Part shown: positions 1-64,000 of the stretch, one piece after another
How positions within the stretch are numbered: the first letter of the stretch is position 1
Layout: every line of letters starts with the position of its first letter
Source of the DNA: a phage
Sequence record: PZ583743.1
Length of the DNA stretch: 64,000 nt
Strand: one strand, 5' to 3'
Made by a program: the position numbers and the translations under genes
Notes under the pieces: model-generated
Databases searched by the model: none
Seen by the model: only the letters and a program-made list of their open reading frames with translations
What the model was told of the DNA's origin: nothing

Positions 1-1
1 C

Positions 2-274
2 GGATCAATTTTCTATGCTCCGTATACAGAAGGTCTTGACTTAGATGACCCTGAACATGTAGGTGCATTTAAAGTTGTAGTTGATCCAGAAAGTTTGCAG
101 CCATCTATCGGTTTATTGGTTAGATATGCTTTATCTGCAAATCCTTACACTGTAGCAAAAGATGAAAAAGAAGCAAGAATAATTGATGGTGGAGACATGG
201 ATAAAATGGCGGGTCGTTCAGATTTGTCTGTTTTATTAGGTGTTAAGCTACCAAAAATTATCGTTGATGAATAA
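2..274 (+). CDS. 24: Capsid vertex protein gp24, C-terminal fragment (partial, enters from window edge)
   Basis: Open frame from window start to TAA at 272-274 (…VLLGVKLPKIIVDE*), followed by terminator hairpin; sits directly upstream of rnlB (24.1) as on the T4 map. Confidence 0.55.
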   Translation, partial: GSIFYAPYTEGLDLDDPEHVGAFKVVVDPESLQPSIGLLVRYALSANPYTVAKDEKEARIIDGGDMDKMAGRSDLSVLLGVKLPKIIVDE

Positions 275-280
275 AAACAA

Positions 281-304
281 AGGGACCGAAAGGTCCCTTT
301 TTAT
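281..304. terminator. Rho-independent terminator hairpin (AGGGACC-gaa-AGGTCCCT + T-run), bidirectional between gene 24 and rnlB
   Basis: Perfect GC stem with short loop followed by TTTTTATTT; lies between convergent genes. Confidence 0.6.
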
Positions 305-1309
305 TTAACTTACCAATTCAATCCAAGCCGGACGAAGTACATCTTGTACCATTTTAACTAATTCCTTTTTAACCAAAGAAGGATTATCCGCTTGAGTTAG
401 AGTAATACCTTCACGAGAAGTTTCTTCCAAAATATCTTGAACAGTTAGTCCCATCACCTTTCCAAAATCTTTTGGACCAATTTCACCAATTTTAGAAATA
501 ACATTATTCACACGATTCAGTGTAACGTAACAAGCTAAAATTCCCACCAATTTATTATCAGCTTCTGACAGTTCAACTTTAGCTTTAATAGGCTTATCAG
601 ACTTTTTCTTTTCGCTAAATTTAGAGTTCTTGCATTTAATAGCTACACGATTGCCATTAGGCATCCAAGAAGGATAGCAAGGTTTCAATACATATCCTTC
701 AGCAGTAAATACTTCGCCTTTTGCTTCGGCATTCCAAACGCATTTATTTGCATCAACTAATCCAGCATGGTCTACCGTAAAATTATAATCCTGGACTACA
801 GAATCTAAATCATTTGGCAATTTAATAAGCTCTTCAAATTTACCACGACCTAAAAGTGGAGCCATTTTAAATTTGAATGTATTACAGAATGATTCCATCA
901 TATAATCATCGACATAAGTCACATCACCACTTTCTGTAGTAACAATAATGTCAAATACATAAAAATCTTTATCGCCATAATCGACATTCTTCTGAATGCC
1001 AGGTCCAGCGAATTCGCCGAAGACTTGATAAGATACAGCTGCTGAAGTTTCCATAATATCTTGTACTGCTTTAATGGAATCAGCGTAATTCTTTAGAATA
1101 ATTTCATACCCAAAGAAATCTTCAGCAGGAAGAATTGGTCCAGTACGTTTAGCACAAGTTGCTTTATCGCGTTCAATAATCAGTGAGAAATTTGTACCAT
1201 GAATCTTTTCACGAGCTACCCATTCGCCGCCAGTCAATCCTAAACTATAAAGTTTTTCAATGAATTTAGAATTGTAATGATTTTCAAGACTGCTATACTT
1301 TTTAAACAT
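305..1309 (-). CDS. rnlB: RNA ligase 2 (Rnl2, gp24.1)
   Basis: 334 aa; N-terminal nucleotidyltransferase motif EKIHGTN (KxHGxN); sequence recognised as T4 Rnl2 from memory. Confidence 0.93.
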
Positions 1310-1318
1310 AATTAATCC

Positions 1319-1597
1319 TCAAAATGTAATTTCTAACCAATCACCATCACGCTGATCACTATTGACTTTAAAGCTAAATCCTTCTTTTCTCAGCCAATCA
1401 CCAATTTCTTCAGTAATCAATTTATCGCGAGCAGTGCAATAATAACTAAAATATGTTTTACCTTGTTCAGCTGCTTTATTAGCAAGTTCCGAAAAATCTT
1501 TAATAAAACACTCTAGCTTAAACTGTTTGCTTTTAAGTGCTTTTTCGCGTAATTGATTAGCAAAAGATTCATTTTCATAAAGATCATACTGTTCCAT
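1319..1597 (-). CDS. Hypothetical protein (T4 24.2 position)
   Basis: 92-aa ORF, tightly packed downstream of rnlB. Confidence 0.6.
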   Translation of the reverse strand: MEQYDLYENESFANQLREKALKSKQFKLECFIKDFSELANKAAEQGKTYFSYYCTARDKLITEEIGDWLRKEGFSFKVNSDQRDGDWLEITF

Positions 1598-1799
1598 TTT
1601 TCACCTTCTTATTAATATGTCTTTTTCTATAGACAACTTTTTCTCGAGTCTCAAATTTATTCTTAGCAGTCATAGCTCGAGCCCATAATACAGCCACTTC
1701 CTTTGCCTGTAAGTTCAATTCACGAGCAATTTCAATGAATGACTTTCCAGACTCATGGAGTGTAAACACCACAACCTCAGTTCTCATAATCAATCTCAT
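1584..1799 (-). CDS. Hypothetical small basic protein, possible helix-turn-helix (T4 24.3 position)
   Basis: 71-aa ORF; segment GKSFIEIARELNL resembles an HTH; overlaps neighbour by 14 nt. Confidence 0.55.
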   Translation of the reverse strand: MRLIMRTEVVVFTLHESGKSFIEIARELNLQAKEVAVLWARAMTAKNKFETREKVVYRKRHINKKVKNGTV

Positions 1800-1861
1800 G
1801 TTATCGAGTTGGTGACATTATATACATCGTTTTCTGATTGTGTTTTGTGTGCTTTCAAAAT

Positions 1862-1882
1862 GAAGAAAGGGGCCGAAGCCCC
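1862..1882 (-). terminator. Terminator hairpin downstream of hoc (minus-strand GGGGCUUCGGCCCC + U-run)
   Basis: GGGGCcgaaGCCCC palindrome at 1869-1882 with TTTCTTCA following on the minus strand. Confidence 0.55.
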
Positions 1883-1887
1883 TGAGA

Positions 1888-3018
1888 TTATGGATAGGTA
1901 TAGATGATACCAGTTTCTAAAGCAGTTTTATGAATGATGTATCCATTACGCGATTCTTGAACATCAACTTCTGGATAGTCTTTCATCATCTTCTGAAGAG
2001 TGTAACGATGCAAGTAGTACTTACTATCTGGATCGTCAGTTTTCCAATCTTTACCTTCTTCAGTCATTTTTTGGATTTCATCCATAACCCACCAACCGCA
2101 CCAGATATAAGCTGAAGTACGATGTGGAAGAGGATGAACATAAGGTAATTCACCTTCTGGTTCCGGAGCAACTTTATCAGTCACTTGAACTTGACCTGTG
2201 GCTTTAACTGTTTTACTATCATAGTCAGTTGCTGTAACGACAGCAGTAACTTCAATAGTTTGACTTCCAATAGATGAGGTATCAACAGTATATACGTTAG
2301 TTGACCCTTCCACAGGAGAAGAATCTTTCTTCCATGAGTAAGTAATTTGTGCTGCTTCAGGTGCGCCAGTAACATTAGCAGTAAATGTAGCCGAAGCATC
2401 CTGCTGAACATTAATAGAAGGAGGAGTCAATGCAATCTGTGGATTCATTGTCTTCTTATTAACTGTCAATGATACTTCATTAGAAGTAACGCTCAGTGCA
2501 TCATAATCTGTCGCAGTTACTTGAGCTACACACTTAATTCTTTTTACTCCACTTGTAGTTGGAGTATAGTTAAATGTAGAGTTAGTTTCTCCACCAACTT
2601 GTGAATCATCTACATACCACTGATACGTAGCAGATGCGCCCAATGGCTGTGAAGCTAAGGCAGCAGTAAATTCAACGGCTGTTCCGATTACTCCTTCTGG
2701 AGGACTATTAGGAGTTACAGCTAAGGTAGTTGTCTGTGTCTTATTTTGAACTGTGATAGTTGTACTAATTTCAGCTGTTTCAGCTTCAGCTTCTGGAACT
2801 GTATTTGTTGCAACCACTTTAATAGTCTTTTGACCAGCAGGTCCTTTTAATACATAATTAAAGGTTGCTTCAGCTCCATCCTGTGGAGCATTATCTACAC
2901 TCCAAGCATAGGTAATAGTTCCACCTCCAGTTTCACCACTGGGTGTAGCAGTAAACTGCTGAGTCTGATCTATAACTCCAGTAGGTGTTTTAGGAGTTAT
3001 ATCAACTGTAAAAGCCAT
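1888..3018 (-). CDS. hoc: Hoc, highly immunogenic outer capsid protein
   Basis: 376 aa, same length as T4 Hoc; repeated Ig-like segments (…TYxWxVD…, …TYQWYVDD…, …ITYSWKKD…). Confidence 0.9.
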   Translation of the reverse strand: MAFTVDITPKTPTGVIDQTQQFTATPSGETGGGTITYAWSVDNAPQDGAEATFNYVLKGPAGQKTIKVVATNTVPEAEAETAEISTTITVQNKTQTTTLAVTPNSPPEGVIGTAVEFTAALASQPLGASATYQWYVDDSQVGGETNSTFNYTPTTSGVKRIKCVAQVTATDYDALSVTSNEVSLTVNKKTMNPQIALTPPSINVQQDASATFTANVTGAPEAAQITYSWKKDSSPVEGSTNVYTVDTSSIGSQTIEVTAVVTATDYDSKTVKATGQVQVTDKVAPEPEGELPYVHPLPHRTSAYIWCGWWVMDEIQKMTEEGKDWKTDDPDSKYYLHRYTLQKMMKDYPEVDVQESRNGYIIHKTALETGIIYTYP

Positions 3019-3027
3019 AAGTTATCC

Positions 3028-3708
3028 TTATTTTAATGTTACGAAAGAAGAGTTGCGTGTTTCACGAATTAGAACTGATCCGTCACGGTTAATGTAGTAA
3101 ATTAAGCTAAATAAAGTTTGATGTGCCGACGCGTGTTCAAAACTAGTTGGGTGAGATTTCCAATCCGGAGTTTCAGCAATCCACTGGTAAATCCACCAAG
3201 GAACAGTGCAGAATCCTGGATTTTTTCCAATCAGCTGAAGATTCGGACTAAAGTTTTCCGGAAGAGTAAATACAGACGGCTTTTCAGATTCAATAATCTC
3301 AGCTACAGCCTGTTCGAATTTTTCTTCAACAAAAGGAGTATCTTCAATCAAAACATCGGTATTTTCAGGAATTTTATCCGTTTCGACTACTTCAATTTTA
3401 ATATCAGATTTAACCGGAGAATCAATCAGAAGTGCTGCTTCTGGATTGACCTCTTCATCGTCATATTTTAATCCCTCTGCAGCATCAGCAGCATCAATTA
3501 AGTCTTTAATAGATAACCCATCAGTCTCTGGCATAGGTTCACTAGCGAGCTTCTGGAGGGCTTCTTCAATATCAACAACGATATTATCAAAAGATTTATT
3601 CTTTTTGACTTTTATACCAAACTGTTCAGCATATTCAGCTAATTTAGCTTTAGCTTCTTTATTATCATCAAGAGCCTTCAGCTCTGCAATATAATCTTTA
3701 TCTATCAT
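3028..3708 (-). CDS. inh: Inh, inhibitor of prohead protease gp21
   Basis: 226 aa, acidic N-terminal half; length and position between hoc and uvsW match T4 inh. Confidence 0.8.
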   Translation of the reverse strand: MIDKDYIAELKALDDNKEAKAKLAEYAEQFGIKVKKNKSFDNIVVDIEEALQKLASEPMPETDGLSIKDLIDAADAAEGLKYDDEEVNPEAALLIDSPVKSDIKIEVVETDKIPENTDVLIEDTPFVEEKFEQAVAEIIESEKPSVFTLPENFSPNLQLIGKNPGFCTVPWWIYQWIAETPDWKSHPTSFEHASAHQTLFSLIYYINRDGSVLIRETRNSSFVTLK

Positions 3709-3721
3709 AATATTTCCTCAG

Positions 3722-3729
3722 TATAAATA
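3722..3729 (+). promoter_or_regulatory. T4 late promoter (TATAAATA) for uvsW
   Basis: Exact TATAAATA about 30 nt upstream of the uvsW ATG. Confidence 0.6.
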
Positions 3730-3758
3730 TAGATATATTTATTACATGGTATTTAGAC

Positions 3759-5270
3759 ATGACTGACATTAAAGTACATTTTTATGATTTTAGTCACGTG
3801 AGAATTGATTGTGAAGAAAGTACATTTCATGAACTCCGTGATTTCTTTAGCTTTGAAGCTGATGGGTATCGTTTTAATCCGAAGTACAAATATGGTCATT
3901 GGGATGGACGAATCCGTCTTTTAGATTATAATCGCCTTCTTCCATTCGGCTTAGTCGGGCAAATTAAAAAGTTCTGTGATAACTTTGGCTATAAAGCTTG
4001 GATTGACCCACAGATTAACGAAAAAGAAGAATTATCAAGAAAAGATTTTGATGAATGGCTTTCTAAATTAGAAATCTATTCAGGAAATAAAAGAATTGAA
4101 CCGCATTGGTATCAAAAAGATGCAGTGTTCGAAGGATTAGTTAATCGTCGTAGAATTCTTAATCTTCCAACATCCGCAGGTAAATCCTTAATTCAAGCTT
4201 TGCTTGCGCGTTATTATTTGGAAAATTATGAAGGTAAAATTCTTATCATTGTTCCAACAACTGCTTTAACAACTCAGATGGCTGATGACTTTGTTGACTA
4301 TCGTTTATTCAGTCACGCAATGATAAAGAAAATTGGCGGTGGAGCATCAAAAGATGATAAATATAAAAATGATGCGCCAGTCGTTGTTGGTACATGGCAA
4401 ACTGTAGTAAAACAACCGAAAGAATGGTTCTCACAGTTTGGAATGATGATGAATGATGAATGCCATCTTGCTACAGGAAAAAGTATTTCATCTATCATAT
4501 CAGGTTTAAATAACTGCATGTTCAAATTCGGTTTGTCTGGTTCATTACGCGATGGCAAAGCCAATATCATGCAGTATGTTGGAATGTTCGGTGAAATATT
4601 TAAGCCAGTAACGACCTCTAAATTAATGGAAGATGGACAAGTAACTGAGTTAAAAATTAATAGTATTTTTCTTCGCTATCCCGATGAGTTCACTACTAAA
4701 TTAAAGGGAAAAACTTACCAAGAAGAAATAAAAATTATTACTGGACTCAGTAAAAGAAATAAATGGATCGCTAAATTAGCTATTAAACTTGCGCAAAAAG
4801 ATGAAAACGCTTTTGTCATGTTTAAGCATGTATCACATGGTAAAGCTATTTTCGATTTAATTAAAAATGAATACGATAAAGTTTATTACGTATCAGGGGA
4901 AGTTGATACCGAAACTCGAAACATAATGAAAACCTTAGCTGAAAACGGTAAAGGAATAATTATAGTAGCTAGTTATGGTGTATTTTCTACTGGTATTTCA
5001 GTTAAAAATCTGCATCACGTTGTTTTAGCACACGGTGTTAAATCTAAAATTATTGTATTGCAAACAATAGGTCGTGTATTACGTAAGCATGGTTCTAAAA
5101 CAATCGCAACGGTCTGGGACCTCATTGATGATTGCGGTGTTAAGCCAAAATCTGCTAATACGAAAAAGAAATATGTTCATTTGAACTATCTTTTAAAACA
5201 CGGCATTGATCGTATTCAGCGCTACGCAGATGAAAAATTTAATTACGTAATGAAAACAGTTAATTTATAA
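3759..5270 (+). CDS. uvsW: UvsW, SF2 RNA-DNA/DNA-DNA helicase
   Basis: 503 aa; Walker A PTSAGKS, DECH box (MNDECHLATGK); recognised as T4 UvsW. Confidence 0.93.
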   Translation: MTDIKVHFYDFSHVRIDCEESTFHELRDFFSFEADGYRFNPKYKYGHWDGRIRLLDYNRLLPFGLVGQIKKFCDNFGYKAWIDPQINEKEELSRKDFDEWLSKLEIYSGNKRIEPHWYQKDAVFEGLVNRRRILNLPTSAGKSLIQALLARYYLENYEGKILIIVPTTALTTQMADDFVDYRLFSHAMIKKIGGGASKDDKYKNDAPVVVGTWQTVVKQPKEWFSQFGMMMNDECHLATGKSISSIISGLNNCMFKFGLSGSLRDGKANIMQYVGMFGEIFKPVTTSKLMEDGQVTELKINSIFLRYPDEFTTKLKGKTYQEEIKIITGLSKRNKWIAKLAIKLAQKDENAFVMFKHVSHGKAIFDLIKNEYDKVYYVSGEVDTETRNIMKTLAENGKGIIIVASYGVFSTGISVKNLHHVVLAHGVKSKIIVLQTIGRVLRKHGSKTIATVWDLIDDCGVKPKSANTKKKYVHLNYLLKHGIDRIQRYADEKFNYVMKTVNL

Positions 5271-5286
5271 GGGCTTCGGCCCTTTG
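5271..5286 (+). terminator. GGGCUUCGGCCC tetraloop hairpin after uvsW (terminator or RNA stability element)
   Basis: GGGCttcgGCCC directly after the stop codon, followed by TTTGG; T-run is short. Confidence 0.45.
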
Positions 5287-5296
5287 GAGAAAAAAG

Positions 5297-5527
5297 ATGT
5301 TACTAGAATTTAAACAATTTCTTTATGAAGCTTCTATTGATGAATTTATGGGTAAAATTGCCTCTTGTCAAACATTAGAAGGTCTAGAAGAACTTGAAGC
5401 TTATTATAAGAAAAGAGTTAAAGAAACTGAATTAAAAGATACTGATGACATCTCAGTCAGAGATGCTTTGGCAGGAAAAAGAGCTGAATTAGAAGATTCA
5501 GACGATGAAGTAGAAGAAAGCTTTTAA
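5297..5527 (+). CDS. uvsW.1: UvsW.1, small acidic protein
   Basis: 76-aa ORF with good RBS spacing after uvsW. Confidence 0.75.
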   Translation: MLLEFKQFLYEASIDEFMGKIASCQTLEGLEELEAYYKKRVKETELKDTDDISVRDALAGKRAELEDSDDEVEESF

Positions 5528-5582
5528 ATTAAAAAAGGCCCAACCAAAAAGGAAGGGCCAAAACTATAGACTAAAGGTCACA

Positions 5583-5750
5583 CTATAGCAAAAGTTGTGT
5601 TTCATTTAATTGTTCTTCAGAACTTTCTGAAACTGGTAGTTCTTTAATGTAATTATAGCAAGGCCCAGGATGTACAGGACCTTTGTCTGTTTCAACAACC
5701 AATGCAGAATCGATTGGAGTTTTACAGACAACACAAATCTTATCTGACAT
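5583..5750 (-). CDS. Small Cys-containing protein (uvsY.-2 position), 55 aa
   Basis: Hand-translated minus-strand ORF MSDKICVVCKTPIDSALVVETDKGPVHPGPCYNYIKELPVSESSEEQLNETQLLL*; below the ORF-track size cutoff. Confidence 0.5.
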   Translation of the reverse strand: MSDKICVVCKTPIDSALVVETDKGPVHPGPCYNYIKELPVSESSEEQLNETQLLL

Positions 5751-5778
5751 GATTGTCTCCTCTAAATTATATATCTAT

Positions 5779-6003
5779 TTATATAACTCTCATATGCATA
5801 TCAATACCCATATCTTTAGAATAAAAATATTCATCAAGATATCCGGCAAATTTTCCTTTAATATAAAGTACATCTTCACCGCATGGGTGGTCGGCCAGGA
5901 TACGAATATCCTGACGCTTGAGATTATACTTTTTCATTAAGAATTGAATTTCCGTTTTGAATTCTTCTTCATAATTAAAAGCATCATCAATGCTATATTT
6001 CAT
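5779..6003 (-). CDS. Hypothetical protein (uvsY.-1 position)
   Basis: 74-aa ORF; ATGA start/stop overlap with uvsY suggests translational coupling. Confidence 0.65.
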   Translation of the reverse strand: MKYSIDDAFNYEEEFKTEIQFLMKKYNLKRQDIRILADHPCGEDVLYIKGKFAGYLDEYFYSKDMGIDMHMRVI

Positions 6004-6416
6004 TATTTTCCAGCCTCAAATGCTCGCATGTCTTGAATATGCTTAATAGCAAATCCACGTGATTTAATAGCATCAAGAGCTCCGCTACAGAAATCCAATA
6101 AAATTCCCCAATATTGTAATGAAGTATCAACTTTTAAAACATCCTTATCAGCTGATAGAACTGTCTTCATTTCTGATTTCTCATAACGATCCATACTAAA
6201 TTCATCACCATCTCCTCGTCCCGAGTAGTAGTCTAATTTAGCTTTAAGAGCAACTTTTTTCTGCGCTTCAATTCTAAGCATTTCCTTTTTAATACTTGAA
6301 TGCTTATTAAGCCATTTACTATATAACATCACATTATTAGCTGCTTCATACTGTAATTTAGTCGAATCTATAAACACATCTTTCTTCAATTCTTCTTGAA
6401 GATCTTCTAATTTCAT
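6003..6416 (-). CDS. uvsY: UvsY recombination mediator
   Basis: 137 aa, recognised as T4 UvsY. Confidence 0.93.
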   Translation of the reverse strand: MKLEDLQEELKKDVFIDSTKLQYEAANNVMLYSKWLNKHSSIKKEMLRIEAQKKVALKAKLDYYSGRGDGDEFSMDRYEKSEMKTVLSADKDVLKVDTSLQYWGILLDFCSGALDAIKSRGFAIKHIQDMRAFEAGK

Positions 6417-6456
6417 ATTGTTCTCTATTCAATTGTTATTGGATGGACTTAGATTC

Positions 6457-6483
6457 ATTATACCACGTTTATACGTGAAGCAT
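6457..6483 (-). promoter_or_regulatory. Candidate MotA-dependent middle promoter for uvsY
   Basis: Minus strand reads aTGCTTCA (MotA box), 13 nt spacer, TATAAT, about 40 nt upstream of the uvsY ATG. Confidence 0.5.
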
Positions 6484-6881
6484 TATACTCTATTACTGGA
6501 AGCCAGTTGCAGTTTTATCTGCTCAATATCATCAGGGTTATCGATGACCGAAAAGCGTATTTCTACTATAAGAGTATAATCATCATAAACCGGTATTACA
6601 TTAACTGCTAATTTATCAATACGTGGCTCGTAGTTTCTTACTGCGCTTTCGATGTTACGCTCAACTGTATCAGCAGTAAGAGGAGTCATATTCTCAAAAA
6701 GTTGATCAGATAAATCGCATCCAAATTCTGGGTCAAACGGTCTCGACCCTTTTCTGGTTGTGATAATTCCCAAAAGGCTATTTTTAATTGACCTTAATCC
6801 AAGAGATCTAGAAACATCTTTGTCCCAATCCATTTTCATTTCTGGGTCAATGTCAGAATAAAGCTTATTAATATTTGCCAT
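6483..6881 (-). CDS. 25: Baseplate wedge protein gp25
   Basis: 132 aa; length and position match T4 gp25. Confidence 0.9.
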   Translation of the reverse strand: MANINKLYSDIDPEMKMDWDKDVSRSLGLRSIKNSLLGIITTRKGSRPFDPEFGCDLSDQLFENMTPLTADTVERNIESAVRNYEPRIDKLAVNVIPVYDDYTLIVEIRFSVIDNPDDIEQIKLQLASSNRV

Positions 6882-7507
6882 TACAATAGCTCAAAGAATT
6901 CTTTGAGTCCTCTTATTACATGAGCGTGAGTTTTTCCACACTCTGGACACTTAATTGGAACAGCCAAATAAACAGTAGGCTTTAAAAGCATATCTTTTAT
7001 AGCTACAATATCTGACTCTGTGATGATAGAATATAAATCTTCCAACTCTTTTTCATTTAAGTCTTCAATTGGAATGCTTTCCCCGTTAGCATGAATCGTT
7101 TCTATACATGATACTATCATGTGGGCTATATTTTTATCATCAAAAATTTTAGGGTAATGGAACTTAATTTTAATGTCACCCAGTGTATACCAGAGGTCTT
7201 CTGGTGCATCTATTTGCGTATGTAATAGATTTATATGGGTTGGTATTTCAGTTCCACAGGTGCACTTCCAGGAGTTTTCGTGATTAACTTCCCCAAGAGA
7301 ATGCGCCCATAAATGAATCAACAAGAGTTCTGATTCTTGGCGGTTTAAATCTTTTGCATTTGTACAGTCTTTGATTAGCTTTTTAACGATCTCTTCTACT
7401 GAACCGTTCTTTTTAGCAGTAATAAGTTCTAGATATTCTTTAAGAGTAAATGCGCGACAGTTGATTATTTTAGAACCAACTCTCACGTCAAATTTGTATT
7501 CATACAT
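6881..7507 (-). CDS. 26: Baseplate hub protein gp26
   Basis: 208 aa; Cys-rich (CTCGT…CPECG); T4 gp26 length and position. Confidence 0.88.
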
Positions 7508-7528
7508 ATTTAGCTCCTTTATTTATCA

Positions 7529-7540
7529 TATTTATAAATA
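7529..7540. promoter_or_regulatory. Divergent overlapping late promoters (TATTTATAAATA) for gene 26 (-) and gene 51 (+)
   Basis: Plus-strand TATAAATA at 7533-7540 and minus-strand TATAAATA (plus TATTTATA) at 7529-7536, in the intergenic region between divergent late genes. Confidence 0.55.
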
Positions 7541-7557
7541 GAATAAAAGGAGCATCT

Positions 7558-8307
7558 ATGGCAAACATTATTCGTTGTAAATTACCAGATGGTGTTCATC
7601 GTTTTAAACCATTTACGGTAGAAGATTATCGAGATTTTTTGTTAGTTCGAAACGATATAGAACATCGGTCACCACAAGAACAAAAAGAAATAATTGCTGA
7701 CTTAATTGCCGATTATTTTGGAGACTATCCGAAGACTTGGCAACCATTTATATTTTTGCAGGTATTTGTAGGGTCAATAGGTAAAACTAAAGTACCGGTC
7801 ACATTTGTATGTCCAAAATGTAAAAAAGAAAAGACAGTTTCATTTGAAATATATCAAAAAGAATTAAAGGAACCTGTTTTTGATGTAGCTAATGTTAAAA
7901 TTAAATTAAAGTTTCCTTCTGAGTTTTATGAAAATAAAGCAAAGATGATTACTGAAAATATTCATTCTGTTCAAGTAGATGAAACATGGTATGATTGGAA
8001 GGAAATTAGTGAATCAAGCCAAATAGAACTTGTTGATGCCATCGAGATAGAAACATTAGAAAAAATTCTCGATGCAATGAATCCTATTAATTTAACGCTA
8101 CATATGTCCTGCTGTGATAAGTATGTAAAAAAATACACTGATATAGTAGATGTGTTTAAGCTATTAGTTAACCCAGATGAGATATTTACTTTTTATCAAA
8201 TTAATCACACACTCGTAAAAAGTAATTATAGCTTAAATTCAATAATGAAAATGATTCCTGCCGAGCGCGGATTCGTATTAAAACTGATTGAGAAGGATAA
8301 ACAATAA
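7558..8307 (+). CDS. 51: Baseplate hub assembly catalyst gp51
   Basis: 249 aa; T4 gp51 length and position. Confidence 0.88.
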
Positions 8308-9482
8308 TGAGTATGTTGCAACGCCCTGGATATCCAAATCTCAGCGTTAAATTATTTGATAGCTACGACGCTTGGAGTAATAATAGATTTGTTGAATTAG
8401 CTGCTACTATTACCACATTAACTATGCGGGATTCTCTTTATGGCCGAAATGAAGGAATGCTGCAGTTTTATGATTCTAAAAACATCCATACAAAAATGGA
8501 TGGAAATGAAATAATTCAGATTTCTGTAGCTAATGCAAACGATATTAATAATGTTAAAACAAGAATTTATGGATGTAAGCATTTTTCTGTGTCAGTAGAT
8601 TCAAAGGGTGATAACATCATTGCTATTGAATTGGGAACTATTCATTCTATAGAAAATCTTAAATTTGGCAGACCGTTTTTCCCTGATGCAGGTGAATCTA
8701 TAAAGGAAATGCTTGGCGTCATTTATCAAGACCGCACATTATTAACTCCAGCAATAAATGCTATAAATGCTTATGTTCCTGATATTCCGTGGACTAGTAC
8801 ATTTGAAAACTATTTGTCATATGTCAGAGAAGTTGCTCTAGCTGTAGGAAGTGACAAATTTGTATTTGTATGGCAAGACATCATGGGAGTTAACATGATG
8901 GACTATGATATGATGATAAATCAAGAACCGTATCCAATGATTGTCGGTGAGCCATCTTTAATAGGTCAATTCATCCAAGAATTAAAATATCCATTGGCAT
9001 ATGATTTCGTTTGGTTGACTAAATCGAATCCTCACAAACGTGACCCAATGAAAAACGCTACTATCTATGCTCATTCATTTTTAGATTCTTCATTGCCAAT
9101 GATTACTACAGGAAAGGGCGAAAACTCTATTGTAGTGTCAAGGTCAGGTGCTTATTCTGAAATGACTTATAGGAATGGATATGAAGAAGCTATTCGTCTT
9201 CAAACTATGGCGCAATACGATGGCTATGCTAAATGTTCTACTGTCGGTAATTTTAACTTGACACCTGGCGTTAAAATTATTTTTAATGATAGTAAAAACC
9301 AATTTAAAACAGAATTTTACGTTGATGAAGTCATCCATGAATTATCCAATAATAATTCAGTAACTCATCTATATATGTTCACTAATGCAACGAAACTGGA
9401 AACAATAGACCCAGTTAAGGTTAAAAATGAATTTAAATCTGATACTACCACTGAAGAAAGTAGTTCTTCCAATAAGCAATAA
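8307..9482 (+). CDS. 27: Baseplate hub subunit gp27
   Basis: 391 aa; T4 gp27 length; ATGA overlap with gene 51. Confidence 0.9.
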
Positions 9483-9960
9483 AGAAGTTTCTATTCCTAA
9501 AATGGGTCTTAAACATTATAACATTTTAAAAGATGTTAAAGGTCCTGATGAAAATTTAAAACTTCTTATTGATTCTATTTGTCCGAATTTATCACCGGCA
9601 GAAGTTGATTTCGTTTCTATTCATTTATTGGAATTTAATGGAAAGATTAAATCTCGTAAAGAAATAGATGGTTATACTTATGACATTAATGATGTTTATG
9701 TATGCCAAAGATTGGAATTTCAATACCAAGGAAATACATTTTATTTTAGACCGCCTGGAAAATTTGAACAATTTTTAACTGTGAGCGATATGTTATCCAA
9801 ATGCTTGCTTAAGGTCAATGATGAAGTTAAAGAAATTAATTTTCTTGAGATGCCAGCATTCGTTTTAAAATGGGCAAATGATATTTTTACAACTTTAGCA
9901 ATTCCTGGCCCTAATGGTCCAATAACCGGAATTGGCAATATTATTGGATTATTTGAATGA
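9427..9960 (+). CDS. 28: Baseplate distal hub subunit gp28
   Basis: 177 aa; overlaps the 3' end of gene 27 as in T4. Confidence 0.85.
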
Positions 9961-11729
9961 AAAAGCCACAAGAAATGCAAACGATGCGTAGAAAAGTTAT
10001 TTCAGATAATAAACCAACACAGGAAGCGGCTAAATCCGCTTCCAACACTTTATCTGGACTTAATGATATATCTACGAAATTGGATGATGCTCAAGCTGCT
10101 TCTGAATTAATTGCTCAAATTGTCGAAGAAAAATCGAATGAAATAGTTGGAGCAATTGATAATGTAGAAAGCGCAGTGAGTGATACTACTGCTGGTTCTG
10201 AGTTAATTGCTGAAACTGTCGAAATTGGCAACAATATTAATAAAGAAATCGGTGAATCACTCGGGAGCAAATTAGATAAATTAACAAGTTTACTAGAGCA
10301 AAAAATTCAGACAGCCGGAATTCAACAAACAGGAACTAGTTTAGCTACGGTTGAAAGCGCTATTCCTGTTAAAGTTGTTGAGGACGATACAGCTGAATCT
10401 GTGGGTCCTTTATTACCGGCTCCTGAAGCAGTTAATAATGATCCTGATGCTGATTTTTTCCCTACCCCTCAGCCAGTTGAACCCAAACAAGAATCGCCAG
10501 AAGAAAAACAGAAAAAAGACGCATTTAACTTAAAATTATCTCAAACTTTAGATAAATTAACAAAGACTGTTGATTTTGGATTTAAGAAATCCATTTCAAT
10601 TACTGATAAAATATCAAGCATGTTATTTAAGTACACCGTTAGTGCTGCTATTGAAGCTGCTAAAATGACTGCAATGATATTGGCTGTTGTTGTTGGAATA
10701 GACCTGTTGATGGTTCATTTTAAATATTGGTCAGATAAATTTTCACAGGCTTGGGATTTGTTTAGTACAGACTTTACTAAATTCTCTAGCGAAACCGGAA
10801 CATGGGGTCCTTTATTACAGAGCATCTTTAGTTCTATTGATGAAATTAAAAAATTCTGGGAAGCGGGAGATTGGGGCGGTTTGACTGTAGCTATTGTAGA
10901 AGGGCTTGGAAAGGTTCTTTATAATTTAGGAGAACTTATTCAGCTTGGAATGGCTAAATTATCTGCGGCAATTCTTCGAGTTATTCCTGGTATGAAAGAT
11001 ACTGCTGATGAAGTAGAAGGAAGAGCACTAGAAAATTTCCAAAATTCTACTGGAGCATCTCTCAATAAAGAAGACCAGGAAAAAGTTGCGAATTATCAAG
11101 ATAAACGAATGAATGGAGACCTTGGTCCGATAGCAGAAGGACTAGACAAAATTTCTAATTGGAAAACTCGTGCATCTAACTGGATTCGTGGGGTTGATAA
11201 TAAAGAAGCACTAACTACTGACGAAGAACGTGCAGCAGAAGAAGAAAAATTAAAGCAACTTTCACCTGAAGAAAGAAAAAATGCTTTAATGAAGGCTAAT
11301 GAAGCCCGTGCCGCAATGATTCGCTTTGAAAAATATGCTGATTCAGCTGATATGAGTAAAGACTCAACGGTTAAATCAGTTGAAGCTGCCTATGAAGACC
11401 TTAAAAAACGGATGGATGACCCGGATTTAAATAATTCACCGGCAGTTAAAAAAGAACTTGCTGCTAGATTTTCTAAAATTGATGCTACATATCAAGAGCT
11501 CAAGAAAAATCAGCCTAATGCCAAACCTGAAACTTCTGCTAAATCGCCAGAAGCAAAACAAGTCCAGGTAATAGAAAAGAACAAAGCACAGCAAGCTCCT
11601 GCTCAACAAGCATCTCCTTCGATCAATAATACTAATAATGTTATTAAGAAAAATACTGTCGTTCATAATATGACACCCGTAACGAGCACGACTGCTCCCG
11701 GTGTATTTGATGCGACTGGAGTTAATTAA
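9957..11729 (+). CDS. 29: Tail tape-measure / baseplate hub protein gp29
   Basis: 590 aa; T4 gp29 length; alanine/coiled-coil-rich. Confidence 0.9.
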   Translation: MKKPQEMQTMRRKVISDNKPTQEAAKSASNTLSGLNDISTKLDDAQAASELIAQIVEEKSNEIVGAIDNVESAVSDTTAGSELIAETVEIGNNINKEIGESLGSKLDKLTSLLEQKIQTAGIQQTGTSLATVESAIPVKVVEDDTAESVGPLLPAPEAVNNDPDADFFPTPQPVEPKQESPEEKQKKDAFNLKLSQTLDKLTKTVDFGFKKSISITDKISSMLFKYTVSAAIEAAKMTAMILAVVVGIDLLMVHFKYWSDKFSQAWDLFSTDFTKFSSETGTWGPLLQSIFSSIDEIKKFWEAGDWGGLTVAIVEGLGKVLYNLGELIQLGMAKLSAAILRVIPGMKDTADEVEGRALENFQNSTGASLNKEDQEKVANYQDKRMNGDLGPIAEGLDKISNWKTRASNWIRGVDNKEALTTDEERAAEEEKLKQLSPEERKNALMKANEARAAMIRFEKYADSADMSKDSTVKSVEAAYEDLKKRMDDPDLNNSPAVKKELAARFSKIDATYQELKKNQPNAKPETSAKSPEAKQVQVIEKNKAQQAPAQQASPSINNTNNVIKKNTVVHNMTPVTSTTAPGVFDATGVN

Positions 11730-11737
11730 GGAATAAT

Positions 11738-12832
11738 ATGGCAATTGTTAAAGAAATAACTGCTGATTTAATTAAAAAGTCCGGTGAGAAAATTTCAGCC
11801 GGACAGAGTACTAAATCAGAAGTAGCAACTAAAACATACACTGCCCAGTTTCCAACTGGGCGTGCTAGTGGTAATGACACTACAGGAGACTTCCAGGTAA
11901 CAGATCTATATAAGAATGGATTATTATTTACTGCATACAATATGTCATCTAGGGATTCTGGAAGTCTTAGATCGATGAGATCTAACTACTCTTCTTCATC
12001 TTCGAGTATTTTACGTACAGCCAGAAACACTATCAGTAATACAGTATCAAAACTGTCAAATGGATTAATATCAGATAATAATTCAGGAACAATAAGTAAA
12101 GCTCCTGTCGCAAACATTCTTTTACCGAGATCTAAATCTGACGTTGATACATCATCACATAGATTTAATGATGTTCAAGAAAGTCTTATCAGTAGAGGCG
12201 GAGGAACTGCTACTGGTGTGCTAAGTAATATTGCTTCAACTGCAGTATTTGGGGCACTGGAAAGTATAACACAAGGTATAATGGCTGATAATAATGAACA
12301 GATTTATACGACAGCCAGAAGTATGTATGGTGGCGCTGAAAATAGAACTAAAGTGTTTACATGGGATTTGACTCCACGTTCCACAGAAGATTTAATGGCT
12401 ATTATTAATATCTATCAATATTTTAACTATTTTTCTTATGGTGAAACTGGCAAATCTCAATATGCTGCTGAAATAAAGGGGTATTTAGATGATTGGTATC
12501 GTTCTACGTTAATTGAACCTTTATCTCCGGAAGACGCAGCTAAAAATAAAACACTATTTGAGAAAATGACATCGAGTTTAACTAACGTTCTAGTAGTTTC
12601 AAACCCGACAATTTGGATGGTGAAAAACTTTGGTGCAACATCTAAGTTTGATGGAAAAACTGAAATATTTGGTCCATGCCAAATACAGAGCATCAGATTT
12701 GATAAAACACCTAATGGTAACTTTAACGGATTAGCTATTGCTCCAAACCTCCCTAGTACATTTACTCTCGAGATTACTATGAGAGAAATTATCACGTTAA
12801 ACCGTGCTTCTTTATATGCGGGGACTTTTTAA
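11738..12832 (+). CDS. 48: Baseplate tail-tube cap gp48
   Basis: 364 aa; T4 gp48 length and position. Confidence 0.9.
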   Translation: MAIVKEITADLIKKSGEKISAGQSTKSEVATKTYTAQFPTGRASGNDTTGDFQVTDLYKNGLLFTAYNMSSRDSGSLRSMRSNYSSSSSSILRTARNTISNTVSKLSNGLISDNNSGTISKAPVANILLPRSKSDVDTSSHRFNDVQESLISRGGGTATGVLSNIASTAVFGALESITQGIMADNNEQIYTTARSMYGGAENRTKVFTWDLTPRSTEDLMAIINIYQYFNYFSYGETGKSQYAAEIKGYLDDWYRSTLIEPLSPEDAAKNKTLFEKMTSSLTNVLVVSNPTIWMVKNFGATSKFDGKTEIFGPCQIQSIRFDKTPNGNFNGLAIAPNLPSTFTLEITMREIITLNRASLYAGTF

Positions 12833-13797
12833 TGTATTCTTTAGAGGAATTTAATAATCAAGCAATAAACGCAGATTTCCAACGTAATAATATGTTTAGC
12901 TGCGTTTTTGCGACAACTCCATCAACTAAAAGCTCTTCGTTGATAAGTTCAATTAGCAACTTTTCCTATAATAACTTGGGCCTAAATTCAGATTGGTTAG
13001 GATTGACTCAAGGCGATATTAATCAGGGAATTACTACGCTAATTACTGCTGGCACACAAAAACTGATAAGAAAATCAGGGGTTAGTAAATATCTTATTGG
13101 TGCCATGAGTCAACGTACAGTTCAAAGTTTATTAGGCTCATTTACAGTTGGTACATATTTAATTGACTTCTTTAACATGGCATATAACTCATCTGGATTG
13201 ATGATATACTCCGTAAAAATGCCAGAGAATAGATTATCCTATGAAACTGACTGGAACTATAATTCTCCTAATATTCGCATAACCGGAAGAGAATTAGACC
13301 CTTTGGTTATTTCATTTAGAATGGATTCAGAGTCGTGTAATTATCGTGCAATGCAAGACTGGGTTAACGCTGTTCAAGACCCAGTAACTGGACTGCGTGC
13401 TTTGCCACAAGATGTCGAGGCAGACATTCAGGTTAATCTTCATGCTCGTAATGGATTACCTCATACTGCTGTGATGTTCACTGGATGCATTCCAGTGTCA
13501 GTGAGCGCTCCTGAGTTATCATACGATGGAGATAACCAAATAACTACATTTGATGTTACTTTTGCGTATAGAGTCATGCAGGCTGGAGCGGTTGATAGAC
13601 AAGCTGCGCTTGAGTGGCTTGAATCTGCTGCTATAAATGGCATTCAAAGCGTTCTCGGAAATAGCGGAGGTGTTACTGGACTATCTAATTCGCTTTCACG
13701 ACTTAGTAGATTAGGAGGAACTGCAGGAAGCATTTCAAACATTAATACTATGACAGGAATTGTCAATTCGCAAAGTAAAATATTAGGAGCAATATAA
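12832..13797 (+). CDS. 54: Baseplate tail-tube initiator gp54
   Basis: 321 aa; ATGT overlap with gene 48; T4 gp54 position. Confidence 0.9.
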   Translation: MYSLEEFNNQAINADFQRNNMFSCVFATTPSTKSSSLISSISNFSYNNLGLNSDWLGLTQGDINQGITTLITAGTQKLIRKSGVSKYLIGAMSQRTVQSLLGSFTVGTYLIDFFNMAYNSSGLMIYSVKMPENRLSYETDWNYNSPNIRITGRELDPLVISFRMDSESCNYRAMQDWVNAVQDPVTGLRALPQDVEADIQVNLHARNGLPHTAVMFTGCIPVSVSAPELSYDGDNQITTFDVTFAYRVMQAGAVDRQAALEWLESAAINGIQSVLGNSGGVTGLSNSLSRLSRLGGTAGSISNINTMTGIVNSQSKILGAI

Positions 13798-13801
13798 CAA
13801 T

Positions 13802-13819
13802 GGGGACCGAAAGGTCCCC
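13802..13819. terminator. Bidirectional terminator hairpin GGGGACC-gaaa-GGTCCCC
   Basis: Perfect 7-bp GC stem between convergent gene 54 and the 96-aa ORF; T-run follows on the plus strand. Confidence 0.6.
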
Positions 13820-13825
13820 ATATTT

Positions 13826-14116
13826 TTATTTACGGAATGAAATAAAAGCAGCAACTGAAGCAACTAAACTGTCTTCAATATAAACTTCAATTTTTACCGG
13901 AGCTTCTGACTCAAATTTACCTGTTACTACACCTTGGAAAATGCTTTCAGTCTGTTCTGGCTTTGAAAAATTTTCAGAAGGAAAAATTCCGAACTTTTTA
14001 TCTGTTCCAAAAATTTTGATAAATTCATCGTAAACTGCTTCATTAAAAGCGTTATCAGCAGGAATAACGCCTTCAACTACGAGTTCTTGACCTAAAAAGC
14101 GTAAAGAAGATTTCAT
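13826..14116 (-). CDS. Hypothetical protein (alt.-3 position)
   Basis: 96-aa ORF preceded by a GAGGAA RBS and an early promoter. Confidence 0.7.
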   Translation of the reverse strand: MKSSLRFLGQELVVEGVIPADNAFNEAVYDEFIKIFGTDKKFGIFPSENFSKPEQTESIFQGVVTGKFESEAPVKIEVYIEDSLVASVAAFISFRK

Positions 14117-14147
14117 TTTGTGTTCCTCATGTTATGTCAGTAAAATT

Positions 14148-14177
14148 ATTATAACACAACACGAGGGACTTGTAAAC
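14148..14177 (-). promoter_or_regulatory. T4-type early promoter (GTTTAC, 18 nt, TGtTATAAT)
   Basis: Minus strand reads GTTTAC-aagtccctcgtgttgtgt-TATAAT with an extended -10 TG; drives the 96-aa ORF. Confidence 0.6.
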
Positions 14178-16234
14178 TACATTTTGAACTTTTTAGACAT
14201 TTCGTTGATGTTAACCAAAGAAGCCAAGATTTGAGAAACTTCGTTTTCCTCTTCTTTTGATTCTTCTACAAGGAATTGATTAAACCCAGCCATTGGACGA
14301 ACTTCACCAGTTTCCATTAGATGGTCGCCATCATATACCGATTCTTCTAATTGTTCAGAAGGAGGAACGATTGTGCCTTCGATTAGATACTTGTTATAAG
14401 CAGTTTCTTTCATCATGTATGTACTCACTTTATTAATCTTCAGCAAAATTCCACGCGGTAAAATAACTTCAGCTTCTGACGGAAATCCTGATAAATGACC
14501 CGGAACGATAACTTTGATTCGCTCAGCTCCTTTAATTACCATACCCACGCTAGTTTCAGCATCTTCATTCGCATAAGCAGAATGACTGCCCATATGCATT
14601 AAATCTTCAGCATCAACGGAACCTTCTCCTTCACCAGAAAATACTGCGCTGGAATCATCTAGAGCCATATAGTTTTTACCATACTCACCGAAGATATTTG
14701 GTTTAAGCGATGTGGATACGAAGTTCTTAAAATAGAACATTTTATTTTCAATATTATGACGTAAAGTTTTAAAGGTAACTTCTTGGCCACGGTAAAGCGT
14801 AGTTCCTGGAGGAAGAACTGATCCTTTGGCAAAAGCAGAATCCATCGTCTCGATGTGTTTAATAGCTCGTTCCATATATTCTTCACGAGTAGAATCCGGT
14901 TTACCTAAAAGGAACGAGTTCATTTCAACATATGAATCTGCACAATAATCTTCAATTACATCAGACTCAGCCTGAGTTAATCCTTTTGGAGTTACTTCGG
15001 TGCTTGCGTATTCATATGCCTGAGCAGCAGATTCATTAATCAATTTATAAATGCCATTCATGACAAATTGAATAATAGCTACCTTTTCATCTGGCGTGGC
15101 TTTAGAACCTTTAACTAAATCATTGATAATTTTCTTAATAACATCAAAGCTATTAGAAATATTAATGTCAGCGAGATCGCTTAAAATTTTATCGGTTTTA
15201 TAATCAAAGAATTCTTTATTCTTTAAATATTCTTGAGAACCTTGATGTGTTATATCGCTCTGCAGTCTGATAGACGGATCACGTAAACGTGCATGGGCCA
15301 ATGCAATATGATTTCGGAAGCTTTCTAGTTCATAATCGTTAGATTTAAAACGAGAAGCACTTCTCATACCACCGATAGCTCCTTTGCCGAAGTTTGAACC
15401 AATCTGAATAACGCCAGAGTTCATTGGTCCTTCTGCTTTATATACCGGAACTTTAGATTCAAACTCTTGATATTTCTTAGCAGCGAAGCTATCACCCTGA
15501 AGTGAAGCATCGACGGTAGAGTATTGAGCTTGTGCTGCTAATCGACGACTAATTTTAGTTTTCTGAATAACAGCTTGATCTGTGCGCTTATCATTTTCTA
15601 AAGCAATAGAAGCAGCAACAGCAACAGCTTTAGGAACAGCATTACCTGTTTTAACATCTACATAAACATCACCAACCTTTGATTCAACCTTTGTGAATAA
15701 CTCAGTTGAAATAGGAGGTACACCTGGAATGTCTTCTAAATTGGCATTTTTACGGTAAACCATAATATATGCATATTTCTTATCATAGTCCCAGATTTCT
15801 TTTAAAAGAACATATCGACCTGCTCCTTTAGTACGTACTAAACGGTCAGCAATAACTTGAATTTGTCGAGCTGCGCCGTTTGTTTTACTCTTTAGTACGC
15901 GAAATAGGCATGCGTCAATTTTATACTGTTTCATTGTTTGAAGAGCAGTATCAAAAACCGCATTAATAACACCAATTGGATTTCCACCCAAGTTTTTAAG
16001 TTTAACTAATGATAGTTTCTCATTAACACCTATCATTACGATATGCATCATTTTATCGCCTGGCTTAACGTTTTTATTTGTATCACCGCCAGAGGTGTAT
16101 GTACAAAATCTAAATCCAGGAAGCACACTTTCTTCACCTGCTTGAATAGCAAAAATTTGAGGTATTTTATGCTTAGGATTTAAGTTAACAACCGGCGCCG
16201 AAGCGCCGTCAAATAATTCTGTAATAAGTTCCAT
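14177..16234 (-). CDS. Alt-like ADP-ribosyltransferase paralog (685 aa)
   Basis: N-terminal ~230 aa near-identical to the adjacent Alt (MELITELFD…); C-terminal ART motifs YRGQ (Arg), FVSTSL (STS), SEAEVILPRG (ExE); starts 3 nt after the upstream Alt stop. Confidence 0.85.
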   Translation of the reverse strand: MELITELFDGASAPVVNLNPKHKIPQIFAIQAGEESVLPGFRFCTYTSGGDTNKNVKPGDKMMHIVMIGVNEKLSLVKLKNLGGNPIGVINAVFDTALQTMKQYKIDACLFRVLKSKTNGAARQIQVIADRLVRTKGAGRYVLLKEIWDYDKKYAYIMVYRKNANLEDIPGVPPISTELFTKVESKVGDVYVDVKTGNAVPKAVAVAASIALENDKRTDQAVIQKTKISRRLAAQAQYSTVDASLQGDSFAAKKYQEFESKVPVYKAEGPMNSGVIQIGSNFGKGAIGGMRSASRFKSNDYELESFRNHIALAHARLRDPSIRLQSDITHQGSQEYLKNKEFFDYKTDKILSDLADINISNSFDVIKKIINDLVKGSKATPDEKVAIIQFVMNGIYKLINESAAQAYEYASTEVTPKGLTQAESDVIEDYCADSYVEMNSFLLGKPDSTREEYMERAIKHIETMDSAFAKGSVLPPGTTLYRGQEVTFKTLRHNIENKMFYFKNFVSTSLKPNIFGEYGKNYMALDDSSAVFSGEGEGSVDAEDLMHMGSHSAYANEDAETSVGMVIKGAERIKVIVPGHLSGFPSEAEVILPRGILLKINKVSTYMMKETAYNKYLIEGTIVPPSEQLEESVYDGDHLMETGEVRPMAGFNQFLVEESKEEENEVSQILASLVNINEMSKKFKM

Positions 16235-16237
16235 GAT

Positions 16238-18334
16238 TTATCCTTGAACGAACTTGTAAGGCATGTTTGTAATATCTATGCAAGACGCAATAATTCCAAG
16301 AGATGATTCTACTTTCTGTTTAACATTTGATGAAACAAATGATGCAAAGTCAACTCTGTCTTCTATTTCAATATCACCTGTCATTGCAACTACTTCACCA
16401 GTTTCCATTAGACGGTCACCGTCATAAATTACTGATTCGGTGAGTTCTTCCGTAGTCATAACTTCAGCTTGAATGAGTTTTGTATTATTAGATGTTGTTC
16501 CGTCATTATTAGAAGCATCAGTTATTTTATTAACTTTGACCATCAATCCGCGCGGTAGAATTACTTCAGCTTCTGTTGCTATTCCGAGACTTCCTGGATA
16601 TACAACATTAACTTTATGAGCTCCATCAATTGCCCATCCTATTTGAACTTTAACGTATTCAGGATTTTCTTTATACGCTCTTATTTCGTTTGGATTAATA
16701 GTTATTCCTTCTTCATTTTTATCAACTGTTAATTCATTACGAGCTTCTGGTTCTAAAAGACCGATACCAGCATGTGTAATTCCAAAACGTCCAAAAATGA
16801 TAGGAGTTAAAGAAGTAGATACAAAATTTCTGAAATAGAACACTTTATTTTTAACTAGCGCTTCGTATATAGGAGCAGTCATACTTTGAGCACGATAAAC
16901 TGTAATGCCTTCTGGTATACGGTCACCATTTTCAAAAGCTGAATCTAAATTATTTATCGCAGATTCAATTTCTTTTTCACTCATTACATCATATCGTTCT
17001 GGATTGTAGCGGCCTAAAAGAAGATTATTGATGTCAGTATATCCTGATCCACAATACTCTCTAATGCCGCGCTTTTGCGATGGAGTATATTTAGAACCAT
17101 CACGTGCAATGGTAATATCAATCATTGGACCTGCACCAATTCCAGAAAAACTATAAATCATTCGTTTGAGGAATTTAGTTTTTGCTGCGTTCCAGGAATT
17201 TTTAGTTATTTCTTCCCAGACTTCATCTGGCTGCCCTTTACGAGTTTTATTATGTTTATCAAGCCAATTATCTTTATATTCTTCAAAGAATTGATTAACA
17301 GCTGCTGCGTATTTCTCTAAACATTTTATTGAAGTAGTTGGTTCATTTTTAATCGCATTAAGAATTACATCTTTAATTTTTTCAGAAACTTCATTAACCT
17401 CACTTTTTGAAAAGAATTTATAGTCATAGTGAAGTTCATCTGCGGTTCCTTCGGCAATAATTTTTGCTGCCTTAGTTTTAGAAGCTAATGAATTAATTCC
17501 AAGCTTCATTTCTTCTGCTTCTGGAATTAAAGGAGCAGTAGCAGGTTTATTAAAATTAGCTGCGGTAGATTCATACTTCTGAAATAATTCACTTTCAAAT
17601 CTAGAAGATTCTAATGATTGACTTTGTGCAATTGCTCTACGGGAAATTTTAACTTTAACTATTACAGCTTGGTCAGAACGTTTATCATTTTCTTGCGCAA
17701 TAGATGCTGCAATTGCTTCATTTTTAGTTACTTGAGCTCCAGTATCTTTATTGATATAAACATCGCCGACCTTCGATTCAACTTTAGTAAAGAGCTCGGT
17801 ACTAATTTCCGGAACTCCTGGAATGTCTTCTAGTGATACATTTTTGCGATGTATAAGAATATATGCATACTTTTTATCATAATCCCAGAGTTCCTTAAGA
17901 AGGACGTATCTGCCACCTGAACGACTACGGATAAGTCTATCAGCAATAAGTTGAATTTGTCGAGCTTGACCAGCAGTTTTAGACTTAAGAATACGAAGCA
18001 TGCAGGCATCAATTTTATACTGACGCATCGTCTGCATTGCAACAGTAAAAACTGAATTGATATAATTAATTGGGCTTGGACCGAGACCTTTCAATTTAGC
18101 AATTGAACCTTTAGCAGTTAATGTAAAAGGAACAATGTGCATCATTTTATCGCCCATCTTTAGATCACGGTTAGTATCACCTCCAGATGTATAGGTACAT
18201 AAACGAAAGCCTGGTTGTTCAATTGCGTCATCAACATGAACTGAAAAAATTTGCGGTATTTTCTTCTTTGGATTTAAGTTTGTAATCGGAAGAGTAGTAT
18301 CTTCGTCAAATAATTCTGTAATGAGTTCCATCAT
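16238..18334 (-). CDS. alt: Alt, head-packaged ADP-ribosyltransferase (698 aa)
   Basis: MELITELFDEDTTLPITNLNPKK… N-terminus; ART motifs VYRAQ, FVSTSL, TEAEVILPRG; late promoter upstream; which of the two paralogs is orthologous to T4 alt is uncertain. Confidence 0.85.
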   Translation of the reverse strand: MMELITELFDEDTTLPITNLNPKKKIPQIFSVHVDDAIEQPGFRLCTYTSGGDTNRDLKMGDKMMHIVPFTLTAKGSIAKLKGLGPSPINYINSVFTVAMQTMRQYKIDACMLRILKSKTAGQARQIQLIADRLIRSRSGGRYVLLKELWDYDKKYAYILIHRKNVSLEDIPGVPEISTELFTKVESKVGDVYINKDTGAQVTKNEAIAASIAQENDKRSDQAVIVKVKISRRAIAQSQSLESSRFESELFQKYESTAANFNKPATAPLIPEAEEMKLGINSLASKTKAAKIIAEGTADELHYDYKFFSKSEVNEVSEKIKDVILNAIKNEPTTSIKCLEKYAAAVNQFFEEYKDNWLDKHNKTRKGQPDEVWEEITKNSWNAAKTKFLKRMIYSFSGIGAGPMIDITIARDGSKYTPSQKRGIREYCGSGYTDINNLLLGRYNPERYDVMSEKEIESAINNLDSAFENGDRIPEGITVYRAQSMTAPIYEALVKNKVFYFRNFVSTSLTPIIFGRFGITHAGIGLLEPEARNELTVDKNEEGITINPNEIRAYKENPEYVKVQIGWAIDGAHKVNVVYPGSLGIATEAEVILPRGLMVKVNKITDASNNDGTTSNNTKLIQAEVMTTEELTESVIYDGDRLMETGEVVAMTGDIEIEDRVDFASFVSSNVKQKVESSLGIIASCIDITNMPYKFVQG

Positions 18335-18354
18335 ATCCTCTCTAGTGTTTATTC

Positions 18355-18362
18355 TATTTATA
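18355..18362 (-). promoter_or_regulatory. Late promoter (TATAAATA on minus strand) for the alt operon
   Basis: Plus-strand TATTTATA about 20 nt upstream of the alt ATG; consistent with Alt being a late, capsid-packaged protein. Confidence 0.55.
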
Positions 18363-18383
18363 AAATTAAAGGCCCGAAGGCCT

Positions 18384-18572
18384 TTAATAATCTAATGGTA
18401 AGAGAGTACGATATATTTCAAACTTTGGCCCTTTTTCATAGGCATCAAATGTTTCTGTAAATTTATTATAAGCATATGCATCTACAAATTCGAGAATGAC
18501 TTGTGATACAGAAGTAGAAACATCTCCACCTTCTTTTTGAGCTATAACAATTGTTTCTAAGTAAGCTTTCAT
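18384..18572 (-). CDS. Hypothetical protein (62 aa) between ligase and alt
   Basis: ORF with ATGA coupling to gene 30; followed by hairpin AAAGGCCcgaaGGCCTTT at 18368-18385. Confidence 0.6.
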   Translation of the reverse strand: MKAYLETIVIAQKEGGDVSTSVSQVILEFVDAYAYNKFTETFDAYEKGPKFEIYRTLLPLDY

Positions 18573-20029
18573 AGACCAGTTACCTCATGAAAATCACCAA
18601 ATACATCCTCGAATGTATTAGCTTTAGTTTTATCTTCACGTAAACGAATCGCAATCGGAAGAAATAATTTAACGTAATCAGTGCGGCCATCAGATTTTAA
18701 CCAACCGTTGCATTCGCACTCTAGAATTTTTCCAATATAATAATTTTGGTTTTCCATAATGCGAGTACGGTCAAGTTCATGTGATTTTACACCAGCTTTA
18801 TCTTTTAAACCTGAACCAGCATTTACCTTAATTTTTCCACACTCTGATTCAAGAATAAATCCACCTGCTTTAGTAGGGTCTTTACGGTGAGGATAAATTC
18901 CTACAATTTTTAAATCAACATCAATTACTTCTTTAAATTTATAGAGATTTTTTGAACGAGCATTTTCCCACAATCCATCGGTATTTTTGAGAATAATACC
19001 TTCAAGACCTCGGTCAATATATTTTTTATAAATTACCTTAGCTTCATCTAGGTTATTTACTACCTGGTTTTCAATTAAAATTACTTTATCATATCCTGAT
19101 GTCATTTGTTCTAGTTTAGAAAAACGTACATCATATTTTAAACGAAACGCCGGAAGACCGTATATTTCTACCAACGGGACATAATCCCAGACCTGAAACT
19201 TCATACATTTGGCTTCTTTTTCTGAAATAGTTCCCTTTAAAGATTTATTGGCGATTCCATTAGAAGCAGTACGAGATTCAGCTACTTCAGCAAACTCTTT
19301 AACTTTACTATTTTCAGGAGAGTCAAAAAGAAAATCTAGGCCTTCTGGCTCCTTTTCAACTTGCTCATGGTATACCAATTCGCCATCAATTAACACACCT
19401 TCTGGATGAATCTGGCGGGCTTCAGCAGTCATTTTGATTAACTCTTCCTTAAGAAGATCTAATCCTAGATATTCATTACCAGCTCGCGATAAAAGACGAA
19501 CATCATCTAATTCATCGCCTCGGACTTCAGCAAAACACCGAGCTCCATCTGCTTTTAACTGCGCAAAAGCTGGAAACTTGATATTCTTACTAATGCCTTT
19601 TTCATCATAAGAACTTGCCAGCATTTGAGGTTGTTCAGGAATTAAACCTGGCCAAACTTTGTTTGCAATAGATACTGAAGCACCACATTCAAGGTCTCGC
19701 ATCATAACTCGACGCAAAACTTCAACATCATCCTTTTTACCATCGGTGATATATCCAGTTAATTCCTCAATTGCTGCATTGCCAGTTAATTTCCGAGTAG
19801 CTAACGTGAATTCAATGAAGTCAAGCATATCGGTAATAGTCAGCATTCCAAAACTCTGGGTAGCAATACCAGGTTTAGGCCATTTCTTGATATAATACTG
19901 TAACCCACGAGAATAAGTCAGACGATATACTCGTTTAAGCAATTCATTATCTTTATTCTTTTCAAGAATTGCTTGCTTCTGCTTAGTTGAACCAATAGAT
20001 GCTATTTCATTTAGAATTTCAAGAATCAT
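18569..20029 (-). CDS. 30: ATP-dependent DNA ligase gp30
   Basis: 486 aa; adenylation motif KADGAR; recognised as T4 DNA ligase. Confidence 0.95.
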   Translation of the reverse strand: MILEILNEIASIGSTKQKQAILEKNKDNELLKRVYRLTYSRGLQYYIKKWPKPGIATQSFGMLTITDMLDFIEFTLATRKLTGNAAIEELTGYITDGKKDDVEVLRRVMMRDLECGASVSIANKVWPGLIPEQPQMLASSYDEKGISKNIKFPAFAQLKADGARCFAEVRGDELDDVRLLSRAGNEYLGLDLLKEELIKMTAEARQIHPEGVLIDGELVYHEQVEKEPEGLDFLFDSPENSKVKEFAEVAESRTASNGIANKSLKGTISEKEAKCMKFQVWDYVPLVEIYGLPAFRLKYDVRFSKLEQMTSGYDKVILIENQVVNNLDEAKVIYKKYIDRGLEGIILKNTDGLWENARSKNLYKFKEVIDVDLKIVGIYPHRKDPTKAGGFILESECGKIKVNAGSGLKDKAGVKSHELDRTRIMENQNYYIGKILECECNGWLKSDGRTDYVKLFLPIAIRLREDKTKANTFEDVFGDFHEVTGL

Positions 20030-20295
20030 TGCTCATCCTTCAAGGTTTGGTTTACAGCTCTATTATAAATCAATTCATCATTAAGCTCAGGCAAAGACCT
20101 ATGATATGTAGTTCTAACTTTATTTCCTTGCATCCAGTGCTTGACGTAAATGAAACCTTGCTCTACACATTTTTTAAAAATTCGTTCATCCTTTTGAGCA
20201 CGGAACTCTGGATTACATCTAAAAAATTGATTTACGTGACCGTAATCACGTGTAGTATTACCTTCATTTTCATAAATAGTATGAACAACAAACAT
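20026..20295 (-). CDS. Hypothetical protein (30.1 position)
   Basis: 89-aa ORF, ATGA-coupled to ligase. Confidence 0.65.
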   Translation of the reverse strand: MFVVHTIYENEGNTTRDYGHVNQFFRCNPEFRAQKDERIFKKCVEQGFIYVKHWMQGNKVRTTYHRSLPELNDELIYNRAVNQTLKDEQ

Positions 20296-21134
20296 TAGAA
20301 TGCTCCTTGAAAAATATTATCACCACTAGTAGGTCTATTATACAAATACTCTATGCCACCAGGTTTAATATAGTTCCATGTCTGAAACGGATGTGTCTGA
20401 TATGGATGATATAGATGATTATAAGGATTTAATCCAGGCGTTCTCCAGGTAGTGTTCCAAGGAAAAGAATCGTTTTTAACCATCTTCTCAATTAAATCTT
20501 TTATAGCTTTTTCACTATCAAAACTTTCTTTATTTTCCTTCGGCGAAAAAAGCTTATTTTCTACATCATTCCATGTATAAACTCGCTGCGCAGTTTTTGG
20601 AATATTGTCACGCTCTCCTCGAGCCATCCAATAAACAGGAACATTTAATATTTCACTCGCATGATCGCAGTGATGAGCGAGATCGTCAATATAACAAATT
20701 ACGTTATATTTCTCTTTTGCCTTTTTGAACAGCTCTTCTTTTGAAGAATCATGACCACACATCATTACTTCCGAGAAAGCACCAGGAAAAAGAGCATTCA
20801 AATTAAATTGACGATTCAACAGAGCGTCAATAGAATCACCCAATGCTGTAACAGCTACAAAATTATAATCTTCTTTTAATTTGTTAATTACACACAGGGC
20901 ATCTTTATACGGAGACAAGTAACGAATAAAATCTGAACGATTGTATTTTTCAATTAACTTGACGCCAAGTTCTTCGTCACAATTAAAGAGTTTACCCGGA
21001 GAAATAAATTTCTCATCTTGGATCATTTTTAAAATATGTTCTAATGGAAGATTATATTTCTGAGCAAAATAAGGAAGGCCTGATTGCCAGCTTAAACATA
21101 CTCCATCAATATCAGTTAAAATAGTTGGCTTCAT
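20295..21134 (-). CDS. HAD-superfamily phosphatase, 5'(3')-deoxyribonucleotidase (NT5C)-like, with a W/Y/P-rich C-terminal extension
   Basis: N-terminal ILTDIDGVCLSW matches the HAD motif I (DxDGV) as in NT5C-family nucleotidases; 279 aa. Confidence 0.7.
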   Translation of the reverse strand: MKPTILTDIDGVCLSWQSGLPYFAQKYNLPLEHILKMIQDEKFISPGKLFNCDEELGVKLIEKYNRSDFIRYLSPYKDALCVINKLKEDYNFVAVTALGDSIDALLNRQFNLNALFPGAFSEVMMCGHDSSKEELFKKAKEKYNVICYIDDLAHHCDHASEILNVPVYWMARGERDNIPKTAQRVYTWNDVENKLFSPKENKESFDSEKAIKDLIEKMVKNDSFPWNTTWRTPGLNPYNHLYHPYQTHPFQTWNYIKPGGIEYLYNRPTSGDNIFQGAF

Positions 21135-21595
21135 AGAGAGTCTCTTAATAGGTTTAACACATCAATAAATTCAGCTTCGGTTAGTATTGTATCATCTTTT
21201 GTTAGACCACTAGCCATGCTGTGCTTCAAAACTTTTCCTTTCGAGGCTTGTAATGCATCACGAAAGCCCCTGTTTTGGATTGCTGCTTCAAAATATGCAT
21301 TTGTGTATAATTCTTTCCATGCTGGAGAGTATCTTGAAAATGGAACTCCAAGCCAAAAGAGGGTCCCACGGTCCTGAGCTCTAGCATAAGACCTTCCAGC
21401 TTGTTGGGCGGCAAGCCCGGACATCCCAAATATACGTCTTTGCTGTTCAACATTTTTCACCTTACATCCTTGGAGGAATCCTTCAAGACCTCCAAATTGG
21501 ATACCATCCATAACGAAAGGCCATTGAGCGAAATTGCTTAATGCACATGATGGCCATCTAAAATTGCTTCTTATCTCTAGCTCAGACATTTTCAA
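21131..21595 (-). CDS. NADAR-family (YbiA-like, DUF1768) protein, putative ADP-ribose-processing hydrolase
   Basis: 154 aa; SNFAQWPFVMDGIQFGGLEGFLQGCKV aligns by eye with the E. coli YbiA core SNFAAWPIKVDGKTWPTSEHYFQAQKF. Confidence 0.7.
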   Translation of the reverse strand: MKMSELEIRSNFRWPSCALSNFAQWPFVMDGIQFGGLEGFLQGCKVKNVEQQRRIFGMSGLAAQQAGRSYARAQDRGTLFWLGVPFSRYSPAWKELYTNAYFEAAIQNRGFRDALQASKGKVLKHSMASGLTKDDTILTEAEFIDVLNLLRDSL

Positions 21596-21788
21596 TACTT
21601 ATAATTTCAACATCAGCCCAATGACCATAGCAAGGAAGACGAAATTCAACTGGCCAGTTAGGGTCCTTTTCTAATATAATAGACTTAACTTGTGGTTCTT
21701 CATGTTCATCGGTATACGGACCTTTATATGTTACTTTATATGTGACCTTAATGTACTGAATTCCAAAAATCTTATTAATTATATTCAT
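21582..21788 (-). CDS. Hypothetical protein (68 aa)
   Basis: ORF in the 30.x accessory block, overlapping-coupled to neighbours. Confidence 0.55.
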   Translation of the reverse strand: MNIINKIFGIQYIKVTYKVTYKGPYTDEHEEPQVKSIILEKDPNWPVEFRLPCYGHWADVEIISIENV

Positions 21789-21982
21789 ACTAATTCCTTT
21801 AATCCATAGATAGGAGATAATTCATCGCCCATACGAAGGTCTTCATTTCCATCTACCCAAGAAACAATATAAGCTTCTTTTATTTGAACGTCTCTCCATT
21901 TAAATGCAGGCAAAACCTTAGAAATTAATCCAGGTATACCGACTCCCTTTAATTCAACAGTTTGACCCAAAAAGAATTTCAT
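21785..21982 (-). CDS. Hypothetical protein (65 aa)
   Basis: ORF in the 30.x accessory block, ATGA coupling. Confidence 0.55.
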   Translation of the reverse strand: MKFFLGQTVELKGVGIPGLISKVLPAFKWRDVQIKEAYIVSWVDGNEDLRMGDELSPIYGLKELV

Positions 21983-22320
21983 TAGAACCTCATCTGAAAT
22001 CCGTGCGATTTAACATTACCACCACCAATGTCAGAAATATTAATTTCACGCGCAATTGAAGGGTCAATGTCAATTTCACGATTAAGTTTAGTGATAGCTA
22101 AAGTATCACGCCCATTTACAGTACGGAACTCTAAAGGGCAGACTACATTAACATAGTTTTTAATCGATTCACTAGTAGGCTGCAAATGAGCAGGAAGGTC
22201 TTTAGGCGCCTTAGAGAAAACCACTTCACAGAAATTTTTGCGGGTATCAAAATAAGTAGTCATAAACATAACATTTTCCTCAGTAAGGGGCCAAAGCCCC
22301 TCATTTATTTTAAATATCAA
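21982..22320 (-). CDS. Hypothetical protein (112 aa)
   Basis: ORF in the 30.x accessory block. Confidence 0.6.
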   Translation of the reverse strand: MIFKINEGLWPLTEENVMFMTTYFDTRKNFCEVVFSKAPKDLPAHLQPTSESIKNYVNVVCPLEFRTVNGRDTLAITKLNREIDIDPSIAREINISDIGGGNVKSHGFQMRF

Positions 22321-22675
22321 ATTCGTTAAGAACTACATCAAAGATTGCTTCAAGATGCTCAGGTTTAGCTCTGTTACTCAGAATATGACGAATCCAAGTT
22401 TTAACCAAAAGCTTGCGATTAACGCCATTCCAGCAAGGATGAGTCCCTAAATCGCGTTCACGGAAATCATCATCCAGAGCGATTTTAAAGTTGGAACCTT
22501 CCATCGTGATTGAAACCGTGATACCGTTTTCAAATCGCATATAAACGTAGTTAGGAGTCATATACTGTTCAATTTCGCATACTGATCCATTTTGATGTTT
22601 CCAAAGGCAGATAGTATCAATAGAACCTGCAATACCGTTAGAAACATATTTACGTTCAAAGTTGATGTAGTTCAT
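22310..22675 (-). CDS. Hypothetical protein (121 aa)
   Basis: ORF in the 30.x accessory block; a GC hairpin (22288-22301) sits in the overlap with the downstream ORF. Confidence 0.6.
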   Translation of the reverse strand: MNYINFERKYVSNGIAGSIDTICLWKHQNGSVCEIEQYMTPNYVYMRFENGITVSITMEGSNFKIALDDDFRERDLGTHPCWNGVNRKLLVKTWIRHILSNRAKPEHLEAIFDVVLNEFDI

Positions 22676-22743
22676 TTTTATTCTCCGAGATGTTTAATTG
22701 CGGTACAGGTATATAATATCATATCCTGTACCAAAGTAAACAA

Positions 22744-23076
22744 TTATTTTACTACTTTCCAGTGCTGCATGTCAAGTTTGCCAACTTTTTTCATCTTCTC
22801 AATTAAGCGTTCTGCACGTTGGCGAGCTGTAACATAATACCATTCACCTAATTCATTTTGTTCAATTTTTCCAACGATTACTGTATTCAATTCATAAATC
22901 CAACCAGTAAAGAAATTATGAACTTGAATTGTAAAGGTGAAATCTGTTCCCATACCTTCTGTTGTTTCTACTTCAATAATATCACCTTCAACTGCCATTA
23001 AGAACCACATAGTTTCATCATATTTACCATTGAAACATTTAGTTTTAATTGTAGCGTTCAGATTAATCGTTTTCAT
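22744..23076 (-). CDS. Hypothetical protein (110 aa)
   Basis: ORF preceded by a candidate early promoter (GTTTAC at 23128-23133, minus strand). Confidence 0.6.
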   Translation of the reverse strand: MKTINLNATIKTKCFNGKYDETMWFLMAVEGDIIEVETTEGMGTDFTFTIQVHNFFTGWIYELNTVIVGKIEQNELGEWYYVTARQRAERLIEKMKKVGKLDMQHWKVVK

Positions 23077-23186
23077 TTTATTCTCCTTTGTTTGTGTAAG
23101 ATAATACTATCACAAAGGAACCACACTGTAAACAACTTTGTGCAATCTTTGGAAAATAAAAAAGGACTCCCGAAGGAGTCCTCAAC

Positions 23187-23363
23187 TTATGCTTTCTGCT
23201 TACCAAAACGAGAAGCATCATCTCGAAGAACCGCACGTGCTCGGCGCATGATCTTCTCAACGGTTTGATTGATACGAGAGTTCGACCCACGCTTGTAGCC
23301 AGCGCGTTTAGAATCACCAACTTTCTTTTCAACTGCTTTCTTTGCTTTAGCTTGTTTTGCCAT
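23187..23363 (-). CDS. Small highly basic protein (MAKQAKAKKAVEKKVGDSKRAGYKRGS…), possible nucleic-acid binder
   Basis: ORF track gives 23187-23405; the internal Met start (MAKQ…) is more plausible, so the start is uncertain. Confidence 0.5.
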   Translation of the reverse strand: MAKQAKAKKAVEKKVGDSKRAGYKRGSNSRINQTVEKIMRRARAVLRDDASRFGKQKA

Positions 23364-23483
23364 TATAAATTCTCTTTTAAATGAAAATGCAGGACTTATT
23401 GGCATTGCCTGCGCAAGCCCTCAAGGGGAACATAGGTTTTTGAATATTTAACGACCAGGATAACCATAAACCCGTCATCATAC

Positions 23484-23732
23484 TTACTTCAGTGTTACCA
23501 CAAAGTGACGAACTGCTTTTCGTGCGGCAGAAGCCAAAGGCTTAGCATATTTAAGTTCATCTTTTTCCTGAAGCTCAGCAGCTAATGCAGTTTGAGCAGG
23601 ATTCAGATGTTTGAAATAACGCAGGATTTCAAGAGCTTCGGCTTCAACATCAATAGATGCGCCATAGTTTTCGTGACCATTATTCCATGCGTTTCGTTGC
23701 AGTTCAAGAGCGTGTTGTAATTGTTTAATCAT
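23484..23732 (-). CDS. rIII: rIII lysis-inhibition accessory protein
   Basis: 82 aa, same length as T4 rIII; located between the 30.x block and gene 31. Confidence 0.85.
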   Translation of the reverse strand: MIKQLQHALELQRNAWNNGHENYGASIDVEAEALEILRYFKHLNPAQTALAAELQEKDELKYAKPLASAARKAVRHFVVTLK

Positions 23733-23879
23733 TTAAAAATTCTCGTTAGAGATTAAAACTCGGTAGTCACGTTCTTCTGAATTTCATCTTCTTTCGACAG
23801 ATCTCTCAGTTGTAGACTACCACGTAGAATTGTTCGGTTAACTTATTATTCCGACACCCAATTCATATTATTATTTATA

Positions 23880-24215
23880 TCACTTATAAAGACACGGAAT
23901 AGCTTTATAGTGACAGGTAACGAATTTTTGTTTAATTTCTTTTGGCTGCTTAAGTCCCAGAGCTACAAAAGGATGCGGAACGTTTCGAATTTGACCAACT
24001 GGAAGAGAAGTCAAATCACCAACTTCGCAGAAACCTTCAGGAACATCAGGACCAACGGAGTGAACTACACACAGTTCAGGAACTTCACCTTGAACACGTT
24101 TACCGATAATAAGTCCTGATTCTGTAACTTCTTCATCACCGGCTTGCGCAGGTTCAGAAACTAAAATAACGTATTCACCGACAGCACGAATTGGTAGCTG
24201 TTGTACTTCAGACAT
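23880..24215 (-). CDS. 31: gp31 co-chaperonin (GroES analogue)
   Basis: 111 aa; recognised as T4 gp31. Confidence 0.92.
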
Positions 24216-24271
24216 TGTTTTTCCTTTTTGTTAACAGACGAATTAATAATAACAAATAATTCTTAAAGCAT

Positions 24272-24580
24272 TTATTTACCAATAAATTGAAGCAAATGCT
24301 CAACTTTCATACCATTAACGGAAATCAATTTGTCAATAGAAAAACCTCGCCATGCACCGAGCTCAACATCAAATACCGGAATCATATCAGTAGATTCTTT
24401 CCGAGTAGATTCAGTCAATTTACCGGTTTGCATAGTTGGCATAAAGTCAGCATCACGAGTGCCTTTCATAGTACGAATAGTACCATCAGACTTTTCAAAA
24501 ACCACGTTTGAAATACCCATGGACAATTTAGTTTTCAAAATTTCACGAATTGCTACTTTCTGTTCAGTTGTCAATTTCAT
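24272..24580 (-). CDS. Hypothetical protein (31.1 position)
   Basis: 102-aa ORF. Confidence 0.6.
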   Translation of the reverse strand: MKLTTEQKVAIREILKTKLSMGISNVVFEKSDGTIRTMKGTRDADFMPTMQTGKLTESTRKESTDMIPVFDVELGAWRGFSIDKLISVNGMKVEHLLQFIGK

Positions 24581-24817
24581 TTATTTACCTATTACAGTTT
24601 TAATATGGGTTGTTCCACGTTCTTTAAGAGTGGAAAGCAATTTTTGGCATTTTTCTAAATCAGATTTCCAACTATACGGTCTATCAATACAAACCCATTC
24701 TGACTTATAATACTGCTTCCATTTAGAGAAAAAATATTTCTTATACTCTACAGCAAATGAAATGTTCTCGTTAGAATAAGAACTAATTGCTGTGAGCTGT
24801 ACCAAACGAAATTTCAT
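24581..24817 (-). CDS. Hypothetical protein (31.2 position)
   Basis: 78-aa ORF, ATGA-coupled to cd. Confidence 0.6.
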   Translation of the reverse strand: MKFRLVQLTAISSYSNENISFAVEYKKYFFSKWKQYYKSEWVCIDRPYSWKSDLEKCQKLLSTLKERGTTHIKTVIGK

Positions 24818-25398
24818 TATTCACCACAGAATTCGTTGATATTTTCCCAATTTAACTTATTTAAGTTTTTCTTAGGAACATTAAACACTTCAATACCCGC
24901 ATTTCGCAGAATATCATCCCAGCCAGGTTTATTTTTATCGTATGTTTCGCAATAAACCAGCTTTTTAATACCAGATTGAGCTATCGCTTTTGCACAATCT
25001 GGGCAAGGAGAAAGTGTTACATACATAGTAGCACCTTCAATTGAAGAACCGTTTCGTGCAGCAAACAAAATCGCATTTAGTTCAGCATGAATTTCATTTT
25101 TAGACGACCATTCAGAGTGAGCACTACGGTGTTCTTTCGCTAAGACAAAACGATCCGTTGAACCAAATGATACACATTCGGGCTTATGACCTTGAATGAT
25201 AGTATGTTTAGGTTTATTCAGCAACCAACCTTGCTCAGCAGCATAATCACAACAGTTCACACCACCTGCAGGTGAACCATTATATCCGGTAGAAATAATA
25301 CGTCCATTCTTTTCAATTACTGCTCCTACCTTCCAGGAGCAACATTTTGATTCTTGTGATACTAAATATGCAATTTGAAGTACTGTACTCGCTTTCAT
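24817..25398 (-). CDS. cd: dCMP deaminase
   Basis: 193 aa; zinc-binding deaminase motifs HAELNA and PCPDCA. Confidence 0.93.
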   Translation of the reverse strand: MKASTVLQIAYLVSQESKCCSWKVGAVIEKNGRIISTGYNGSPAGGVNCCDYAAEQGWLLNKPKHTIIQGHKPECVSFGSTDRFVLAKEHRSAHSEWSSKNEIHAELNAILFAARNGSSIEGATMYVTLSPCPDCAKAIAQSGIKKLVYCETYDKNKPGWDDILRNAGIEVFNVPKKNLNKLNWENINEFCGE

Positions 25399-25733
25399 TT
25401 CATAATCACCAGATAAGCAGATTTAGCAGTTTCAACACGATAAATTTCGTGACGAAGTTTAGTTATACTTTTAATAACAGAACTAATTATATTCTGCCCA
25501 TCTTTAAAGCGGTTTTTCTTATCAATAAAAATTGCGCCAACCATCTTTTTGTGAAGCTCAACTGGATACTTCGTCACAATAATAGCATCATACACAGAAG
25601 GATGAATACTATTCACTAGAGTGTCATTCATTAAAGTTATTCTAATGAACTGTGCTGTTTCAGAATCAAGCGCTCTATGATCGCCAGTATCATTTTCAAG
25701 ACAATTATCAATTATATCAGTTAAATTCATCAT
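25395..25733 (-). CDS. Hypothetical protein (cd.x block, 112 aa)
   Basis: ORF, ATGA coupling. Confidence 0.6.
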   Translation of the reverse strand: MMNLTDIIDNCLENDTGDHRALDSETAQFIRITLMNDTLVNSIHPSVYDAIIVTKYPVELHKKMVGAIFIDKKNRFKDGQNIISSVIKSITKLRHEIYRVETAKSAYLVIMK

Positions 25734-25966
25734 AGTACGCCATACACCCTTTGTGCTTCAACTAATCCATCAAAATCCAGTTTAAGATGTGTTATTTGGT
25801 CACCATCACCTGGATTCACAATTACTAATACTGAACGAGGAGTTTCGGTAATAACACGAACCGACGTTTCAGGAAATCGTTCAGAAACCTTATTTACCAA
25901 TTCTTGAGCAAATAGTTTAACTTTTTCTTGGAATTCTTTAACAGTAATTGGTTTTTCGCTTAGCAT
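25730..25966 (-). CDS. Hypothetical protein (cd.x block, 78 aa)
   Basis: ORF, overlap coupling. Confidence 0.6.
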   Translation of the reverse strand: MLSEKPITVKEFQEKVKLFAQELVNKVSERFPETSVRVITETPRSVLVIVNPGDGDQITHLKLDFDGLVEAQRVYGVL

Positions 25967-26487
25967 GTTGATCCTAGCTCCTTACTTTCAACGTTTTTAA
26001 CTAATTTGACAGAAACTAATTCAGCATCTTGGGTAATCATTACCGGGCCTTCTTCATACTCTTCAAGATATTCTAGAGCTTTCTTTTTAGCTTCTTCCTT
26101 CGTATCAGTTTGAGCATAGATATAAAACATACAACCAGTAATACCTACTACTTTCCACTTAATTTCTTTATCAGTTTTAATTTCAAATTTACTGATAGAG
26201 TCATCTTTTTGAACTTCTTCGAAAAAATAATATTCTGACATATAAGTAATTGAAAATAGCGGGCTATCTTTATAAGATTCGCCCATTACATCAACAGCTT
26301 TATACCAGCAATCGTCAATTTCGCGTTTAATGCTAATAACATTTTTCGCAGGATCTATTTTTACTTTAAATGAATTTTCCCCAATAAACTGAGCAATTCG
26401 TTTATTAGCCCCGCAAGTTTCATTAAAAATATCTTTATATCCAGCTTTAAAGCGATAAACCTTATCTTCTTCAAACCATTCGCTCAT
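25960..26487 (-). CDS. Hypothetical protein (cd.x block, 175 aa)
   Basis: ORF with acidic C-terminal region. Confidence 0.6.
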   Translation of the reverse strand: MSEWFEEDKVYRFKAGYKDIFNETCGANKRIAQFIGENSFKVKIDPAKNVISIKREIDDCWYKAVDVMGESYKDSPLFSITYMSEYYFFEEVQKDDSISKFEIKTDKEIKWKVVGITGCMFYIYAQTDTKEEAKKKALEYLEEYEEGPVMITQDAELVSVKLVKNVESKELGSTC

Positions 26488-26549
26488 TTCAATTTCCTCA
26501 TTTGTTTTGGTAGAGCTATAATATCACAACTCTACCTTAAAGTAAACTA

Positions 26550-26825
26550 TTAAATTGCTTTGAATTCTGATGTCTGCGATTCAAAGCGAATATCGCCTTT
26601 GATGACTAGCTCAGCATCAAGACCGAACACGACAATGATATGCGCGGAGCCTGGATACAGCGTAATGGCGATAGAATCAACCTGGTCTGGAAGCAAAGTG
26701 TTCAATACATGAGTCACTTGAGCATGAATTCGAAGCTCAGCTGCGTTATCAAGCTTTTCAAACATATTATTAGCGATAATTTGGCTAAACACTACTTCTA
26801 CGATTTTAGAATAAGTCGGAAACAT
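26550..26825 (-). CDS. Hypothetical protein (cd.x block, 91 aa)
   Basis: ORF. Confidence 0.55.
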   Translation of the reverse strand: MFPTYSKIVEVVFSQIIANNMFEKLDNAAELRIHAQVTHVLNTLLPDQVDSIAITLYPGSAHIIVVFGLDAELVIKGDIRFESQTSEFKAI

Positions 26826-26827
26826 AT

Positions 26828-27028
26828 TTACCTCACATAATTTTCTTCAAGCCAATCAATAACATCCAACGCATTATCAAAAGTTGAACCATCTACTTTG
26901 TCTTCTGTTTCATAATCAAGAACATCTAAACCTACTCTTCCATCAACAATAGGCCATAAACAAAATAGATATTTCTTTTCTTTTTCAATCTTATCGCAAA
27001 GACGATAAATCTTTTCTATGTTATTCAT
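26828..27028 (-). CDS. Hypothetical protein (cd.x block, 66 aa)
   Basis: ORF. Confidence 0.55.
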   Translation of the reverse strand: MNNIEKIYRLCDKIEKEKKYLFCLWPIVDGRVGLDVLDYETEDKVDGSTFDNALDVIDWLEENYVR

Positions 27029-27217
27029 AAGTTTTCCATGGTAAAGGCAGTTTAGTTTTCTTTACTGTTAGTTCAACATCAGGATTCTTTTCTCTTAATT
27101 TAAGACATTCCTCCCAAGCCCTAATTTCACTAGTGAATACACAAAATTGCCCATTACTAGTACCAACTAAACCGCTATTTACAATAACAATAGCCCAAGT
27201 TTCATGATGCAAAGCCA

Positions 27218-27218
<1 letters not shown>
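27021..27218 (-). CDS. Hypothetical protein (65 aa) immediately upstream of pseT
   Basis: ORF, ATGA-coupled to pseT. Confidence 0.55.
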
Positions 27219-28439
<1,221 letters not shown>

Positions 28440-28443
<4 letters not shown>

Positions 28444-28670
28444 TTATTTTTCTCAACCAATGATTGAATATAATCATGCAGATCTTTAGATGCTTTACCC
28501 CATTTATTTTGGTATTCATTTTTAAGATTAGCCCGAGATTGAGCTAATAAAACATCATTAGTTGGAGGTAAAGATTCTAATCGTTGAATCTGACGTCCAT
28601 AAATCATTGCAGCCATCTCTGATTCATAAATCAATCCTTTGAGATGTTCAAATTGATGCCATGAAATCAT
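28440..28670 (-). CDS. Hypothetical protein (76 aa)
   Basis: ORF, overlap-coupled. Confidence 0.55.
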
Positions 28671-28966
28671 TTACATTTATCCTCTTTTAGCTCTTGACGA
28701 TAATAACATATCATAGTTTTTTGGTCATGTACATATCGTTTTACATCATTAAGCCAAATACGAAATTCCTGGGAATCTTCAAATAGCATACCGACCCAAG
28801 CTTTACCATCAATAACTTTAACTTGCCAAGATAGTTTAGCTTCATCATATGACTTTATTTGCACAGGCCAATTAGGATGAACTGTTTCTTTCTTTACTTC
28901 TAGAGGCTTTGTCGAACAACCAACTAGAAGACCAATAGATAATATTACTGCTGATAGTTTAATCAT
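28667..28966 (-). CDS. Outer-membrane lipoprotein, o-spanin (Rz1-like)
   Basis: Signal peptide plus lipobox (LLVGC|S); C-terminal cysteines; adjacent to the i-spanin. Confidence 0.7.
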   Translation of the reverse strand: MIKLSAVILSIGLLVGCSTKPLEVKKETVHPNWPVQIKSYDEAKLSWQVKVIDGKAWVGMLFEDSQEFRIWLNDVKRYVHDQKTMICYYRQELKEDKCK

Positions 28967-29316
28967 TTAGAAAGGTCCTGGATGTCTTCTGCGAACTTGT
29001 TGAAGGAGTTGTTGATTTGTTTTTCAACCAATCCTGGCTTATGAGCCACCACATCCGCCTTCTTTGCATCTTTGCGCAGTTTTTCATTTTCACGCTCAAT
29101 AGCAGCAATTGCCTCACGATTTTTATTATTCATCGCATCAATATAATTATACTGAATTCGCAAATTATCTAATGCTAAAGCGTTTTCATTGGCCGTTTTT
29201 GTAATTTCAGTAACCGATGTTTCTAATCTTTCTACCTTATTTTTTAAAATAATAGATGTTCCGCCAAATGCTATTACAAGTAATAGCAATCCAGCTGTAA
29301 AATTACTTACATGCAT
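28963..29316 (-). CDS. i-spanin (Rz-like): N-terminal TM anchor plus periplasmic coiled coil
   Basis: N-terminal hydrophobic helix LLLLVIAFGGTSIIL followed by a charged heptad-like region; ATGA-coupled to the o-spanin. Confidence 0.7.
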   Translation of the reverse strand: MHVSNFTAGLLLLVIAFGGTSIILKNKVERLETSVTEITKTANENALALDNLRIQYNYIDAMNNKNREAIAAIERENEKLRKDAKKADVVAHKPGLVEKQINNSFNKFAEDIQDLSK

Positions 29317-29810
29317 AAAGTTTTAATAACCTCTACAATATCGTCTTGAGAAAGACCGTTAATTAAAATATGATGTTCAGCTGGAGATTTAGAAATTTTA
29401 AAGCATGCCTCAACATCTTCTGCCATATCCGATGCGCTACGATTTGGATTGCTAATTCCAAGACGATGTTTTCCCGTCAAAGGATTAACGATGATGTAGC
29501 ATTTACAGCTATTAATGTGAACATTAGGTTGAGTCTGATTAATGAATACTTCGCAATCATATTTCGCAAGCTGATTTTCTAAAAAGACTTTCATCTCCTC
29601 AACCGCATCAGGAAGCATATCACGGGCTTGCTCAAGACGACGATTTCGATATTCTTTAATAGTCGTTTTCCGCTTGACTTGCTTAGCTAAATCTTTCTTA
29701 AGATCGGTGATATATCCAACTCGACGATTTCCTTTAAATACAGAAATCCCATCTGTAGTATCACCATATGCTTCAACGACCATTTCAGTAGTAATAAGCT
29801 GTAAATCCAT
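29307..29810 (-). CDS. alc: Alc, host transcription shutoff on cytosine-containing DNA
   Basis: 167/168 aa; T4 alc length and position between the spanins and rnlA. Confidence 0.85.
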   Translation of the reverse strand: MDLQLITTEMVVEAYGDTTDGISVFKGNRRVGYITDLKKDLAKQVKRKTTIKEYRNRRLEQARDMLPDAVEEMKVFLENQLAKYDCEVFINQTQPNVHINSCKCYIIVNPLTGKHRLGISNPNRSASDMAEDVEACFKISKSPAEHHILINGLSQDDIVEVIKTLCM

Positions 29811-29841
29811 CATAAAGCCCTCATGTTATGTCAGTAAGTCT

Positions 29842-29871
29842 ACTATAACACAACACGAGGGACTTGTAAAC
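29842..29871 (-). promoter_or_regulatory. T4-type early promoter for alc (GTTTAC, 18 nt, TATAGT)
   Basis: Near-identical to the promoter at 14148-14177, including the 5'UTR sequence CUGACAUAACAUGAGG. Confidence 0.55.
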
Positions 29872-29873
29872 AG

Positions 29874-31461
<1,588 letters not shown>

Positions 31462-31491
31462 AATAAAATGGGCCTTGCGGCCCACTCCTTA
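31462..31491 (-). promoter_or_regulatory. Hairpin-split translation initiation region of denA (SD, GC hairpin, AUG)
   Basis: Minus strand reads UAAGGAG-UGGGCCGCAAGGCCCA-UUUUAUU-AUG: the Shine-Dalgarno overlaps the nrdB stop and is 23 nt from the AUG, bridged by a 6-bp GC stem. Confidence 0.5.
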
Positions 31492-32658
31492 AAAATATTT
31501 TTTAAAACTCATCATAACTTTATCATCAACATCATTATCAATCTGTGCTACAAGGTAAGATGACAGTTCTACTTCTTGCGGCGCGGATTGAACATTATCA
31601 GAATTAAGGTATTCACGAATCCAAGGATACGGATGTTTAACCGGAGCATCGGTAATTGGGCATGGAAGACCACACTGTTTCATACGAGATACAGTTAAGT
31701 AATCAATAAAGCTCCACATGCTATTTGTATTTAATCCAGGAACATCACCATCTTTAAATAAATGAACCGCCCAGTCTTTTTCTTGGCGGTTAACTTCCAT
31801 GAAAATATCAACTGCTTCTTGTTCACACTCTTGAGCAATTTTAACCCATTCATCACCATCAGTGCCAAGTTGAAGTTGACGAATAATATATTGGGTGCCT
31901 TTAAGGTGAAGTTGCTCATCACGCGCAATGAACTTCATAATCTTGGCATTACCTTCCATGATTTCCATATTCTTATGGAAGTTAAAGGTACAGGCGAAAG
32001 ATACGTAAAAACGAATAGCTTCCAATGCATTGATTACGTGCAGGCAGAGGTAAAGAGATTTCATTAGTGCTCGTTTAGTACATTCAACAACTTTGCCTAA
32101 CTCTTCTTTACGAAATCCTTCTGATAAAATTCCTTCATAATCTTCAACCGCATTCTGATATTCACGAGTCTTAACTAGAACGTCATCATAATAACGACCA
32201 ATAGATTCAGCACGTTTCATGATAGCTTTATCTAATACAATCTCATCAAATACCTTTGATGGATCAGTATAAAGATTTCGCATAATATGAGTATATGAAC
32301 GGCTGTGAATAGTTTCACTAAAAGTCCATGTAGCAACCCATGTATCAAGACTTGGGTCTGAAATTAACGACATAAGTACAGCAGACGGTGCACGACCCTG
32401 AATGCTATCCAAAAGTGATTGATACTTCAGGTTATTAGTAAAAATATCTTGCTGATACTGAGGAAGCTTGTTAAATTGTGCAGCATCCATCATCAAGTTT
32501 ACTTCTTCAGGACGCCAGAAAAATGACAACTGTTTTTCGGTTAAATCTTCAAAAACTTTATGACGTTGAATATCATAACGCGCAATACCAAGACCTGAAC
32601 CGAAGAACATAGGTTCTTTTAAAACATCAACTGGATTTGTATTAAAAACTGTGCTCAT
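31489..32658 (-). CDS. nrdB: Ribonucleotide reductase small subunit NrdB (uninterrupted)
   Basis: 389 aa contiguous ORF with R2 di-iron ligand motifs; no intron interruption. Confidence 0.95.
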   Translation of the reverse strand: MSTVFNTNPVDVLKEPMFFGSGLGIARYDIQRHKVFEDLTEKQLSFFWRPEEVNLMMDAAQFNKLPQYQQDIFTNNLKYQSLLDSIQGRAPSAVLMSLISDPSLDTWVATWTFSETIHSRSYTHIMRNLYTDPSKVFDEIVLDKAIMKRAESIGRYYDDVLVKTREYQNAVEDYEGILSEGFRKEELGKVVECTKRALMKSLYLCLHVINALEAIRFYVSFACTFNFHKNMEIMEGNAKIMKFIARDEQLHLKGTQYIIRQLQLGTDGDEWVKIAQECEQEAVDIFMEVNRQEKDWAVHLFKDGDVPGLNTNSMWSFIDYLTVSRMKQCGLPCPITDAPVKHPYPWIREYLNSDNVQSAPQEVELSSYLVAQIDNDVDDKVMMSFKKYF

Positions 32659-32709
32659 AAATTTTCCGCTTAGTTAATAGATAGTGACTCGTCCGTGAGT
32701 CAAATTATA

Positions 32710-34974
32710 TCATAATTTACAGGATGAACAATCTTCAGCTTTTGGAGTTTCTATTTCATAATCATCAGTACCAGAACCGTCACGTGTATTATGATAATAG
32801 AAATTTTTTCCGCCAAAATACCAAAAGTACAAAAGGTCATCAATCATTACAGACATTGGAACCTTTCCTTTTGGAAAAATCTGCGGGTCATAATATGTAT
32901 TCGCTGAAGCTGATTGACATACCCATTTCAGCATAATAGCTACCTGCGTAAGATAAGGTTTATTACCTTTCTTAGCTAATTTCCACGTATAATCATAGAG
33001 GTCTATGTTATGCTCAATATTGGGCACGACTTGATTAAAGGAACCCTCTTTTGATTCTTTAACAGAGACTGGTCCGCGTGGAGGCTCGATACCGTTTGTA
33101 CTGTTAGAAACTTGGGAAGATGACTCACATGGCATAAGTGCTGATAATGTGCTATTACGGATGCCAAAGAGCTTAAGGTCTTCCCGCAGCGACGACCAGT
33201 CACAAACGTATTTTGGAGCTGCGATTTGGTCAATCTTTTTATTGTACCAGTCGATAGGTAATTCGCCTCGAGACCAACGAGTGTCTGAATAATACTCGCA
33301 AGGTCCTTTTTCTTTGGCGAGCTTAATGGATGCTTTAATGAGTCCATACTGTAATCTCTCAAATAGTTCATGTGTTAAATCGTTAGCATCTTCATAAGAA
33401 GCAAAGTTACTTGCTAGCCAAGCTGCATAGTTAGTAACACCTACACCAAGATTTCGACGCTTTTTAGCTTTTTCTGCTTCAGGAACTGGATATCCTTGGT
33501 AATCCAAAAGATTATCAAGAGCGCGAACTTGAACTTCTGCTAATTCATTAATTTTATCTTGGTCTTGCCAATCGAAGTTATCCAACACAAATGCAGATAA
33601 CGTGCACAATCCAATTTCGGCATCAGGGCTATTCACATCATTTGTTGGAATAGCAATTTCACAGCACAAGTTACTCTGACGAATAGGTGCCTTTTCACGA
33701 ATAAACGGAGTATAGTTATTCGTATTATCAATGAACTGTACATAAATCCTTGCTGTTCCTGATCGTTCAGTCATGAGCAATTCAAACAGTTCACGGGCTT
33801 TAATACGCTTTTTACGAATATTAGGGTCTTTTTCTGCGGCTTCGTATAATTCGCGGAAACGGTCTTGGTCTTTAAAATAAGAATAATAAAGTTCGCCACC
33901 CATTTCATGCGGACTAAACAAAGTAATGTAATCGTTCTTTCCGAATCGTTCCATCATCAAATCATTCAGCTGGACGCCATAATCCATATGACGAATACGG
34001 TTTTCTTCTACGCCTTTGTTATTTTTCAAAACGAGAAGATTTTCAACTTCCAAATGCCAAATAGGATAATAAGCAGTAGCAGCGCCGCCACGAATTCCGC
34101 CTTGTGAACATGATTTAACAGCAGTCTGAAAATGTTTCCAAAAAGGAATAACGCCAGTATGACGCACTTCACCTGTGCCAATCTTAGAACCTTCGGCACG
34201 AATCATACCAACATTAATGCCGATTCCAGCTCGTTTAGAAATATACTCAACAATTGAAGCAGAAGCCTTATTGATAGACTTCAGCGAATCACCTGCTTCA
34301 ATAACAACGCATGAACTAAACTGTCGAGTTGGAGTACGACATCCAGCCATAATAGGAGTTGGCAGTGAAATCTGTCGAGTAGATACTGCTTCATAAAAAC
34401 GAATAACATGTTTTAATCTGTCAACAGGTTCATCTTGATGCAATGCCATTCCAATAGTCATAAATGCAAACTGTGGAGTTTCATAAATTTGACCAGTGGT
34501 TTTATCTTTAACGAGATATTTTTCTTTTAATTGCATCGCCCCGGAATAAGTAAATTCCATATCCCGCTCGTGCTTAATTTTTGATTCTAAAAATGTAATT
34601 TCTTCTGCAGAATATTTTGACAACAATTCAGGGTCGTATTTACCTTCATTTACACAGTAAGAAATATGGTCAATAAATGAACGGGGCTCATACTGCCCGT
34701 AAACATGTTTACGAAGAGCAAACATTAAACAGCGCGCAGCTACATATTGATAATCAGGCTCTTCAACTGAAATAGAATTCGCAGCAGCCTTAATTACAAT
34801 GGTTTGAATGTCATCAGTGGTCATTCCATCACGGAGATATGATTTAATATTTTCATATAATTCATAAGGATCTACAGATGTTCCTTCAGCTGCCCAAGAT
34901 AAAACTTTAATAATTTTTTGCGGGTCAAAGCTTTGAGAAACACCACTACTTTTGATAACATTAATTAATTGCAT
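32710..34974 (-). CDS. nrdA: Ribonucleotide reductase large subunit NrdA
   Basis: 754 aa, same length as T4 NrdA; class Ia RNR active-site cysteine context. Confidence 0.95.
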   Translation of the reverse strand: MQLINVIKSSGVSQSFDPQKIIKVLSWAAEGTSVDPYELYENIKSYLRDGMTTDDIQTIVIKAAANSISVEEPDYQYVAARCLMFALRKHVYGQYEPRSFIDHISYCVNEGKYDPELLSKYSAEEITFLESKIKHERDMEFTYSGAMQLKEKYLVKDKTTGQIYETPQFAFMTIGMALHQDEPVDRLKHVIRFYEAVSTRQISLPTPIMAGCRTPTRQFSSCVVIEAGDSLKSINKASASIVEYISKRAGIGINVGMIRAEGSKIGTGEVRHTGVIPFWKHFQTAVKSCSQGGIRGGAATAYYPIWHLEVENLLVLKNNKGVEENRIRHMDYGVQLNDLMMERFGKNDYITLFSPHEMGGELYYSYFKDQDRFRELYEAAEKDPNIRKKRIKARELFELLMTERSGTARIYVQFIDNTNNYTPFIREKAPIRQSNLCCEIAIPTNDVNSPDAEIGLCTLSAFVLDNFDWQDQDKINELAEVQVRALDNLLDYQGYPVPEAEKAKKRRNLGVGVTNYAAWLASNFASYEDANDLTHELFERLQYGLIKASIKLAKEKGPCEYYSDTRWSRGELPIDWYNKKIDQIAAPKYVCDWSSLREDLKLFGIRNSTLSALMPCESSSQVSNSTNGIEPPRGPVSVKESKEGSFNQVVPNIEHNIDLYDYTWKLAKKGNKPYLTQVAIMLKWVCQSASANTYYDPQIFPKGKVPMSVMIDDLLYFWYFGGKNFYYHNTRDGSGTDDYEIETPKAEDCSSCKL

Positions 34975-35291
34975 AAGTCCTCAACTTGAAAATCGTCTTT
35001 AAACAATCGGTTAACTATATGAGCTATTATATCACCATGACACGGCTTTGGTTTACATGTGCATCCTAGCCTCATTCCACGTAAAGGCTCTAAATGTGCT
35101 TTAGTTATTTCTCCGGATTTAATTCGACGTATAAAATCTTTTTTGAATAATTCAATGGCAGCCTCCCGGCTGCCAGCATCTTTACCGACGTAATTTCCCC
35201 AAAATGTACCACGGTGAATATTAACATCAAAGTCGGATTTATATTTATTCACTACTTGGCATAGACGGCCCGCGCGGTGATAATTCGTCAT
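34965..35291 (-). CDS. Hypothetical Cys/His-motif protein (nrdA.1 position)
   Basis: 108 aa; [12 protein letters not shown] motif; overlaps nrdA start and the upstream ORF. Confidence 0.6.
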
Positions 35292-35508
35292 ATTGTTTTT
35301 CCGTTAAAACAGTAATATCATAATAACAATCTGAAGAAGTTTTAACCGTAGAAATTTTATTATCAAAATACTCACGAGTCATTTTATGAGTATAATATTT
35401 TTTGCCATAAATTATAATAGGCTGATTTGGTCCTGGAACTTCTAACTCGCTTGGGTTAGGAAGTGTAAAAAGAACTACACCAGAAGTATCTTTAAATCGT
35501 AAAATCAT
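35245..35508 (-). CDS. Hypothetical protein (nrdA.2 position)
   Basis: 87-aa ORF; 47-nt overlap with the downstream ORF. Confidence 0.55.
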
Positions 35509-35531
35509 ATATCCTCACAATTAATAATTAA

Positions 35532-36392
35532 TTACACCGCCATTTTTCCTTTAATAGGAGGGTGAGATACATAGTTGTTAAGAACAAAATTATGCGGCTT
35601 TGCGAATTGACTCAACCAAAATACCTGTGATTCTGTGTCCCATTCATCAAATTCATCTGGAAATTTTAATTGTAATTCGCATAAATCCATAGGTTCACGA
35701 CGCAAAATTTCTTTACATTGTTCTATGTGATTCATATAGATATGAGTATTACCACCAGAAAATATCAAATCTCCTGGAATAAGATTACACATCTTAGCTA
35801 CAATATGAACTAATGCAGCATATGATGCAATGTTGAATGGCAAGCCCAAGAACACGTCAACACTTCTTTGATACCACTGCAAATCCAAATAGCCATTACG
35901 CACATTAAACTGATAGAACATATGACAAGGCGGTAATGCCATTTGCTTGAGTTCAGCTGGATTCCATGCTGAAACAATTTGACGTCTATCATTTGGCAGT
36001 TTTTTAATACGATCAACAACTTCTATAATTTGGTCTACACCGCCAAAATCACGCCATTGTTTTCCATAAATTGGACCAAGTTCACCGCTATGATATCCTA
36101 AATCTTTTGCTTGATTTTCGTAATTTTCATCCCAGACTGTTTTGCCTTGAATTAATGAATCATGCTGAATTAATCGTAAATCATTTACGTTAGTACTTCC
36201 TGATAAAAACCATATTAGCTCAGCAATGCAAGCTTTCCAGGCGAGCTTCTTAGTTGTTACTGCAGGAAAACCTTTACTTAAATCCCAGCGTAATTTAGTA
36301 CCGAACAGAGCAATTGTTCCTGTGCCTGTTCGGTCATCAGTTTCATAGCCATTTTCAAAAATGTCTTTAATTAAATCTTGGTATTGTTTCAT
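35532..36392 (-). CDS. td: Thymidylate synthase Td (uninterrupted, no group I intron)
   Basis: 286 aa contiguous ORF; active-site context …ALPPCHMFYQF…. Confidence 0.95.
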   Translation of the reverse strand: MKQYQDLIKDIFENGYETDDRTGTGTIALFGTKLRWDLSKGFPAVTTKKLAWKACIAELIWFLSGSTNVNDLRLIQHDSLIQGKTVWDENYENQAKDLGYHSGELGPIYGKQWRDFGGVDQIIEVVDRIKKLPNDRRQIVSAWNPAELKQMALPPCHMFYQFNVRNGYLDLQWYQRSVDVFLGLPFNIASYAALVHIVAKMCNLIPGDLIFSGGNTHIYMNHIEQCKEILRREPMDLCELQLKFPDEFDEWDTESQVFWLSQFAKPHNFVLNNYVSHPPIKGKMAV

Positions 36393-36437
36393 TTAGTACC
36401 TTATATAAATTATAATACATTTTATGAAGCTAAATAA

Positions 36438-36797
36438 TCAATACGGTTTAGCGTCAAATTTTCTTTCAATTTCAGGCGTAAAATACAATTCTTTACCACG
36501 CTTGGAAAAGCGACCAATAATATGATAATTATTCTCATCAAACGTGATATTGCCGATATCCATAGCTTTCAACCAAATATCGATATTTCTGTCAAGCTTT
36601 ATATCAAAATTCCAATACGGAGAACTATTACCGAAAATACTACAAGCGGATTCAGTGAAACAACTGCTATAAATCTTGTCTTTAGGAACTACTAATTGAT
36701 AGACGCCTTTAATAAACTGAGGACCCTGCCATTTTGGTTGTTTCACGTCTTTTTCTAATAGAATAGGGTAATAATTAAAATTCATATTTTCCGCCAC
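36438..36797 (-). CDS. Hypothetical protein (119 aa) located between frd and td
   Basis: ORF with its own spacing and an AT-rich upstream region; no recognisable motif. Confidence 0.6.
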   Translation of the reverse strand: MAENMNFNYYPILLEKDVKQPKWQGPQFIKGVYQLVVPKDKIYSSCFTESACSIFGNSSPYWNFDIKLDRNIDIWLKAMDIGNITFDENNYHIIGRFSKRGKELYFTPEIERKFDAKPY

Positions 36798-36805
36798 GTG
36801 TTATT

Positions 36806-37632
<827 letters not shown>

Positions 37633-37640
37633 TTTATCTC

Positions 37641-37976
37641 CTAATATAAAGGATCGGGAACATATCCACTAGCTTTAATCATTTTAACTAAGGTTACCAT
37701 TCCTTTGTTAACTGCTTGTGAGATTTCATCAAAAACTTCATCACTAAAAAGTTCTAACACTCCCTTCTGAACTTTTAATTTACAACCAACAATTTCGTCA
37801 TCGCCTATAGTAAATTCATTACCGCCAATTCCACCGAAAAACTTAATTACCCCAGTTAACTGTCTTCCACGAGAATATGGGTCATGTGATAAAGTAATAT
37901 GAGTCACCCCAGGTACAGTTTTAAATTGACAGCGAATGTTTACTTGGGAAATTCCAGTTACATGAATGTCAGACAT
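37641..37976 (-). CDS. Hypothetical protein (frd.2 position)
   Basis: 111-aa ORF. Confidence 0.6.
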   Translation of the reverse strand: MSDIHVTGISQVNIRCQFKTVPGVTHITLSHDPYSRGRQLTGVIKFFGGIGGNEFTIGDDEIVGCKLKVQKGVLELFSDEVFDEISQAVNKGMVTLVKMIKASGYVPDPLY

Positions 37977-37986
37977 AATATTTTCC

Positions 37987-38229
37987 TCAAACAGACTTTT
38001 TCACAGTTTTCCAATCAGCTTTAAACTGATCAACATCAGAATGGTAAATCCAGAATCCTGCGCTTTCTCCATCCTCATAAAGAGGGCATCCATCACATTC
38101 ATCTTCCCATCCCATATCACGTAAAAGATGTTCAGCTTTTTCAACGAGTTCAGAATCTTTACCGATGATATTAAAATACCATTTACCTCTAACTTCTGAA
38201 TCTTTGATGCTCTGGCGTTGTAATCTCAT
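37987..38229 (-). CDS. Hypothetical protein (frd.3 position)
   Basis: 80-aa ORF preceded by an early promoter. Confidence 0.6.
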   Translation of the reverse strand: MRLQRQSIKDSEVRGKWYFNIIGKDSELVEKAEHLLRDMGWEDECDGCPLYEDGESAGFWIYHSDVDQFKADWKTVKKSV

Positions 38230-38254
38230 TTTATTCTCCTTAGTTGATAGGGTA

Positions 38255-38284
38255 ATAGTATCACACTACTACCCTTCTGTAAAC
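38255..38284 (-). promoter_or_regulatory. T4-type early promoter (GTTTAC, 18 nt, TACTAT)
   Basis: Minus-strand GTTTAC at 38279-38284 and -10 at 38255-38260, upstream of the 80-aa ORF. Confidence 0.45.
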
Positions 38285-38661
38285 TACTTTTTGAAAGTTT
38301 TTCGCAAAAGTTCAATGATTTCATCTACATTGTTTTCGTCAACAATGCAGTGAATTTTTGTTACGCCAGAAACCTTGTCTTCGACTTCATCTTCAGAAGT
38401 CGGTTCTTTATACTCGCAGAAACAATGAAATTCGTCTTCGCAAATTTCTGAAAGTCTATCACAAAGGTGAAAATGCTTTCCATTAGCGCATTCAATGTGT
38501 TTTACCGCTTTAAATCCATTAGCAAAGAAAACTTCTTTAACTTCAAACCATCCGCCATTTTCTCGAATAATTTTAACTATTGACGCGTTGGATCGTGGGC
38601 TATAATTAATAAATGTATCAATAAGTCTTGGAACAAGTTCATACTTTTTGCCAATATACAT
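38284..38661 (-). CDS. Hypothetical Cys/His-rich protein (125 aa), possible zinc binder
   Basis: …HIECANGKHFHLCDRLSEICEDEFHCFCEY… cluster of Cys/His residues. Confidence 0.6.
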   Translation of the reverse strand: MYIGKKYELVPRLIDTFINYSPRSNASIVKIIRENGGWFEVKEVFFANGFKAVKHIECANGKHFHLCDRLSEICEDEFHCFCEYKEPTSEDEVEDKVSGVTKIHCIVDENNVDEIIELLRKTFKK

Positions 38662-38705
38662 TACGTTTTCCTCATTTTAACGGGGCTGTAATAGCCCCTT
38701 GATAA

Positions 38706-38957
38706 TTATTGTTCAATCAATCCCATGTAAAATTCTGCGTCTTCAGAATCCATGCCGTCACAATACTCATTAGCCATAAAGCGGGTGAGGTCTTCAAGAG
38801 GGCCTTCAATGACAATAGAAAAATTGCAATAATTAGGATCATCGTGAATACTTGTGATACTAAGTCTAGTATAACGATTACGAATAATTTCTTCAATATA
38901 TTCAAAATCAACGATGTCAATATCAACTTTAGCCATATTATTTTCCTCTTTAATCAT
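38706..38957 (-). CDS. Hypothetical acidic protein (83 aa)
   Basis: ORF directly downstream of an early promoter cassette. Confidence 0.6.
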
Positions 38958-38967
38958 CAGCAGTATT

Positions 38968-39040
38968 GCCGATAGTTGTATAGTACCACAGTATGCTTTG
39001 GTTGTAAACCGTTTTGTGAAAAAATTTTTGAAATAAAAAA
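38968..39040 (-). repeat. Repeated terminator-UP element-early promoter cassette, copy 1 (contains GTTTAC at 39004-39009)
   Basis: About 70 nt near-identical to 55283-55356 and partly to 58905-58975 (…gttgatagttgtatagtaccacagtatgctttggttgtaaac…gttttgtgaaaaaa…tttgaaataaaaaa). Confidence 0.7.
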
Positions 39041-39059
39041 GGGGACCTCTAGGGTCCCC
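39031..39059 (-). terminator. Rho-independent terminator of gene 32 (GGGGACCCUAGAGGUCCCC + U-run)
   Basis: Perfect 7-bp GC stem followed by UUUUUUAUUUC on the minus strand, 20 nt after the gene 32 stop. Confidence 0.7.
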
Positions 39060-39081
39060 AATTAATTAGTAATATAATCTA

Positions 39082-39990
39082 TTAAAGGTCATTCAAAAGG
39101 TCATCCAGGTCCGTGTCATCAGCACTAGATGAACTGCCAGAGCTTGAGCTCATAAAATCATCTTCAGTTTTTGTTTTGAAGTCATCAACATTGAATGCAT
39201 CCAAATCATCAGCAACTTTATCGGCTTTCTTAGCAGCAGTTGCTGCGGCACCACCCATAGCAGCAGTTCCCATAACTTGACTGAACTTAGTGCTCAATTC
39301 TTCAAACGATTTGAATTTATCTTTAGAAGTCATTTCAGAAAGGTCAACCATTTGTTCGAACAGTTCTTTCTGGAAAGATTCATCATCAATGTTTGGAATC
39401 GCAGATTGATTCAGGAATTTAGATTCGTCGTAGTTACTAAAACCAGAAACTTGTTTAACTTTCAGTACAAAGTTAGCACCTTCCCACGGACAAGTTACAT
39501 CAACCGGGGTTTCACCCATTTCAACATCAACTGCAATCATTGCATTGATTTTATCCCAGATTTTCTTACCGAAGCGGTATTTAAATACTTTACCTTCATT
39601 TTCTGGAGCAGCTGGGTCTTTTACTACAAGAATGTTAGCCCAGTAAGAAGTTTTACGTTTAACAAGACCGTACTCTTTATTGTCAGTGTTATACAAATCA
39701 TTTTTATTGATGTACTGACATACTGGACAAGAATCGTAATCACCGTGGGTAGATGAACAGTTTTCAATATACCATTTACCATTTTTCTTGAAACCGTGAT
39801 TTACAAGAATTGCGAATGGTGCTTGTTCATCATTTTTAGACGGAAGAAAACGAATTACTGCTTGACCGTTACCCGCATTGTCGAGTTTCAGTTTCCACTC
39901 GCCTTTATCTTCAGAAGAAAAACCACCTTTATTTCCAGCCAGTTTAGCCATTTGTGCAGCGAGTTCAGCAGTAGATTTACGTTTAAACAT
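39082..39990 (-). CDS. 32: gp32 single-stranded DNA-binding protein
   Basis: 302 aa; acidic Ser/Asp-rich C-terminus (…[22 protein letters not shown]); recognised as T4 gp32. Confidence 0.95.
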
Positions 39991-40060
39991 TTTTTATTTC
40001 CTTTTTAATTTAATTAACAGTTGGTGCTATGACGATGTATGACCTCATAGCTGGTCAGTG
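39991..40060 (-). promoter_or_regulatory. Gene 32 mRNA leader: autoregulatory translational operator
   Basis: Minus strand reads …AUGAGGUCAUACAUCGUCAUAGCACCAACUGUUAAUUAAAUUAAAAAGGAAAUAAAAAAUG, matching the known T4 pseudoknot plus unstructured AU-rich gp32 binding region. Confidence 0.6.
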
Positions 40061-40074
40061 AGATAATTATAATC

Positions 40075-40082
40075 TATTTATA
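40075..40082 (-). promoter_or_regulatory. Late promoter (TATAAATA, minus strand) upstream of gene 32
   Basis: Plus-strand TATTTATA in the 59-32 intergenic region. Confidence 0.45.
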
Positions 40083-40090
40083 ATAAGCAA

Positions 40091-40744
40091 TTAGTACTTA
40101 CAAGATTTCACAGTTTCAATAAAAACACTTTTAGCTTTCTGCGAATCAATATTTAAAATTTTTCTATAAGCCTTTAACTTTATAGAATAATTATTCCAGA
40201 CTAAATTATCAGTCTGTTCGTCATGTTTATCAATTATATTTAAAAACGAATCAAGCAAGATAAACGTCTCAAACGAAATTATATTCGATTGAAGTAGTTT
40301 AAAAATATAACTTGATTGAACTTTTGGATTATACTCAAAGATTTCTTTAAAAGCAGAAACTTCAACTTTTTTACTAAAATAATAAATGTTGCGAATATCT
40401 TCTTCAAACTTAAATTTAATTTGCTTTAAGCGTCCGATATATTCACGATAAAACACAAGTGCATCAGCGTCAGAGATGTCACCAATCCAAGCATCTTGGT
40501 TAGCAACAAGATTGCTTATAAAGATTAAAGCAAGTTCCTTTAATTTATATTTTTCTGATAACTTCTGGAAAAAATACTTATCCCTTCGCTTTTGATAAGC
40601 GGCATCAGACACCCGCATGCACCAATTATACTTAATTACATCATACTTTCCATTCATATGTTGTTTTATCATTAAGTATAATTTATAAACTGATTTACCA
40701 TCAATGTATCTTTCACCACCAGCAGGCATGCGGAGTTTAATCAT
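40091..40744 (-). CDS. 59: gp59 helicase-loading protein
   Basis: 217 aa; recognised as T4 gp59. Confidence 0.92.
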   Translation of the reverse strand: MIKLRMPAGGERYIDGKSVYKLYLMIKQHMNGKYDVIKYNWCMRVSDAAYQKRRDKYFFQKLSEKYKLKELALIFISNLVANQDAWIGDISDADALVFYREYIGRLKQIKFKFEEDIRNIYYFSKKVEVSAFKEIFEYNPKVQSSYIFKLLQSNIISFETFILLDSFLNIIDKHDEQTDNLVWNNYSIKLKAYRKILNIDSQKAKSVFIETVKSCKY

Positions 40745-41079
40745 AGTAGAAAATCTAATGTATTAGTTTTTTCACAACGAACAACAGAAGGACGTAAAAG
40801 ATTTTCGTCAATAGCTTCTGACTGAATTTTTTCAATTATACCCGAAGGAATAAATTTAGCAAATTGAGTTTCAGGAATAGAATTTTCTTCCAAGAATGCT
40901 GTTGTAGCTTCAAGATAACTCATTCCAAACTCTTCTACCATTTTTTCAATAATAAATCCATTTTCTTGGCGGTCAAGAAGCTTTGCTATTTCATCCTTTT
41001 CTTTCTTAATTGAAAGTTCTTTTTCTGAAAGACCGGTCTCATCGACCGGACGAATATCATTTAGAGAAAACTGTGTCAT
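40741..41079 (-). CDS. 33: gp33 late transcription co-activator
   Basis: 112 aa from MTQFSLNDIRPVDETGL… (ORF track starts 3 codons earlier); ATGA-coupled to gene 59. Confidence 0.9.
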   Translation of the reverse strand: MTQFSLNDIRPVDETGLSEKELSIKKEKDEIAKLLDRQENGFIIEKMVEEFGMSYLEATTAFLEENSIPETQFAKFIPSGIIEKIQSEAIDENLLRPSVVRCEKTNTLDFLL

Positions 41080-41326
41080 AAAGTTCAACTACCTCTTCAG
41101 TTTCAGCTTCAAACACATCACGGTTATCTTTATGATACAAAGCTAAAAGACGATTAAACATCTTACCATCAACGCCAAGTTCATCTTTAGCACGAATTCG
41201 AATGTCTTTAATCAATTCATTATAACCGGAAATTTTCAGTTTATGATCAGATGCTTCTTTGATAAATTTAGCTAAGTCTTCGCCATGGATAGCTTCATCA
41301 AATTCAACCATTTCTTTTTTAGCCAT
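41057..41326 (-). CDS. dsbA: DsbA, dsDNA-binding late-transcription enhancer
   Basis: 89 aa; T4 DsbA length and position between rnh and gene 33. Confidence 0.85.
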   Translation of the reverse strand: MAKKEMVEFDEAIHGEDLAKFIKEASDHKLKISGYNELIKDIRIRAKDELGVDGKMFNRLLALYHKDNRDVFEAETEEVVELYDTVFSK

Positions 41327-41334
41327 TATTCACC

Positions 41335-42252
41335 TCAAAATTCATTAATGCTATTAGTTAATTTAGAAAGACCCGCTTTTACAAAATATGAATAAATTTT
41401 GCCACGCGGTGGTAATTTATATGAATTATAGTAATTCACAATATTTGAAGCAATATTATCAGGAATATAATCAAAATCAATTAGAACTAAATTTTCTTTA
41501 TATCGATTATATTCAGATTCAGTGAGAAGCACCTTAGCTTGCTCACGGTCATTAGCAATAGCTTCAACAATAGAGGTTTTCATTGAAGGAGTTCGTTCAC
41601 CTTCAACTCTAGTAAACCAAAAGTCAGATCGTACTTTAACTGAAGCAACGTTATCCTTTTTGTCGCCTTTAAGGATTTTAGTCATACAGTCAATTTCAGC
41701 AGAACCGCTTTTAATTTTAACCCATTTCTTGTGCATCGGTGACCATTGCTTAACATTTGGGTATTTGTGAAGTTGAGTAAAGTCACCATCCGACGAAATG
41801 ATTAAAATCTTATGTCCTTCTAAAGAGAACTTTTTAACAAGAACAGCAATGTGGTCATCTGCTTCATACTTATCAATATCCATAACGATGTATGGCATAT
41901 AAGCTTTCAATTCATCTATAACTTTATGACTAGATTCAAAATAACCTTCCCAGTCCCAAGTAGATTCTTCTCGTGCTTTTCCACGGTTTTTCTTATAATA
42001 ATAAGCGAAATCACGACGCCAGTATCCAGATTTCGCGTTATCAATACACAATACAATTTTAGTGTATCCAAGAGTTTTTGCTTTTTTGACATTAAACTTA
42101 ATTGAGTTCAATATCAAATGACGAACCATTGATAAGTTAATTTTTTCTTTATCTGGAAAGTTTACTAGAGCAGTTGAAAGCGCAATTTGACTAAAGTCAA
42201 TTAAGCAAATTCCTTCTTTGTAATCTTCATCCAGCATCATTTCTAAATCCAT
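41335..42252 (-). CDS. rnh: RNase H (5'-3' exonuclease / flap endonuclease)
   Basis: FEN-family acidic clusters (…CIDNAKSG…, …YEADDHIA…, …ISSDGDF…); 305 aa from MDLEMMLDED…. Confidence 0.93.
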   Translation of the reverse strand: MDLEMMLDEDYKEGICLIDFSQIALSTALVNFPDKEKINLSMVRHLILNSIKFNVKKAKTLGYTKIVLCIDNAKSGYWRRDFAYYYKKNRGKAREESTWDWEGYFESSHKVIDELKAYMPYIVMDIDKYEADDHIAVLVKKFSLEGHKILIISSDGDFTQLHKYPNVKQWSPMHKKWVKIKSGSAEIDCMTKILKGDKKDNVASVKVRSDFWFTRVEGERTPSMKTSIVEAIANDREQAKVLLTESEYNRYKENLVLIDFDYIPDNIASNIVNYYNSYKLPPRGKIYSYFVKAGLSKLTNSINEF

Positions 42253-42314
42253 ATGAACCTCGTTCAATTAGTGAGATTTCTATTATATACCATCCAAATC
42301 TTAAAGTAAACAAG

Positions 42315-42322
42315 TATAAATA
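42315..42322 (+). promoter_or_regulatory. Late promoter (TATAAATA) for gene 34
   Basis: Exact TATAAATA 35 nt upstream of the gene 34 ATG. Confidence 0.6.
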
Positions 42323-42356
42323 CTTATTATTGAAAACACAATAGGAGCCCGGGAGA

Positions 42357-45300
42357 ATGGCCGAGATTAAAAGAAAGTTCAGAGCAGAAGATGGTCTGGA
42401 CGCAGGTGGCGATAAAATAATCAATGTAGCTTTAGCTGATCGTACCGTAGGAACTGACGGTGTTAACGTTGATTACTTAATTCAAGAAAACACAGTTCAA
42501 CAATATGATCCAACTCGTGGATATTTAAAAGATTTTGTAATCATTTATAATAATCGTTTTTGGGCAGCAACGGATAATATTCCAAAACCTGCTGGAAGTT
42601 TTAATAGAATTCGTTGGAAAGCATTACGTACTGATGCCGTATATACAACCGTATCATCTGGACCATATCAATTAAAATCCGGAGAAGCAATTTCAGTAGA
42701 TACATCAGTTGGTAATGACATTGAGTTTAATTTACCACCTTCTCCGCTTGATGGAGAAACCGTAATAATTCAAGATATTGGTGGAAAACCTGGTATAAAT
42801 CAGGTTAAAATAAATTCTTCAAATCAGAGTATTGTTAATTTTAGAGGTGAACAAGTACGTTCAGTTCTAATGACTCATCCAAAGTCACAGATGATATTCA
42901 TTTTTAATAATCGTTTGTGGCAAATGTATGTTGCTGATTATAGCAGAGAAGCTGCGATTGTTACTCCATCGACTGCATATCAAGCACAATCTAATGATTT
43001 TATCGTGCGTAGATTTACTTCCGCTGCGCCGATTAATATTAAACTTCCGAGATTTGCTAATCATGGCGATATTATTAATTTCGTTGATTTAGATAAATTA
43101 AATCCACTTTATCATACAATTGTCACGACATATGATGAAACAACTTCAGTACAAGAAGTTGGAACTCATTCTATTGAAGGCCGTACATCGATTGACGGTT
43201 TCTTGATGTTTGACGATAATGAAAAATTATGGAGATTGTTTGACGGGGATAGTAAAGCACGTTTACGCATTATAACAACTAATTCTAATATTCGTCCAAA
43301 TGAAGAAGTTATGGTATTTGGTGCGAATAACGGAACAGCCCAAACAATTGAACTTCAGCTTCCAACCGATATTTCCATTGGTGATACTGTTAAAATTTCC
43401 ATGAATTACATGAGAAAAGGACAAACAGTTAAAATCAAAGCTGCCGGTGAAGATAAAATTGCTTCTTCAGTTCAATTGCTGCAATTCCCAAAACGCTCAG
43501 AATATCCACCTGAAGCTGAATGGGTGACTGTCCAAGAATTAGTTTTCAATGGTGAAACTAATTATGTTCCGGTTTTACAACTTGCTTATATAGAAGATTC
43601 TGACGGAAAATACTGGGTTGTACAACAAAACGTTCCAACGGTTGAAAGAGTCGATTCTTTAAATAATTCTACTAGAGCAAGATTAGGCGTAATTGCTTTA
43701 GCTACACAAGCTCAAGCTAACGTCGATTTAGAAAATTCTCCGCAAAAAGAATTAGCAATTACACCAGAAACATTAGCTAACCGTACTGCTACAGAAACTC
43801 GTAGAGGTATCGCAAGAATAGCAACTACTGCTCAAGTAAATCAGAACACTACATTCTCTTTTGCAGATGACCTTATCATCACTCCTAAAAAGCTGAATGA
43901 AAGAACTGCTACAGAAACTCGTAGAGGTGTTGCTGAAATTGCTACACAGCAAGAAACTAACGCAGGTACTGATGATACTACAATCATCACTCCTAAAAAG
44001 CTTCAAGCTCGTCAAGGTTCTGAATCATTATCTGGTATTGTAACCTTTGTATCTACCGCAGGAGCTACTCCAGCTTCTAGTCGTGAATTAAATGGTACGA
44101 ATGTTTATAATAAAAACACTAATAATTTAGTTGTTTCGCCTAAAGCTTTGGATCAGTATAAAGCTACTCCAACCCAACAAGGCGCAGTAATTTTAGCAGT
44201 TGAAAGTGAAGTAATTGCTGGACAAAGCCAAGAAGGATGGGCAAATGCGGTTGTAACGCCAGAAACGTTACATAAAAAGACATCAACTGATGCAAGAATT
44301 GGTTTAATTGAAATTGCTACACAAAGTGAAGTTAATACAGGAACTGACTATACTCGTGCAGTCACTCCTAAAACTTTAAATGACCGTAGAGCAACTGAAA
44401 GTTTAAGTGGTATAGCTGAAATTGCTACACAAGTTGAATTCGACGCAGGCGTCGACGATACTCGTATCTCTACACCATTAAAAATTAAAACCAGATTTAA
44501 TAGTACTGATCGTACTTCTGTTGTTGCTCTATCTGGATTAGTTGAATCAGGAACTCTCTGGGACCATTATACCCTTAATATTCTTGAAGCAAATGAGACA
44601 CAGCGTGGTACACTTCGTGTAGCTACACAAGTTGAAGCTGCTGCAGGAACATTGGATAATGTTCTAATAACTCCTAAAAAGCTTTTAGGTACTAAATCTA
44701 CTGAAGCACAGGAAGGCGTTATTAAAGTTGCAACTCGGTCTGAAACTGTAGCTGGAACGTCAGCAAATACTGCTGTATCTCCAAAAAATTTAAAATGGAT
44801 TGTGCAGAGTGAACCAACTTGGGCAGCAACTACTCTGATAAGAGGGTTTGTTAAAACTTCATCTGGTTCAATTACATTCGTTGGTAATGATACCGTTGGT
44901 TCAACGCAGTCATTAGAATCATATGAGAAAAATGGTTATGCAGTATCACCATATGAATTAAATCGCGTATTAGCAAATTATTTGCCATTAAAAGCAAAAG
45001 CCGTAGATAGTAATTTATTAGATGGTCTAGATTCGCTCCAGTTCATTCGTAGGGACATTGCACAAACAGTTAATGGTTCACTAACCTTAACGCAACAAAC
45101 GAATCTGAGTGCCCCTCTTGTATCATCTAGTACTGCTACGTTTGGTGGATCAGTTTCGGCAAATAGTACATTAACTATTTCTAATACTGGAACGGCAACT
45201 CGTCTGATTTTTGAAAAAGGACCTCAAACTGGGACGAACCCAGCTCAAACGATGACAGTCAGAGTGTGGGGAAATCAATTCAGCGGTGAATCGGACACAA

Positions 45301-46226
45301 CACGTTCTACCGTATTTGAAGTTAGTGATGAAACGTCTAATCACTTTTATTCTCAGCGCAATAAAGCTGGTAATATAACATTTAATATAAACGGTACAGT
45401 AACGCCGATAAATGTGAATGCTTCAGGAACATTGAATGCGAATGGCGTTGCAACATTTGGTAATTCAGTCACTGCTAATGGCGAATTTATCAGTAAATCA
45501 TCGAATGCTTTTAGAGCAATAAACGGTGATTATGGATTCTTTATTCGTAATGATGGTGCTAACACCTATTTTATGCTTACTGCATCTGGTGATCAGACCG
45601 GTGGATTTAATGGATTACGTCCTTTAACTATTAATAATGCATCTGGTCAAGTAACGATTGGTGAAAGCTTAATCATTGCCAAAGGTGCTACTATAAGTTC
45701 AGGTGGTTTAACTGTTAACTCGAGAATTCGTTCTCAGGGTACTAAAACCTCTGATTTATATACCCGTGCGCCAACATCTGATACTGTAGGATTCTGGTCA
45801 ATCGATATTAATGATTCAGCCACTTATAACCAGTTCCCGGGTTATTTTAAAATGGTTGAAAAAACTAATGAAGTTACTGGACTTCCATACTTAGAACGTG
45901 GTGAAGAAGTTAAATCTCCTGGTACATTGACTCAGTTTGGTAACACACTTGATTCACTTTACCAAGATTGGATTACTTATCCAACGACCCCAGAAGCACG
46001 TACCACTCGCTGGACACGTACATGGCAGAAAACCAAAAACTCTTGGTCAAGTTTTGTTCAGGTATTTGACGGAGGTAACCCTCCTCAACCTTCAGATATA
46101 GGAGCGATCCCATCTGATAATGGAATAATAGGTAATCTTACTATTCGTGATTTCTTGCGAATTGGTAATGTTCGCATTATTCCTGACCCAGTGAATAAAA
46201 CTGTTAAATTTGAGTGGATTGAATAA
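42357..46226 (+). CDS. 34: Long tail fibre proximal subunit gp34
   Basis: 1289 aa, same length as T4 gp34; internal repeated shaft motifs (…TETRRGIARIATTAQ… / …TETRRGVAEIATQQE…). Confidence 0.95.
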   Translation: MAEIKRKFRAEDGLDAGGDKIINVALADRTVGTDGVNVDYLIQENTVQQYDPTRGYLKDFVIIYNNRFWAATDNIPKPAGSFNRIRWKALRTDAVYTTVSSGPYQLKSGEAISVDTSVGNDIEFNLPPSPLDGETVIIQDIGGKPGINQVKINSSNQSIVNFRGEQVRSVLMTHPKSQMIFIFNNRLWQMYVADYSREAAIVTPSTAYQAQSNDFIVRRFTSAAPINIKLPRFANHGDIINFVDLDKLNPLYHTIVTTYDETTSVQEVGTHSIEGRTSIDGFLMFDDNEKLWRLFDGDSKARLRIITTNSNIRPNEEVMVFGANNGTAQTIELQLPTDISIGDTVKISMNYMRKGQTVKIKAAGEDKIASSVQLLQFPKRSEYPPEAEWVTVQELVFNGETNYVPVLQLAYIEDSDGKYWVVQQNVPTVERVDSLNNSTRARLGVIALATQAQANVDLENSPQKELAITPETLANRTATETRRGIARIATTAQVNQNTTFSFADDLIITPKKLNERTATETRRGVAEIATQQETNAGTDDTTIITPKKLQARQGSESLSGIVTFVSTAGATPASSRELNGTNVYNKNTNNLVVSPKALDQYKATPTQQGAVILAVESEVIAGQSQEGWANAVVTPETLHKKTSTDARIGLIEIATQSEVNTGTDYTRAVTPKTLNDRRATESLSGIAEIATQVEFDAGVDDTRISTPLKIKTRFNSTDRTSVVALSGLVESGTLWDHYTLNILEANETQRGTLRVATQVEAAAGTLDNVLITPKKLLGTKSTEAQEGVIKVATRSETVAGTSANTAVSPKNLKWIVQSEPTWAATTLIRGFVKTSSGSITFVGNDTVGSTQSLESYEKNGYAVSPYELNRVLANYLPLKAKAVDSNLLDGLDSLQFIRRDIAQTVNGSLTLTQQTNLSAPLVSSSTATFGGSVSANSTLTISNTGTATRLIFEKGPQTGTNPAQTMTVRVWGNQFSGESDTTRSTVFEVSDETSNHFYSQRNKAGNITFNINGTVTPINVNASGTLNANGVATFGNSVTANGEFISKSSNAFRAINGDYGFFIRNDGANTYFMLTASGDQTGGFNGLRPLTINNASGQVTIGESLIIAKGATISSGGLTVNSRIRSQGTKTSDLYTRAPTSDTVGFWSIDINDSATYNQFPGYFKMVEKTNEVTGLPYLERGEEVKSPGTLTQFGNTLDSLYQDWITYPTTPEARTTRWTRTWQKTKNSWSSFVQVFDGGNPPQPSDIGAIPSDNGIIGNLTIRDFLRIGNVRIIPDPVNKTVKFEWIE

Positions 46227-46234
46227 GAGGTATT

Positions 46235-47350
46235 ATGGAAAAATTTATGGCAGAGTTTGGACAAGGATACGTCCAAACGCCATTTTTATCGGAAAGTAAT
46301 TCAGTAAGATATAAAATAAGTATAGCGGGTTCTTGCCCGCTTTCTACAGCAGGACCGTATGTTAAATTTCAGGATAATCCTGTCGGAAATCAAACATTTA
46401 GCGCAGGTCTTCATTTAAGAGTTTTTGACCCTTCAACAGGAGCATTAGTTGATAGTAAGTCATATGCTTTTTCTACTTCAAATAATACTACATCAGCTGC
46501 TTTTGTTAGTTTCATGAATTCTTTGTCAAACAATAGACTTGTTGCTATATTAACTAGCGGAAAGGTTAATTTTCCTCCTGAAGTGGTATCTTGGTTAAGG
46601 GGAGCAGGAACTTCAGTTTTTCCATCAGATTCAGTATTGTCAAGATTTGACGTATCATATGCTGCTTTTTATACTTCTTCTAAAAGAGCTATTGCATTAG
46701 AGCATGTTAAACTAAGTAATAGAAAAAGCACAGATGATTATCAAACTATTTTAGATGTTGTATTTGATAGTTTAGAAGACGTCGGAGCTACGGGATTTCC
46801 TAAAAGAACATATGAAAGTGTCGAGCAATTTATGTCAGCGGTTGGTGGAACTAATAACGAAATTGCGCGATTGCCAACTTCAGCTGCTATAAGTAAACTA
46901 TCTGATTATAATTTAATTCCTGGTGATGTTCTTTATCTTAAAGCACAGTTATATGCTGATGCTGATTTACTTGATCTTGGAACTACAAACATATCCATTC
47001 GTTTTTATGATGCATCAAATGGATATATTTCCTCTACCCAAGCTGAGTTTACTGGGCAAGCTGGGTCTTGGGAATTAAAGGAAGATTATGTAGTTGTTCC
47101 TGAAAATGCAGTCGGATTTACTATATATGCGCAGAGAACTGCTCAAGCTGGTCAAGGCGGCATGAGGAATTTAAGCTTTTCTGAAGTATCAAGAAATGGC
47201 GGCATTTCAAAACCTGCCGAATTTGGCGTCAACGGTATTCGCGTTAATTATGTCTGTGAATCGGCTTCACCTCCAGATATAATGGTACTTCCTACACAAG
47301 CCTCTTCTAAAACTGGCAAAGTGTTTGGGCAAGAATTTAGAGAAGTTTAA
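46235..47350 (+). CDS. 35: Long tail fibre hinge protein gp35
   Basis: 371 aa; T4 gp35 length and position. Confidence 0.9.
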   Translation: MEKFMAEFGQGYVQTPFLSESNSVRYKISIAGSCPLSTAGPYVKFQDNPVGNQTFSAGLHLRVFDPSTGALVDSKSYAFSTSNNTTSAAFVSFMNSLSNNRLVAILTSGKVNFPPEVVSWLRGAGTSVFPSDSVLSRFDVSYAAFYTSSKRAIALEHVKLSNRKSTDDYQTILDVVFDSLEDVGATGFPKRTYESVEQFMSAVGGTNNEIARLPTSAAISKLSDYNLIPGDVLYLKAQLYADADLLDLGTTNISIRFYDASNGYISSTQAEFTGQAGSWELKEDYVVVPENAVGFTIYAQRTAQAGQGGMRNLSFSEVSRNGGISKPAEFGVNGIRVNYVCESASPPDIMVLPTQASSKTGKVFGQEFREV

Positions 47351-47355
47351 ACTGA

Positions 47356-47380
47356 GGGAGCCTTCGGGTTCCCTTTTTCT
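47356..47380 (+). terminator. Terminator hairpin GGGAGCCUUCGGGUUCCC + U-run after gene 35
   Basis: UUCG-loop hairpin followed by TTTTTCTTT. Confidence 0.65.
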
Positions 47381-47381
47381 T

Positions 47382-47389
47382 TATAAATA
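47382..47389 (+). promoter_or_regulatory. Late promoter (TATAAATA) for genes 36-37-38
   Basis: Exact TATAAATA 24 nt upstream of the gene 36 ATG. Confidence 0.65.
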
Positions 47390-47412
47390 ATATTAAAATA
47401 AAGGGGCATATA

Positions 47413-48063
47413 ATGGCTGATTTAAAAGTAGGTTCAACTGTGGGTGGATCTGTCATTTGGCATCAAGGAAATTTTCCATTGAATTCAGCCGGTGACGATG
47501 TACTCTACAAATCATTTAAAATATATTCAGAATATAATAAACCGCAGGCAGCTGATAACGATTTCGTTTCTAAAGCTAATGGTGGTACTTACACCGGTCC
47601 AATTACTATTAATTACGGGGTAAATAGTTATCTTCAATTAAGTAATAATGAAACCCCAATTCGAATTCGTTCTGGCGGCGGTACCGGTAATACTCTTGTA
47701 GTTGGCGGCTCTTCCGGTGGTATTAGTTTTAGACCTGCAGGTAGTGAAATCACTACTGGGCAAATTACTATTACGCCAGAAGGTTTGACAACATTTACTA
47801 GGGCTGTAACGGCTCCATCGGTAACTGTTACATCTACTCCTTCCGCAGCATCTGATGTTACTCGTAAAGATTATGTCGATGGAGCAATAAATACTGTTAC
47901 GGCAAATGCAAACTCTAGGGTATTACGCTCTGGAGATACTATGACAGGAAATTTAACTGCGCCAAACCTTTTTTCACAGAATCCTGCATCTCAACCCTCA
48001 CATGTTCCACGATTTGACCAAATCGTGATTAAGGATTCTGTTCAAGATTTCGGCTATTATTAA
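47413..48063 (+). CDS. 36: Long tail fibre proximal-distal connector gp36
   Basis: 216 aa; position between genes 35 and 37. Confidence 0.88.
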   Translation: MADLKVGSTVGGSVIWHQGNFPLNSAGDDVLYKSFKIYSEYNKPQAADNDFVSKANGGTYTGPITINYGVNSYLQLSNNETPIRIRSGGGTGNTLVVGGSSGGISFRPAGSEITTGQITITPEGLTTFTRAVTAPSVTVTSTPSAASDVTRKDYVDGAINTVTANANSRVLRSGDTMTGNLTAPNLFSQNPASQPSHVPRFDQIVIKDSVQDFGYY

Positions 48064-48071
48064 GAGGACTT

Positions 48072-51020
48072 ATGGCTACTTTAAAACAAATACAATTTAA
48101 AAGAAGCAAAACTGCAGGTCAACTTCCTGCCGCTTCAGTATTAGCCGAAGGTGAATTGGCTATTAATTTAAAAGATAAAACAATTTTCACAAAAGATGAC
48201 TCAGGCAATGTTATAGAATTAGGTTTAAAATATGGAGGAACAATTGATGGTTCTTTAACTGTTAATGGAAATATAATTGGAAATTTAACAGGTAACGCTG
48301 CAACTGCAACGAAATTAAAAACAGCACGAAAAATTAATGGTATATCCTTTGATGGGTCAAAAGATATCACGCTAACTCCATCTGACATAAATGTCAATAG
48401 CACAACATTTATAAAAAATAATGGCGAATTACCTGTTGATGCTAATTTAGATGAGTATGGGCCTGTTGAAGAATATCTTGGAGTTTGGTCGAAAGCAACT
48501 TCAACCAACGCTCAACCAGCAAATAAATTTCCAGAACAAAATGCTGTAGGTGTGCTAGAAGTATTTGTGGCCGGTCAATTTGCTGGTACTCAGAGATATA
48601 CAACTAGATACGGAAATGTTTATATTCGTTCCTTGACTGCTACATGGAACGGAGTAAATGGTCCGTGGAGTGTGTGGCGAAATATTCAATCCGGTACTCG
48701 TCCACTGTCAACAACAATTGATCTTAATGATCTAGGAGGCGCTGAACACTTTGGTTTGTGGCGAAATAGTTCAAATTCCATTGCTACCTTTGACAGAAAT
48801 TTCCCAGAAGAAGGATCGTCAGCTCAAGGACTTTTAGAAGTATATGAAGGTGGAAACTATTCTCGCACACAGAGATATACGACCAGATTTGGTGTTGTTT
48901 ATACTCGCTGTCTTACTGCTGCGTGGGATGCTTCTGCGCCTAAATGGGGACCGTGGCAACAAGTCGGTAATGTCACACCGGCGACTTTCTATGACGGAAA
49001 CCTGAATGATTTTAAAACTCCTGGGTTATATAATATTTTAGGCACTGATGCCGTTATTAATTGTCCTACAGGCGAAGGTTTACCAGCCGTTATTGTTGGT
49101 TTGCTGGAAGTTAAACAACGTGCTTCTGGCGGTGCTATTTTCCAAAAATTTACTACTGCCGGAACGGGTGAAACTACTCGCGATCGTATTTTTGAGCGCG
49201 CATATACCGGCGGTGCGTGGGGTGCATGGAACGAAGTATATACATCTTATTCTCTGCCAATTACTTTGGGTATGGGTGGTATTAAAGCTCAATTAGCGGA
49301 GTTAGATTGGCAAACCTTTGATTTTGTCCCTGGTAGTATGTTTAGCGTTCCTTTGAACAAAATAAAGAACATGCCAGCTAATATGGATTGGGGTACGATT
49401 GACGGAAACTTAATTATGTTTTCTGTTGGTCCTAGCGAGCACACCAGCACAGGACGTACTGTTCAGGTTTGGCGTGGTACTGTATCCCAGACAAACTACC
49501 GTTATTTTGTCGTTCGTGTATTCGGTAATTCAGGAAATAGAACTTGCACAGTTCGTCGCGTTGTTCTTGAAGATGGTCGCCATTCTTGGACGGCACAACA
49601 AGATTTTAGGGGCGCGGTTAATCTTTACGGTGCTACATATCTTCGTTCAAACAATAAATTAACATTAGATCCGAGTGCATATATTCAAGCACCAGCAAGC
49701 GGTTCTGGTTCTAATACTTACGCAAATCAGAATACTACTATTGCGCCATTATATCAGGCCATTGACGATTCAAATAAAAACCAGTTTGCTCCTATTGTAA
49801 AACAGAAAAACACTGTAACAAATATTACTATGGCTTCTGGTATGGATATTGCTAGTTCAGAATATCGTATCATTGCTCAAGGTGATTTATCCGCTACTGG
49901 AACTACAGCTAATGAATTAGCTACATGGCGTTTCTTGCCGTCTGGCCGATTCATGTCACAAAGCCGAGTTTATGCTGGCGCAGCATTCCTTAATACCGAT
50001 GGTAATATTGCTGGTTCAATCTGGAAGAAATATAACAATGCGACAAATTTAGATGCTGCCTTGAATACTCGCGTAGGTAAAGGCGGTGATACGATGACAG
50101 GTCGGTTAACAATCAATGCACCTAATGATTCTATCGTATTATCAACAACTGCTAGTAATTCTTTGCATATTCGCGGTGACATAGACGGGACTGGTAACTG
50201 GTATATTGGCAAGGGTGGTGCTGATAATTCGCTAGCATTTTATAGCTATGCTACTCAGGCGGCAGTACATATCACAAACAATGGTGAGATTTCGCTAAAT
50301 CCACAAAATATCGCAATGGTTAACGTTAACCGCGATCGTGTACACATTAACGGTTCTGGATGGATTGCTAGACAACCGGGTGATTGGGGCAACCAATGGC
50401 GAGTAGAAGCTCCATTATTCGTTGATCATGGTTATGTTTCACAGGATTGTTATTATCCTATTCTTAAAGCAAGAAGCGTTATAACCAATCAAGGATATAG
50501 CACCGCTGTTGACTTTGGTATGCGTCGTATTCCATCACAGTGGGGGCAAGCAATCATTCGTGTCGGATCCACGGAGGCTTCTCCTGATGCTGGACACCCA
50601 CAAGCTGTGTTTGAATTCCATCATGATGGATTCTTTTATACACCAGGAAATGGTAGCTTTAGCGATGTGTATATTCGTTCTGACTCCCGTCTCAAGATTA
50701 ATAAAGAAGAATTAGAATATGGAGCGGTCGAAAAAGTTTGCCGACTGAAAGTTTATATTTACGATAAAGTTAAGTCTATTAAAGACCGTAGTGTTATTAA
50801 ACGTGAAGTTGGTATTATTGCTCAGGACCTTGAAAAGGAATTACCGGAAGCTGTATCTAAAGTTGAAGTTGATGGATCTGATGTTCTGACAATTTCTAAC
50901 TCTGCTGTGAATGCTCTTTTAATTAAGGCTATTCAGGAAATGAGTGAAGAAATTAAAGAATTGAAAACGCCTCTCTTTACTAAAATTGTTCGCAAAATTA
51001 GTAAATATTTTAAATTCTAA
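48072..51020 (+). CDS. 37: Long tail fibre distal subunit gp37 with C-terminal intramolecular chaperone (S74-like) domain
   Basis: 982 aa; N-terminus MATLKQIQFKRSK… as in T4 gp37; C-terminal ~110 aa (…YIRSDSRLKINKEELEYGAVEK…GIIAQDLEKELPEAV…NALLIKAIQEMSEEIKELK) resembles auto-cleaving chaperone domains. Confidence 0.9.
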   Translation: MATLKQIQFKRSKTAGQLPAASVLAEGELAINLKDKTIFTKDDSGNVIELGLKYGGTIDGSLTVNGNIIGNLTGNAATATKLKTARKINGISFDGSKDITLTPSDINVNSTTFIKNNGELPVDANLDEYGPVEEYLGVWSKATSTNAQPANKFPEQNAVGVLEVFVAGQFAGTQRYTTRYGNVYIRSLTATWNGVNGPWSVWRNIQSGTRPLSTTIDLNDLGGAEHFGLWRNSSNSIATFDRNFPEEGSSAQGLLEVYEGGNYSRTQRYTTRFGVVYTRCLTAAWDASAPKWGPWQQVGNVTPATFYDGNLNDFKTPGLYNILGTDAVINCPTGEGLPAVIVGLLEVKQRASGGAIFQKFTTAGTGETTRDRIFERAYTGGAWGAWNEVYTSYSLPITLGMGGIKAQLAELDWQTFDFVPGSMFSVPLNKIKNMPANMDWGTIDGNLIMFSVGPSEHTSTGRTVQVWRGTVSQTNYRYFVVRVFGNSGNRTCTVRRVVLEDGRHSWTAQQDFRGAVNLYGATYLRSNNKLTLDPSAYIQAPASGSGSNTYANQNTTIAPLYQAIDDSNKNQFAPIVKQKNTVTNITMASGMDIASSEYRIIAQGDLSATGTTANELATWRFLPSGRFMSQSRVYAGAAFLNTDGNIAGSIWKKYNNATNLDAALNTRVGKGGDTMTGRLTINAPNDSIVLSTTASNSLHIRGDIDGTGNWYIGKGGADNSLAFYSYATQAAVHITNNGEISLNPQNIAMVNVNRDRVHINGSGWIARQPGDWGNQWRVEAPLFVDHGYVSQDCYYPILKARSVITNQGYSTAVDFGMRRIPSQWGQAIIRVGSTEASPDAGHPQAVFEFHHDGFFYTPGNGSFSDVYIRSDSRLKINKEELEYGAVEKVCRLKVYIYDKVKSIKDRSVIKREVGIIAQDLEKELPEAVSKVEVDGSDVLTISNSAVNALLIKAIQEMSEEIKELKTPLFTKIVRKISKYFKF

Positions 51021-51025
51021 CAACA

Positions 51026-51045
51026 AGGGGGAAATGCCCCCTTTG
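51026..51045 (+). terminator. Weak terminator-like hairpin after gene 37
   Basis: AGGGGG-aaatg-CCCCCT followed by TTTGG; short T-run. Confidence 0.35.
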
Positions 51046-51056
51046 GAGTATAAATT

Positions 51057-51839
51057 ATGGCAGTAGTTAGTGTTCCTGGTTGGATTGGAAGTTCAGCCGC
51101 AAATGAAACAGGGCAACGATGGATGAGTCAAGCGGCTGGTCAACTAAGATTGGGTGTTCCTTGCTGGATGAGTCAATTTTCAGGTCGCTCGCGAGAAATT
51201 ATTCATACACTTGGTGCAGACCATAACTTCAATGGTCAGTGGTTCCGTGATAGATGCTTTGAGGCAGGTAGTACACCTATAGTGTTTAATATTACAGGTG
51301 ATTTAGTATCATATTCTAAAGATGTTCCTTTATTCTTTATGTACGGAGATACACCGAATGAATATGTTCAGTTGAATATACATGGCGTAACGATGTATGG
51401 TCGTGGCGGGAATGGCGGTAGCAATAGTCCTGGATCAGCTGGGGGTCATTGTATTCAAAATGATATTGGTGGGAGACTAAGAATTAATAATGGCGGAGCT
51501 ATTGCTGGCGGTGGCGGTGGCGGTGGCGGCGGATATTATTCTCCTTTTTCACAAATGAGATTGACCTTTGGCGGTGGCGGCGGTCGTCCGTTTGGCGCTC
51601 CGGGCGGATCTATTGATATGCAATCAGGAGCAACTGCTGGTACTATTTCTGCACCAGGCTCAGGGTCTGTGAACGGTATCTATAGCGGCGGGTCTGGTGG
51701 TGAAGTTGGATCCGCAGGGGGTAGATGTAATATTCGTGGTCAAGGATATGAATACGATGGCGGAGCTGCTGGTTATGCCGTCATAGGGTCTACGCCGACA
51801 TGGCAAAACGTTGGAGCAATATATGGTCCAAGAGTATAA
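51057..51839 (+). CDS. 38: gp38 receptor-recognising adhesin (T2-type) with glycine-rich motifs
   Basis: 260 aa; poly-Gly blocks ([38 protein letters not shown]) separated by variable segments. Confidence 0.88.
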
Positions 51840-51869
51840 TTTGAATAAATATCCTTAAAAGGAGGGTCT

Positions 51870-52526
51870 ATGGCAGCACCTAGAATATCATTTTCGCCCT
51901 CTGATATTCTGTTGGGTGTTCTAGATCGCTTGTTCAAAGATAACGCTACCGGGAATGTTCTTGCTTCCCGGGTAGCTGTCGTAATTCTTTTATTTATGAT
52001 GGCGATTGTTTGGTATAGGGGAGATAGTTTCTTTGAGTACTATAAGCAATCAAAGTATGAAACATACAGTGAAATTATTGAAAAGGAAAGAAATGCACGC
52101 TTTGAATCTGTCGCCCTGGAACAACTCCAGATAGTTCATATATCATCTGAGGCAGACTTTAGTGCGGTGTATTCTTTCCGCCCTAAAAACTTAAACTATT
52201 TTGTTGATATTATAGCATATGAAGGAAAATTACCTTCAACAATAAGTGAAAAATCACTTGGAGGATATCCTGTTGATAAAACTATGGATGAATATACAGT
52301 TCATTTAAATGGACGTCATTATTATTCCAATTCAAAATTTGCTTTTTTACCAACTAAAAAGCCTACTCCCGAAATAAACTACATGTACAGTTGTCCATAT
52401 TTTAATTTGGATAATATCTATGCTGGAACAATAACCATGTACTGGTATAGAAATGATCATATAAGTAATGACCGCCTTGAATCAATATGTGCTCAGGCGG
52501 CCAGAATATTAGGAAGGGCTAAATAA
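51870..52526 (+). CDS. t: Holin T
   Basis: 218 aa; single N-terminal TM segment (VAVVILLFMMAIVWY) and large periplasmic domain; recognised as T4 T. Confidence 0.93.
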   Translation: MAAPRISFSPSDILLGVLDRLFKDNATGNVLASRVAVVILLFMMAIVWYRGDSFFEYYKQSKYETYSEIIEKERNARFESVALEQLQIVHISSEADFSAVYSFRPKNLNYFVDIIAYEGKLPSTISEKSLGGYPVDKTMDEYTVHLNGRHYYSNSKFAFLPTKKPTPEINYMYSCPYFNLDNIYAGTITMYWYRNDHISNDRLESICAQAARILGRAK

Positions 52527-52799
52527 TTATTTGTTTGTATACATCTCTAGATATCGATATACACCCTCAAAACCCTCGTTGAATTCGTCGATGAGGGTTT
52601 TCTTATCTTCTTGAGTTAATTCAGAAACAATTTTACGGAATGAATTCTGATTTAACTTTCTACCTTCATGCGTTACTCCAATCTCATTCAGAAATGCAAT
52701 AAAATTAGCACGATTCTCAACAATATCTTCTCTGGAAAATTTAATCAAAATAGACGCAACAGTAATAATTTCACGAACTGTATCAATATTTTTATTCAT
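52527..52799 (-). CDS. asiA: AsiA anti-sigma-70 factor
   Basis: 90 aa; MNKNIDTVREIITVASILIKFSRED… recognised as T4 AsiA. Confidence 0.93.
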   Translation of the reverse strand: MNKNIDTVREIITVASILIKFSREDIVENRANFIAFLNEIGVTHEGRKLNQNSFRKIVSELTQEDKKTLIDEFNEGFEGVYRYLEMYTNK

Positions 52800-52811
52800 T
52801 AACTATACCAC

Positions 52812-52964
52812 TCAATTAGTTGACTTTATTATAATATCATCAGACGCTTTATTTGTAAACTGGTCTGTGTTATTTTCTTCAAAAATTTTTTCTACGAATT
52901 CTTTGAACGACTCACGTTCCTGAGCTACATTATGCTCGATTACCTTTTCAAGATTATGACTCAT
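52812..52964 (-). CDS. Small acidic protein (50 aa), translationally coupled to arn
   Basis: Hand-translated MSHNLEKVIEHNVAQERESFKEFVEKIFEENNTDQFTNKASDDIIIKSTN*; its ATG overlaps the arn stop (ATGA); below the ORF-track cutoff. Confidence 0.45.
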   Translation of the reverse strand: MSHNLEKVIEHNVAQERESFKEFVEKIFEENNTDQFTNKASDDIIIKSTN

Positions 52965-53239
52965 TCGAAATAATCTTCAATTTCGTAATCATGGACATAA
53001 ATCATTATAGTTTTTAATACATCATCAATACTTTTTCCTGGAGCTGGAATTACGTAAAAATATCCCTCCTTTGAGTTATCTTTATAAGTTCCAATCAAGA
53101 AATCATTATTCTCGCGATGTAGTTCTTCAACTAATTCATTAACAATTGAGTGGTATAAATTTGGTAGAAACTTATATAGCTTTTCTAGAATATCAATTTT
53201 GATTGTGTATTGAACCACAGATTGAGAATCAATAATCAT
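52961..53239 (-). CDS. arn: Arn, anti-restriction nuclease (McrBC inhibitor)
   Basis: 92 aa, acidic; T4 Arn length and position next to asiA. Confidence 0.8.
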   Translation of the reverse strand: MIIDSQSVVQYTIKIDILEKLYKFLPNLYHSIVNELVEELHRENNDFLIGTYKDNSKEGYFYVIPAPGKSIDDVLKTIMIYVHDYEIEDYFE

Positions 53240-53322
53240 AGACCTTCCCCTTATGTTTCTGTTTGCGATTAGATTCTTTAAACGCTTTCTTCTTATCCTT
53301 ATGGACAGAAGCTTTATTAAAA

Positions 53323-53541
53323 TTATGTTTTGCGACTAAATTGTTCATAGTGCTGAATTACCTCTCTTAAACATTTGCATGTGAATGAAAACTTTTTAGC
53401 TACACCACATTCAAATATATGTTCTCTTAAATCACGCGTGTCAGTATATCCCATCTCAACAATAAAATGCCGTATTAGATTTTTATCTTTATCGTTGAGG
53501 GAATTAAAATAATCGGATTTTGAATTAATTTCCCTGGCCAA
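53323..53541 (-). CDS. Hypothetical Cys-containing protein (72 aa)
   Basis: ORF in the arn-motA accessory block. Confidence 0.55.
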   Translation of the reverse strand: MAREINSKSDYFNSLNDKDKNLIRHFIVEMGYTDTRDLREHIFECGVAKKFSFTCKCLREVIQHYEQFSRKT

Positions 53542-53821
53542 ATTGAATCACCTTCAGTTGACGTTTTAGTTCTTTTATCATTTCTTCGTTCATCGCAATA
53601 TAAAGATCACGTAAAGCAGGTTTTAGCATTCCATTTATTGGGGAACTAAATGGACATACATAATCTTTTCCTACGAGCTTTTTAGTTAATTCCATATCAC
53701 AAAACTGAAATGCAGGTTCATTAGCATAAATTCCCCAATTAGTTGACATCATTTTATTGGCATATTCCAACGCCTGGATTTGATTAGTAATTCCATCAAT
53801 TTGAAACTTTTTAATATTCAT
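53525..53821 (-). CDS. Hypothetical protein (98 aa)
   Basis: ORF in the arn-motA block. Confidence 0.55.
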   Translation of the reverse strand: MNIKKFQIDGITNQIQALEYANKMMSTNWGIYANEPAFQFCDMELTKKLVGKDYVCPFSSPINGMLKPALRDLYIAMNEEMIKELKRQLKVIQFGQGN

Positions 53822-54282
53822 TAGTAAAGGTCCTCAGAGTAAAGTTCTTTTTCACTACCACCACGTTCAATACGTACTTGTCCAGCGTAAGTTGCAATAA
53901 TCATTGCTTCTTCACGTGTCCAATAATTACTATATTGGTCAATAAACCCTTGATCACCATCACAAACTTGCTGAGTAACTAATTGAGGTTTAACTACATC
54001 TAAAACTTCTGCCATATCTTTAGAATAATGACGAGCACCCGGAATAATAAGAGTTCGTCCATCTTTTAATTTAAAACGGTTGGCTGCGCAAACAATTCGT
54101 CGTTGATACTTTTGGTTTTCGTCCCAATATGCGGTCTGCCAACAGATTTCAGGAACTTCTTTTAGAATATCTTCTTCTGTGCATTTATAACCATGTGCTT
54201 TAAATTTTTCAACAAGACTTTCTGGAGTTTCACGAGATAAAGGAACATTCAACATTTTTAAACGATTAATAAATGGATTCAT
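53821..54282 (-). CDS. Hypothetical protein (153 aa)
   Basis: ORF in the arn-motA block, ATGA coupling. Confidence 0.6.
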
Positions 54283-54608
54283 TTAAACCATCCTTTAATA
54301 CGCTGCCACAAAGTTTTCTGCTGAGCTTTGTTAACACCAATTGAGCGAATAACTGGTTGAGATTCCTGGAATTCTTTATAATCAGCAAGGTAAATTTCGT
54401 AAGCTGAATCTGTAAAGGAACTTATAGCTGCCATGAAATTATTGCGAATGCCTACTGGAGCATCTTTACTTTCACGAATAATCATGTATTTGCCAGTCTT
54501 AATCTTTACGATAGTTCCAAGATAAGCTCCATGATACCAGATGTCCCACCCCTCTTGAGTGGGTTCTGCACAACGACGAAGTTCATTGATAATTTCTAAC
54601 TTGTTCAT
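54279..54608 (-). CDS. Hypothetical protein (109 aa)
   Basis: ORF immediately downstream of motA. Confidence 0.6.
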
Positions 54609-54618
54609 TATTTATTCC

Positions 54619-55254
54619 TCACAGTTCAGATGCTACGGTGATTACAGCTTCAATGTTTTCTGCCGAGCGTTTAATGTCAAGATACACATTACCGTTTTTA
54701 GCGATTTTACATGACATTCCGATATCAGTAAATTTCTGAATATGATGTTCCATCATTTTGTATCCAAAAATTCGCATATTTCCATTGTTGTTAATTTCAA
54801 AATTACGAATTCCGTGAGTGCGTTTTTCTAAAATAGCGAGATAGTTACTACGATAAGTTTCAATCTTTTTAAGAACAAATCCATTTTCATCTAAAAGTTT
54901 TAACATGAAGTCTTTATCTTCTTCCATATCAGAAGTAATTTCGCGAGCTTTACGTGTTGCTCGTTTTTTCAACAGTTCAGGAGCATTTTCCTGTGCGTAT
55001 AAAGTTGCCGCATTTGAAATAATATCCTGAGCTTCACCAGTAATGATTAATCCATCACCAGATTTCTCCACCAGGCCTTTTTTAATCAATACCCCAATAT
55101 TACTATTAACTACTGCATTACCTAAATCTGGATGCACCTCACGAACTTCTGCAGCTGTAATGAAATCTTTCTTAGCAATGGTAATTAAAATCGCAGCAGT
55201 TTTTTCATTCAGAACATCGTTAGAAGCTTTGATGATGTAAGTTACTTTAGACAT
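54619..55254 (-). CDS. motA: MotA, activator of middle transcription
   Basis: 211 aa; recognised as T4 MotA. Confidence 0.93.
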   Translation of the reverse strand: MSKVTYIIKASNDVLNEKTAAILITIAKKDFITAAEVREVHPDLGNAVVNSNIGVLIKKGLVEKSGDGLIITGEAQDIISNAATLYAQENAPELLKKRATRKAREITSDMEEDKDFMLKLLDENGFVLKKIETYRSNYLAILEKRTHGIRNFEINNNGNMRIFGYKMMEHHIQKFTDIGMSCKIAKNGNVYLDIKRSAENIEAVITVASEL

Positions 55255-55282
55255 TTTCTAATCTCCGTAATTCTGTATCAGT

Positions 55283-55356
55283 AGTTGATAGTTGTATAGT
55301 ACCACAGTATGCTTTGGTTGTAAACAGTTTTGTGAAAAAAATTTTGAAATAAAAAA
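55283..55356 (-). repeat. Repeated terminator-UP element-early promoter cassette, copy 2 (motA promoter; GTTTAC at 55320-55325)
   Basis: Near-identical to 38968-39040; -10 TACTAT at about 55296-55301; A/T-rich UP element. Confidence 0.7.
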
Positions 55357-55376
55357 GGGAGAGCCTCAGCTCTCCC
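55347..55376 (-). terminator. Terminator GGGAGAGCUGAGGCUCUCCC + U-run downstream of gene 52
   Basis: 8-bp GC stem followed by UUUUUUAUUUC on the minus strand. Confidence 0.65.
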
Positions 55377-55527
55377 TAAAATTACTGCATGACTGTGATA
55401 ACTGTCATGATAACACGTTGAATGCCGAACGCAAGAAGACCTCCTGCTACGGCTGGAACAACACCTAGCCCCGCTAGTAAAATGCCACCAGATACTAATG
55501 CCGCGCTTGTAATACCAATGAATGGAC

Positions 55528-56856
55528 TCATTTGATTTCCTCTAAATCTTTGGTGTATTCGGTAACTACATCAGTAGTTTTCCAATATTCGTTTTCTTCT
55601 TTTTTAGCTTTAGCTTCTTCAGCAAGTTTCTTTGCTTCATCGGAAGTCATATGAAAAATATTCATTCCGACTAGTTTATCAACATAAGAAGAATACATAT
55701 CAATTTTAGAAAGTTCTTCGGTCAGTTCTTTGCGAGTTTTACCCTGCACAACAATTTCACCTGAAATTACTTTCTTAATGAAATGTGCCTTGGCAAAGGC
55801 TAAACGAAATGCTGATTCAGTTTCTTTAATTTTGTTATCAATTCGTTTTTGGACGTAAGTTTTACGAACTTCAACAAAGTCTTTAATTAAATCAACTACG
55901 TTATCGTAAACTTGTAGCTTTCCTTTCTCATTAATGACTGTAATATTCTGAGAACGACGCTCAATCAACCCGAAGTCTTTCATGATTTTTGCATGGCGTT
56001 CTTCTTCGTTATCACTCAAAGAGTATTCTTTGCGGAATTTAACTTTAAATCCAAAACCATGCTCACCGCAAGCATCATCCCATGTAATGAAGCCTTTATC
56101 TTCAAGCGGGTCTAAGATTTTACTCACGTAAGTTTCACGATCATACTTATACGGAATTTCAGTGATATTCATTTGAGTTCGTGAAGTAAACTTGTACGTT
56201 CCACGAATTTCATATTGACCATCAATTTCAACGACTTCACCACGAAATTCTGGGAATTCTACCTTCGGTTTAGTTACTTTCTTTCCTTGAAGAGCTTGTA
56301 GTACAGCTTTCTTGACAGAAGAAACACTATGAGGAAGAATGTAAGTTGCATAACCAGTTGCAATACCGGAAACACCATTAAGAAGAACAGTAGGAATAAT
56401 AGGCAAATAGAAAGCAGGAGGAATGTGTTCTTTATCTTGATGTACCGGAGCATATTCAGTATCTTTATATACGTTATAGAAATTTTTACTTACGCGAGCA
56501 AAAATATAACGACTTGCTGCTGCTTTTTGGACGGTACGAGAACCAAAGTTTCCTTGGCCGTCTAACAAAGGAAAGTTATTATTCCATGTGTTAGCCATCA
56601 AAGCCCCCGCATCTTGTGCAGAGTTTTCACCATGATGATATCCAAGGTCTGCTACACCACCTGCAATAGAAGCAAGTTTGTGAAACTTATCTTTATTTCC
56701 CCGTGCCAAATCAAGAGCTCGAGCAATAACAAATCGTTGAACTGGCTTAAATCCATCAATCATATTTGGAATAGCACGATTTTCAACCGTGTACATAGCA
56801 TAAGCCAATGCTTCATTATCAATGATACTTTTTAAATCGCGATTATTCAGTTGCAT
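55528..56856 (-). CDS. 52: Topoisomerase II medium subunit gp52
   Basis: 442 aa; GyrA-like active-site region; recognised as T4 gp52. Confidence 0.93.
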   Translation of the reverse strand: MQLNNRDLKSIIDNEALAYAMYTVENRAIPNMIDGFKPVQRFVIARALDLARGNKDKFHKLASIAGGVADLGYHHGENSAQDAGALMANTWNNNFPLLDGQGNFGSRTVQKAAASRYIFARVSKNFYNVYKDTEYAPVHQDKEHIPPAFYLPIIPTVLLNGVSGIATGYATYILPHSVSSVKKAVLQALQGKKVTKPKVEFPEFRGEVVEIDGQYEIRGTYKFTSRTQMNITEIPYKYDRETYVSKILDPLEDKGFITWDDACGEHGFGFKVKFRKEYSLSDNEEERHAKIMKDFGLIERRSQNITVINEKGKLQVYDNVVDLIKDFVEVRKTYVQKRIDNKIKETESAFRLAFAKAHFIKKVISGEIVVQGKTRKELTEELSKIDMYSSYVDKLVGMNIFHMTSDEAKKLAEEAKAKKEENEYWKTTDVVTEYTKDLEEIK

Positions 56857-56860
56857 AAAT

Positions 56861-57001
56861 TTACCATACTAGTGAATGTAGTGCCATAATAACATCAGAA
56901 ATGAAAAGCACGACTTGAATTAATCCGAACATTACTCCATAATATAGCGCTATCAATAAAATAGCAAGGGCTACCGAGTAGCCCAAGATTTTCTTAATCA
57001 T
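56861..57001 (-). CDS. Small membrane protein (46 aa; 52.1 position)
   Basis: Hand-translated MIKKILGYSVALAILLIALYYGVMFGLIQVVLFISDVIMALHSLVW*; start overlaps the ac stop; below the ORF-track cutoff. Confidence 0.45.
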   Translation of the reverse strand: MIKKILGYSVALAILLIALYYGVMFGLIQVVLFISDVIMALHSLVW

Positions 57002-57152
57002 TAGTAGATAACAACACAAATGTTAAATATGCACACATACCCTGGGCTAAAGCTTGTGAAAACACACTGCTAGCATCGATACAGATAGTTAAAACACATG
57101 CTACTATCCAACAAATAAATGAAATAACTCCTAATAATTTTGCAATATTCAT
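56994..57152 (-). CDS. ac: Ac, small membrane protein (acriflavine sensitivity)
   Basis: Hand-translated 52-aa hydrophobic ORF MNIAKLLGVISFICWIVACVLTICIDASS… between gene 52 and stp. Confidence 0.55.
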   Translation of the reverse strand: MNIAKLLGVISFICWIVACVLTICIDASSVFSQALAQGMCAYLTFVLLSTND

Positions 57153-57159
57153 ATTTTCC

Positions 57160-57240
57160 TCACTGGCGTCCGAAGACGCCTTTAGTTTTAAGATTGTTAC
57201 GATAGAACTGCATCACGTGTTCGTTATGGAAATTACTCAT
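57160..57240 (-). CDS. stp: Stp peptide (26 aa), activator of the host PrrC anticodon nuclease
   Basis: Hand-translated [26 protein letters not shown], which matches the T4 Stp peptide as I recall it; start overlaps the ndd stop. Confidence 0.8.
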
Positions 57241-57695
57241 TAATATGCCTGCAAAACAAATTTAAAGTTATCAGCCAACATACGGTTCATTTCTTCAAGT
57301 GTTTGATACTCAGAATGATGATTACGAGTAAACGCTAAAGCTAACTGACCTTTTCCAAATCCCGTCGTCAGAGGTTTCATCTTAGAAGCAGGTAGATAAA
57401 ATACTGTGTATGGAACATTGTTATTTGCAATAGTACGCGCGAGCTGGGACCGACGCTGACGAATATGACTTAGAACTGCACTGAATCCTTGCTTAGAACG
57501 CTGATTACCTACATAAAATCGCGCAGATACACACGGACTATCAAATGGACCACCAAATTTGCTCACTAAAAAGTAAAATCCAGGGTTAGACAAAATGTCT
57601 TTATGCGGAGTTCCAAAAACCCATTCACCGCCCTTGATTGTACCAATAACAGTTGCGCCTGCATTATTCAGATCAGTAACAGTCATGTATTTCAT
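57240..57695 (-). CDS. ndd: Ndd, nucleoid disruption protein
   Basis: 151 aa; T4 Ndd length and position. Confidence 0.85.
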
Positions 57696-57754
57696 ATTGA
57701 TTTCCTCTAATTATTTTCTACTCCAAGGCCGTATGTATTCATACGGCTGTTAAA

Positions 57755-57970
57755 TTAATCGTCGCAGTCGACACTTAATTCCCAGAATTCTTCTACAGTA
57801 TAAGTTTCAGTATCATTTTCAATACAGAAACGTTCATTACTGTTATTTGCTAAAGTAGCGTTAACTGTCATTTTCTCGCTAGTACTCTTAAGAGGTGAAA
57901 TACGAATTAACTGATCACCATTATCTAAGCAAAAAATTTCACCGACCTTTACATCTTTAAAAATTTTCAT
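57755..57970 (-). CDS. Hypothetical protein (71 aa)
   Basis: ORF with GAGGTG RBS. Confidence 0.6.
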   Translation of the reverse strand: MKIFKDVKVGEIFCLDNGDQLIRISPLKSTSEKMTVNATLANNSNERFCIENDTETYTVEEFWELSVDCDD

Positions 57971-57978
57971 AATTCACC

Positions 57979-58089
57979 TCAGGGAGTATAAAATCCAAAT
58001 GCAGTTGTTGACCATCCCATCCAATATGGGAAATTTGCACCAATGTAAAACATAAGAATATAAAACCAACCACTCAGCAAATTCATCAT
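57979..58089 (-). CDS. Tiny hydrophobic, Trp-rich protein (36 aa)
   Basis: Hand-translated MMNLLSGWFYILMFYIGANFPYWMGWSTTAFGFYTP*; ATGA-coupled to the upstream ORF. Confidence 0.4.
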   Translation of the reverse strand: MMNLLSGWFYILMFYIGANFPYWMGWSTTAFGFYTP

Positions 58090-58304
58090 TTTACACCATT
58101 CCAAATTGTTTCAACCACAGATTTTAAACCATTTTGGTGAATATCCATTCCGACAACCGCCATCAAATAGATTCCAACCACAACTGACCCCAAGGCGAAA
58201 ATCAGCATGAAAATGAATAAAGCAGGAAAAATATTATCAAAAAACCATTCCATAAATGTAAAAGCACTGCGTTTACGCTTCATATTTTCCTCACATAAAT
58301 CCAA
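58086..58304 (-). CDS. Small membrane protein (72 aa)
   Basis: Hydrophobic segment FPALFIFMLIFALGSVVVGIYLMAVV. Confidence 0.55.
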   Translation of the reverse strand: MDLCEENMKRKRSAFTFMEWFFDNIFPALFIFMLIFALGSVVVGIYLMAVVGMDIHQNGLKSVVETIWNGVK

Positions 58305-58679
58305 AGTAAGCGTTTAATACATCAATCATTAAAACGATTGGGAATATACTTAAAACTACTAGTATTATAACTACATTCCATATAGCTTTAACAATCTTTT
58401 TCATTTTCTATTCCTCCGTAGTTGATAGAGTAATAATACCACAGAGGAACAGTCTTGTAAACAACTTTTTTAAAAATATTCGTAATAAATGTGAATACCA
58501 ATCACCACTGCCGAAACTTGTGCAACCCACCACGCACAAGCAATAAGCACAGAATTAAAAATTTTCATAATAACCTCATCACAAAAGTAAATGTTAAACA
58601 AATTAATGGAATACTAATTAACCAAACGAAACACCACCATAATGAACTCATAGTTCAATCTCAACGATTTTCATTTTAC

Positions 58680-58898
58680 TCAATAATCCGCTAAAAGATC
58701 GACGATTGCATCACGAAGACACTTATTCGCAATACGTTTAAGAGCAATTTCAGTTTCTGGAGCATTTTGAATAATCATTGAATTCAATTCAGCCTCAGCA
58801 AACTGAAGTTCTTTAACTAATTCAGCTTTATATTTTCCTTGCCCTTTCTTAGCTTTTGCTCGTTTTAATTCAGCTGTAGTAAACATTTTATTCTCCAA
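58680..58898 (-). CDS. Hypothetical protein (72 aa)
   Basis: ORF directly downstream of an early promoter cassette. Confidence 0.6.
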   Translation of the reverse strand: MENKMFTTAELKRAKAKKGQGKYKAELVKELQFAEAELNSMIIQNAPETEIALKRIANKCLRDAIVDLLADY

Positions 58899-58904
58899 AT
58901 CCGT

Positions 58905-58975
58905 ATCAGTTGATAGTTGTATAGTACCACAGTCCTTGTGGTATGTAAACCGTTTTGTGAAAATTTTTTAAATGG
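58905..58975 (-). repeat. Repeated UP element-early promoter cassette, copy 3 (GTTTAC at 58945-58950)
   Basis: …cagttgatagttgtatagtaccacag…gtatgtaaaccgttttgtgaaaa… related to copies 1 and 2. Confidence 0.6.
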
Positions 58976-59525
58976 AAAGATACCATCCGTTGTAGTTGCT
59001 TTTTCTTACAACCTTACGAAGGTCTTCTCTATCACCGATGAACTTCGGAGTGTACTGGATGACACCTGGATGAATTTCTTTAGTGTTGAATATAATTATA
59101 CAGTCAGCGACTTGGTGATTCAGAATGGGCCCTAGATTTATTCCAGAACCGTATGGATACTCCCCGCTGCATCCGGTTGTTACCGAAATCCAACGTGAGT
59201 CAGTTTGATGTGTTTTGACTTCTACACGAAGCCCACAGTATTTTGGATGCGCCAATACATCCCATGCGTAAGTATACGGGTCATTAACATCCTCTTGGCC
59301 TTTGTTAACATATCCGCTTAGCCAATCTGCTACAAAAAATTCTGCGTACACAGCGATACGGCATCTTTCAATAACTTCTGCTTTATCCTGATTAGGATTT
59401 TGTTTTAAAGAGTATCTTGCTGTATCAGCAATTTTGACCTTCATTTCACTAGTCAAATCATTGTTCGATAGGGTAAATGTCGGAATCTGAAATAGTCTCT
59501 GTAAACCTGGATTCGTTTTCTGCAT
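58968..59525 (-). CDS. denB: Endonuclease IV (DenB)
   Basis: 185 aa; T4 DenB length and position. Confidence 0.88.
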   Translation of the reverse strand: MQKTNPGLQRLFQIPTFTLSNNDLTSEMKVKIADTARYSLKQNPNQDKAEVIERCRIAVYAEFFVADWLSGYVNKGQEDVNDPYTYAWDVLAHPKYCGLRVEVKTHQTDSRWISVTTGCSGEYPYGSGINLGPILNHQVADCIIIFNTKEIHPGVIQYTPKFIGDREDLRKVVRKSNYNGWYLSI

Positions 59526-59590
59526 TAAACTTTCCTTTTACGTCGGAATCACTGATATTCATATAATAAATCATAGTTTCCCTTAAAACA

Positions 59591-59608
59591 AAAGGGCCGA
59601 AGCCCTTT
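59591..59608 (-). terminator. Terminator-like hairpin AAAGGGC-cgaa-GCCCTTT
   Basis: Perfect stem flanked by T-rich sequence on both strands. Confidence 0.45.
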
Positions 59609-59611
59609 ATT

Positions 59612-59806
59612 TTATTTGAATTGTGCAATTCTTTTCTCTAAACAATCTGCGTAAGATTTCATTGAGATAAACTGCGAAAGCAGCAGTTCTTGCTCAACTG
59701 CATTAACCATTGAAAACTTTTCACTTTCTAAAAATTTGCTCAGTGCATTAATTTTGAGCATTAATTGATCGTATTCTTCTTTTACTCGTGCTTGATAACC
59801 TAACAT
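59612..59806 (-). CDS. Hypothetical protein (64 aa from internal Met)
   Basis: Strong RBS GAGGAA 4 nt before the ATG at 59806; the ORF-track start at 59863 would overlap rIIB and a GGGCUUCGGCCC hairpin. Confidence 0.55.
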   Translation of the reverse strand: MLGYQARVKEEYDQLMLKINALSKFLESEKFSMVNAVEQELLLSQFISMKSYADCLEKRIAQFK

Positions 59807-59834
59807 AATTTTCCTCAGTAATGGGCCGAAGCCC

Positions 59835-60773
59835 TTATTTAAATTGTTCAGTAACGTCTTCAACTACTTCGTATTGACAGGTACGCATTTTAGCATCGTT
59901 GTAATCAATCGGAATTGATACTACATCACGCGGATGTACTTTAACTTTTACAACTCGGCTGGTTGAACTACCAAAGTGACGAATATAAGATTTAGAACAC
60001 ACATGCAGACCACGAGAACAAGTTTGTGTATCATCGTCATTCACACGAGTACGTGGCATTTTAACTACTTTACCAGGGCTGTTATCAAAAGTATTTGAAT
60101 GACAGTCAAAGTAATTGCTGCGAACTACTTTCCAAGCATAGAAGTAGCCGTCTTCTGTAATTTCAATATCGTTTGCTACCAAGAAATCAAAGAGTCGAGA
60201 TACTGCTTTTTGGCTTGGGTTTTCCAGCAGATTTTCCAGGAACGGAAAATAAAATTCAAAGTTTTCGCCTTTTTCCATCGAATCGAGAATACGATCAACT
60301 AAACCAGACCGCAATTCAATGTTTTGATAGAACAAGCTTCCACCTTCAATTCGAACATCACCCGAAATATATTTTTCAACAGCGCGACGAACGTTAATTT
60401 TTTGTGCCGCTTCTTCTAATTTATCTGCAACAAGCAGGTTAAGAATTTCCTGGAAGTTTGAATGAGTATTAGGAGTTGCGTTATAAGTTACGCCGTCAAC
60501 AGTAATTGAAATGAATTTTTTAGATGCATTCCAAATAATGTCAGATTTAGCAACTGGAGCAATAGCTACATCACTCTTAACTTCAACTGTAATGTCACCG
60601 CTAATGGTAACTTTAGAGCGTTCAGCTTCTTTAGCATTTTTCAAAACACGACGGATTGTGTCAACCGATACACCTTGCCAATCAGCCAATTCCTGTTGGG
60701 TATAATTACCGCTTGAATACAGTTTAACAATTTCAGCTTGTTCGTTTTTGGTCAGGCATTTAATATTGTACAT
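59835..60773 (-). CDS. rIIB: rIIB, rapid-lysis / membrane integrity protein
   Basis: 312 aa; MYNIKCLTKNEQAEIVKLY… recognised as T4 rIIB. Confidence 0.93.
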   Translation of the reverse strand: MYNIKCLTKNEQAEIVKLYSSGNYTQQELADWQGVSVDTIRRVLKNAKEAERSKVTISGDITVEVKSDVAIAPVAKSDIIWNASKKFISITVDGVTYNATPNTHSNFQEILNLLVADKLEEAAQKINVRRAVEKYISGDVRIEGGSLFYQNIELRSGLVDRILDSMEKGENFEFYFPFLENLLENPSQKAVSRLFDFLVANDIEITEDGYFYAWKVVRSNYFDCHSNTFDNSPGKVVKMPRTRVNDDDTQTCSRGLHVCSKSYIRHFGSSTSRVVKVKVHPRDVVSIPIDYNDAKMRTCQYEVVEDVTEQFK

Positions 60774-60784
60774 AATTTTCCTTA

Positions 60785-62962
60785 TTAGGCCGCAAGGGCC
60801 TTCATAGTTTTAGCGATTTGGGAAACTTCATCATCACTTAAAGAGTTGCGATAACCGATGAAATCGGAAACAATACGGAATTTCTTGGTAAACTCAGCAA
60901 CCATTTTATCACTGTTTTTTGAAGCATTATTTGATAATACATCAAAAAGATTAGTTACTGTCCAGATGTCATGACCGATGGTACCTTTTCCACCGTTGAA
61001 ATATATACCTTGCAATGAACTAACCATATTACCAAGGCGAGTATATTCTTCGGAAACTTCATCTGCACTGAAGTACTTCATCATAAAATCTAACTCAGGA
61101 TACTTGATAATTTTATCAATATATCGTTTAGCTGAACTTGAATAACCTACATACTTATCATAATCTACATCATCAAAAGCATCTACATATAAATCACGCA
61201 AAGTTTCAAAAATACATTGACACTGACCGAGTTCTTTTACCTTTTTCTGTAAAAGTGGACGAATAACATAAAATTCATTAATGCCAATAAGATTAGCCAT
61301 ACGAATCAAAATATTCGTAGATGGATGACAAAGCGATGTAGTACCATCCATAGAGAAAATATCAGAACGATGCATGTATGCTACATAACCAGTAATTTCA
61401 TCTGCTTCTGATGTGAGCGTAAACAGTTCCTCTTTTTCCCAGCGCCCGTCTTTAATTTCAAACTTAAATGCAGTAGCAGCTTTAGGACGAGGAGCTGTAC
61501 TTTTTACTGCCTTTGGAATATAACTTTTAACTAAAGCTTCAATTTCTGACAAATAATGAATGTTAACTTCATCACTTTCAAACATTGCCATAATATCAGG
61601 AAGCAAATCAATCTGTGATTCTACTTCCGGATTAATAAACAAAAGGCGTTCATTGTGATGAATATTTAAGGTGTTATTAAATTCATTATCATCTAACGCA
61701 CGTGCTAATCCACGGACAATATTAACACGATTTTTAGTATTATCAATAACAATATTAATTTTTGTCGTATTAATACCGAACAGACGATAACTTGATGCAA
61801 CGGCTGAAGTTTCATGGCTTTGCTTAATGCGTTTTAGTCGAGGGTCAAGATTTACTTCATACACAACTCCTGCATTACATAACTTACTGTCAGGTTCAAA
61901 CATGCTCTGCATCTTTTTATATGACAGATTTTTAGTCGTGAATTTGACCGAATTACTAATCATATAATCTCGAGCAGAATATCCCATCTTCATCAATTCA
62001 CGGTATGTATGACGAGGAGATGTAGATTCTTTAAATCGTTTTACATCTTCATTGAATGCCTTCTCACTAAGCTCTTTAACACGCTCAATAATATTTTTAC
62101 GAGTACGATCATCTAGTGAAAGAGCCTCGCGCGATGGAGCAATATCAAGTGAACCCATTGGAAACTTAATATAATTCACTTCATTGCGAATGCTTAACCA
62201 GTTACGCTCTCTAATAACGCCATCAATAGGATAAACAATACCACCATAGATAGCGTACAATCCACCACGATCTGGCCAGTATCTTTCTGGATTTACGCCG
62301 TAGTAGTCATCAAAATCCGGAAAATAATCAATTTCGCGGTCAAGACCATTAATGATAGCCAAATCTTTGAATGGTCGCATGATATAAGAAACTTCATAAG
62401 CAAAGTTTCTAAAATCTTTTTCTTCAACTGGAACTACGATTTCAATACCAGTTTTATCGTTTGGACCCATTTCTTTTACGAATGTAGGTTTAATCTGTGG
62501 ACCATCACCATCCATGTAAGCTACATAACCGCGAATTTCGCCTTTATGATATGAAGTAATACTAAATGTATCAGTATAACTAAACGGAGATTTAGAACCT
62601 AAACCAAATCCACCAATGAAATCGTTAGATTCAGCCTTAGATGAACTAAAGTATGAATTATACAACCCAGGAGAATTATCATCACCCTGAATATCAAAAT
62701 CGCTCATACCCGGACCAAAATCTCGACAAACAAATCGCGGATCTAATCGTCCTGGAACTTGTATGATAAATTTTTCAGGATTTCCATTAAGAGCATGGGC
62801 ATCAATCATGTTGGTAATCAATTCACGGACTACTGCGCGAATCTTGTTTGTATATAAATCAGATGATAGAATTTTAAATACTTTAGGAGACGCTGTGATG
62901 CTAAATGCTTTTGATTTAGAACCATTACCAAGAATTGTTTCTTTTTCAGTGGTGATAATCAT
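60785..62962 (-). CDS. rIIA: rIIA
   Basis: 725 aa; N-terminal GHKL-ATPase-like motif ([13 protein letters not shown]); T4 rIIA length. Confidence 0.93.
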
Positions 62963-62972
62963 AATTTCCTCA

Positions 62973-63176
62973 TTAATTCATATTACGCTTAATAACTTCA
63001 GCAACTTCTAGTAGTTCATCTTTAGTTGCGGTGTCGGATTGAATTTTATCTCTAATATTCTTAAAGCGGTTTTTAAACTCTTCGGCTTCTCCCATATCGA
63101 AAAAGCGTTGAATGATTCTATATTCTCGATGAACTGCTTTATCAAAAAGTTCTAAATTTACTTTATATGATTTCAT
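62973..63176 (-). CDS. Hypothetical protein (rIIA.1 position)
   Basis: 67-aa ORF preceded by an early promoter. Confidence 0.6.
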
Positions 63177-63201
63177 TTCAATATCCTCATTTGCCCAATT
63201 A

Positions 63202-63231
63202 ATTATACCACATCCTTGTGGTAAAGTAAAC
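63202..63231 (-). promoter_or_regulatory. T4-type early promoter (GTTTAC, 18 nt, TATAAT)
   Basis: Minus-strand GTTTAC at 63226-63231 and TATAAT at 63202-63207, upstream of the 67-aa ORF. Confidence 0.5.
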
Positions 63232-64000
63232 TACTGGCTCATCCATTCTTTACGAAGGTCAGCATTATCTCCCATGAGCATTTCAAAAAGCTCTTTCCAG
63301 TTCTCAGGAAGTTTAACAACATCATATACTGGGTTTTGAATCATCTCACGATATTCAGATTTTTCCAAAGAGCCAAGTCCTTTAATATAACGGATGCTAT
63401 GTTTAGGTAGAGCATCTTTGGCACTCTCATATTCAGCGACTGTATAAAACCATTCTTGTTTTTTACCGACCTGAGCGATGATTACAGGAGTTTTGACAAA
63501 GCGAATTCTTCCTTGTTCAAACAGTTCTGGCCAATTACTAAAAAATCCGAGCAGAGAAGGATAAATGCTTCCTAGACCATCATGGTCAGCATCAGTCATA
63601 ATAGCAATATTATGATAATTCAAGTTTTCAGCTTTTTCACCGAGAACTAATCCAGTGATTGCGCAAATATCAAACAGTTCTTTGTTTTTAAGCATGTCAG
63701 CATATGACATGCCCCAACTGTTGAGAACTTTACCACGTAATGGATAACCACCGTGAAGTTCTTTATCACGAACATCAATAAGATATCCGATAGCCGAATC
63801 ACCCTCAGTCAAGAAAAGAGTAGTATCAGCATCTTTACCACAAAGATTCGCTTTAATATGTTTATGAACCTTAGCTTTAGAAGCCTTTTTAGCTGCTTTA
63901 GTTTCTGCTGCTTTTTCTGCCGCTAATTTACGAGCCAAAGCAGCTTCAATAATCGGCATTAGAATTGCTTCATTATTTAGAATAGCACGTGAAATCTTTT
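63231..64000 (-). CDS. 39: DNA topoisomerase II large subunit, 3' portion of a continuous gene 39 (covers the region split off as gene 60 in T4); partial at window edge
   Basis: Reading frame is open upstream of the first Met to the window end; Toprim motifs LTEGDSA and …AIMTDADHDGLGSI…; C-terminus …GDNADLRKEWMSQ as in T4 gp60. Confidence 0.85.
   Translation of the reverse strand, partial: KISRAILNNEAILMPIIEAALARKLAAEKAAETKAAKKASKAKVHKHIKANLCGKDADTTLFLTEGDSAIGYLIDVRDKELHGGYPLRGKVLNSWGMSYADMLKNKELFDICAITGLVLGEKAENLNYHNIAIMTDADHDGLGSIYPSLLGFFSNWPELFEQGRIRFVKTPVIIAQVGKKQEWFYTVAEYESAKDALPKHSIRYIKGLGSLEKSEYREMIQNPVYDVVKLPENWKELFEMLMGDNADLRKEWMSQ

Follow-up and report, generated by a model that had tools for sequence, protein, structure and literature searches.

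In the window analysed here, 64,000 nucleotides of DNA of a T4-like phage from sequence record PZ583743.1, the genes alc and alt.-3 are preceded by two nearly identical 53-nt cassettes. We hold with moderate confidence that this cassette, which is of the promoter-early stem-loop (PeSL) type, acts as an early-only translation gate and that it was copied from alc to alt.-3. Each copy would represent a self-contained T-even early expression cassette that occupies an entire intergenic gap and carries a strong sigma-70 promoter. RNA arriving from upstream would contain both arms of a stable hairpin concealing the ribosome-binding site, and RNA started at the embedded promoter would lack the 5' arm and present an open ribosome site. 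Judging from the folding models, each gene is probably translated only from its own early promoter. The parts of both cassettes and the genes around them are the following.

14125..14177, minus strand: copy A, the 53-nt cassette, filling the gap between alt.-2 (an alt paralogue) and alt.-3
14171..14176, minus strand: -35 hexamer TTTACA of copy A, within a T4-type GTTTAC motif (consensus scan)
14154..14167, minus strand: 5' arm of the copy A hairpin, CCCUCGUGUUGUGU, which is promoter spacer and lies 5' of the predicted start (folds)
14148..14153, minus strand: -10 hexamer TATAAT of copy A, in the hairpin loop (consensus scan)
14141, minus strand: predicted transcription start of copy A, an A, placed by the usual 7-nt distance
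14124..14137, minus strand: 3' arm of copy A, ACAUAACAUGAGGA, which is transcribed leader with the Shine-Dalgarno GAGG at 14125-14128 (fold)
13826..14116, minus strand: alt.-3, 96 aa, DUF5498
14177..16234, minus strand: alt.-2, a second, full-length Alt-like ADP-ribosyltransferase, upstream of alt.-3
29819..29871, minus strand: copy B of this cassette, also 53 nt, occupying the rnlA-alc gap
29865..29870, minus strand: -35 hexamer TTTACA of copy B, followed by a 17-nt spacer with TG before the -10 box
29848..29861, minus strand: 5' arm of copy B, CCCUCGUGUUGUGU, which is promoter spacer (folds)
29842..29847, minus strand: -10 hexamer TATAGT of copy B, in the loop
29835, minus strand: predicted transcription start of copy B, an A, placed in the same way
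29818..29831, minus strand: 3' arm of copy B, ACAUAACAUGAGGG, which is leader with the Shine-Dalgarno GAGG at 29819-29822 (fold)
29307..29813, minus strand: alc, which encodes an inhibitor of host transcription; the protein is 100% identical to that of T4
29874..31034, minus strand: rnlA (RNA ligase 1), upstream of alc, as listed open reading frame

A preliminary description of this DNA had pointed out near-identical blocks upstream of the two genes, and the alignment bears this out. Copy A (14177..14125, minus strand) and copy B (29871..29819, minus strand) align without gaps at 49 of 53 positions (92.5%), where chance predicts no match, and 38 of the 41 positions outside both hexamers are identical, above the level of about 80% under which the claim was to be given up. 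The four mismatches fall at module positions 29, 32, 33 and 34, the first inside the -10 box and the others directly 3' of it. Two exact sub-blocks, GTTTACAAGTCCCTCGTGTTGTGTTATA (28 nt) and TTACTGACATAACATGAGG (19 nt), each occur exactly twice in the window, for 0.00 and 0.03 occurrences expected from dinucleotide shuffles. The pair constitutes repeat family D5 of the window, in which a second near-identical promoter family, D2, is also found. Among the 78 pairs that can be formed from the 13 early-promoter cassettes of the window, alc/alt.-3 is the most similar one at 92%; the next pair reaches 77% and the median is 49%. The duplication of an early promoter together with its transcribed leader before unrelated genes is likewise supported, Alt.-3 belonging to DUF5498 and Alc to PF17527.

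The shared block has sharp limits and unrelated flanks. Its 5' limit is the G of GTTTAC, at or adjoining the stop codon of the preceding gene: the TAG of alt.-2 (14179-14177) overlaps the first G of copy A, and the TAG of rnlA (29876-29874) lies 2 nt 5' of copy B. Its 3' limit is the Shine-Dalgarno GAGG, after which identity ends 8 nt 5' of the alt.-3 ATG (14116) and 5 or 8 nt 5' of the two adjacent ATGs of alc (29813 and 29810, the second being the start annotated in T4). The earlier statement that identity extends up to the start codon is thus correct as far as the Shine-Dalgarno sequence, and the start codon itself is not quite reached.

By their sequence, both promoters are of the T4 early sigma-70 type, with GTTTAC, 17 nt containing TGn, and TATAAT or TATAGT. 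The promoter of copy A (TTTACA-17-TATAAT) matches the consensus at 11 of 12 positions and that of copy B (TTTACA-17-TATAGT) at 10 of 12; in each, a TG precedes the -10 box. The A-runs found 5' of the -35 boxes (AAAAAGTTCAAAATG; AAAAATTATAAAAAATTTA) lie inside coding sequence and differ between the copies. Both start sites were placed by the usual distance of 7 nt from the -10 box, a literature search having found no T4 start-site dataset, and they predict a leader of 22-25 nt that ends in GAGG; in T4 coordinates the expected starts fall at about 136300 for alc and about 123057 for alt.-3. Alc has been described as an early product (PMC2988021). The cassettes share with the T4 early 'uber' UP/-35/TGn/-10 promoters the GTTTAC -35 element, the 17-nt spacer, TGn and TAnnnT (PMC2988021); the A-runs may be a counterpart of the A/T-rich upstream DNA of these promoters. 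Unlike that consensus, under which the cassettes of the window show a median identity of only about 49%, the pair reaches 92% (98% in T4), and its identity covers positions at which no contact with RNA polymerase is known.

What these additional positions encode is suggested by the complementarity between the promoter spacer, CCCUCGUGUUGUGU, and the leader with its Shine-Dalgarno sequence, ACAUAACAUGAGG. The 14 nt of the spacer just 3' of the -35 box pair with the 14 leader nucleotides that end in the Shine-Dalgarno sequence, forming a helix of 14 bp, which in the case of T4 alc can be lengthened to about 20 bp. In module coordinates the 5' arm spans positions 11-24 and the loop positions 25-40, with the -10 box at 25-30, and all changes between the two window copies fall in this loop. 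Both the -10 box and the inferred start lie in the loop, the 5' arm being upstream of that start. In the folding models, the pairing of spacer to leader exists solely in transcripts that read through from upstream. The 75-nt read-through RNA of alt.-3 is predicted to fold at -22.3 kcal/mol (z -4.87), that of alc at -29.4 kcal/mol (z -5.39), and those of T4 at -23.0 and -24.7 kcal/mol; over the window and T4, z ranges from -4.4 to -5.4 and none of 200 shuffles is as stable. On the other hand, the structure that had been suspected in the shared leader alone is absent, as the own-promoter RNAs are predicted at 0 (alt.-3) and -1.8 kcal/mol (alc), with z near 0. For alc, the predicted probability that the Shine-Dalgarno sequence is unpaired is 0.00 in read-through and 0.54 in own-promoter RNA; the corresponding values for alt.-3 are 0.14 and 0.43. 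Among the 76 gene starts of the window that of alc is predicted to have the most occluded Shine-Dalgarno sequence. The earlier suggestion that identity beyond the hexamers reflects a shared element is supported, the element being the pairing of the promoter spacer with the leader and its Shine-Dalgarno sequence.

The model requires that transcription enters both cassettes from upstream. No terminator-like site was called between alt.-2 and alt.-3, nor between denA/rnlA and alc. In T4, moreover, alc is preceded on its own strand by three middle promoters, PI-TevIII, PnrdB and PnrdA (PMC2988021, Table 1). Both observations make read-through plausible. The sources would be the rnlA/denA/nrdB transcripts for alc and the alt and alt.-2 transcripts for alt.-3; the existence and amount of such RNA, as well as its translational effect, are inferred. 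Under the gate model, Alc and Alt.-3 are predicted to be made solely from their own immediate-early transcripts, and their synthesis would end at early-promoter shut-off despite middle and late transcription running through. Ribosomes terminating at the end of the upstream gene, 2-3 nt ahead of the 5' arm, could partly open the hairpin.

RegB and RegA were also considered for the module. RegB targets GGAG, whereas the T4-type sequence reads GAGG(A/G) and so does not stand out as a RegB target; in several further genera GGAG is present at that place. A shared RegA operator is unlikely, identity ending before the AUG region where RegA binds. It might also be argued that the hairpin serves the processing or stability of RNA, either as a 3' stem-loop that protects the upstream mRNA once this has been cleaved or as the target of a double-strand-specific RNase, in keeping with a long helix placed directly after the upstream stop codon. 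We regard this as very improbable, given that no Rfam family matched at either site at E values up to 1 and that it gives no reason for the 3' arm to coincide with the Shine-Dalgarno sequence.

The block is present in 500 of 500 matching phage records, all T4-type and including T4, T2 and T6, at 999 places in total. In each genome that was read, the block occupies these two sites and keeps to one consensus; the comparison with other T-even alc leaders that had been proposed finds it conserved. The two copies agree at 52 of 53 positions in T4 and at 53 of 53 in one metagenomic contig. A recent recombination event, which had been offered as one origin of the repeat, is rejected because all 500 matching records contain the pair, fixed at two sites. 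A related proposal sees the repeat mainly as a recombination substrate, whether as a linker through which modules are shuffled or as the trace that a recent exchange left behind. It is known that PeSLs mediate insertions, deletions and mini-circles and that less than 50 bp of homology suffices for T4 recombination (PMC2839356 and work cited therein), and the gene beside copy A is indeed variable, a full alt paralogue (alt.-2) here and mere remnants in T4. Against this stand the fixation of the pair in all matching records and the absence of any rearrangement between the two sites in 11 T4-type stretches spanning both (including the window, T4 and two metagenomic contigs). Moreover, the 13-16 kb between the copies hold the essential genes 30 and 31, for which reason a deletion between the copies would not be viable. 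Such a role is accordingly held to be remote.

Variation within T4-type phages was read from 14 alt.-3 and 13 alc copies sampled from GenBank phage records, a pattern scan of IMG/VR for further copies having returned 7 loci only. Changes in the stem mostly keep or improve pairing. Pair 15-50 passes from C-G to U.G (T6, T2, UFV13 and BCPSen003) and to U-A (GBLB0003 and SHFML-26), pair 16-49 from G.U to A-U in many genomes, and wobble pairs arise at 13-52 and 24-41; the single pair-breaking change is G16U in T6 alc. Covariation is not significant in this sample, in which variation is too low: both partners have changed in two pairs, a result matched by 90 of 500 shuffles.

This last result has to be weighed together with the view that the cassette has no function at the RNA level, being a strong promoter copied with little time or freedom to diverge, the complementarity of its arms a by-product. 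The consensus of T4 early promoters does extend beyond the hexamers (PMC2988021), family D2 shows that near-identical promoters exist elsewhere in the window, and variants that a single genome carries in its two copies (G16A in RB68, BCPSen003 and GBLB0003, T27C in GBLB0003, and G32A in T2) hint at conversion. However, a by-product would hardly account for folds with z of about -5 that none of 200 shuffles equals, for the stepwise series at pair 15-50, which reached U-A in two independent genomes, or for the fact that other genera keep the pairing of spacer to Shine-Dalgarno sequence while both arms change. We consider it unlikely that the arms lack a role in RNA.

The comparison across genera was made on the gap between rnlA and alc, which is syntenic in nine genus-level lineages and measures 58-72 nt; an alc homologue is encoded in 1,137 records. 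The pairing of alc spacer to Shine-Dalgarno sequence is found in six of the nine (T4, IME08, AS6, Roth80, AKM_NP4 and Cronus), which use differing, co-varying sequences such as UCUCCAUUUG/CAAAUGGAGA and UCUCCGUUUAGUU/AACUAAACGGAGA. A MAFFT alignment of the spacers contained too many indels for a column-wise count of pairs, and duplexes formed within the same phage were instead compared with mismatched ones. Spacer-leader duplexes average -14.3 kcal/mol within a phage versus -9.4 kcal/mol when mismatched, and none of 20,000 permutations is as good, a test that overstates independence since the nine lineages are phylogenetically related. Occlusion is not universal: RB69 alc has no such hairpin, and in TG1 and PEi20 the alc hairpin covers the -10 box and the start site, leaving the Shine-Dalgarno sequence free.

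The latter two phages are of interest for another reading of the stem-loop, namely that it attenuates or insulates transcription, a role that has been proposed for PeSLs. It would stop or damp transcription from upstream and leave the downstream gene dependent on its own promoter, with occlusion of the Shine-Dalgarno sequence being incidental. That TG1 and PEi20 retain a hairpin without covering this sequence fits such a role, as does the PeSL anatomy of the cassettes, which extend from stop codon to ATG and combine a promoter of the early type with a stem-loop over the -10 box and, at the 3' end, the Shine-Dalgarno sequence (PMC2839356; PMC4122927); the stem-loop of a PeSL has in fact been assayed as a terminator in RB49 (PMC2839356). 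The alc hairpin is followed by CUUUAU, a weak U tract, but AACACAAAAUG after the alt.-3 hairpin contains none, and neither hairpin site was called terminator-like by a scan that does call the true terminator after alt.-3 (13800-13821). In addition, six of nine lineages have a 3' arm that follows the Shine-Dalgarno sequence in particular, which a plain terminator would not need. Attenuation with incidental occlusion appears improbable, and translational gating is the reading that we carry forward.

As for the origin of the repeat, constraint on the stem explains the conservation of each copy and not their mutual identity, and copying has to be argued separately; it best explains the near-identity. 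The direction is suggested by the alt.-3 promoters of IME08, RB69 and VR25, which lack this hairpin, and by the lower likeness of the two sites in other genera, 74-75% in IME08 and RB69 versus 92-98% in the window and T4. The alc cassette would have replaced that of alt.-3 by recombination or gene conversion in the common ancestor of the T4-type phages. The copies would then have been kept alike by the stem constraint, perhaps with further occasional conversion, so that changes would accumulate in the loop. More tentatively, and with somewhat less than even confidence, it can be envisaged that in many early promoters of T4 and its relatives (Tevenvirinae) the spacer also serves as an anti-Shine-Dalgarno sequence. 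Such a promoter would be start signal and translational lock at once and would confine a gene to its own immediate-early transcripts, with alc as the ancestral site (at least six genus-level lineages) from which the portable cassette reached alt.-3.

The mechanisms that end T4 early gene expression have been described as still incompletely known (PMC2988021). If the gate is real, it would help to explain how synthesis of immediate-early proteins of the Alc type ends while upstream transcription runs through, and it would give a function to the conserved, unexplained spacers of T-even early promoters and to PeSL stem-loops, with promoter, translational lock and ribosome site mobile together as a 53-nt unit. 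Were the extension to many promoters also true, T4 temporal control would include a general layer of early-only gating, and PeSL stem-loops would have a translational role. If the gate is false, the finding reduces to twin promoters that are conserved as a pair in a genome already studied in great depth.

Besides the early-promoter consensus treated above, two known systems come closest, both from T4 and its relatives. In the T4 genes e (lysozyme), soc, 49 and I-TevI, the Shine-Dalgarno sequence and/or the AUG is held in a helix of long transcripts initiated upstream, and the late-promoter transcript, which lacks the 5' arm, gives translatable RNA (PMC3014915). The predicted geometry is the same here, the 5' arm lying upstream of the inferred start and the 3' arm over the Shine-Dalgarno sequence. 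Whereas those four genes use late (gp55) promoters and are translated late only, the promoter embedded in the alc and alt.-3 cassettes is early sigma-70, and the predicted outcome is therefore early-only translation, the opposite timing. A further difference is that at alc and alt.-3 the promoter itself supplies the 5' arm, in the form of its spacer. In the 2010 review of T4 post-transcriptional control alc goes unmentioned (PMC3014915), and older T4 literature may hold a prior description.

The second system is the PeSL itself (Arbiol 2010, Comeau 2014), defined by a promoter that in T4/PST reads TTTACW-N17-TAYWAT and a 3' Shine-Dalgarno sequence, with a stem-loop often between the -35 and -10 boxes or over the -10 box, and found as cassettes at many sites per genome (PMC2839356; PMC4122927). 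The alc and alt.-3 cassettes agree in starting 0-2 nt after a stop codon, in ending at GAGG, and in a stem-loop tied to the promoter, with the -10 box in the loop. PeSL stems have been read as terminators or recombination linkers and typically join a G-run to a C-run in RB49; here, in contrast, the spacer is set against the Shine-Dalgarno sequence, and the U tract is weak at alc and absent at alt.-3. PeSLs also flank orphan ORFs in hyperplastic regions, whereas the alc and alt.-3 copies lie 13-16 kb apart around essential genes. As regards the insertions, deletions or gene swaps that accompany PeSLs among close relatives, the alt.-2 gene beside copy A is variable, no rearrangement was seen to end inside the cassette in the T4-type stretches compared, and the synteny around copy B is conserved over nine lineages. 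Taken together, the twin cassettes look like one more case of known T4 designs rather than a new kind of element.

The sequences ahead of alt.-3 and alc share a 53-nt cassette (14177..14125, copy A; 29871..29819, copy B) that aligns without gaps at 49 identical positions, confirming by direct alignment the near-identical upstream regions of a 96-aa ORF and alc given in the preliminary description. The genes concerned are:

13826-14116, minus strand: alt.-3, 96 aa, DUF5498
14177-16234, minus strand: second alt paralogue, full-length, upstream neighbour of alt.-3
29307-29813, minus strand: alc, PF17527
29874-31034, minus strand: rnlA, upstream neighbour of alc

The identity had been thought to reach the start codon; instead it ends at the Shine-Dalgarno GAGG, and the final 5-8 nt ahead of the ATG, like all sequence further on, are unrelated between copies. 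Its left edge is the G of GTTTAC, which in copy A is the final base of the upstream TAG and in copy B lies 2 nt past the TAG. Exact sub-blocks of 28 nt and 19 nt are found at these two places only, with 0.00 and 0.03 occurrences, respectively, expected from shuffles. Pairwise identity among the 13 recognisable early-promoter cassettes in the window is 92% for the twins and 77% for the next pair, with a median of 49%.

Many T4-type phages (genus Tequatrovirus), with Shigella phage SF2-1 as the best match, show 98-99% identity to the window over 1 kb around the twin at alt.-3; annotation in the matching phages reads gene 54, alt.-3 and Alt-like ADP-ribosyltransferase, and the window Alc is 100% identical to that of T4. 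Of 50,697 phage records searched, 500 match the 53-mer, at 999 places, and all 500 are T4-type phages, T4, T2 and T6 among them. Since the pair is carried so widely, the near-identity is a fixed trait of T4-type phages, and a recent recombination event in this phage, as previously suggested, can be set aside; the earlier interpretation is partly supported. The two copies of T4 differ by a single base, and those of one IMG/VR contig are identical. A single consensus, GTTTACAAGTCCCTCGTGTTGTGTTATAGTAGTCTTACTGACATAACATGAGG, is common to both sites in 14 alt.-3 and 13 alc copies from T4, T2, T6, RB68, UFV13, G2133, BCPSen003, GBLB0003, SHFML-26, the window and metagenomic contigs. Some variants are common to both sites of one genome (G16A in RB68, BCPSen003 and GBLB0003; T27C in GBLB0003; G32A in T2; numbered along the cassette from the -35 side), which hints at occasional gene conversion, although not in a statistically secure manner.

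The surroundings of alt.-3 also contain two full-length tandem alt-type ADP-ribosyltransferase genes (14177-16234 and 16238-18334; 685 and 698 aa), corresponding to repeat families D1, D9, D11 and D15 with a spacing of ~2095 nt; in T4 the second copy survives as two remnants, alt.-1 and alt.-2. Genes 54 and alt.-3 converge on a G+C-rich hairpin with T-runs on both strands, GGGGACC(UUUCG)GGUCCCC (13800-13821), which looks like a bidirectional intrinsic terminator.

Each copy carries TTTACA, a 17-nt spacer with TGT at its end and a -10 box (TATAAT in copy A, TATAGT in copy B), a layout that matches the T4 early-promoter pattern (PMC2988021). The usual 7-nt distance places the predicted transcription start at an A, 14141 in copy A and 29835 in copy B, and the leader would then be 22-25 nt long, ACUGACAUAACAUGAGG..., with the Shine-Dalgarno at its end. 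An AUG within the latter (AUGAGG) opens a mini-ORF of 4-5 codons with a UGA stop that overlaps the main start (AUGA):

14114-14130, minus strand: AUGAGG mini-ORF at alt.-3
29811-29824, minus strand: AUGAGG mini-ORF at alc

Five phages (window, T4, IME08, RB69 and VR25) have it at alt.-3; at alc the window and T4 have it and IME08 lacks it. It is probably a by-product of spacing.

The preliminary description missed that the spacer CCCUCGUGUUGUGU (positions 11-24) is complementary, allowing two G.U pairs, to the leader ACAUAACAUGAGG(G) (positions 41-54), and that the 16-nt loop between them holds the -10 box and the start site. For a 75-nt RNA across the cassette the predicted folding energy at alt.-3 is -22.3 kcal/mol in the window and -23.0 in T4, and at alc -29.4 and -24.7 kcal/mol, with z-scores of -4.4 to -5.4 and 0 of 200 shuffles as stable; RNA from the predicted start folds at just 0 and -1.8 kcal/mol. 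The predicted probability that the alc Shine-Dalgarno is unpaired is 0.00 in read-through RNA, which arrives from the upstream gene with both arms, versus 0.54 in own-promoter RNA, which lacks the 5' arm; for alt.-3 the values are 0.14 versus 0.43. In terms of occlusion, alc ranks first and alt.-3 11th among 76 gene starts of the window. Read-through RNA is to be expected, because the scan called no terminator-like site between either cassette and its upstream gene and because the T4 middle promoters PI-TevIII, PnrdB and PnrdA lie on the same strand upstream of alc (PMC2988021, Table 1).

All four differences between the window copies fall in the loop, and in the sampled T4-type genomes stem changes mostly preserve pairs. 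Pair 15-50, C-G in most copies, reads U.G in alt.-3 of T6, T2, UFV13 and BCPSen003, and U-A in alt.-3 of GBLB0003 and SHFML-26; pair 16-49 has changed many times from G.U to A-U; pairs 13-52 and 24-41 wobble in one instance each. The one pair-breaking change is G16U in T6 alc. Due to the little variation, covariation within T4-type phages is no better than in shuffles (94.4% of cells paired, two pairs changed on both sides, equalled by 90 of 500 column shuffles).

Synteny at the rnlA-alc junction, where 58-72 nt separate the genes, extends to all nine lineages under comparison (Tequatrovirus, Dhakavirus, Mosigvirus, Karamvirus, a Klebsiella phage lineage, Tegunavirus, Gelderlandvirus, Roskildevirus and Kanagawavirus). 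Spacer and Shine-Dalgarno region pair in six of the nine, through arms that differ in sequence and co-vary.

Pairing arms at alc
T4: CCCUCGUGUUGUGU / ACAUAACAUGAGG
IME08: UCUCCUCAU / AUGAGGAGA
Cronus: UCUCCUCAG / CUGAGGAGA
Roth80: UCCUCAU / AUGAGGA
AS6: UCUCCAUUUG / CAAAUGGAGA
AKM_NP4: UCUCCGUUUAGUU / AACUAAACGGAGA

At alc of TG1 and PEi20 the hairpin covers the -10 box and start site and leaves the Shine-Dalgarno free; RB69 alc has no hairpin of either sort. Spacer-leader duplexes average -14.3 kcal/mol within a phage versus -9.4 when mismatched, with 0 of 20,000 permutations as good, a figure that overstates independence because the lineages are related. The same-phage partner ranks first both ways in five of the nine lineages, and several distinct compensatory changes are visible at alc despite this kinship. 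IME08 and RB69 carry early promoters before both genes, yet their cassettes are just 74-75% alike; VR25 has one at alt.-3 only, its alc following another ORF with no recognisable promoter. Since the alt.-3 promoters of IME08, RB69 and VR25 lack spacer-leader pairing, the hairpin cassette looks ancestral at alc and would have been installed secondarily at alt.-3 in the T4-type ancestor.

The RB69 alc leader (1515-1582, minus strand, of its comparison stretch) contains ACAACACGAGG, which is perfectly complementary, by Watson-Crick pairs alone, to the T4-type spacer CCUCGUGUUGU (duplex of T4 spacer and RB69 leader, -20.6 kcal/mol). RB69's own alc spacer is different and internally palindromic; the cassette seems to have had its promoter half swapped. 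Several non-T4-type alc leaders (comparison stretches L013, L025, L028, L029 and L017, the last being RB69) have a Shine-Dalgarno with GGAG, the core motif for RegB cleavage; the T4-type module has GAGG(A/G) there. RegB cleavage is sensitive to RNA structure (PMC3014915), and the hairpin of GGAG-bearing genera could also protect the site from RegB in read-through RNA.

Two further early promoters of the window pair their spacer with their own Shine-Dalgarno: 58461 (ATG 58404; fold -21.5 kcal/mol; predicted unpaired probability 0.00 in read-through versus 0.84 in own-promoter RNA) and 23132 (ATG 23076; 0.20 versus 0.99). At 38283, 26546 and 22740 the hairpin covers the -10 box and start site alone. 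Across 12 promoters, same-promoter spacer-leader duplexes are better than mismatched ones (permutation p 0.0013 when one twin is left out, 0.016 when both are). A second near-identical early-promoter family, D2, lies at 38971-39043, 55287-55359 and 58912-58984, with promoters on the minus strand; two copies share 97% identity across 73 nt that run from an A/T-rich upstream element to ~+9, the third is 73% identical, and the leaders diverge past ~+9.

The most likely mechanism is that the cassette acts as an early promoter that carries its own lock on translation: the ribosome-binding site would be free only in RNA begun at the embedded promoter and locked in read-through RNA, so that Alc and Alt.-3 would be made from immediate-early transcripts only. 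The same logic is known from T4 e, soc, 49 and I-TevI, where a promoter in or beside an inhibitory helix yields translatable RNA (PMC3014915); those promoters are late whereas that of the alc/alt.-3 cassette is early, and the predicted timing is therefore reversed. That review does not mention alc, and older T4 literature may already describe these two hairpins. The anatomy also fits the PeSL (promoter-early stem-loop) cassettes of T4-like phages, which combine an early promoter between genes with a stem-loop, in many cases over the -10 box, and a 3'-end Shine-Dalgarno (PMC2839356, PMC4122927). PeSL stems have been interpreted as terminators and recombination linkers (PMC2839356, PMC4122927), but termination fits the present stem poorly, as the alt.-3 hairpin has no U tract, neither cassette was called in the terminator scan and the 3' arm tracks the Shine-Dalgarno. 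The element belongs to a kind of T-even regulatory cassette that is already known, of which it is a conserved twin. As a repeat it is ordinary; it is of moderate interest because the identity of the copies would, on the predicted folds, be explained by a conserved hairpin embedded in the promoter and hiding the Shine-Dalgarno.

Follow-up and report, generated by a model that had tools for sequence, protein, structure and literature searches.

The phage from which the analysed 64,000-nucleotide stretch of DNA (the window) derives is a T2-like Tequatrovirus, and with a probability of roughly 85% it encodes two functional mono-ADP-ribosyltransferases of the T4 Alt family that originate from an old tandem duplication. 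Phage ADP-ribosyltransferases (ARTs) are an active topic, with ModB-mediated RNAylation and the ART-based CmdTAC defence as examples; to our knowledge, what is understood of injected ARTs comes almost entirely from T4. The tandem pair itself is already known. It is routinely annotated, both genes bearing the RefSeq name Alt-like RNA polymerase ADP-ribosyltransferase; that the two might be standard annotated genes had been named by the first-pass annotation as counting against its own proposal of two different enzymes, and this is largely the case. The pair has also been remarked on in print, where the paralogues were given as 43.29% identical and functional divergence was proposed (PMC13600099, 2026). 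The literature on T2/T6-like phages yielded annotation-level remarks only; searches turned up neither functional nor proteomic work on the second paralogue, nor any virion proteomics in which both paralogues were detected. The mosaic structure of the upstream gene is a new detail of the present analysis.

Gene organization and transcription signals

The two ART genes lie on the minus strand, flanked by DNA ligase/alt.1 and alt.-3/gp54, and the gene order is that of T4 (ligase, alt.1, alt, ..., alt.-3, 54; Table 1). Two adjacent ORFs of ~690 amino acids, separated by only 3 nt and preceded by a late promoter, had been described previously, and each of these points holds. The ORF list places the start of the upstream gene at 18334 (698 amino acids). 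The second ATG is likely to be the true start, because it matches the MELITE start of T4 Alt and is better spaced from the ribosome-binding site. An AGGA Shine-Dalgarno sequence for the downstream gene is located within the final codons of its upstream neighbour, and the two may be translationally coupled.

The late box TATAAATA stands ~20 nt 5' of the upstream ART start codon and occurs only once in the region 13700-18700; its function as a late promoter is predicted from the T4 late-promoter consensus. A simple scan of the same region found no terminator-like or strong promoter-like site between the two ART genes, which are presumably co-transcribed from this single promoter. The hairpin that follows the alt.1 stop codon was missed by the simple terminator scan and was read from the sequence. 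At the corresponding place, the annotations of phages KAW1E185 and fPS-90 list a putative terminator, and a putative role of the hairpin is to shield the late alt unit from transcription arriving from upstream. Both of these phages also have a terminator annotated at the position matching the hairpin in the alt.-3/gene 54 gap, which is probably the end of the late alt transcript. The top-scoring promoter-like site of the scan adjoins the stop codon of the downstream ART gene and points toward alt.-3. In T4, alt.-3 mutants with a C-terminal extension evade the CmdTAC defence system.

Table 1. Features of the alt region of the window
Feature	Position	Strand	Details
Bidirectional hairpin terminator, alt.-3/gene 54 gap (predicted)	13800..13821	.	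Scan
alt.-3, neighbour outside the ART pair	13826..14116	-	96 aa; Pfam DUF5498 (E 1.4e-64)
Sigma-70/T4-early-like promoter (predicted)	14148..14176	-	TTTACA-17-TATAAT, upstream TG; 11/12 match
Downstream ART gene	14177..16234	-	685 aa; full-length form of T4 alt.-1 + alt.-2
Downstream copy, predicted C-terminal propeptide	14180..14341	-	aa 632-685; homology to T4 LTE-619
Downstream-gene segment missing from T4 and phage N2	14197..15886	-	1690 nt; blastn end points, junction sequences
Downstream copy, ART catalytic domain	14351..14989	-	aa 416-628
Downstream copy, central all-helical region	14990..15520	-	aa 239-415; most paralogue-divergent part
Downstream copy, Alt-specific N-terminal alpha/beta domain	15521..16216	-	aa 7-238
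Intergenic spacer	16235..16237	-	ATC, 3 nt; from upstream TAA to downstream ATG
Upstream ART gene	16238..18331	-	697 aa; positional orthologue of T4 alt
T4-type late promoter box (predicted)	18355..18362	-	TATAAATA; exact 8/8 match
Terminator-like G+C-rich hairpin, then T-run	18368..18385	-	aaaggcc-ttcg-ggccttt; directly 3' of alt.1 stop
alt.1, upstream neighbour	18384..18572	-	62 aa; Pfam Phage_blade

Domains, catalytic residues and processing signals

Both proteins exceed the gathering cutoff of 23.4 bits of Pfam ADPrib_exo_Tox, PF03496 (129 bits for the upstream and 73.1 bits for the downstream copy) and match phrog_802 over their full length (E 3.4e-272 and E 2e-255, respectively). The R / S-T-S / E-x-E motifs, said earlier to be complete in both, are confirmed as such by a family alignment of 60 representatives, in which these columns are conserved in 58-59; neither copy lacks any of these residues. 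The motifs correspond to R480, S505-T-S507 and E587-A-E589 in the upstream copy and to R482, S507-T-S509 and E587-A-E589 in the downstream copy.

Near each terminus, both copies also carry an [L/I]-x-E motif for the prohead protease gp21, and these motifs are conserved family-wide. The N-terminal one is ITE 4-6 in both proteins; the C-terminal one is LTE 630-632 in the upstream copy and LEE ending at E631 in the downstream copy, with the E631 column of the family alignment kept in 59/60 and L/I629 in 50/60. This second motif had been overlooked when processing was pictured at the N-terminus only. T4 Alt is cleaved at ITE-6 and LTE-619, and ~40 copies are packaged per head (PMC5694885); by analogy, gp21 would cleave both copies at their [L/I]-x-E motifs. 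The predicted C-terminal propeptide of the downstream copy has low pLDDT in the predicted model. The N-terminal region as a whole had been regarded as the part for targeting and processing. The propeptide and the gp21 site are indeed found there, but only six residues are removed from T4 Alt, so the N domain would belong to the mature injected protein and, by the same analogy, would not be simply a targeting or processing signal.

This N domain of ~240 amino acids is assigned to PF26846 in precomputed matches on close homologues. A word-indexed search with the N domain alone returned only six fragments; the exhaustive HMMER search substituted for it, with the downstream N domain as the query, gave 69 clusters; 60 long members were scanned for the ART domain, and 58 of them had it. 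The domain thus appears to be confined almost wholly to the Alt family. The possibility that it is a degenerate ART, as in the binary toxins iota Ia, CdtA and VIP2, was rejected, as the N-domain model has no ART-fold match; the alignment with the binary toxins covers the C-terminal ART only (~200 residues). The GNAT (acyl-CoA N-acyltransferase) fold, with its acetyl-CoA-binding motif, was also considered for the N domain. No experimental Alt structure emerged when the PDB was searched by sequence; there were zero matches for the downstream copy and only weak matches to CdtA/iota for the upstream copy.

Divergence of the paralogues and conservation of the downstream gene

The paralogues are homologous (BLASTP, 41% identity, E 2e-162), with an identity of 68% over the N-terminal ~238 amino acids, ~12% in the central region and ~36% in the ART core. 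To call the first ~230 residues near-identical, as had been done, overstates their likeness, since only MELITELFD is identical; the strong difference between the central and catalytic halves is as first described.

Compared with its counterpart in phage pSs-1, the downstream gene has a dN/dS of 0.025 at a dS of 0.127; this low ratio holds evenly across the four regions, the ART core included. The gene is under strong purifying selection. Because of this ratio and the existence of an orthologue in Dhakavirus, we judge the downstream copy to be both functional and old. This is difficult to reconcile with a redundant duplicate that adds only Alt dosage and is heading for loss, as are the retention of an intact copy in about 400 records and the persistence of the orthologous second copy in Dhakavirus despite saturated synonymous divergence. 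The downstream central region is, moreover, unrelated to that of the upstream copy, so the gene does not look like a simple dosage duplicate. Redundancy would nevertheless fit the repeated deletion or fusion of the gene. T4 and N2 have lost the same 1690 nt, with an identical junction between CTAAA(G/A)AGT microhomologies, remnants alone are likewise present in fPS-90 and GRNsp7, and KAW1E185 has a single hybrid gene. An evenly spaced sample gives an estimate of ~1/5 of Tequatrovirus records without an intact downstream copy, and alt is non-essential in T4 (PMC5694885). The downstream gene is dispensable in some settings; weighing both sides, we consider its redundancy unlikely. That two phage genera have maintained both copies over the long term, under purifying selection, speaks instead for non-redundant roles, and the original suggestion of two enzymes with different targets is plausible.

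Mosaic structure of the upstream gene

Between the upstream copy and T4 Alt, identity amounts to 99% in the N-terminal region and 94% in the C-tail, as against 33% in the central region and 66% in the ART core. Synonymous divergence from T4 Alt is ~1.2-1.3 in the central and ART regions versus 0.15 in the flanks, which marks the former as a replaced cassette. The ART core is ~95-96% identical to that of the up-type copy of Dhakavirus. Judged from these comparisons, the upstream gene is a mosaic in which T4-Alt-like flanks enclose an ART core close to Dhakavirus; it represents a 'T2-type' alt allele, the central and catalytic cassette of which is unlike that of T4 Alt. A very recent transfer of the ART core to or from Dhakavirus was rejected in view of a synonymous divergence of 0.47, from which the exchange would be younger than the flanks, yet not recent. 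The paralogues evidently recombine at the ExE-coding sequence.

Proposed pathway and distribution of the pair

We propose that late in infection the single promoter at TATAAATA would drive a transcript across both genes and that each precursor (~76-78 kDa) would enter the prohead. There, gp21 would trim both proteins after I-T-E(6); its C-terminal cut would follow L-T-E(632) in the upstream protein and L-E-E(631) in the downstream one. The mature forms would be of ~70 and ~69 kDa, as expected from T4 Alt. Together with the DNA, the mature proteins would be ejected into the next cell to be infected, where they would use NAD+ to ADP-ribosylate host proteins, with an arginine specificity predicted from the E-x-E motif. 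Packaging, cleavage, injection and activity are read for both proteins by homology to T4 Alt. Since the central helical regions are unrelated and the ART cores only 36% identical, both enzymes have most likely been kept for overlapping but non-identical sets of targets.

Packaging has been demonstrated for T4 Alt only, and our literature search found no proteomics of a second copy, which leaves room for a downstream ART that is neither packaged nor injected and acts late inside the producing cell. We hold this to be very improbable: the downstream copy keeps the identical MELITE propeptide, both gp21 cleavage motifs and the N domain that is almost exclusive to the Alt family, and it shares the late promoter, with no promoter of its own detected in the scan of 13700-18700.

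Both intact genes occur together in roughly 400 phage records. Among these, T2, RB32, PP01, HY01, Shfl2, SHFML-11/6phi13 and others carry both at 95-98.6% nucleotide identity. The idea that the second copy is an artefact of assembly or annotation, for instance a repeat that was collapsed or expanded, has practically no chance of being correct; the tandem arrangement alone might suggest it, and it is already refuted by the mere 41% identity of the two proteins and by the recurrence of the arrangement in hundreds of independently sequenced phages. An apparent third Alt paralogue in the Tequatrovirus phages sb3 and Elenatom was rejected, as the genes are split by frameshifts; a true third copy was found only in Dhakavirus ABTNLS3.

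The reading of the pair as two functional, injected enzymes also bears on T-even phages in general. T4 is atypical, having lost the second copy and carrying an alt cassette unlike the common T2-type, and two different ARTs are probably injected by the majority of T-even phages, many therapeutic isolates among them. Genes with conserved flanks and a variable cassette amount to ready-made chimeras, and T4, N2 and KAW1E185 are natural knockouts. More speculatively, the Alt proteins could be one case of a modular system of packaged effectors, in which a lineage-specific domain for head delivery at the N-terminus and a C-tail removed by cleavage frame central/ART cassettes that are swapped between genera. 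In large myoviruses that are unrelated, the N-domain fold may also carry cargo other than ARTs. The weak structural hits of this fold in BFVD (A0A0A0YVG6, A0A4P2TEA4, A0A2L0UZ96, A0A6J5KPZ7 and others) include proteins with a zeta-toxin-like kinase, a deaminase or a ParB/Srx domain. We advance this modular scheme tentatively and consider it rather unlikely; if it is true, the ARTs injected by T-even phages make up a variable cocktail of one to three enzymes with distinct targets in the host or its defence systems. The similarity of the N domain and C-tail within a genus may have come about through gene conversion or through co-evolution with the head core.

Comparison with known systems

The C3-like, Vis and binary toxins (Vis 4xzj, C3bot, iota Ia, CdtA and VIP2) are secreted bacterial proteins and, unlike the Alt proteins, possess neither the Alt N domain nor phage-head processing signals. 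Much closer are the Alt arrays of Dhakavirus (two genes in IME341, three in ABTNLS3 and 'altA' in IME08), which share the locus and orientation of the present pair. Their copies are orthologous to those in the window, with up-type proteins ending in ...KF(V/I)QG, in Dhakavirus ...KFIQG, and down-type proteins in ...KFKM, and the identities of the central, ART and tail regions pair up accordingly. The N domains behave differently, being 42-47% identical between Tequatrovirus and Dhakavirus and 62-68% identical between paralogues within a genus. One Dhakavirus member has a third copy of 631 amino acids.

T4 Alt (gpAlt, NP_049811), the NAD+--arginine ADP-ribosyltransferase that is packaged in the T4 head and injected, has the same locus and late-promoter arrangement as the pair in the window. 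It also has the same architecture: a six-residue propeptide and the Alt N domain are followed by a helical region, an ART of the R-S-ExE type and a C-tail that can be cleaved off. Its identity to the downstream copy is 41-42% overall and 36% in the catalytic half. T4 Alt targets Arg265 of the RNA polymerase alpha subunit and other host proteins, and these targets cannot be transferred by assumption to either copy here. Whether T4 carries one or two such genes had been left undecided in the first-pass annotation; it has one intact alt, and of the second gene only the remnant alt.-1/alt.-2 (NP_049810/NP_049809), which its annotation describes as an old duplicate of the initial part of alt. The remnant corresponds to residues 1-~116 of the downstream gene followed by its last ~40 nt out of frame. 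It evidently derives from that gene through the frameshifting 1690-nt deletion and a further split by a stop codon, whereas the gene is intact here, with 685 amino acids. From the pairs of the T2, RB32 and PP01 type nothing substantive differs, and the window adds another member to this set.

Organization of the alt locus

A 4.8-kb query across both ART genes matches 545 phage records, T2, RB32 and PP01 among them, with Shigella phage SF2-1 the closest (98.6%). The source of the region is a T-even phage genome and the locus is the T4 alt locus. Genes 54 and 48, on the plus strand, run towards the minus-strand alt unit, in which a 3-nt spacer (16235-16237) separates the TAA of the upstream ADP-ribosyltransferase (ART) gene from the ATG of the downstream one.

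Features of the alt locus in the window and domains of the downstream protein
Feature	Position	Strand	Remarks
DNA ligase, gene 30	18569-20029	minus	first in minus-strand order
alt.1	18384-18572	minus	62 aa; Pfam Phage_blade (PF24647 'Phage blade protein', E 1.9e-29)
G+C hairpin with T-run	18368-18385		after alt.1 stop codon; sequence read
T4 late-promoter box TATAAATA	18355-18362		perfect match; ~20 nt ahead of upstream ART start codon
Upstream ART ORF	16238-18334/18331	minus	698/697 aa; two possible ATG starts
Downstream ART ORF	14177-16234	minus	685 aa
Sigma-70/T4-early-like site TTTACA-17-TATAAT, upstream TG	14176-14148	minus	abuts downstream stop codon, faces alt.-3
alt.-3	13826-14116	minus	96 aa; DUF5498
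Bidirectional terminator	13800-13821		closes alt unit
Alpha/beta N domain	downstream residues 12-225		AlphaFold model
All-helical region	downstream residues 250-470		AlphaFold model
ART domain	downstream residues 475-625		AlphaFold model
Disordered tail	downstream C-terminus		AlphaFold model

The upstream ORF opens ATG-ATG (18329-18334). The 698-aa call uses the first ATG (18334); the second (18331), which is the MELITE start of T4 Alt, has the better GAGG spacing, and with T4 Alt as the guide the call probably includes one codon too many. The hairpin terminator overlaps both the stop codon of alt.1 and the alt-unit late promoter. Since this late-promoter box, unique within the region, precedes the upstream gene, and a scan between the two ART genes found no terminator-like hairpin and no strong promoter-like site, their co-transcription from one late promoter is a reasonable inference. 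An AGGA within the last upstream-gene codons, 7 nt ahead of the downstream ATG, makes translational coupling possible. The TTTACA-17-TATAAT site is the best sigma-70-like site of the region, and alt.-3 probably has its own early promoter. In T4, Alt.-3 mutants extended at the C-terminus stabilise the antitoxin CmdA and thereby evade CmdTAC defence (bioRxiv 10.1101/2024.02.24.581662).

Two complete ART paralogues

The two proteins are clear homologues (BLASTP 41% identity, E 2e-162). Both exceed the Pfam ADPrib_exo_Tox cutoff of 23.4 bits (upstream 129, downstream 73 bits) and match PHROG 802, 'Alt-like RNA polymerase ADP-ribosyltransferase', over their full length (E 3.4e-272 and 2e-255, respectively). 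Catalytic residues are complete in the upstream (R480, S505-T-S507, E587-A-E589) and the downstream protein (R482, S507-T-S509, E587-A-E589), and these columns are kept in 58-59 of 60 aligned family sequences (57 longer representatives, the two window proteins and T4 Alt). The first-pass annotation, which had described two adjacent homologous ORFs 3 nt apart, full ART motifs in both, and divergent central and catalytic regions, was largely correct; it overstated the likeness of the N-terminal regions, called near-identical and in fact 68% identical.

Processing, structure and distribution of the N domain

The T4 head core contains ~40 packaged copies of Alt, and the gp21 prohead protease cleaves the protein at two sites, ITE-6 and LTE-619, the second cut removing 63 C-terminal residues (PMC5694885). 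I-T-E at residues 4-6 is kept in both window proteins; the C-terminal motif is L-T-E 630-632 upstream and L-E-E 629-631 downstream, followed in both by a conserved SV(I)YDGD.LMETGE segment. Across the family alignment, E6 is found in 57/60 sequences (L or I two residues earlier in 53/60) and E631 in 59/60 (L or I in 50/60). By analogy, we infer that both proteins would be processed and packaged as T4 Alt is, with predicted mature masses of 70.2 kDa (upstream) and 69.1 kDa (downstream). The N-terminal part had been expected to carry targeting and processing signals; the processing motif is indeed present, but only six residues would be removed, so that the retained 240-aa domain would travel with the enzyme and be more than a targeting signal.

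No Alt structure was found in the PDB; the AlphaFold model of the downstream protein has a pLDDT of 74.5. At the sequence level the N domain forms 69 clusters among 1.84 billion representative proteins and is nearly exclusive to Alt-like proteins, an ART domain being present in 58 of the 60 aligned sequences. In two proteins the Alt N domain is not accompanied by a Pfam ART match: P0190 (541 aa, metagenomic), whose C-terminal half is unrelated, and P0189 (485 aa), whose ART is degenerate (K replacing R, S-C-S, ENSE). A Foldseek search of BFVD with the N-domain model (window 15515-16234) gave matches that are weak yet significant (E 1e-7 to 1e-4, TM about 0.5, 12-15% identity). They fall in large, uncharacterised proteins from myoviruses that are not related (Erwinia phiEa2809, Vibrio VP-1 and Kuja, Dickeya RC-2014, Shigella MK-13, Agrobacterium Atu_ph07); zeta-toxin, deaminase and ParB/Srx domain proteins were also among the matches.

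Constraint, age and loss of the downstream gene

Compared with phage pSs-1, the downstream gene has a dS of 0.127, a dN of 0.003 and a dN/dS of 0.025, low in all four regions (0.013-0.117); by every available sequence test, this copy is functional. The same locus of Dhakavirus holds two Alt copies in IME341 and three in Salmonella phage ABTNLS3. In both genera up-type copies end in ...KF(V/I)QG and down-type copies in ...KFKM, and the same pairing between Tequatrovirus and Dhakavirus copies emerges from identities in the central, ART and tail regions; the Alt duplication is old. The ABTNLS3 genes (244-6356) are full-length tandem Alt-like genes of 631, 693 and 707 aa; the first diverges strongly throughout, with a C-tail identity of only 13-23%. 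The annotations of three Alt genes in sb3 and Elenatom reflect genes split by frameshifts.

Whether T4 carries one or two such genes had been left open: it has one intact alt (682 aa) and the stump of a second, alt.-1 (61 aa) and alt.-2 (67 aa), which its annotation attributes to an old duplication of the initial part of alt. Residues 1-~116 of the downstream protein are matched almost exactly by alt.-1/alt.-2, whose PHROG families also fit the downstream copy far better than the upstream one, and the unusual C-terminal end of alt.-2 (SSKCSLQVPRVVL*) comes from the final ~40 nt of the downstream gene translated out of frame; these results show the pair to be the stump of the gene corresponding to the downstream ART. 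Window 14197-15886 is absent from T4: a deletion of 1690 nt, bounded by CTAAA(G/A)AGT microhomologies, has shifted the frame. The junction is the same in phage N2 (T4 ~4105-4113, N2 ~3501-3509 of their own loci). The upstream cassette differs despite the common deletion, T2-type in N2 and T4-type in T4, so deletion allele and cassette have been reassorted by recombination.

KAW1E185 has a single 685-aa hybrid gene, in which the paralogues cross over inside ACTTCAGCTTCTG, encoding the E-A-E-V catalytic motif, within the nucleotides for E-A-E-V-I-L-P-R-G (KAW1E185 2753-2802; window 14450-14476 and 16547-16573). Its chimeric ART follows the upstream copy up to the ExE motif and the downstream copy thereafter. 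Extrapolation from an evenly spaced sample gives estimates, for a total of ~495 Tequatrovirus records, of ~400 with both genes intact, ~90 with alt plus a remnant and ~9 with one hybrid gene. In 300 records the downstream central region shows at least 95% identity, and in ~100 further ones its match is merged with the upstream copy.

Mosaicism of the upstream gene

Identity of protein regions, with dS where calculated
Region (residues)	Upstream vs downstream	Upstream vs T4 Alt	Upstream vs IME341 copy 1
N-terminal (1-238)	68%	99%, dS 0.15	46%, dS 2.2
Central (239-415)	12%	33%, dS ~1.3	65%, dS saturated
ART core (416-625)	36%	66%, dS ~1.2	95%, dS 0.47
C-tail (626-end)	42%	94%, dS 0.15	54%, dS saturated

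Judged region by region, the upstream gene is not simply the alt of T4: a central and catalytic cassette was exchanged between conserved flanks, and the ART module moved between genera more recently than its flanks diverged. The dS of 0.47 in the core, with saturation in the N domain, central region and C-tail, indicates that the catalytic module alone was exchanged between genera. The upstream ART core (window 16448-17086) is 95% identical to copy 1 of Dhakavirus phages (IME341 and ABTNLS3 loci). In all, 317 records carry the 'T2-type' upstream cassette at 95% identity or more; T4-type alleles share 47-48% identity with it.

N domains (window 15521-16216 and 17612-18313; IME341 and ABTNLS3 loci) are 62-68% identical between within-genus paralogues and 42-47% in any between-genus pair, opposite to the central, ART and tail regions, which pair orthologously across genera. 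This greater likeness within a genus suggests either gene conversion within each lineage or co-evolution of the N domain with a partner particular to that lineage, for example the head core.

Comparison with known systems

The tandem Alt pair is already known: in RefSeq and in many GenBank entries the two genes are both annotated as Alt-like ADP-ribosyltransferases. A literature search found no experiment on the second paralogue, be it proteomics of virions, an assay of its activity or the identification of its targets. That two ARTs with different targets are injected is plausible, an idea already published as a suggestion. Nolan et al. (2006; PMC1524935) recognized the T4 genes alt.-1/alt.-2 as paralogues derived from alt by duplication and noted a full-length duplicate in phage 44RR. 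[quoted passage not shown] Beside these systems, the points of interest are the uncharacterised second enzyme and the pattern of cassette exchange documented here.

What the first reader, a model, noticed from the sequence alone, without database searches (positions are those of the whole stretch)
20295..21595. NADAR-family hydrolase plus NT5C/HAD-like phosphatase pair next to DNA ligase
Two translationally coupled ORFs just upstream of gene 30. One has the YbiA/NADAR core (SNFAQWPFVMDGIQFGGLEGFLQ…), the other an N-terminal DIDGV HAD motif typical of 5'(3')-deoxyribonucleotidases. NADAR proteins have been reported to remove ADP-ribose from guanine in DNA, reversing DarT-type modification. A phage that also carries two ADP-ribosyltransferases (Alt paralogs) and places this pair beside its ligase could be running a nucleic-acid ADP-ribosylation repair or anti-DarTG function. 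This is inference from domain resemblance only.
Basis: partly seen in the sequence, partly recalled or inferred. Interest (0 to 1): 0.65.

Follow-up and report, generated by a model that had tools for sequence, protein, structure and literature searches.

The report
T4 AdfN and neighbouring HAD phosphatase
These are the T4-type genes 30.3 and 30.2: 30.3 is AdfN, an already characterised enzyme that strips ADP-ribose off phage DNA to defeat the bacterial DarTG1 defence, and 30.2 is an uncharacterised nucleotidase-like phosphatase that published transposon data show is not needed for that job.

Summary
The window is a Tequatrovirus (T4-like phage). The two ORFs are real and are the orthologues of T4 genes 30.3 (149 of 152 residues identical) and 30.2 (97% identical).

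**30.3.** It is a NADAR-fold protein with the catalytic Glu36 and Lys43, the phage-class His123, and an intact C-terminal helix. Its T4 orthologue was renamed AdfN in 2025. AdfN was shown genetically and biochemically to remove guanine-linked ADP-ribose from DNA and to be necessary and sufficient against DarTG1.

**30.2.** It is a Mg-dependent HAD phosphatase with all four motifs, a C1 cap, and a disordered variable tail. Its nearest family is NT5C (5'(3')-deoxyribonucleotidases).

**The "pair" idea fails.**
- In a published T4 transposon screen under DarTG1, 30.2 insertions are neutral (log2FC −0.12) while 30.3 insertions are lost (−7.25).
- Across T4-like phages, 30.2 stays next to the ligase gene, whereas the NADAR gene is often about 55–70 kb away.
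- The overlapping start/stop is shared by all eight junctions of the gene array.

The only other significant DarTG1 hit in T4 is the small upstream gene 30.4. Verdict: ordinary and already known; 30.2 remains a modest open question.

The parts
21131..21589 (-). Gene 30.3 = adfN (anti-DarT factor NADAR), 152 aa. It carries the catalytic E36 and K43, the phage-class H123, and an intact C-terminal helix.
   Evidence: Pfam PF08010 Phage_30_3 at E 4e-70. 149 of 152 residues identical to T4 gp30.3. AF2 pLDDT 94.2. The top three Foldseek PDB hits are YbiA 2b3w, PnNADAR 8bau and GlNADAR 8bat. E36 and H123 are invariant and K43 nearly invariant in 37 homologues. Function published in PMC11825919.
20295..21134 (-). 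Gene 30.2, 279 aa. A C1-capped HAD phosphatase core (residues 1 to about 220) related to NT5C, followed by a disordered variable C-terminal tail.
20328..20360 (-). Short motif GGIEYLYNRPT near the end of the disordered 30.2 tail. It recurs as G(T)GIEYLxxQPTA in 10 of 35 homologues.
   Evidence: Alignment A1 and regex scan.
21582..21788 (-). Gene 30.4, 68 aa, no known family. Its stop lies 8 nt inside 30.3. It probably drives translation of 30.3 by coupling.
   Evidence: ORF list. Junction sequence, and the absence of a Shine-Dalgarno-like run upstream of the 30.3 ATG. It is the second of only two genes significantly depleted under DarTG1 in T4.
20026..20295 (-). Gene 30.1 (DUF3045), which separates 30.2 from the ligase gene.
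   Evidence: Pfam PF11243 at E 1.6e-63.
18569..20029 (-). Gene 30, ATP-dependent DNA ligase. It is the conserved downstream neighbour of 30.2 across T4-like phages.
   Evidence: ORF list. T4 annotation. The ligase lies downstream of the HAD gene in 71 of 77 viral loci.

Best explanation
Gene 30.3 encodes AdfN, an orphan NADAR-fold ADP-ribosylglycohydrolase. During infection of a DarTG1-carrying host, the DarT1 toxin ADP-ribosylates guanines in phage DNA. AdfN hydrolyses the guanine-ADP-ribose N-glycosidic bond, using Glu36, Lys43 and the phage-class His123. This restores unmodified DNA and allows replication. Gene 30.2 is a separate enzyme: a Mg2+-dependent HAD phosphatase with an Asp8 nucleophile, an Asp10 general acid, and phosphate/Mg ligands Thr96, Lys132 and Asp150/151. 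It has a helical C1 cap and is related to NT5C. It most likely dephosphorylates a small (deoxy)nucleoside monophosphate-like substrate. It is dispensable in the laboratory and is not part of the anti-DarT mechanism. The two genes are simply neighbours inside one co-directional array of overlapping genes (30.7 to alt.1). Shown elsewhere: AdfN activity and phenotype, for the T4 orthologue. Shown here: orthology, fold, catalytic residues, HAD motifs, gene-neighbourhood statistics. Inferred: the substrate class of 30.2, and the transfer of the AdfN phenotype to this phage.
For: Identity of the window: 99.9% to a Tequatrovirus, with the same gene order as T4.

30.3:
- 149 of 152 residues identical to T4 AdfN; the differences M56L, R107K and M125I lie away from the catalytic residues.
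- NADAR fold: pLDDT 94, and the only convincing PDB matches are the three NADAR structures.
- The family profile's best PDB hit is YbiA at E 1.4e-3.
- 18 of 37 homologues hit Pfam NADAR, best E 1.5e-7.
- E36, K43 and H123 are conserved.
- Published: delta-adfN T4 and T2 cannot plaque on DarTG1; plasmid adfN rescues RB69; purified AdfN removes ADP-ribose from DNA; E36A and K43A impair it; the C-terminal helix is needed. In vitro G-ADPr hydrolysis is also reported.
- An independent Tn screen gives 30.3 log2FC -7.25 under DarTG1.

30.2:
- Motifs and fold.
- Nearest family is NT5C: the profile's top PDB hit is cdN 2jao; 7 of 35 close and 17 of 54 distant relatives hit PF06941; one relative exceeds the gathering score; hhalign bridge at 98.5-99.3%.
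- W16 aligns with the Phe at nucleophile+8 of cdN and is at least 90% conserved in the wider family.

Independence of the two genes:
- 30.2 Tn insertions are neutral under DarTG1 (-0.12, p 0.61, 71 sites) and in M9 (-0.10).
- The NADAR gene lies 54-69 kb from the HAD gene in at least 7 complete genomes.
- The HAD gene stays next to the ligase in 67-71 of 77 loci, whereas NADAR is within 100 bp in 19 of 77.
Against: - No experiment was done on this particular phage. Three substitutions relative to T4 AdfN are untested.
- The window's 30.3 itself does not hit Pfam NADAR, and 30.2 itself hits no Pfam or NCBIfam model. Both assignments rest on structure prediction and transitive homology.
- NADAR lies within 6 kb upstream of the HAD gene in 36 of 77 loci from several host genera, so the linkage is not negligible.
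- The Tn screen tests fitness in one host and one DarTG1 allele only.
Confidence: 0.85

Rival explanations
1. The NADAR and HAD proteins act together, beside the ligase, as a nucleic-acid ADP-ribosylation repair or anti-DarTG module. For example, the phosphatase might process a product or intermediate of de-ADP-ribosylation. Or gp30.2 might be the unknown T-even factor that AdfN needs for full activity.
For: The start and stop overlap by 4 nt. The two genes abut in all T4/RB69-like loci, and NADAR is within 6 kb of the HAD gene in 36 of 77 loci. AdfN-T4 works fully only during T-even infection, and the authors suggest an additional T-even protein.
Against: T4 Tn insertions in 30.2 (71 sites) show no depletion under DarTG1, and only 30.3 and 30.4 are significant genome-wide. 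Both genes are kept but lie 54-69 kb apart in at least 7 complete T4-like genomes. 60 of 80 NADAR loci have no HAD gene in the fetched flank. NADAR hydrolysis releases free ADP-ribose and intact DNA, so no phosphomonoester needs removing (established NADAR chemistry, PMC11543638). The overlap is shared by all junctions of the array.
Confidence: 0.04
2. gp30.2 is a polynucleotide end-healing 3'-phosphatase that prepares nicks for the adjacent DNA ligase, analogous to the HAD phosphatase domain of T4 Pnkp.
Against: The model has a roughly 70-residue helical C1 cap between motifs I and II. In HADs this usually encloses small substrates, whereas Pnkp-type phosphatases are capless (general HAD knowledge). 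NT5C, not Pnkp, is the recurring sequence match. T4-like genomes are broadly syntenic, so adjacency may only be inheritance. 30.2 is non-essential although the ligase is essential.
Confidence: 0.08
3. gp30.2 is a counter-defence or pool-control enzyme that acts on a soluble nucleotide other than a canonical dNMP. Candidates include a nucleotide-derived immune signal, a toxic nucleotide analogue, or a modified-base precursor.
For: It is conserved in about 1440 phage records yet dispensable on K-12 in LB and M9, which is the typical profile of a conditionally useful accessory gene. Its variable disordered tail carries a recurrent short motif that could dock it to a partner. A distant NT5C-like relative overlaps a MazG pyrophosphohydrolase gene.
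Against: There is no direct evidence. There are no PADLOC or other anti-defence matches. 30.2 is never mentioned in the HIDEN-SEQ main text, where the new anti-defence genes are reported; of the per-gene tables I read the 30.2 row only for REF vs delta-rnlA, DarTG1 and LB vs M9, and it was neutral in each.
Confidence: 0.12

Closest known systems
T4 AdfN (gp30.3, anti-DarT factor NADAR; Johannesman et al. 2025, PMC11825919)
   Same: Orthologue: 149 of 152 residues identical, same position between 30.4 and 30.2, same E36/K43/H123, and a full-length C-terminal helix.
   Different: Three conservative substitutions (M56L, R107K, M125I). No experiment has been done on this phage.
DarG1 / BC4488-type NADAR antitoxins of DarTG1 (Schuller et al. 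2023, PMC11543638; PDB 8bat)
   Same: Same fold and same reaction (guanine-ADP-ribose hydrolysis). The catalytic Glu and Lys are shared.
   Different: AdfN is an orphan with no adjacent DarT gene. The third catalytic position is His rather than Asp. It is shorter. It does not rescue DarT1 toxicity in uninfected cells.
E. coli YbiA (PDB 2b3w), the NADAR founding member
   Same: Best structural and profile match: Foldseek E 1.2e-4 with TM 0.66, and profile E 1.4e-3. The N-terminal motif SNF-x-x-(W/H)P...DG...EGF/EHYFQ...K is shared.
   Different: YbiA has Glu at the last-strand position. It acts as an N-glycosidase on riboflavin intermediates and sits in a LexA-controlled operon. Identity is only 18%.
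Cytosolic and mitochondrial 5'(3')-deoxyribonucleotidases (Pfam NT5C, PF06941; PDB 2jao, 2i7d, 1q92, 3bwv)
   Same: HAD core with a C1 cap. The motif-I block DxDGVLxx(F/W)xSGL is shared. This is the best PDB profile hit and the commonest Pfam hit among relatives of 30.2.
   Different: The window protein itself scores below every Pfam threshold. It has about 90 extra C-terminal residues, largely disordered, and its own invariant block (R108, N111, LFPGAF). No substrate is known.
T4 Pnkp (PseT) 3'-phosphatase domain
   Different: Pnkp's phosphatase is capless, acts on polynucleotide ends, and is fused to a kinase. 30.2 has a cap and no kinase domain.

Membership tests
NADAR superfamily | Characteristic alpha+beta NADAR fold | tested here: met
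   AF2 pLDDT 94.2 and pTM 0.88. Foldseek's top three PDB hits are exactly the solved NADARs 2b3w, 8bau and 8bat; the fourth hit has probability 0.08.
NADAR superfamily | Conserved catalytic Glu and Lys in the N-terminal EGF(L)Q..K block | tested here: met
   E36 is invariant and K43 at least 90% conserved in 37 homologues. These are the same residues mutated in T4 AdfN.
NADAR superfamily | Significant match to Pfam PF08719 (NADAR) | tested here: inconclusive
   The window protein hits only PF08010 Phage_30_3, and NADAR is not listed even at E<=1. However, 18 of 37 family members hit PF08719, best E 1.5e-7.
Phage NADAR / gp30.3 subfamily (AdfN) | Histidine at the last-strand catalytic position (Glu in YbiA, Asp in BC4488/DarG1) | tested here: met
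   H123 is invariant and follows strand 120-122. The feature is defined in PMC11543638 and PMC11125620.
Phage NADAR / gp30.3 subfamily (AdfN) | Full-length C-terminal helix, i.e. no RB69-type frameshift | tested here: met
   The 152-aa ORF is collinear with T4 to the last residue. Helix 138-151 is predicted. The requirement is shown.
Phage NADAR / gp30.3 subfamily (AdfN) | Removes guanine-linked ADP-ribose from DNA and confers DarTG1 resistance | not testable with these tools
   Shown for the 98%-identical T4 protein and by Tn-seq. Inferred for this phage.
HAD superfamily phosphatases | Four catalytic motifs: DxD, S/T, K, DD | tested here: met
   D8 and D10 are invariant, T96 is at least 90% conserved, K132 is invariant, and D150-D151 are at least 90% conserved. 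D8, D10, K132 and D151 remain invariant in 54 distant relatives.
HAD superfamily phosphatases | Rossmann-like HAD core fold; Asp at nucleophile+2 (phosphatase rather than dehalogenase) | tested here: met
NT5C (5'(3')-deoxyribonucleotidase) family, PF06941 | Score above the Pfam gathering threshold | tested here: not met
   The window protein has no Pfam hit. A 26%-identical relative (L157 ORF) passes at 28.9 against 24.8 bits, and others fall just below at 24.0 and 22.4. hhalign of the 30.2 profile to that relative gives 98.5%. So 30.2 is a related sister clade, not a scored member.
NT5C (5'(3')-deoxyribonucleotidase) family, PF06941 | Aromatic residue 8 positions after the nucleophile that stacks on the base (its role is recalled from the mdN/cdN literature) | tested here: met
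   W16 aligns with the Phe of DGVLADF in cdN 2jao. W16 is invariant in A1 and at least 90% conserved in A5.
NT5C (5'(3')-deoxyribonucleotidase) family, PF06941 | Nucleotidase activity on dNMPs | not testable with these tools
   No biochemical study of gp30.2 was found.
Two-gene functional module (NADAR + HAD) | Conserved co-localisation across lineages | tested here: not met
   20 of 80 NADAR loci have a HAD gene in the fetched flank, 13 of them abutting. 19 of 77 HAD loci have NADAR within 100 bp. At least 7 complete genomes keep both genes 54-69 kb apart.
Two-gene functional module (NADAR + HAD) | Both genes required for the same phenotype | tested here: not met
   Published T4 Tn-seq under DarTG1 gives 30.3 -7.25 (adjusted p 0) and 30.2 -0.12 (p 0.61).

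The most novel reading that the evidence does not exclude
The gene that really partners with adfN may be the 68-aa upstream gene 30.4 (21582-21788), not 30.2. It is the only other T4 gene significantly depleted under DarTG1 (log2FC -1.79, adjusted p 0.014). It overlaps the adfN start. Its detectable homologues were found only in a subset of T4-like enterobacterial phages, including T4/RB69-like phages, where it always directly precedes adfN, and S16-like phages, where it does not. gp30.4 could be the unidentified T-even-specific factor that explains why AdfN-T4 works fully only during T-even infection. The more mundane reading is that insertions in 30.4 merely reduce translationally coupled expression of adfN, which has no Shine-Dalgarno-like sequence of its own.
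Probability: 0.1. Interest if true: 0.5.

Novelty: already known. Interest (0 to 1): 0.12.

Why it matters
It adds nothing new about AdfN. The practical result is negative: the attractive "NADAR + phosphatase + ligase repair module" idea can be dropped.

Two smaller leads remain:
- **gp30.2.** It belongs to a large family (about 1370 cluster representatives) of NT5C-related phosphatases. In T4-like phages it is faithfully kept next to the ligase gene, and it has no known substrate or phenotype.
- **Gene 30.4.** It is an unremarked second hit in the DarTG1 screen. It bears on the open question of why AdfN-T4 needs a T-even infection to work.

Tried and rejected
- **Single-sequence searches.** 30.2 and 30.3 against NCBIfam, PDB sequences and PADLOC gave nothing useful.
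- **Literature.** Searches for any characterisation of gp30.2 or a T4-like deoxyribonucleotidase found only genome-annotation mentions.
- **Fusion partners.** Longer 30.2 relatives were scanned for an informative second domain; none was found.
- **Promoter and terminator scan.** The counts do not exceed the shuffled expectation, so they serve only as a loose description.
- **gp30.2 as the missing T-even cofactor of AdfN.** Rejected on the Tn-seq data and the lack of conserved linkage.
- **AdfN countering the phage's own Alt enzymes.** I found no support. Alt insertions are neutral under DarTG1, and the AdfN phenotype is fully explained by DarT1.
- **gp30.4 as an obligate NADAR partner.** Weakened, because 30.4 homologues sit next to the HAD gene in S16-like and other phages whose NADAR gene is elsewhere.
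Full report
**What is there**

The window is a Tequatrovirus. The 1.8-kb region is 99.9% identical to Escherichia phage DCP2 and more than 97% identical to dozens of T4-like phages. The flanking ORFs are T4 ligase (gene 30), rIII and gp31.

On the minus strand, the following genes form one co-directional array:

| Gene | Coordinates |
|---|---|
| 30.7 | 22310-22675 |
| 30.6 | ends 21982 |
| 30.5 | 21785-21982 |
| 30.4 | 21582-21788 |
| 30.3 | 21131-21589 |
| 30.2 | 20295-21134 |
| 30.1 | 20026-20295 |
| 30 | 18569-20029 |
| alt.1 | 18384-18572 |

- Every junction in the array overlaps by 1-11 nt.
The quoted peptide strings are present.
- The 21595 end is an upstream TTG. The T4 start, and the published residue numbering, correspond to the ATG at 21589.
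- Gene 30.1 (DUF3045) separates the pair from the ligase.
- Two Alt paralogues (41% identical) lie just beyond the ligase.

**Gene 30.3 is AdfN**

Sequence and structure:
- The protein matches Pfam PF08010 "Phage_30_3" at E 4e-70 but does not itself match PF08719 NADAR.
- A profile of 37 homologues finds E. coli YbiA as its best PDB sequence hit, at E 1.4e-3.
- 18 of the 37 homologues hit PF08719 on their own, best E 1.5e-7.
- The AlphaFold model is confident (pLDDT 94.2).
- Its only convincing PDB matches are the three solved NADAR structures: 2b3w, 8bau and 8bat.
- E36 and H123 are invariant and K43 is nearly invariant.

Published definition of the subfamily:
- Glu and Lys are the superfamily catalytic pair.

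Published function (Johannesman et al. 2025, PMC11825919), who renamed T4 30.3 adfN:
- Delta-adfN T4 and T2 cannot plaque on DarTG1 cells.
- Plasmid adfN rescues RB69, whose own allele is frameshifted and lacks the last helix.
- The E36A, K43A and truncated variants are impaired.
- The purified protein removes ADP-ribose from DarT1-modified DNA.
- It does not counter the thymidine-specific DarTG2.

An independent transposon screen (HIDEN-SEQ preprint) found that 30.3 insertions are lost completely under DarTG1.

The window protein differs from T4 AdfN at three conservative positions (M56L, R107K, M125I) and is full length.

**Gene 30.2 is an NT5C-related HAD phosphatase**

Sequence and structure:
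- The window protein hits no Pfam or NCBIfam model.
- An alignment of 35 homologues shows the four HAD motifs: D8xD10, T96, K132 and D150-D151. Only the first 190 or so residues are conserved. The tail varies in length and sequence, and many homologues lack it.
- The AlphaFold model is confident (pLDDT above 90) for most of residues 1-200, less so for 201-220, and low from residue 221.
- It has a roughly 70-residue helical cap between motifs I and II.
- Foldseek gives 111 PDB hits at E<=1e-3. The 50 listed are HAD-superfamily structures or designs built on them.
- The best target-normalised matches are deoxyribonucleotidase-like structures (3bwv TM 0.70; cdN and mdN 0.64-0.68).

Sequence evidence for the subfamily:
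- The family profile's top PDB hit is cytosolic 5'(3')-deoxyribonucleotidase. The shared block is DGVLxx(F/W)xSGL, which places the invariant W16 on the Phe located eight residues after the nucleophile.
- 7 of 35 close homologues hit PF06941, as do 17 of 54 distant ones, more than hit any other family.
- One 26%-identical viral relative exceeds the NT5C gathering score over nearly the whole model. It aligns to the 30.2 profile with 98.5% hhalign probability.
- An exhaustive profile search finds 1373 cluster representatives, mostly stand-alone proteins of 190-220 aa.

I therefore call gp30.2 a divergent, NT5C-related, Mg-dependent phosphatase, probably acting on a nucleoside monophosphate-like substrate. 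The substrate is an inference. No biochemical study was found.

**Are the two genes a functional pair? The evidence says no**

1. **Phenotype.** HIDEN-SEQ Data S6 compares control against DarTG1. The sheet header reports two significant genes. In that table:

   | Gene | log2FC | Significance |
   |---|---|---|
   | 30.3 | -7.25 | adjusted p 0 |
   | 30.4 | -1.79 | adjusted p 0.014 |
   | 30.2 (71 sites) | -0.12 | p 0.61 |
   | 30.1 | -0.01 | not significant |
   | alt | -0.01 | not significant |
   | adfA (61.2) | -0.34 | not significant |

   30.2 is also neutral in LB against M9 (-0.10) and non-essential on K-12.

2. **Neighbourhood.**
   - Of 80 viral loci holding a 30.3-type NADAR, 20 have a HAD homologue in the fetched flank. 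Thirteen abut it, and all thirteen are T4/RB69-like.
   - Of 77 loci holding a 30.2 homologue, 71 have the ligase gene just downstream, 67 of them within 700 bp. NADAR lies within 100 bp in 19 and within 6 kb in 36.
   - At least seven complete T4-like genomes keep both genes 54-69 kb apart. In the Cronobacter phage Pet-CM3-4 contig, for example, NADAR is at about 71 kb and the HAD gene at about 130 kb.

3. **Chemistry.** NADAR hydrolysis yields free ADP-ribose and intact DNA, so there is no phosphomonoester for a HAD enzyme to remove.

4. **Coupling.** The ATGA overlap is generic to the array.

The conserved partner of 30.2 is the ligase gene. In broadly syntenic T4-like genomes, however, this may reflect inheritance rather than function.

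**A side observation**

The only other significant DarTG1 hit in T4 is 30.4, a 68-aa ORF with no family match. Its stop lies 8 nt inside adfN.

- adfN is the only gene of the array with no Shine-Dalgarno-like run upstream. Reduced coupled translation is therefore the simplest explanation for the 30.4 phenotype.
- The authors of the screen argue that polar effects are uncommon in their data, and they do not discuss 30.4.
- AdfN-T4 is known to need something T-even-specific for full activity.
- Against a dedicated partnership, 30.4 homologues remain beside the HAD gene in S16-like and other phages whose NADAR gene lies elsewhere.

I rate the helper hypothesis at about 10%.

**Verdict**

The central claim is already published, and the "pair beside the ligase" module is not supported. 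Novelty: already known. Interest: low. Two modest open leads remain: the substrate of gp30.2 and the role of 30.4.

Noticed in passing
window 21582-21788 (-), gene 30.4: In the published T4 HIDEN-SEQ DarTG1 sheet, exactly two genes are significant: 30.3 and this small upstream gene (log2FC -1.79, adjusted p 0.014). The paper's main text does not mention it. Its stop overlaps the adfN ATG by 8 nt, and adfN has no Shine-Dalgarno-like sequence of its own. The cause could be translational coupling or a real helper role.
   Followed up: partly
loci L081-L153 (viral contigs); window 18569-21134: The 30.2-type HAD gene is followed by the DNA ligase gene in 71 of 77 viral loci (67 within 700 bp), across phages of Escherichia, Klebsiella, Acinetobacter, Aeromonas, Vibrio and Proteus. 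This linkage is much tighter than its linkage to the NADAR gene.
   Followed up: yes
window 20328-20360 (-), C-terminal tail of 30.2: The disordered, aromatic- and Pro-rich tail ends with a short motif, GGIEYLYNRPT. It recurs as G(T)GIEYLxxQPTA in 10 of 35 homologues from several genera, and it occurs nowhere else in the window. It may be a docking motif.
   Followed up: partly
window 14177-16234 and 16238-18334 (-): Two tandem Alt-like ADP-ribosyltransferase paralogues (685 and 698 aa, 41% identical) lie downstream of ligase and alt.1. In this stretch the T4 reference record shows alt directly downstream of alt.1; whether T4 has a second paralogue beyond it was not checked.
   Followed up: partly
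proteins P0104-P0118, P0135, P0187: Many public T4-like sequences carry truncated or fused 30.3 alleles (83-126 aa, some fused to neighbouring-gene domains). This suggests frequent natural loss of AdfN, like the RB69 frameshift.
   Followed up: no
window 21226-21453 (-): A 75-aa ORF lies in another frame inside 30.3. It corresponds to the T4 annotation 30.3' ("internal translation in a different reading frame"). No evidence was examined for or against its expression.
   Followed up: no
L157 5574-7327: In a distant viral contig, the NT5C-positive relative of 30.2 overlaps an upstream MazG-type NTP pyrophosphohydrolase gene and precedes a 3'-5' exonuclease and a clamp-loader gene. This is a nucleotide-metabolism and replication context.
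   Followed up: partly
window 22746-22775 (-) and 23162-23183 (-): The best sigma-70-like site (TTGACA-18-TAAAAT, 11 of 12) lies upstream of 30.7, and a strong hairpin followed by a T-run lies after 30.9. No terminator-like site lies between 30.7 and the ligase. Overall site counts do not exceed the shuffled expectation.
   Followed up: no

Follow-up and report, generated by a model that had tools for sequence, protein, structure and literature searches.

Ribosome-binding sites in which a hairpin bridges the Shine-Dalgarno (SD) sequence and the start codon are textbook curiosities, known from two late genes of phage T4. In gene 38 the distance of 22 nt between SD and AUG is reduced to 5 nt by the structure, and in gene 25 a distance of 27 nt is reduced to 11 nt (review, PMC3014915). 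The same review reports that mutations destabilising the structure lower initiation at T4 genes 38 and 25, and that the gene 25 structure is restricted to close T-even phages. The T4 gene 37–38 junction, read from phage T4T, is GCA UAA GGAG A GGGGC UUCG GCCCC UUCUAAAU AUG, which by our own count has 23 nt from SD to AUG. Intercistronic hairpins with C(UUCG)G or GNRA tetraloops were first noticed in T4 mRNA, as PMC4371310 recounts of Tuerk et al. 1988.

The junction between nrdB and denA described here lies in a window of 64,000 nucleotides, the whole stretch of phage DNA that was analysed. The phage is a Tequatrovirus (T4-like), and the 900 bp around the junction are 98–99% identical to JEP6, ime09, T4 and many others. 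The genes are arranged on the minus strand in the order nrdA (34974..32710), nrdB (32658..31489), denA (31461..31051) and rnlA (from 31034). The denA product matches T4 endonuclease II in PDB 2WSH with E=9e-87; the crystallised construct begins with a His-tag followed by MKEI. The denA AUG is kept in all relatives compared. The features of the region are the following.

31489..32658, minus strand: nrdB, ribonucleotide reductase small subunit, 389 aa, intron absent (open reading frame list; nrdB label in the 98–99% identical Tequatrovirus records).
31491-31489, minus strand: nrdB stop codon UAA (sequence).
31485..31490, minus strand: SD AAGGAG, with two bases shared with the nrdB stop codon (sequence; anti-SD pairing; conservation).
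31483..31485, minus strand: in-frame GUG, start of a 144-aa open reading frame (31051..31485) in the T4 RefSeq and T4T annotations (open reading frame list).
31469..31484, minus strand: hairpin UGGGCC-GCAA-GGCCCA, with 5' arm 31484-31479, GNRA loop 31478-31475 and 3' arm 31474-31469 (fold energy, covariation, RNAalifold).
31473..31476, minus strand: inner AAGG, made of the loop AA and the first two G of the 3' arm, 11 nt before the denA AUG (SD census).
31462..31468, minus strand: U-rich spacer UUUUAUU, SD-free, also a terminator-like U-run (sequence; anti-SD pairing; tail score).
31051..31461, minus strand: denA, endonuclease II, 136 aa, with its AUG at 31461-31459 (open reading frame; PDB 2WSH match).

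On the minus strand the junction reads UAU UUU UAA GGAG UGGGCC GCAA GGCCCA UUUUAUU AUG. Exactly 23 nt lead from the last G of the SD to the A of the denA AUG, more than the roughly 15 nt beyond which an SD counts as too distant, and the hairpin fills 16 of the 23. The nrdB UAA and the denA AUG have 27 nt between them, so the stop/start overlap of the ATGA or TAATG kind is absent from this junction in the window. The hairpin alone has 6 bp and a folding energy of -11.6 kcal/mol. The 39-nt junction folds at -16.4 kcal/mol (z = -3.86), and 1 of 200 shuffles folds as well. Pairing of UAAGGAG with the 16S 3' end yields -8.7 kcal/mol, and the UUUUAUU spacer, at +2.8 kcal/mol, does not pair. With the hairpin folded, the single-stranded distance at denA is 0 + 7 nt; the functional range of the two known cases is 5–11 nt (PMC3014915).

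The sequence-only reading of this stretch had placed an SD, AAGGAG, over the nrdB stop and 23 nt before the denA AUG, with a 6-bp GC hairpin in between. The coordinates (31490-31485 for the SD, 31461 for the AUG, 31484-31469 for the hairpin) agree with that description, and the folding of the junction that it had called for gives a stable structure. It had also taken this SD to be the only good one, and the statement stands, as the 7-nt spacer is free of SD sequences and a search for a closer functional SD turned up just the inner AAGG. This candidate pairs with the anti-SD at -3.0 kcal/mol and lies hidden within the stem; in other genera, the hairpins with a UUCG loop do not contain it. It was rejected as a closer SD, being weak, sequestered and specific to Tequatrovirus.

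The rarity of the arrangement was assessed by a scan that required a hairpin of -6 kcal/mol or lower ending 4–11 nt before an ATG, an SD core no more than 3 nt before the stem, and the absence of GGA, GAG and AGG from the spacer. The window has 2,499 ATG triplets on its two strands, of which three qualify, namely denA, gene 25 and one non-gene ATG. The same scan of T4 1–112.5 kb, which together with the window makes up one T4 genome-equivalent, found no real gene start and one internal ATG. It also picks up the gene 38 and denA junctions of T4 itself. In one T4 genome-equivalent, the real gene starts with this arrangement are those of genes 25, 38 and denA only. The recovery of these three, and of no other real start, shows that the arrangement is rare and that the scan is both sensitive and specific.

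The window contains about 15 intergenic GC tetraloop hairpins. Besides that of denA, seven GC hairpins closely precede a gene, near 5269, 22301, 38698, 51025, 57180, 59608 and 60801. The SD lies 3' of the hairpin at all seven of these junctions, and none of them (0/7) has a separate GGA immediately before the stem. None of 14 other hairpins in the window has an AAGG(A)-like element directly 5' of the stem. The denA junction is the one GC-hairpin junction in the window with the inverted order, the SD before the hairpin. Since the SD follows the hairpin in the other seven, an SD before the stem, as at denA, does not come with hairpins of this class in general. In a rough census of 76 mapped starts in the window, 20 (about a quarter) were flagged as having no 4-nt SD at normal spacing; the census is crude, with many flagged starts being dubious automatic starts or 3-nt cores, and it was not relied on. 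Because about a quarter of the mapped starts are without a proximal SD, its lack alone does not force the use of a distal one.

Relatives of DenA were collected from IMG/VR, giving 36 loci whose junctions were aligned as 20 distinct types; the types are phylogenetically related, and counts over them overstate their independence. The module, that is stop/SD, GC hairpin, 6–10 nt and AUG, is present in 35 of the 36 loci. In its general layout a UAA overlaps or is followed by AAGG(A/N), after which come 0–2 nt (4 in one type), a GC stem of 4–7 bp mostly capped by UUCG, 6–10 nt and the AUG. Among named GenBank genera the module was found in Tequatrovirus, Mosigvirus, Dhakavirus, Marfavirus, Winklervirus, Jiaodavirus and Tegunavirus. 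It is also present in Muldoonvirus, with a weaker SD (UAAGAG), and over all these records DenA identity goes down to 60%.

The nrdB stop is UAA in all 20 types. TAAG is at least 90% conserved among them, and AGGA is kept even with a 1-nt shift relative to the stop. In about 19 of the 20 types AAGG(A) precedes the stem by 0–2 nt, and it is the sole conserved primary-sequence element upstream. The spacer contains GGA, GAG or AGG in none of 19 types. The SD-to-stem distance (0–2 nt) and the stem-to-AUG distance (6–10 nt) add up to 6–10 nt, with one exception among about 19 types.

The stem varies in sequence and retains its pairing. Over the 20 types 95% of the stem cells are paired, versus 77% in shuffles, and 0 of 500 shuffles match the observed value; in a control with the 3' partner slid by 1–3 columns, at most 68% are paired. 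Compensatory changes on both sides occur in four of the six stem pairs. The closing pair appears as U-A, A-U, C-G and G-C, and pair 5 as C-G, G-C and A-U. RNAalifold independently returns exactly the same 6-bp helix. These comparisons indicate that the hairpin is maintained by compensatory evolution and that the SD and a short SD-free spacer are conserved with it. A search of Rfam gave no match near the gathering score, the best being L20_leader with 23.1 versus 58.7 bits.

The anatomy of the junction, its conservation, the covariation of the stem, the likeness to gene 38 and the specificity of the scan together make a split ribosome-binding site the best reading. We consider it reasonably probable that the nrdB–denA junction belongs with T4 gene 38 as a split ('accommodated') site, in which SD and hairpin jointly drive denA initiation. 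From the comparison of sequences, denA is best described as a candidate third, hitherto unlisted, member of the T4 split-site class after genes 38 and 25. The sequence-only reading had likened the junction to gene 38, with a hairpin bridging SD and AUG; the same geometry, the compensatory stem changes, the conserved SD and the SD-free spacer bear this out. A literature search, with key older T4 papers outside its coverage, returned no mention of a denA hairpin or SD and no experiment on the nrdB–denA junction.

In the split-site mechanism, the hairpin would fold on the mRNA immediately upon transcription. The 30S subunit would then pair with the SD, opening the weak GGAG:UUUU extension at a cost of about 4 kcal/mol and gaining -8.7 kcal/mol. 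With the hairpin looped out, the AUG would lie 7 nt past the base of the helix, close enough to the P site to be used, and translation of the 136-aa endonuclease II would begin. With lower confidence, the hairpin and U-run may stop or pause part of the RNA polymerases or block 3' exonucleases, by which the nrdA–nrdB message would get a protected 3' end and the nuclease gene would be kept low. Also with lower confidence, ribosomes finishing nrdB may help to initiate denA, because the nrdB stop sits inside the denA SD.

The module would have another meaning if the in-frame GUG (31485-31483) were the denA start; the protein would then have 144 aa and the hairpin would be part of the coding sequence. 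The open reading frame is open from the GUG, and NC_000866.4 (T4 RefSeq) and HM137666.1 annotate denA as 435 nt. The denA of Dhakavirus VR5 is annotated from an analogous in-frame AUG, and reinitiation is conceivable at a GUG just 3 nt past the nrdB stop. However, the GUG directly touches or shares bases with the SD, leaving zero spacing, and no further SD precedes it. An in-frame upstream start is present in Tequatrovirus and Dhakavirus only, in 3 of 20 rows or 2 of 18 sequence-distinct lineage types (two Tequatrovirus rows among the 20 differ by one loop base); elsewhere the frame is closed or startless. The stems evolve by RNA-pair compensation and not as codons. The crystallised enzyme and the numbering of residue E118, by our own count of the sequence, fit the MKEI start, and most GenBank relatives, RB55, T4 clone 583L, G8 and TG1 among others, annotate the AUG.

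The GUG was rejected as the conserved start on the MKEI start of 2WSH and on the closed or startless frame in relatives, and we regard such a start as highly improbable; a minor GUG isoform in T4 is possible. The rarity of the upstream start, its zero SD spacing and the crystallised enzyme beginning at MKEI indicate that the conserved denA start is the AUG, giving a protein of 136 aa. The element confuses annotation. The starts in T4 RefSeq, T4T and VR5 fall inside it, and three records label the hairpin just as a terminator. Recognising the module would fix the denA start at MKEI (136 aa). A full-length denA call is absent from PhiKpNIH-6 and IME341.

The SD itself takes part in the predicted fold of the free RNA. 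Both the MFE and the centroid folds pair GGAG with the U-run, the unpaired probability of G11–G13 is at most 0.05, and GGAG is predicted to be 95–100% paired with the U-run in free Tequatrovirus RNA. Hairpins that sequester the ribosome-binding site are common among T4 nucleases (PMC3014915). The extended helix (GGAG:UUUU, 10 bp, -16.4 kcal/mol) might then be a repressor that hides the SD, as at T4 e, I-TevI and Aeh1 mobE, and opens under particular conditions. The comparison of relatives leaves this very little chance. The four extension pairs show no compensatory change, two of the four are unpaired in 8 of 13–19 sequences, and the RNAalifold consensus drops the extension. The cost of freeing the SD is 0.3–4.8 kcal/mol; it is never above that of permuted spacers, and is smaller than the SD/anti-SD gain of -8.7 kcal/mol. 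In 6 of 15 types the natural spacer pairs with the SD less than at least 90% of its permutations do. Sequestration of the SD was rejected on the lack of covariation, its absence from the consensus fold and the lack of any excess over permuted spacers. With a freeing cost never above the permuted-spacer null and an unconserved extension, the SD looks kept available, not hidden.

The nuclease RegB cuts GGAG in the SDs of early genes, prefers GGAGRAYARAA, and is hindered by secondary structure, which protects (PMC3014915). A strong RegB/S1 site was considered at denA and rejected, as the GGAG runs straight into the stem (GGAGUGGGCCG) and GGAG is unconserved beyond a few genera. That the hairpin shields the denA SD from RegB is speculation.

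The spacer that follows the stem brings in a different function. The hairpin could primarily be a leaky intrinsic terminator or 3'-exonuclease barrier that ends the nrdA–nrdB message. The denA product would then come from read-through RNA, with initiation through the AU/U-rich leader (S1-dependent) or by nrdB ribosomes, and the AAGGA would be incidental. We think this possible, though doubtful as the main role. The GC stem with UUUUAUU has a TransTermHP-style tail score of -4.77, between those of strong window terminators (-5.3 to -5.6) and those of non-terminator hairpins; window hairpins followed by an SD score -1.8 to -2.5, with one outlier (59608, -3.6). The element is labelled 'terminator' in the records of vB_EcoM_G8, fPS-90 and PhiKpNIH-6. 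Across genera the spacers are 63% U, versus the A-rich spacers after ordinary SDs, and in Krischvirus E26 denA has a hairpin before it, with an ordinary SD after the hairpin. A T4 time course places denA RNA in the 'middle' class and nrdA, nrdB and rnlA in the 'early' class (PMC9697503 supplement). A weak internal terminator in mobE, in the same nrd region, is documented to tune a nuclease gene: it has a termination efficiency of 30–50% and was argued to hold the gene down (Wilson and Edgell 2009, PMC2790892). Our literature search found no T4 3'-end map, and the T4 omics paper gives temporal classes only.

Nevertheless, the terminator reading leaves unexplained the AAGG(A) that stands directly before the stem in nearly all types. 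The U-run is not universal either. Tail scores across genera range from -2.0 to -4.9; the Muldoonvirus-type junctions are without a U-run, their spacers AUAAAGCU and GUAAAGCU scoring -2.0, and several others are near -2.5 to -3. Given their composition, the U residues in the spacers are no more stem-proximal than expected by chance (median 0.5). A terminator scan of the window also did not list the denA hairpin; we infer that this omission is an artefact of the maximal-stem rule, by which a 10-bp G-U-extended stem would absorb the U-run, and not evidence against a terminator. On the types compared, the terminator feature appears less deeply conserved than the SD-hairpin-AUG geometry. The two readings are not mutually exclusive, and a role as leaky terminator or 3'-end stabiliser is plausible in addition to the split site and compatible with it.

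The position of the nrdB stop inside the SD suggests another route to denA. A ribosome stopping at the nrdB UAA could be kept by SD/anti-SD pairing and restart at the AUG 30 nt downstream, so that the amount of DenA would follow that of NrdB in a fixed proportion, with little de novo entry of 30S subunits. Nearly all types have the stop within the SD, as does the T4 37–38 junction, and in the 20 types it is always UAA. UAA, however, is the commonest stop in such AT-rich genomes anyway, which counts against taking its constancy as support for coupling, and the UAA/SD counts, coming from related junction types, overstate independence. Reinitiation must also span 27 nt that include a hairpin of -11.6 kcal/mol.

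Other phages speak for a link to the upstream gene. In Yersinia phage fHe-Yen9-01, the sole record found without the module, the SD and the hairpin are both lost and the nrdB TGA overlaps the denA ATG (ATGA), the classical coupling arrangement. Its lack of the module indicates that the module is dispensable and that coupling suffices for denA expression. In the more distant AS-gz and KP27, denA overlaps whichever gene precedes it. In Krischvirus, Tulanevirus and Slopekvirus denA is not adjacent to nrdB, so the module can not be tested there. Reinitiation as the main route to DenA is unlikely in our estimate. A contribution of nrdB-terminating ribosomes to denA initiation in the window phage is plausible, given the position of the stop within the SD and the one phage that has an ATGA overlap in place of the module.

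A broader proposal takes UAA-in-AAGGAG, GC tetraloop hairpin, 7–8 nt and AUG, as found at nrdB–denA and T4 37–38, as a reusable three-in-one intercistronic cassette. First, the SD just read would recapture the terminating ribosome and the refolding hairpin would set the AUG in the P site, a structure-assisted reinitiation. Second, the hairpin would terminate or pause a fraction of the polymerases and protect the upstream message. Third, the stem would replace the A-rich single strand that RegB/S1 needs 3' of GGA, and the SD of an early gene would become RegB-resistant. If the cassette view were true, nuclease output would be a small constant fraction of reductase output throughout infection. 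We offer it as a long shot.

The split-site reading has several implications. A third case, at a prereplicative nuclease gene, would mean that the device is not a one-off. The denA module, with compensatory changes across at least seven genera, would be more widespread than was reported for the gene 25 structure. Its natural variants provide material on how the 30S subunit accommodates a helix between the SD and the P site. A single small hairpin may determine where the reductase operon transcript ends and also keep down the translation of a nuclease that degrades host DNA.

The denA hairpin resembles the T4 tetraloop hairpins in its short GC stem, its extra-stable tetraloop and its position just past a stop codon, and its relatives at the same junction carry C(UUCG)G. 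It differs from the seven other window tetraloop hairpins near a gene, which have the SD after the hairpin, in having the SD before it. With the mobE terminator it shares the nrd gene cluster and a hairpin with a short U-run, and the same logic of holding down a nuclease gene could apply to endonuclease II. The mobE terminator, unlike the denA hairpin, lies inside a coding region and has a 9-bp stem and mapped 3' ends, whereas the terminator at denA is putative.

Gene 25 is present in the window, with its ATG at 6881 on the minus strand, and the gene 26–25 junction reads UAAGAGG A CUCAAAG AAUU CUUUGAG CUAUUGUA AUG. The order of SD, 1 nt, hairpin, 8 nt and AUG at gene 25 is like that at denA, and the same scan recovers both. 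The gene 25 stem, in contrast to that of denA, is AU-rich and weaker (-6.4 kcal/mol). The gene 25 SD and hairpin lie inside the coding sequence of gene 26, which ends in UAAUG over the start, whereas at denA ribosomes translating the upstream gene terminate ahead of the hairpin. The gene 25 structure is limited to close T-evens (PMC3014915), and the denA module occurs in at least seven genera.

The closest match is T4 gene 38. The window phage has a T2-type gene 38, whose junction shows the ordinary order of hairpin, GGAG and AUG. T4 gene 38 is a late gene with a UUCG loop at its junction and a mutationally validated site, whereas denA is prereplicative, has a GCAA loop here, and its site is proposed from sequence comparison. 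The U-run is better at the Tequatrovirus denA (tail score -4.77) than at T4 gene 38 (-3.39). Both junctions consist of a UAA overlapping AAGGAG, 0–1 nt, a GC tetraloop stem of 5–6 bp, 7–8 nt and the AUG, and both have 23 nt between SD and AUG. The Dhakavirus denA junction has nearly the same sequence as the T4 gene 38 junction.

The start of denA, the endonuclease II gene, is annotated differently between records, either at a GUG or AUG that lies within the SD/hairpin or at the downstream AUG. The upstream start results in a DenA of 144–145 aa in the T4 RefSeq, T4T and VR5 annotations, whereas the AUG gives the 136-aa protein of the majority of relatives, of the PDB construct 2WSH and of the published residue numbering. 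The upstream starts are as follows.

Window 31483–31485, minus strand: GUG within the SD/hairpin
T4 NC_000866.4, 137951: RefSeq annotation
T4T HM137666.1, 137967: record annotation
VR5 KP007359.1, 140368: record annotation

The comparative data favour the AUG over the upstream GUG/AUG as the denA start. Automatic or curated annotation has also mishandled the nrdB–denA junction in the following records, likely because the denA AUG has no adjoining SD.

Klebsiella phage PhiKpNIH-6 (L043), 279–711: full-length denA CDS absent, short internal ORFs only
IME341 (L058), 412–853: full-length denA CDS absent, short internal ORFs only
Cronobacter VP8 (L044), 292–297: "ribosome_binding_site" label on part of the SD-free spacer AUAAAGCU

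Roughly half of the junction types have the nrdB UAA and the denA AUG in one reading frame (30 nt, U to A; alignment A1), which may be chance. In the window, nrdB (31489–32658, minus strand) is uninterrupted, without the I-TevIII intron, and mobE is absent between nrdA and nrdB (32658–32710, minus strand). T4, in contrast, carries both intron and mobE in its nrd region, and in JEP6, otherwise 99% identical to the window phage, a gene for a homing endonuclease separates nrdA from nrdB.

Yersinia phage fHe-Yen9-01 (L026, KY593455/NC_055716) is the sole record found without the SD–hairpin–spacer module. At its junction (locus ~1490–1504) the nrdB TGA overlaps the denA ATG (TTATGA), with both SD and hairpin absent. 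The 3′ end of its nrdB is similar to that of Dhakavirus VR5 (85%), and its denA to those of Tegunavirus TG1 and phiR1-RT; the junction looks recombinant.

The window holds about 15 intergenic GC hairpins, mainly with UUCG or related tetraloops, right behind stop codons. Examples are listed by window position.

279–300, 1868–1883, 5269–5284, 13800–13821, 18365–18388, 22286–22301
23163–23182, 39041–39059, 55356–55377, 57165–57180, 59591–59608

Some, with long U-runs, resemble strong terminators, and others lead directly into an SD and a start. In the more distant Krischvirus E26 (L039), where an unrelated small gene precedes denA, the junction (~1448–1497) reads UAAUAAGGUGGGCGGGA GAAA UCCCGCC UUUGUUGUG and continues with a conventional GAGGAAAGGAUA AUG, so that a normal SD comes after a terminator-like hairpin.

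The positive control was the gene 26–25 junction of the window, a published "accommodated" RBS, in which the end of gene 26 overlaps the start of gene 25 (UAAUG). This junction and the gene 37–38 junction lie at the following positions.

Window 6879–6914, minus strand: gene 26–25 junction, UAAGAGG A CUCAAAG AAUU CUUUGAG CUAUUGUA AUG
Window 51020–51059, plus strand: gene 37–38 junction, hairpin 51025–51043

Gene 38 of the window encodes a T2-type gp38 of 260 aa, and its junction has the ordinary order of hairpin, GGAG, 8 nt and AUG. T4's own gene 38, in contrast, has the split arrangement; therefore the split site belongs with the T4-type gene 38 cassette.
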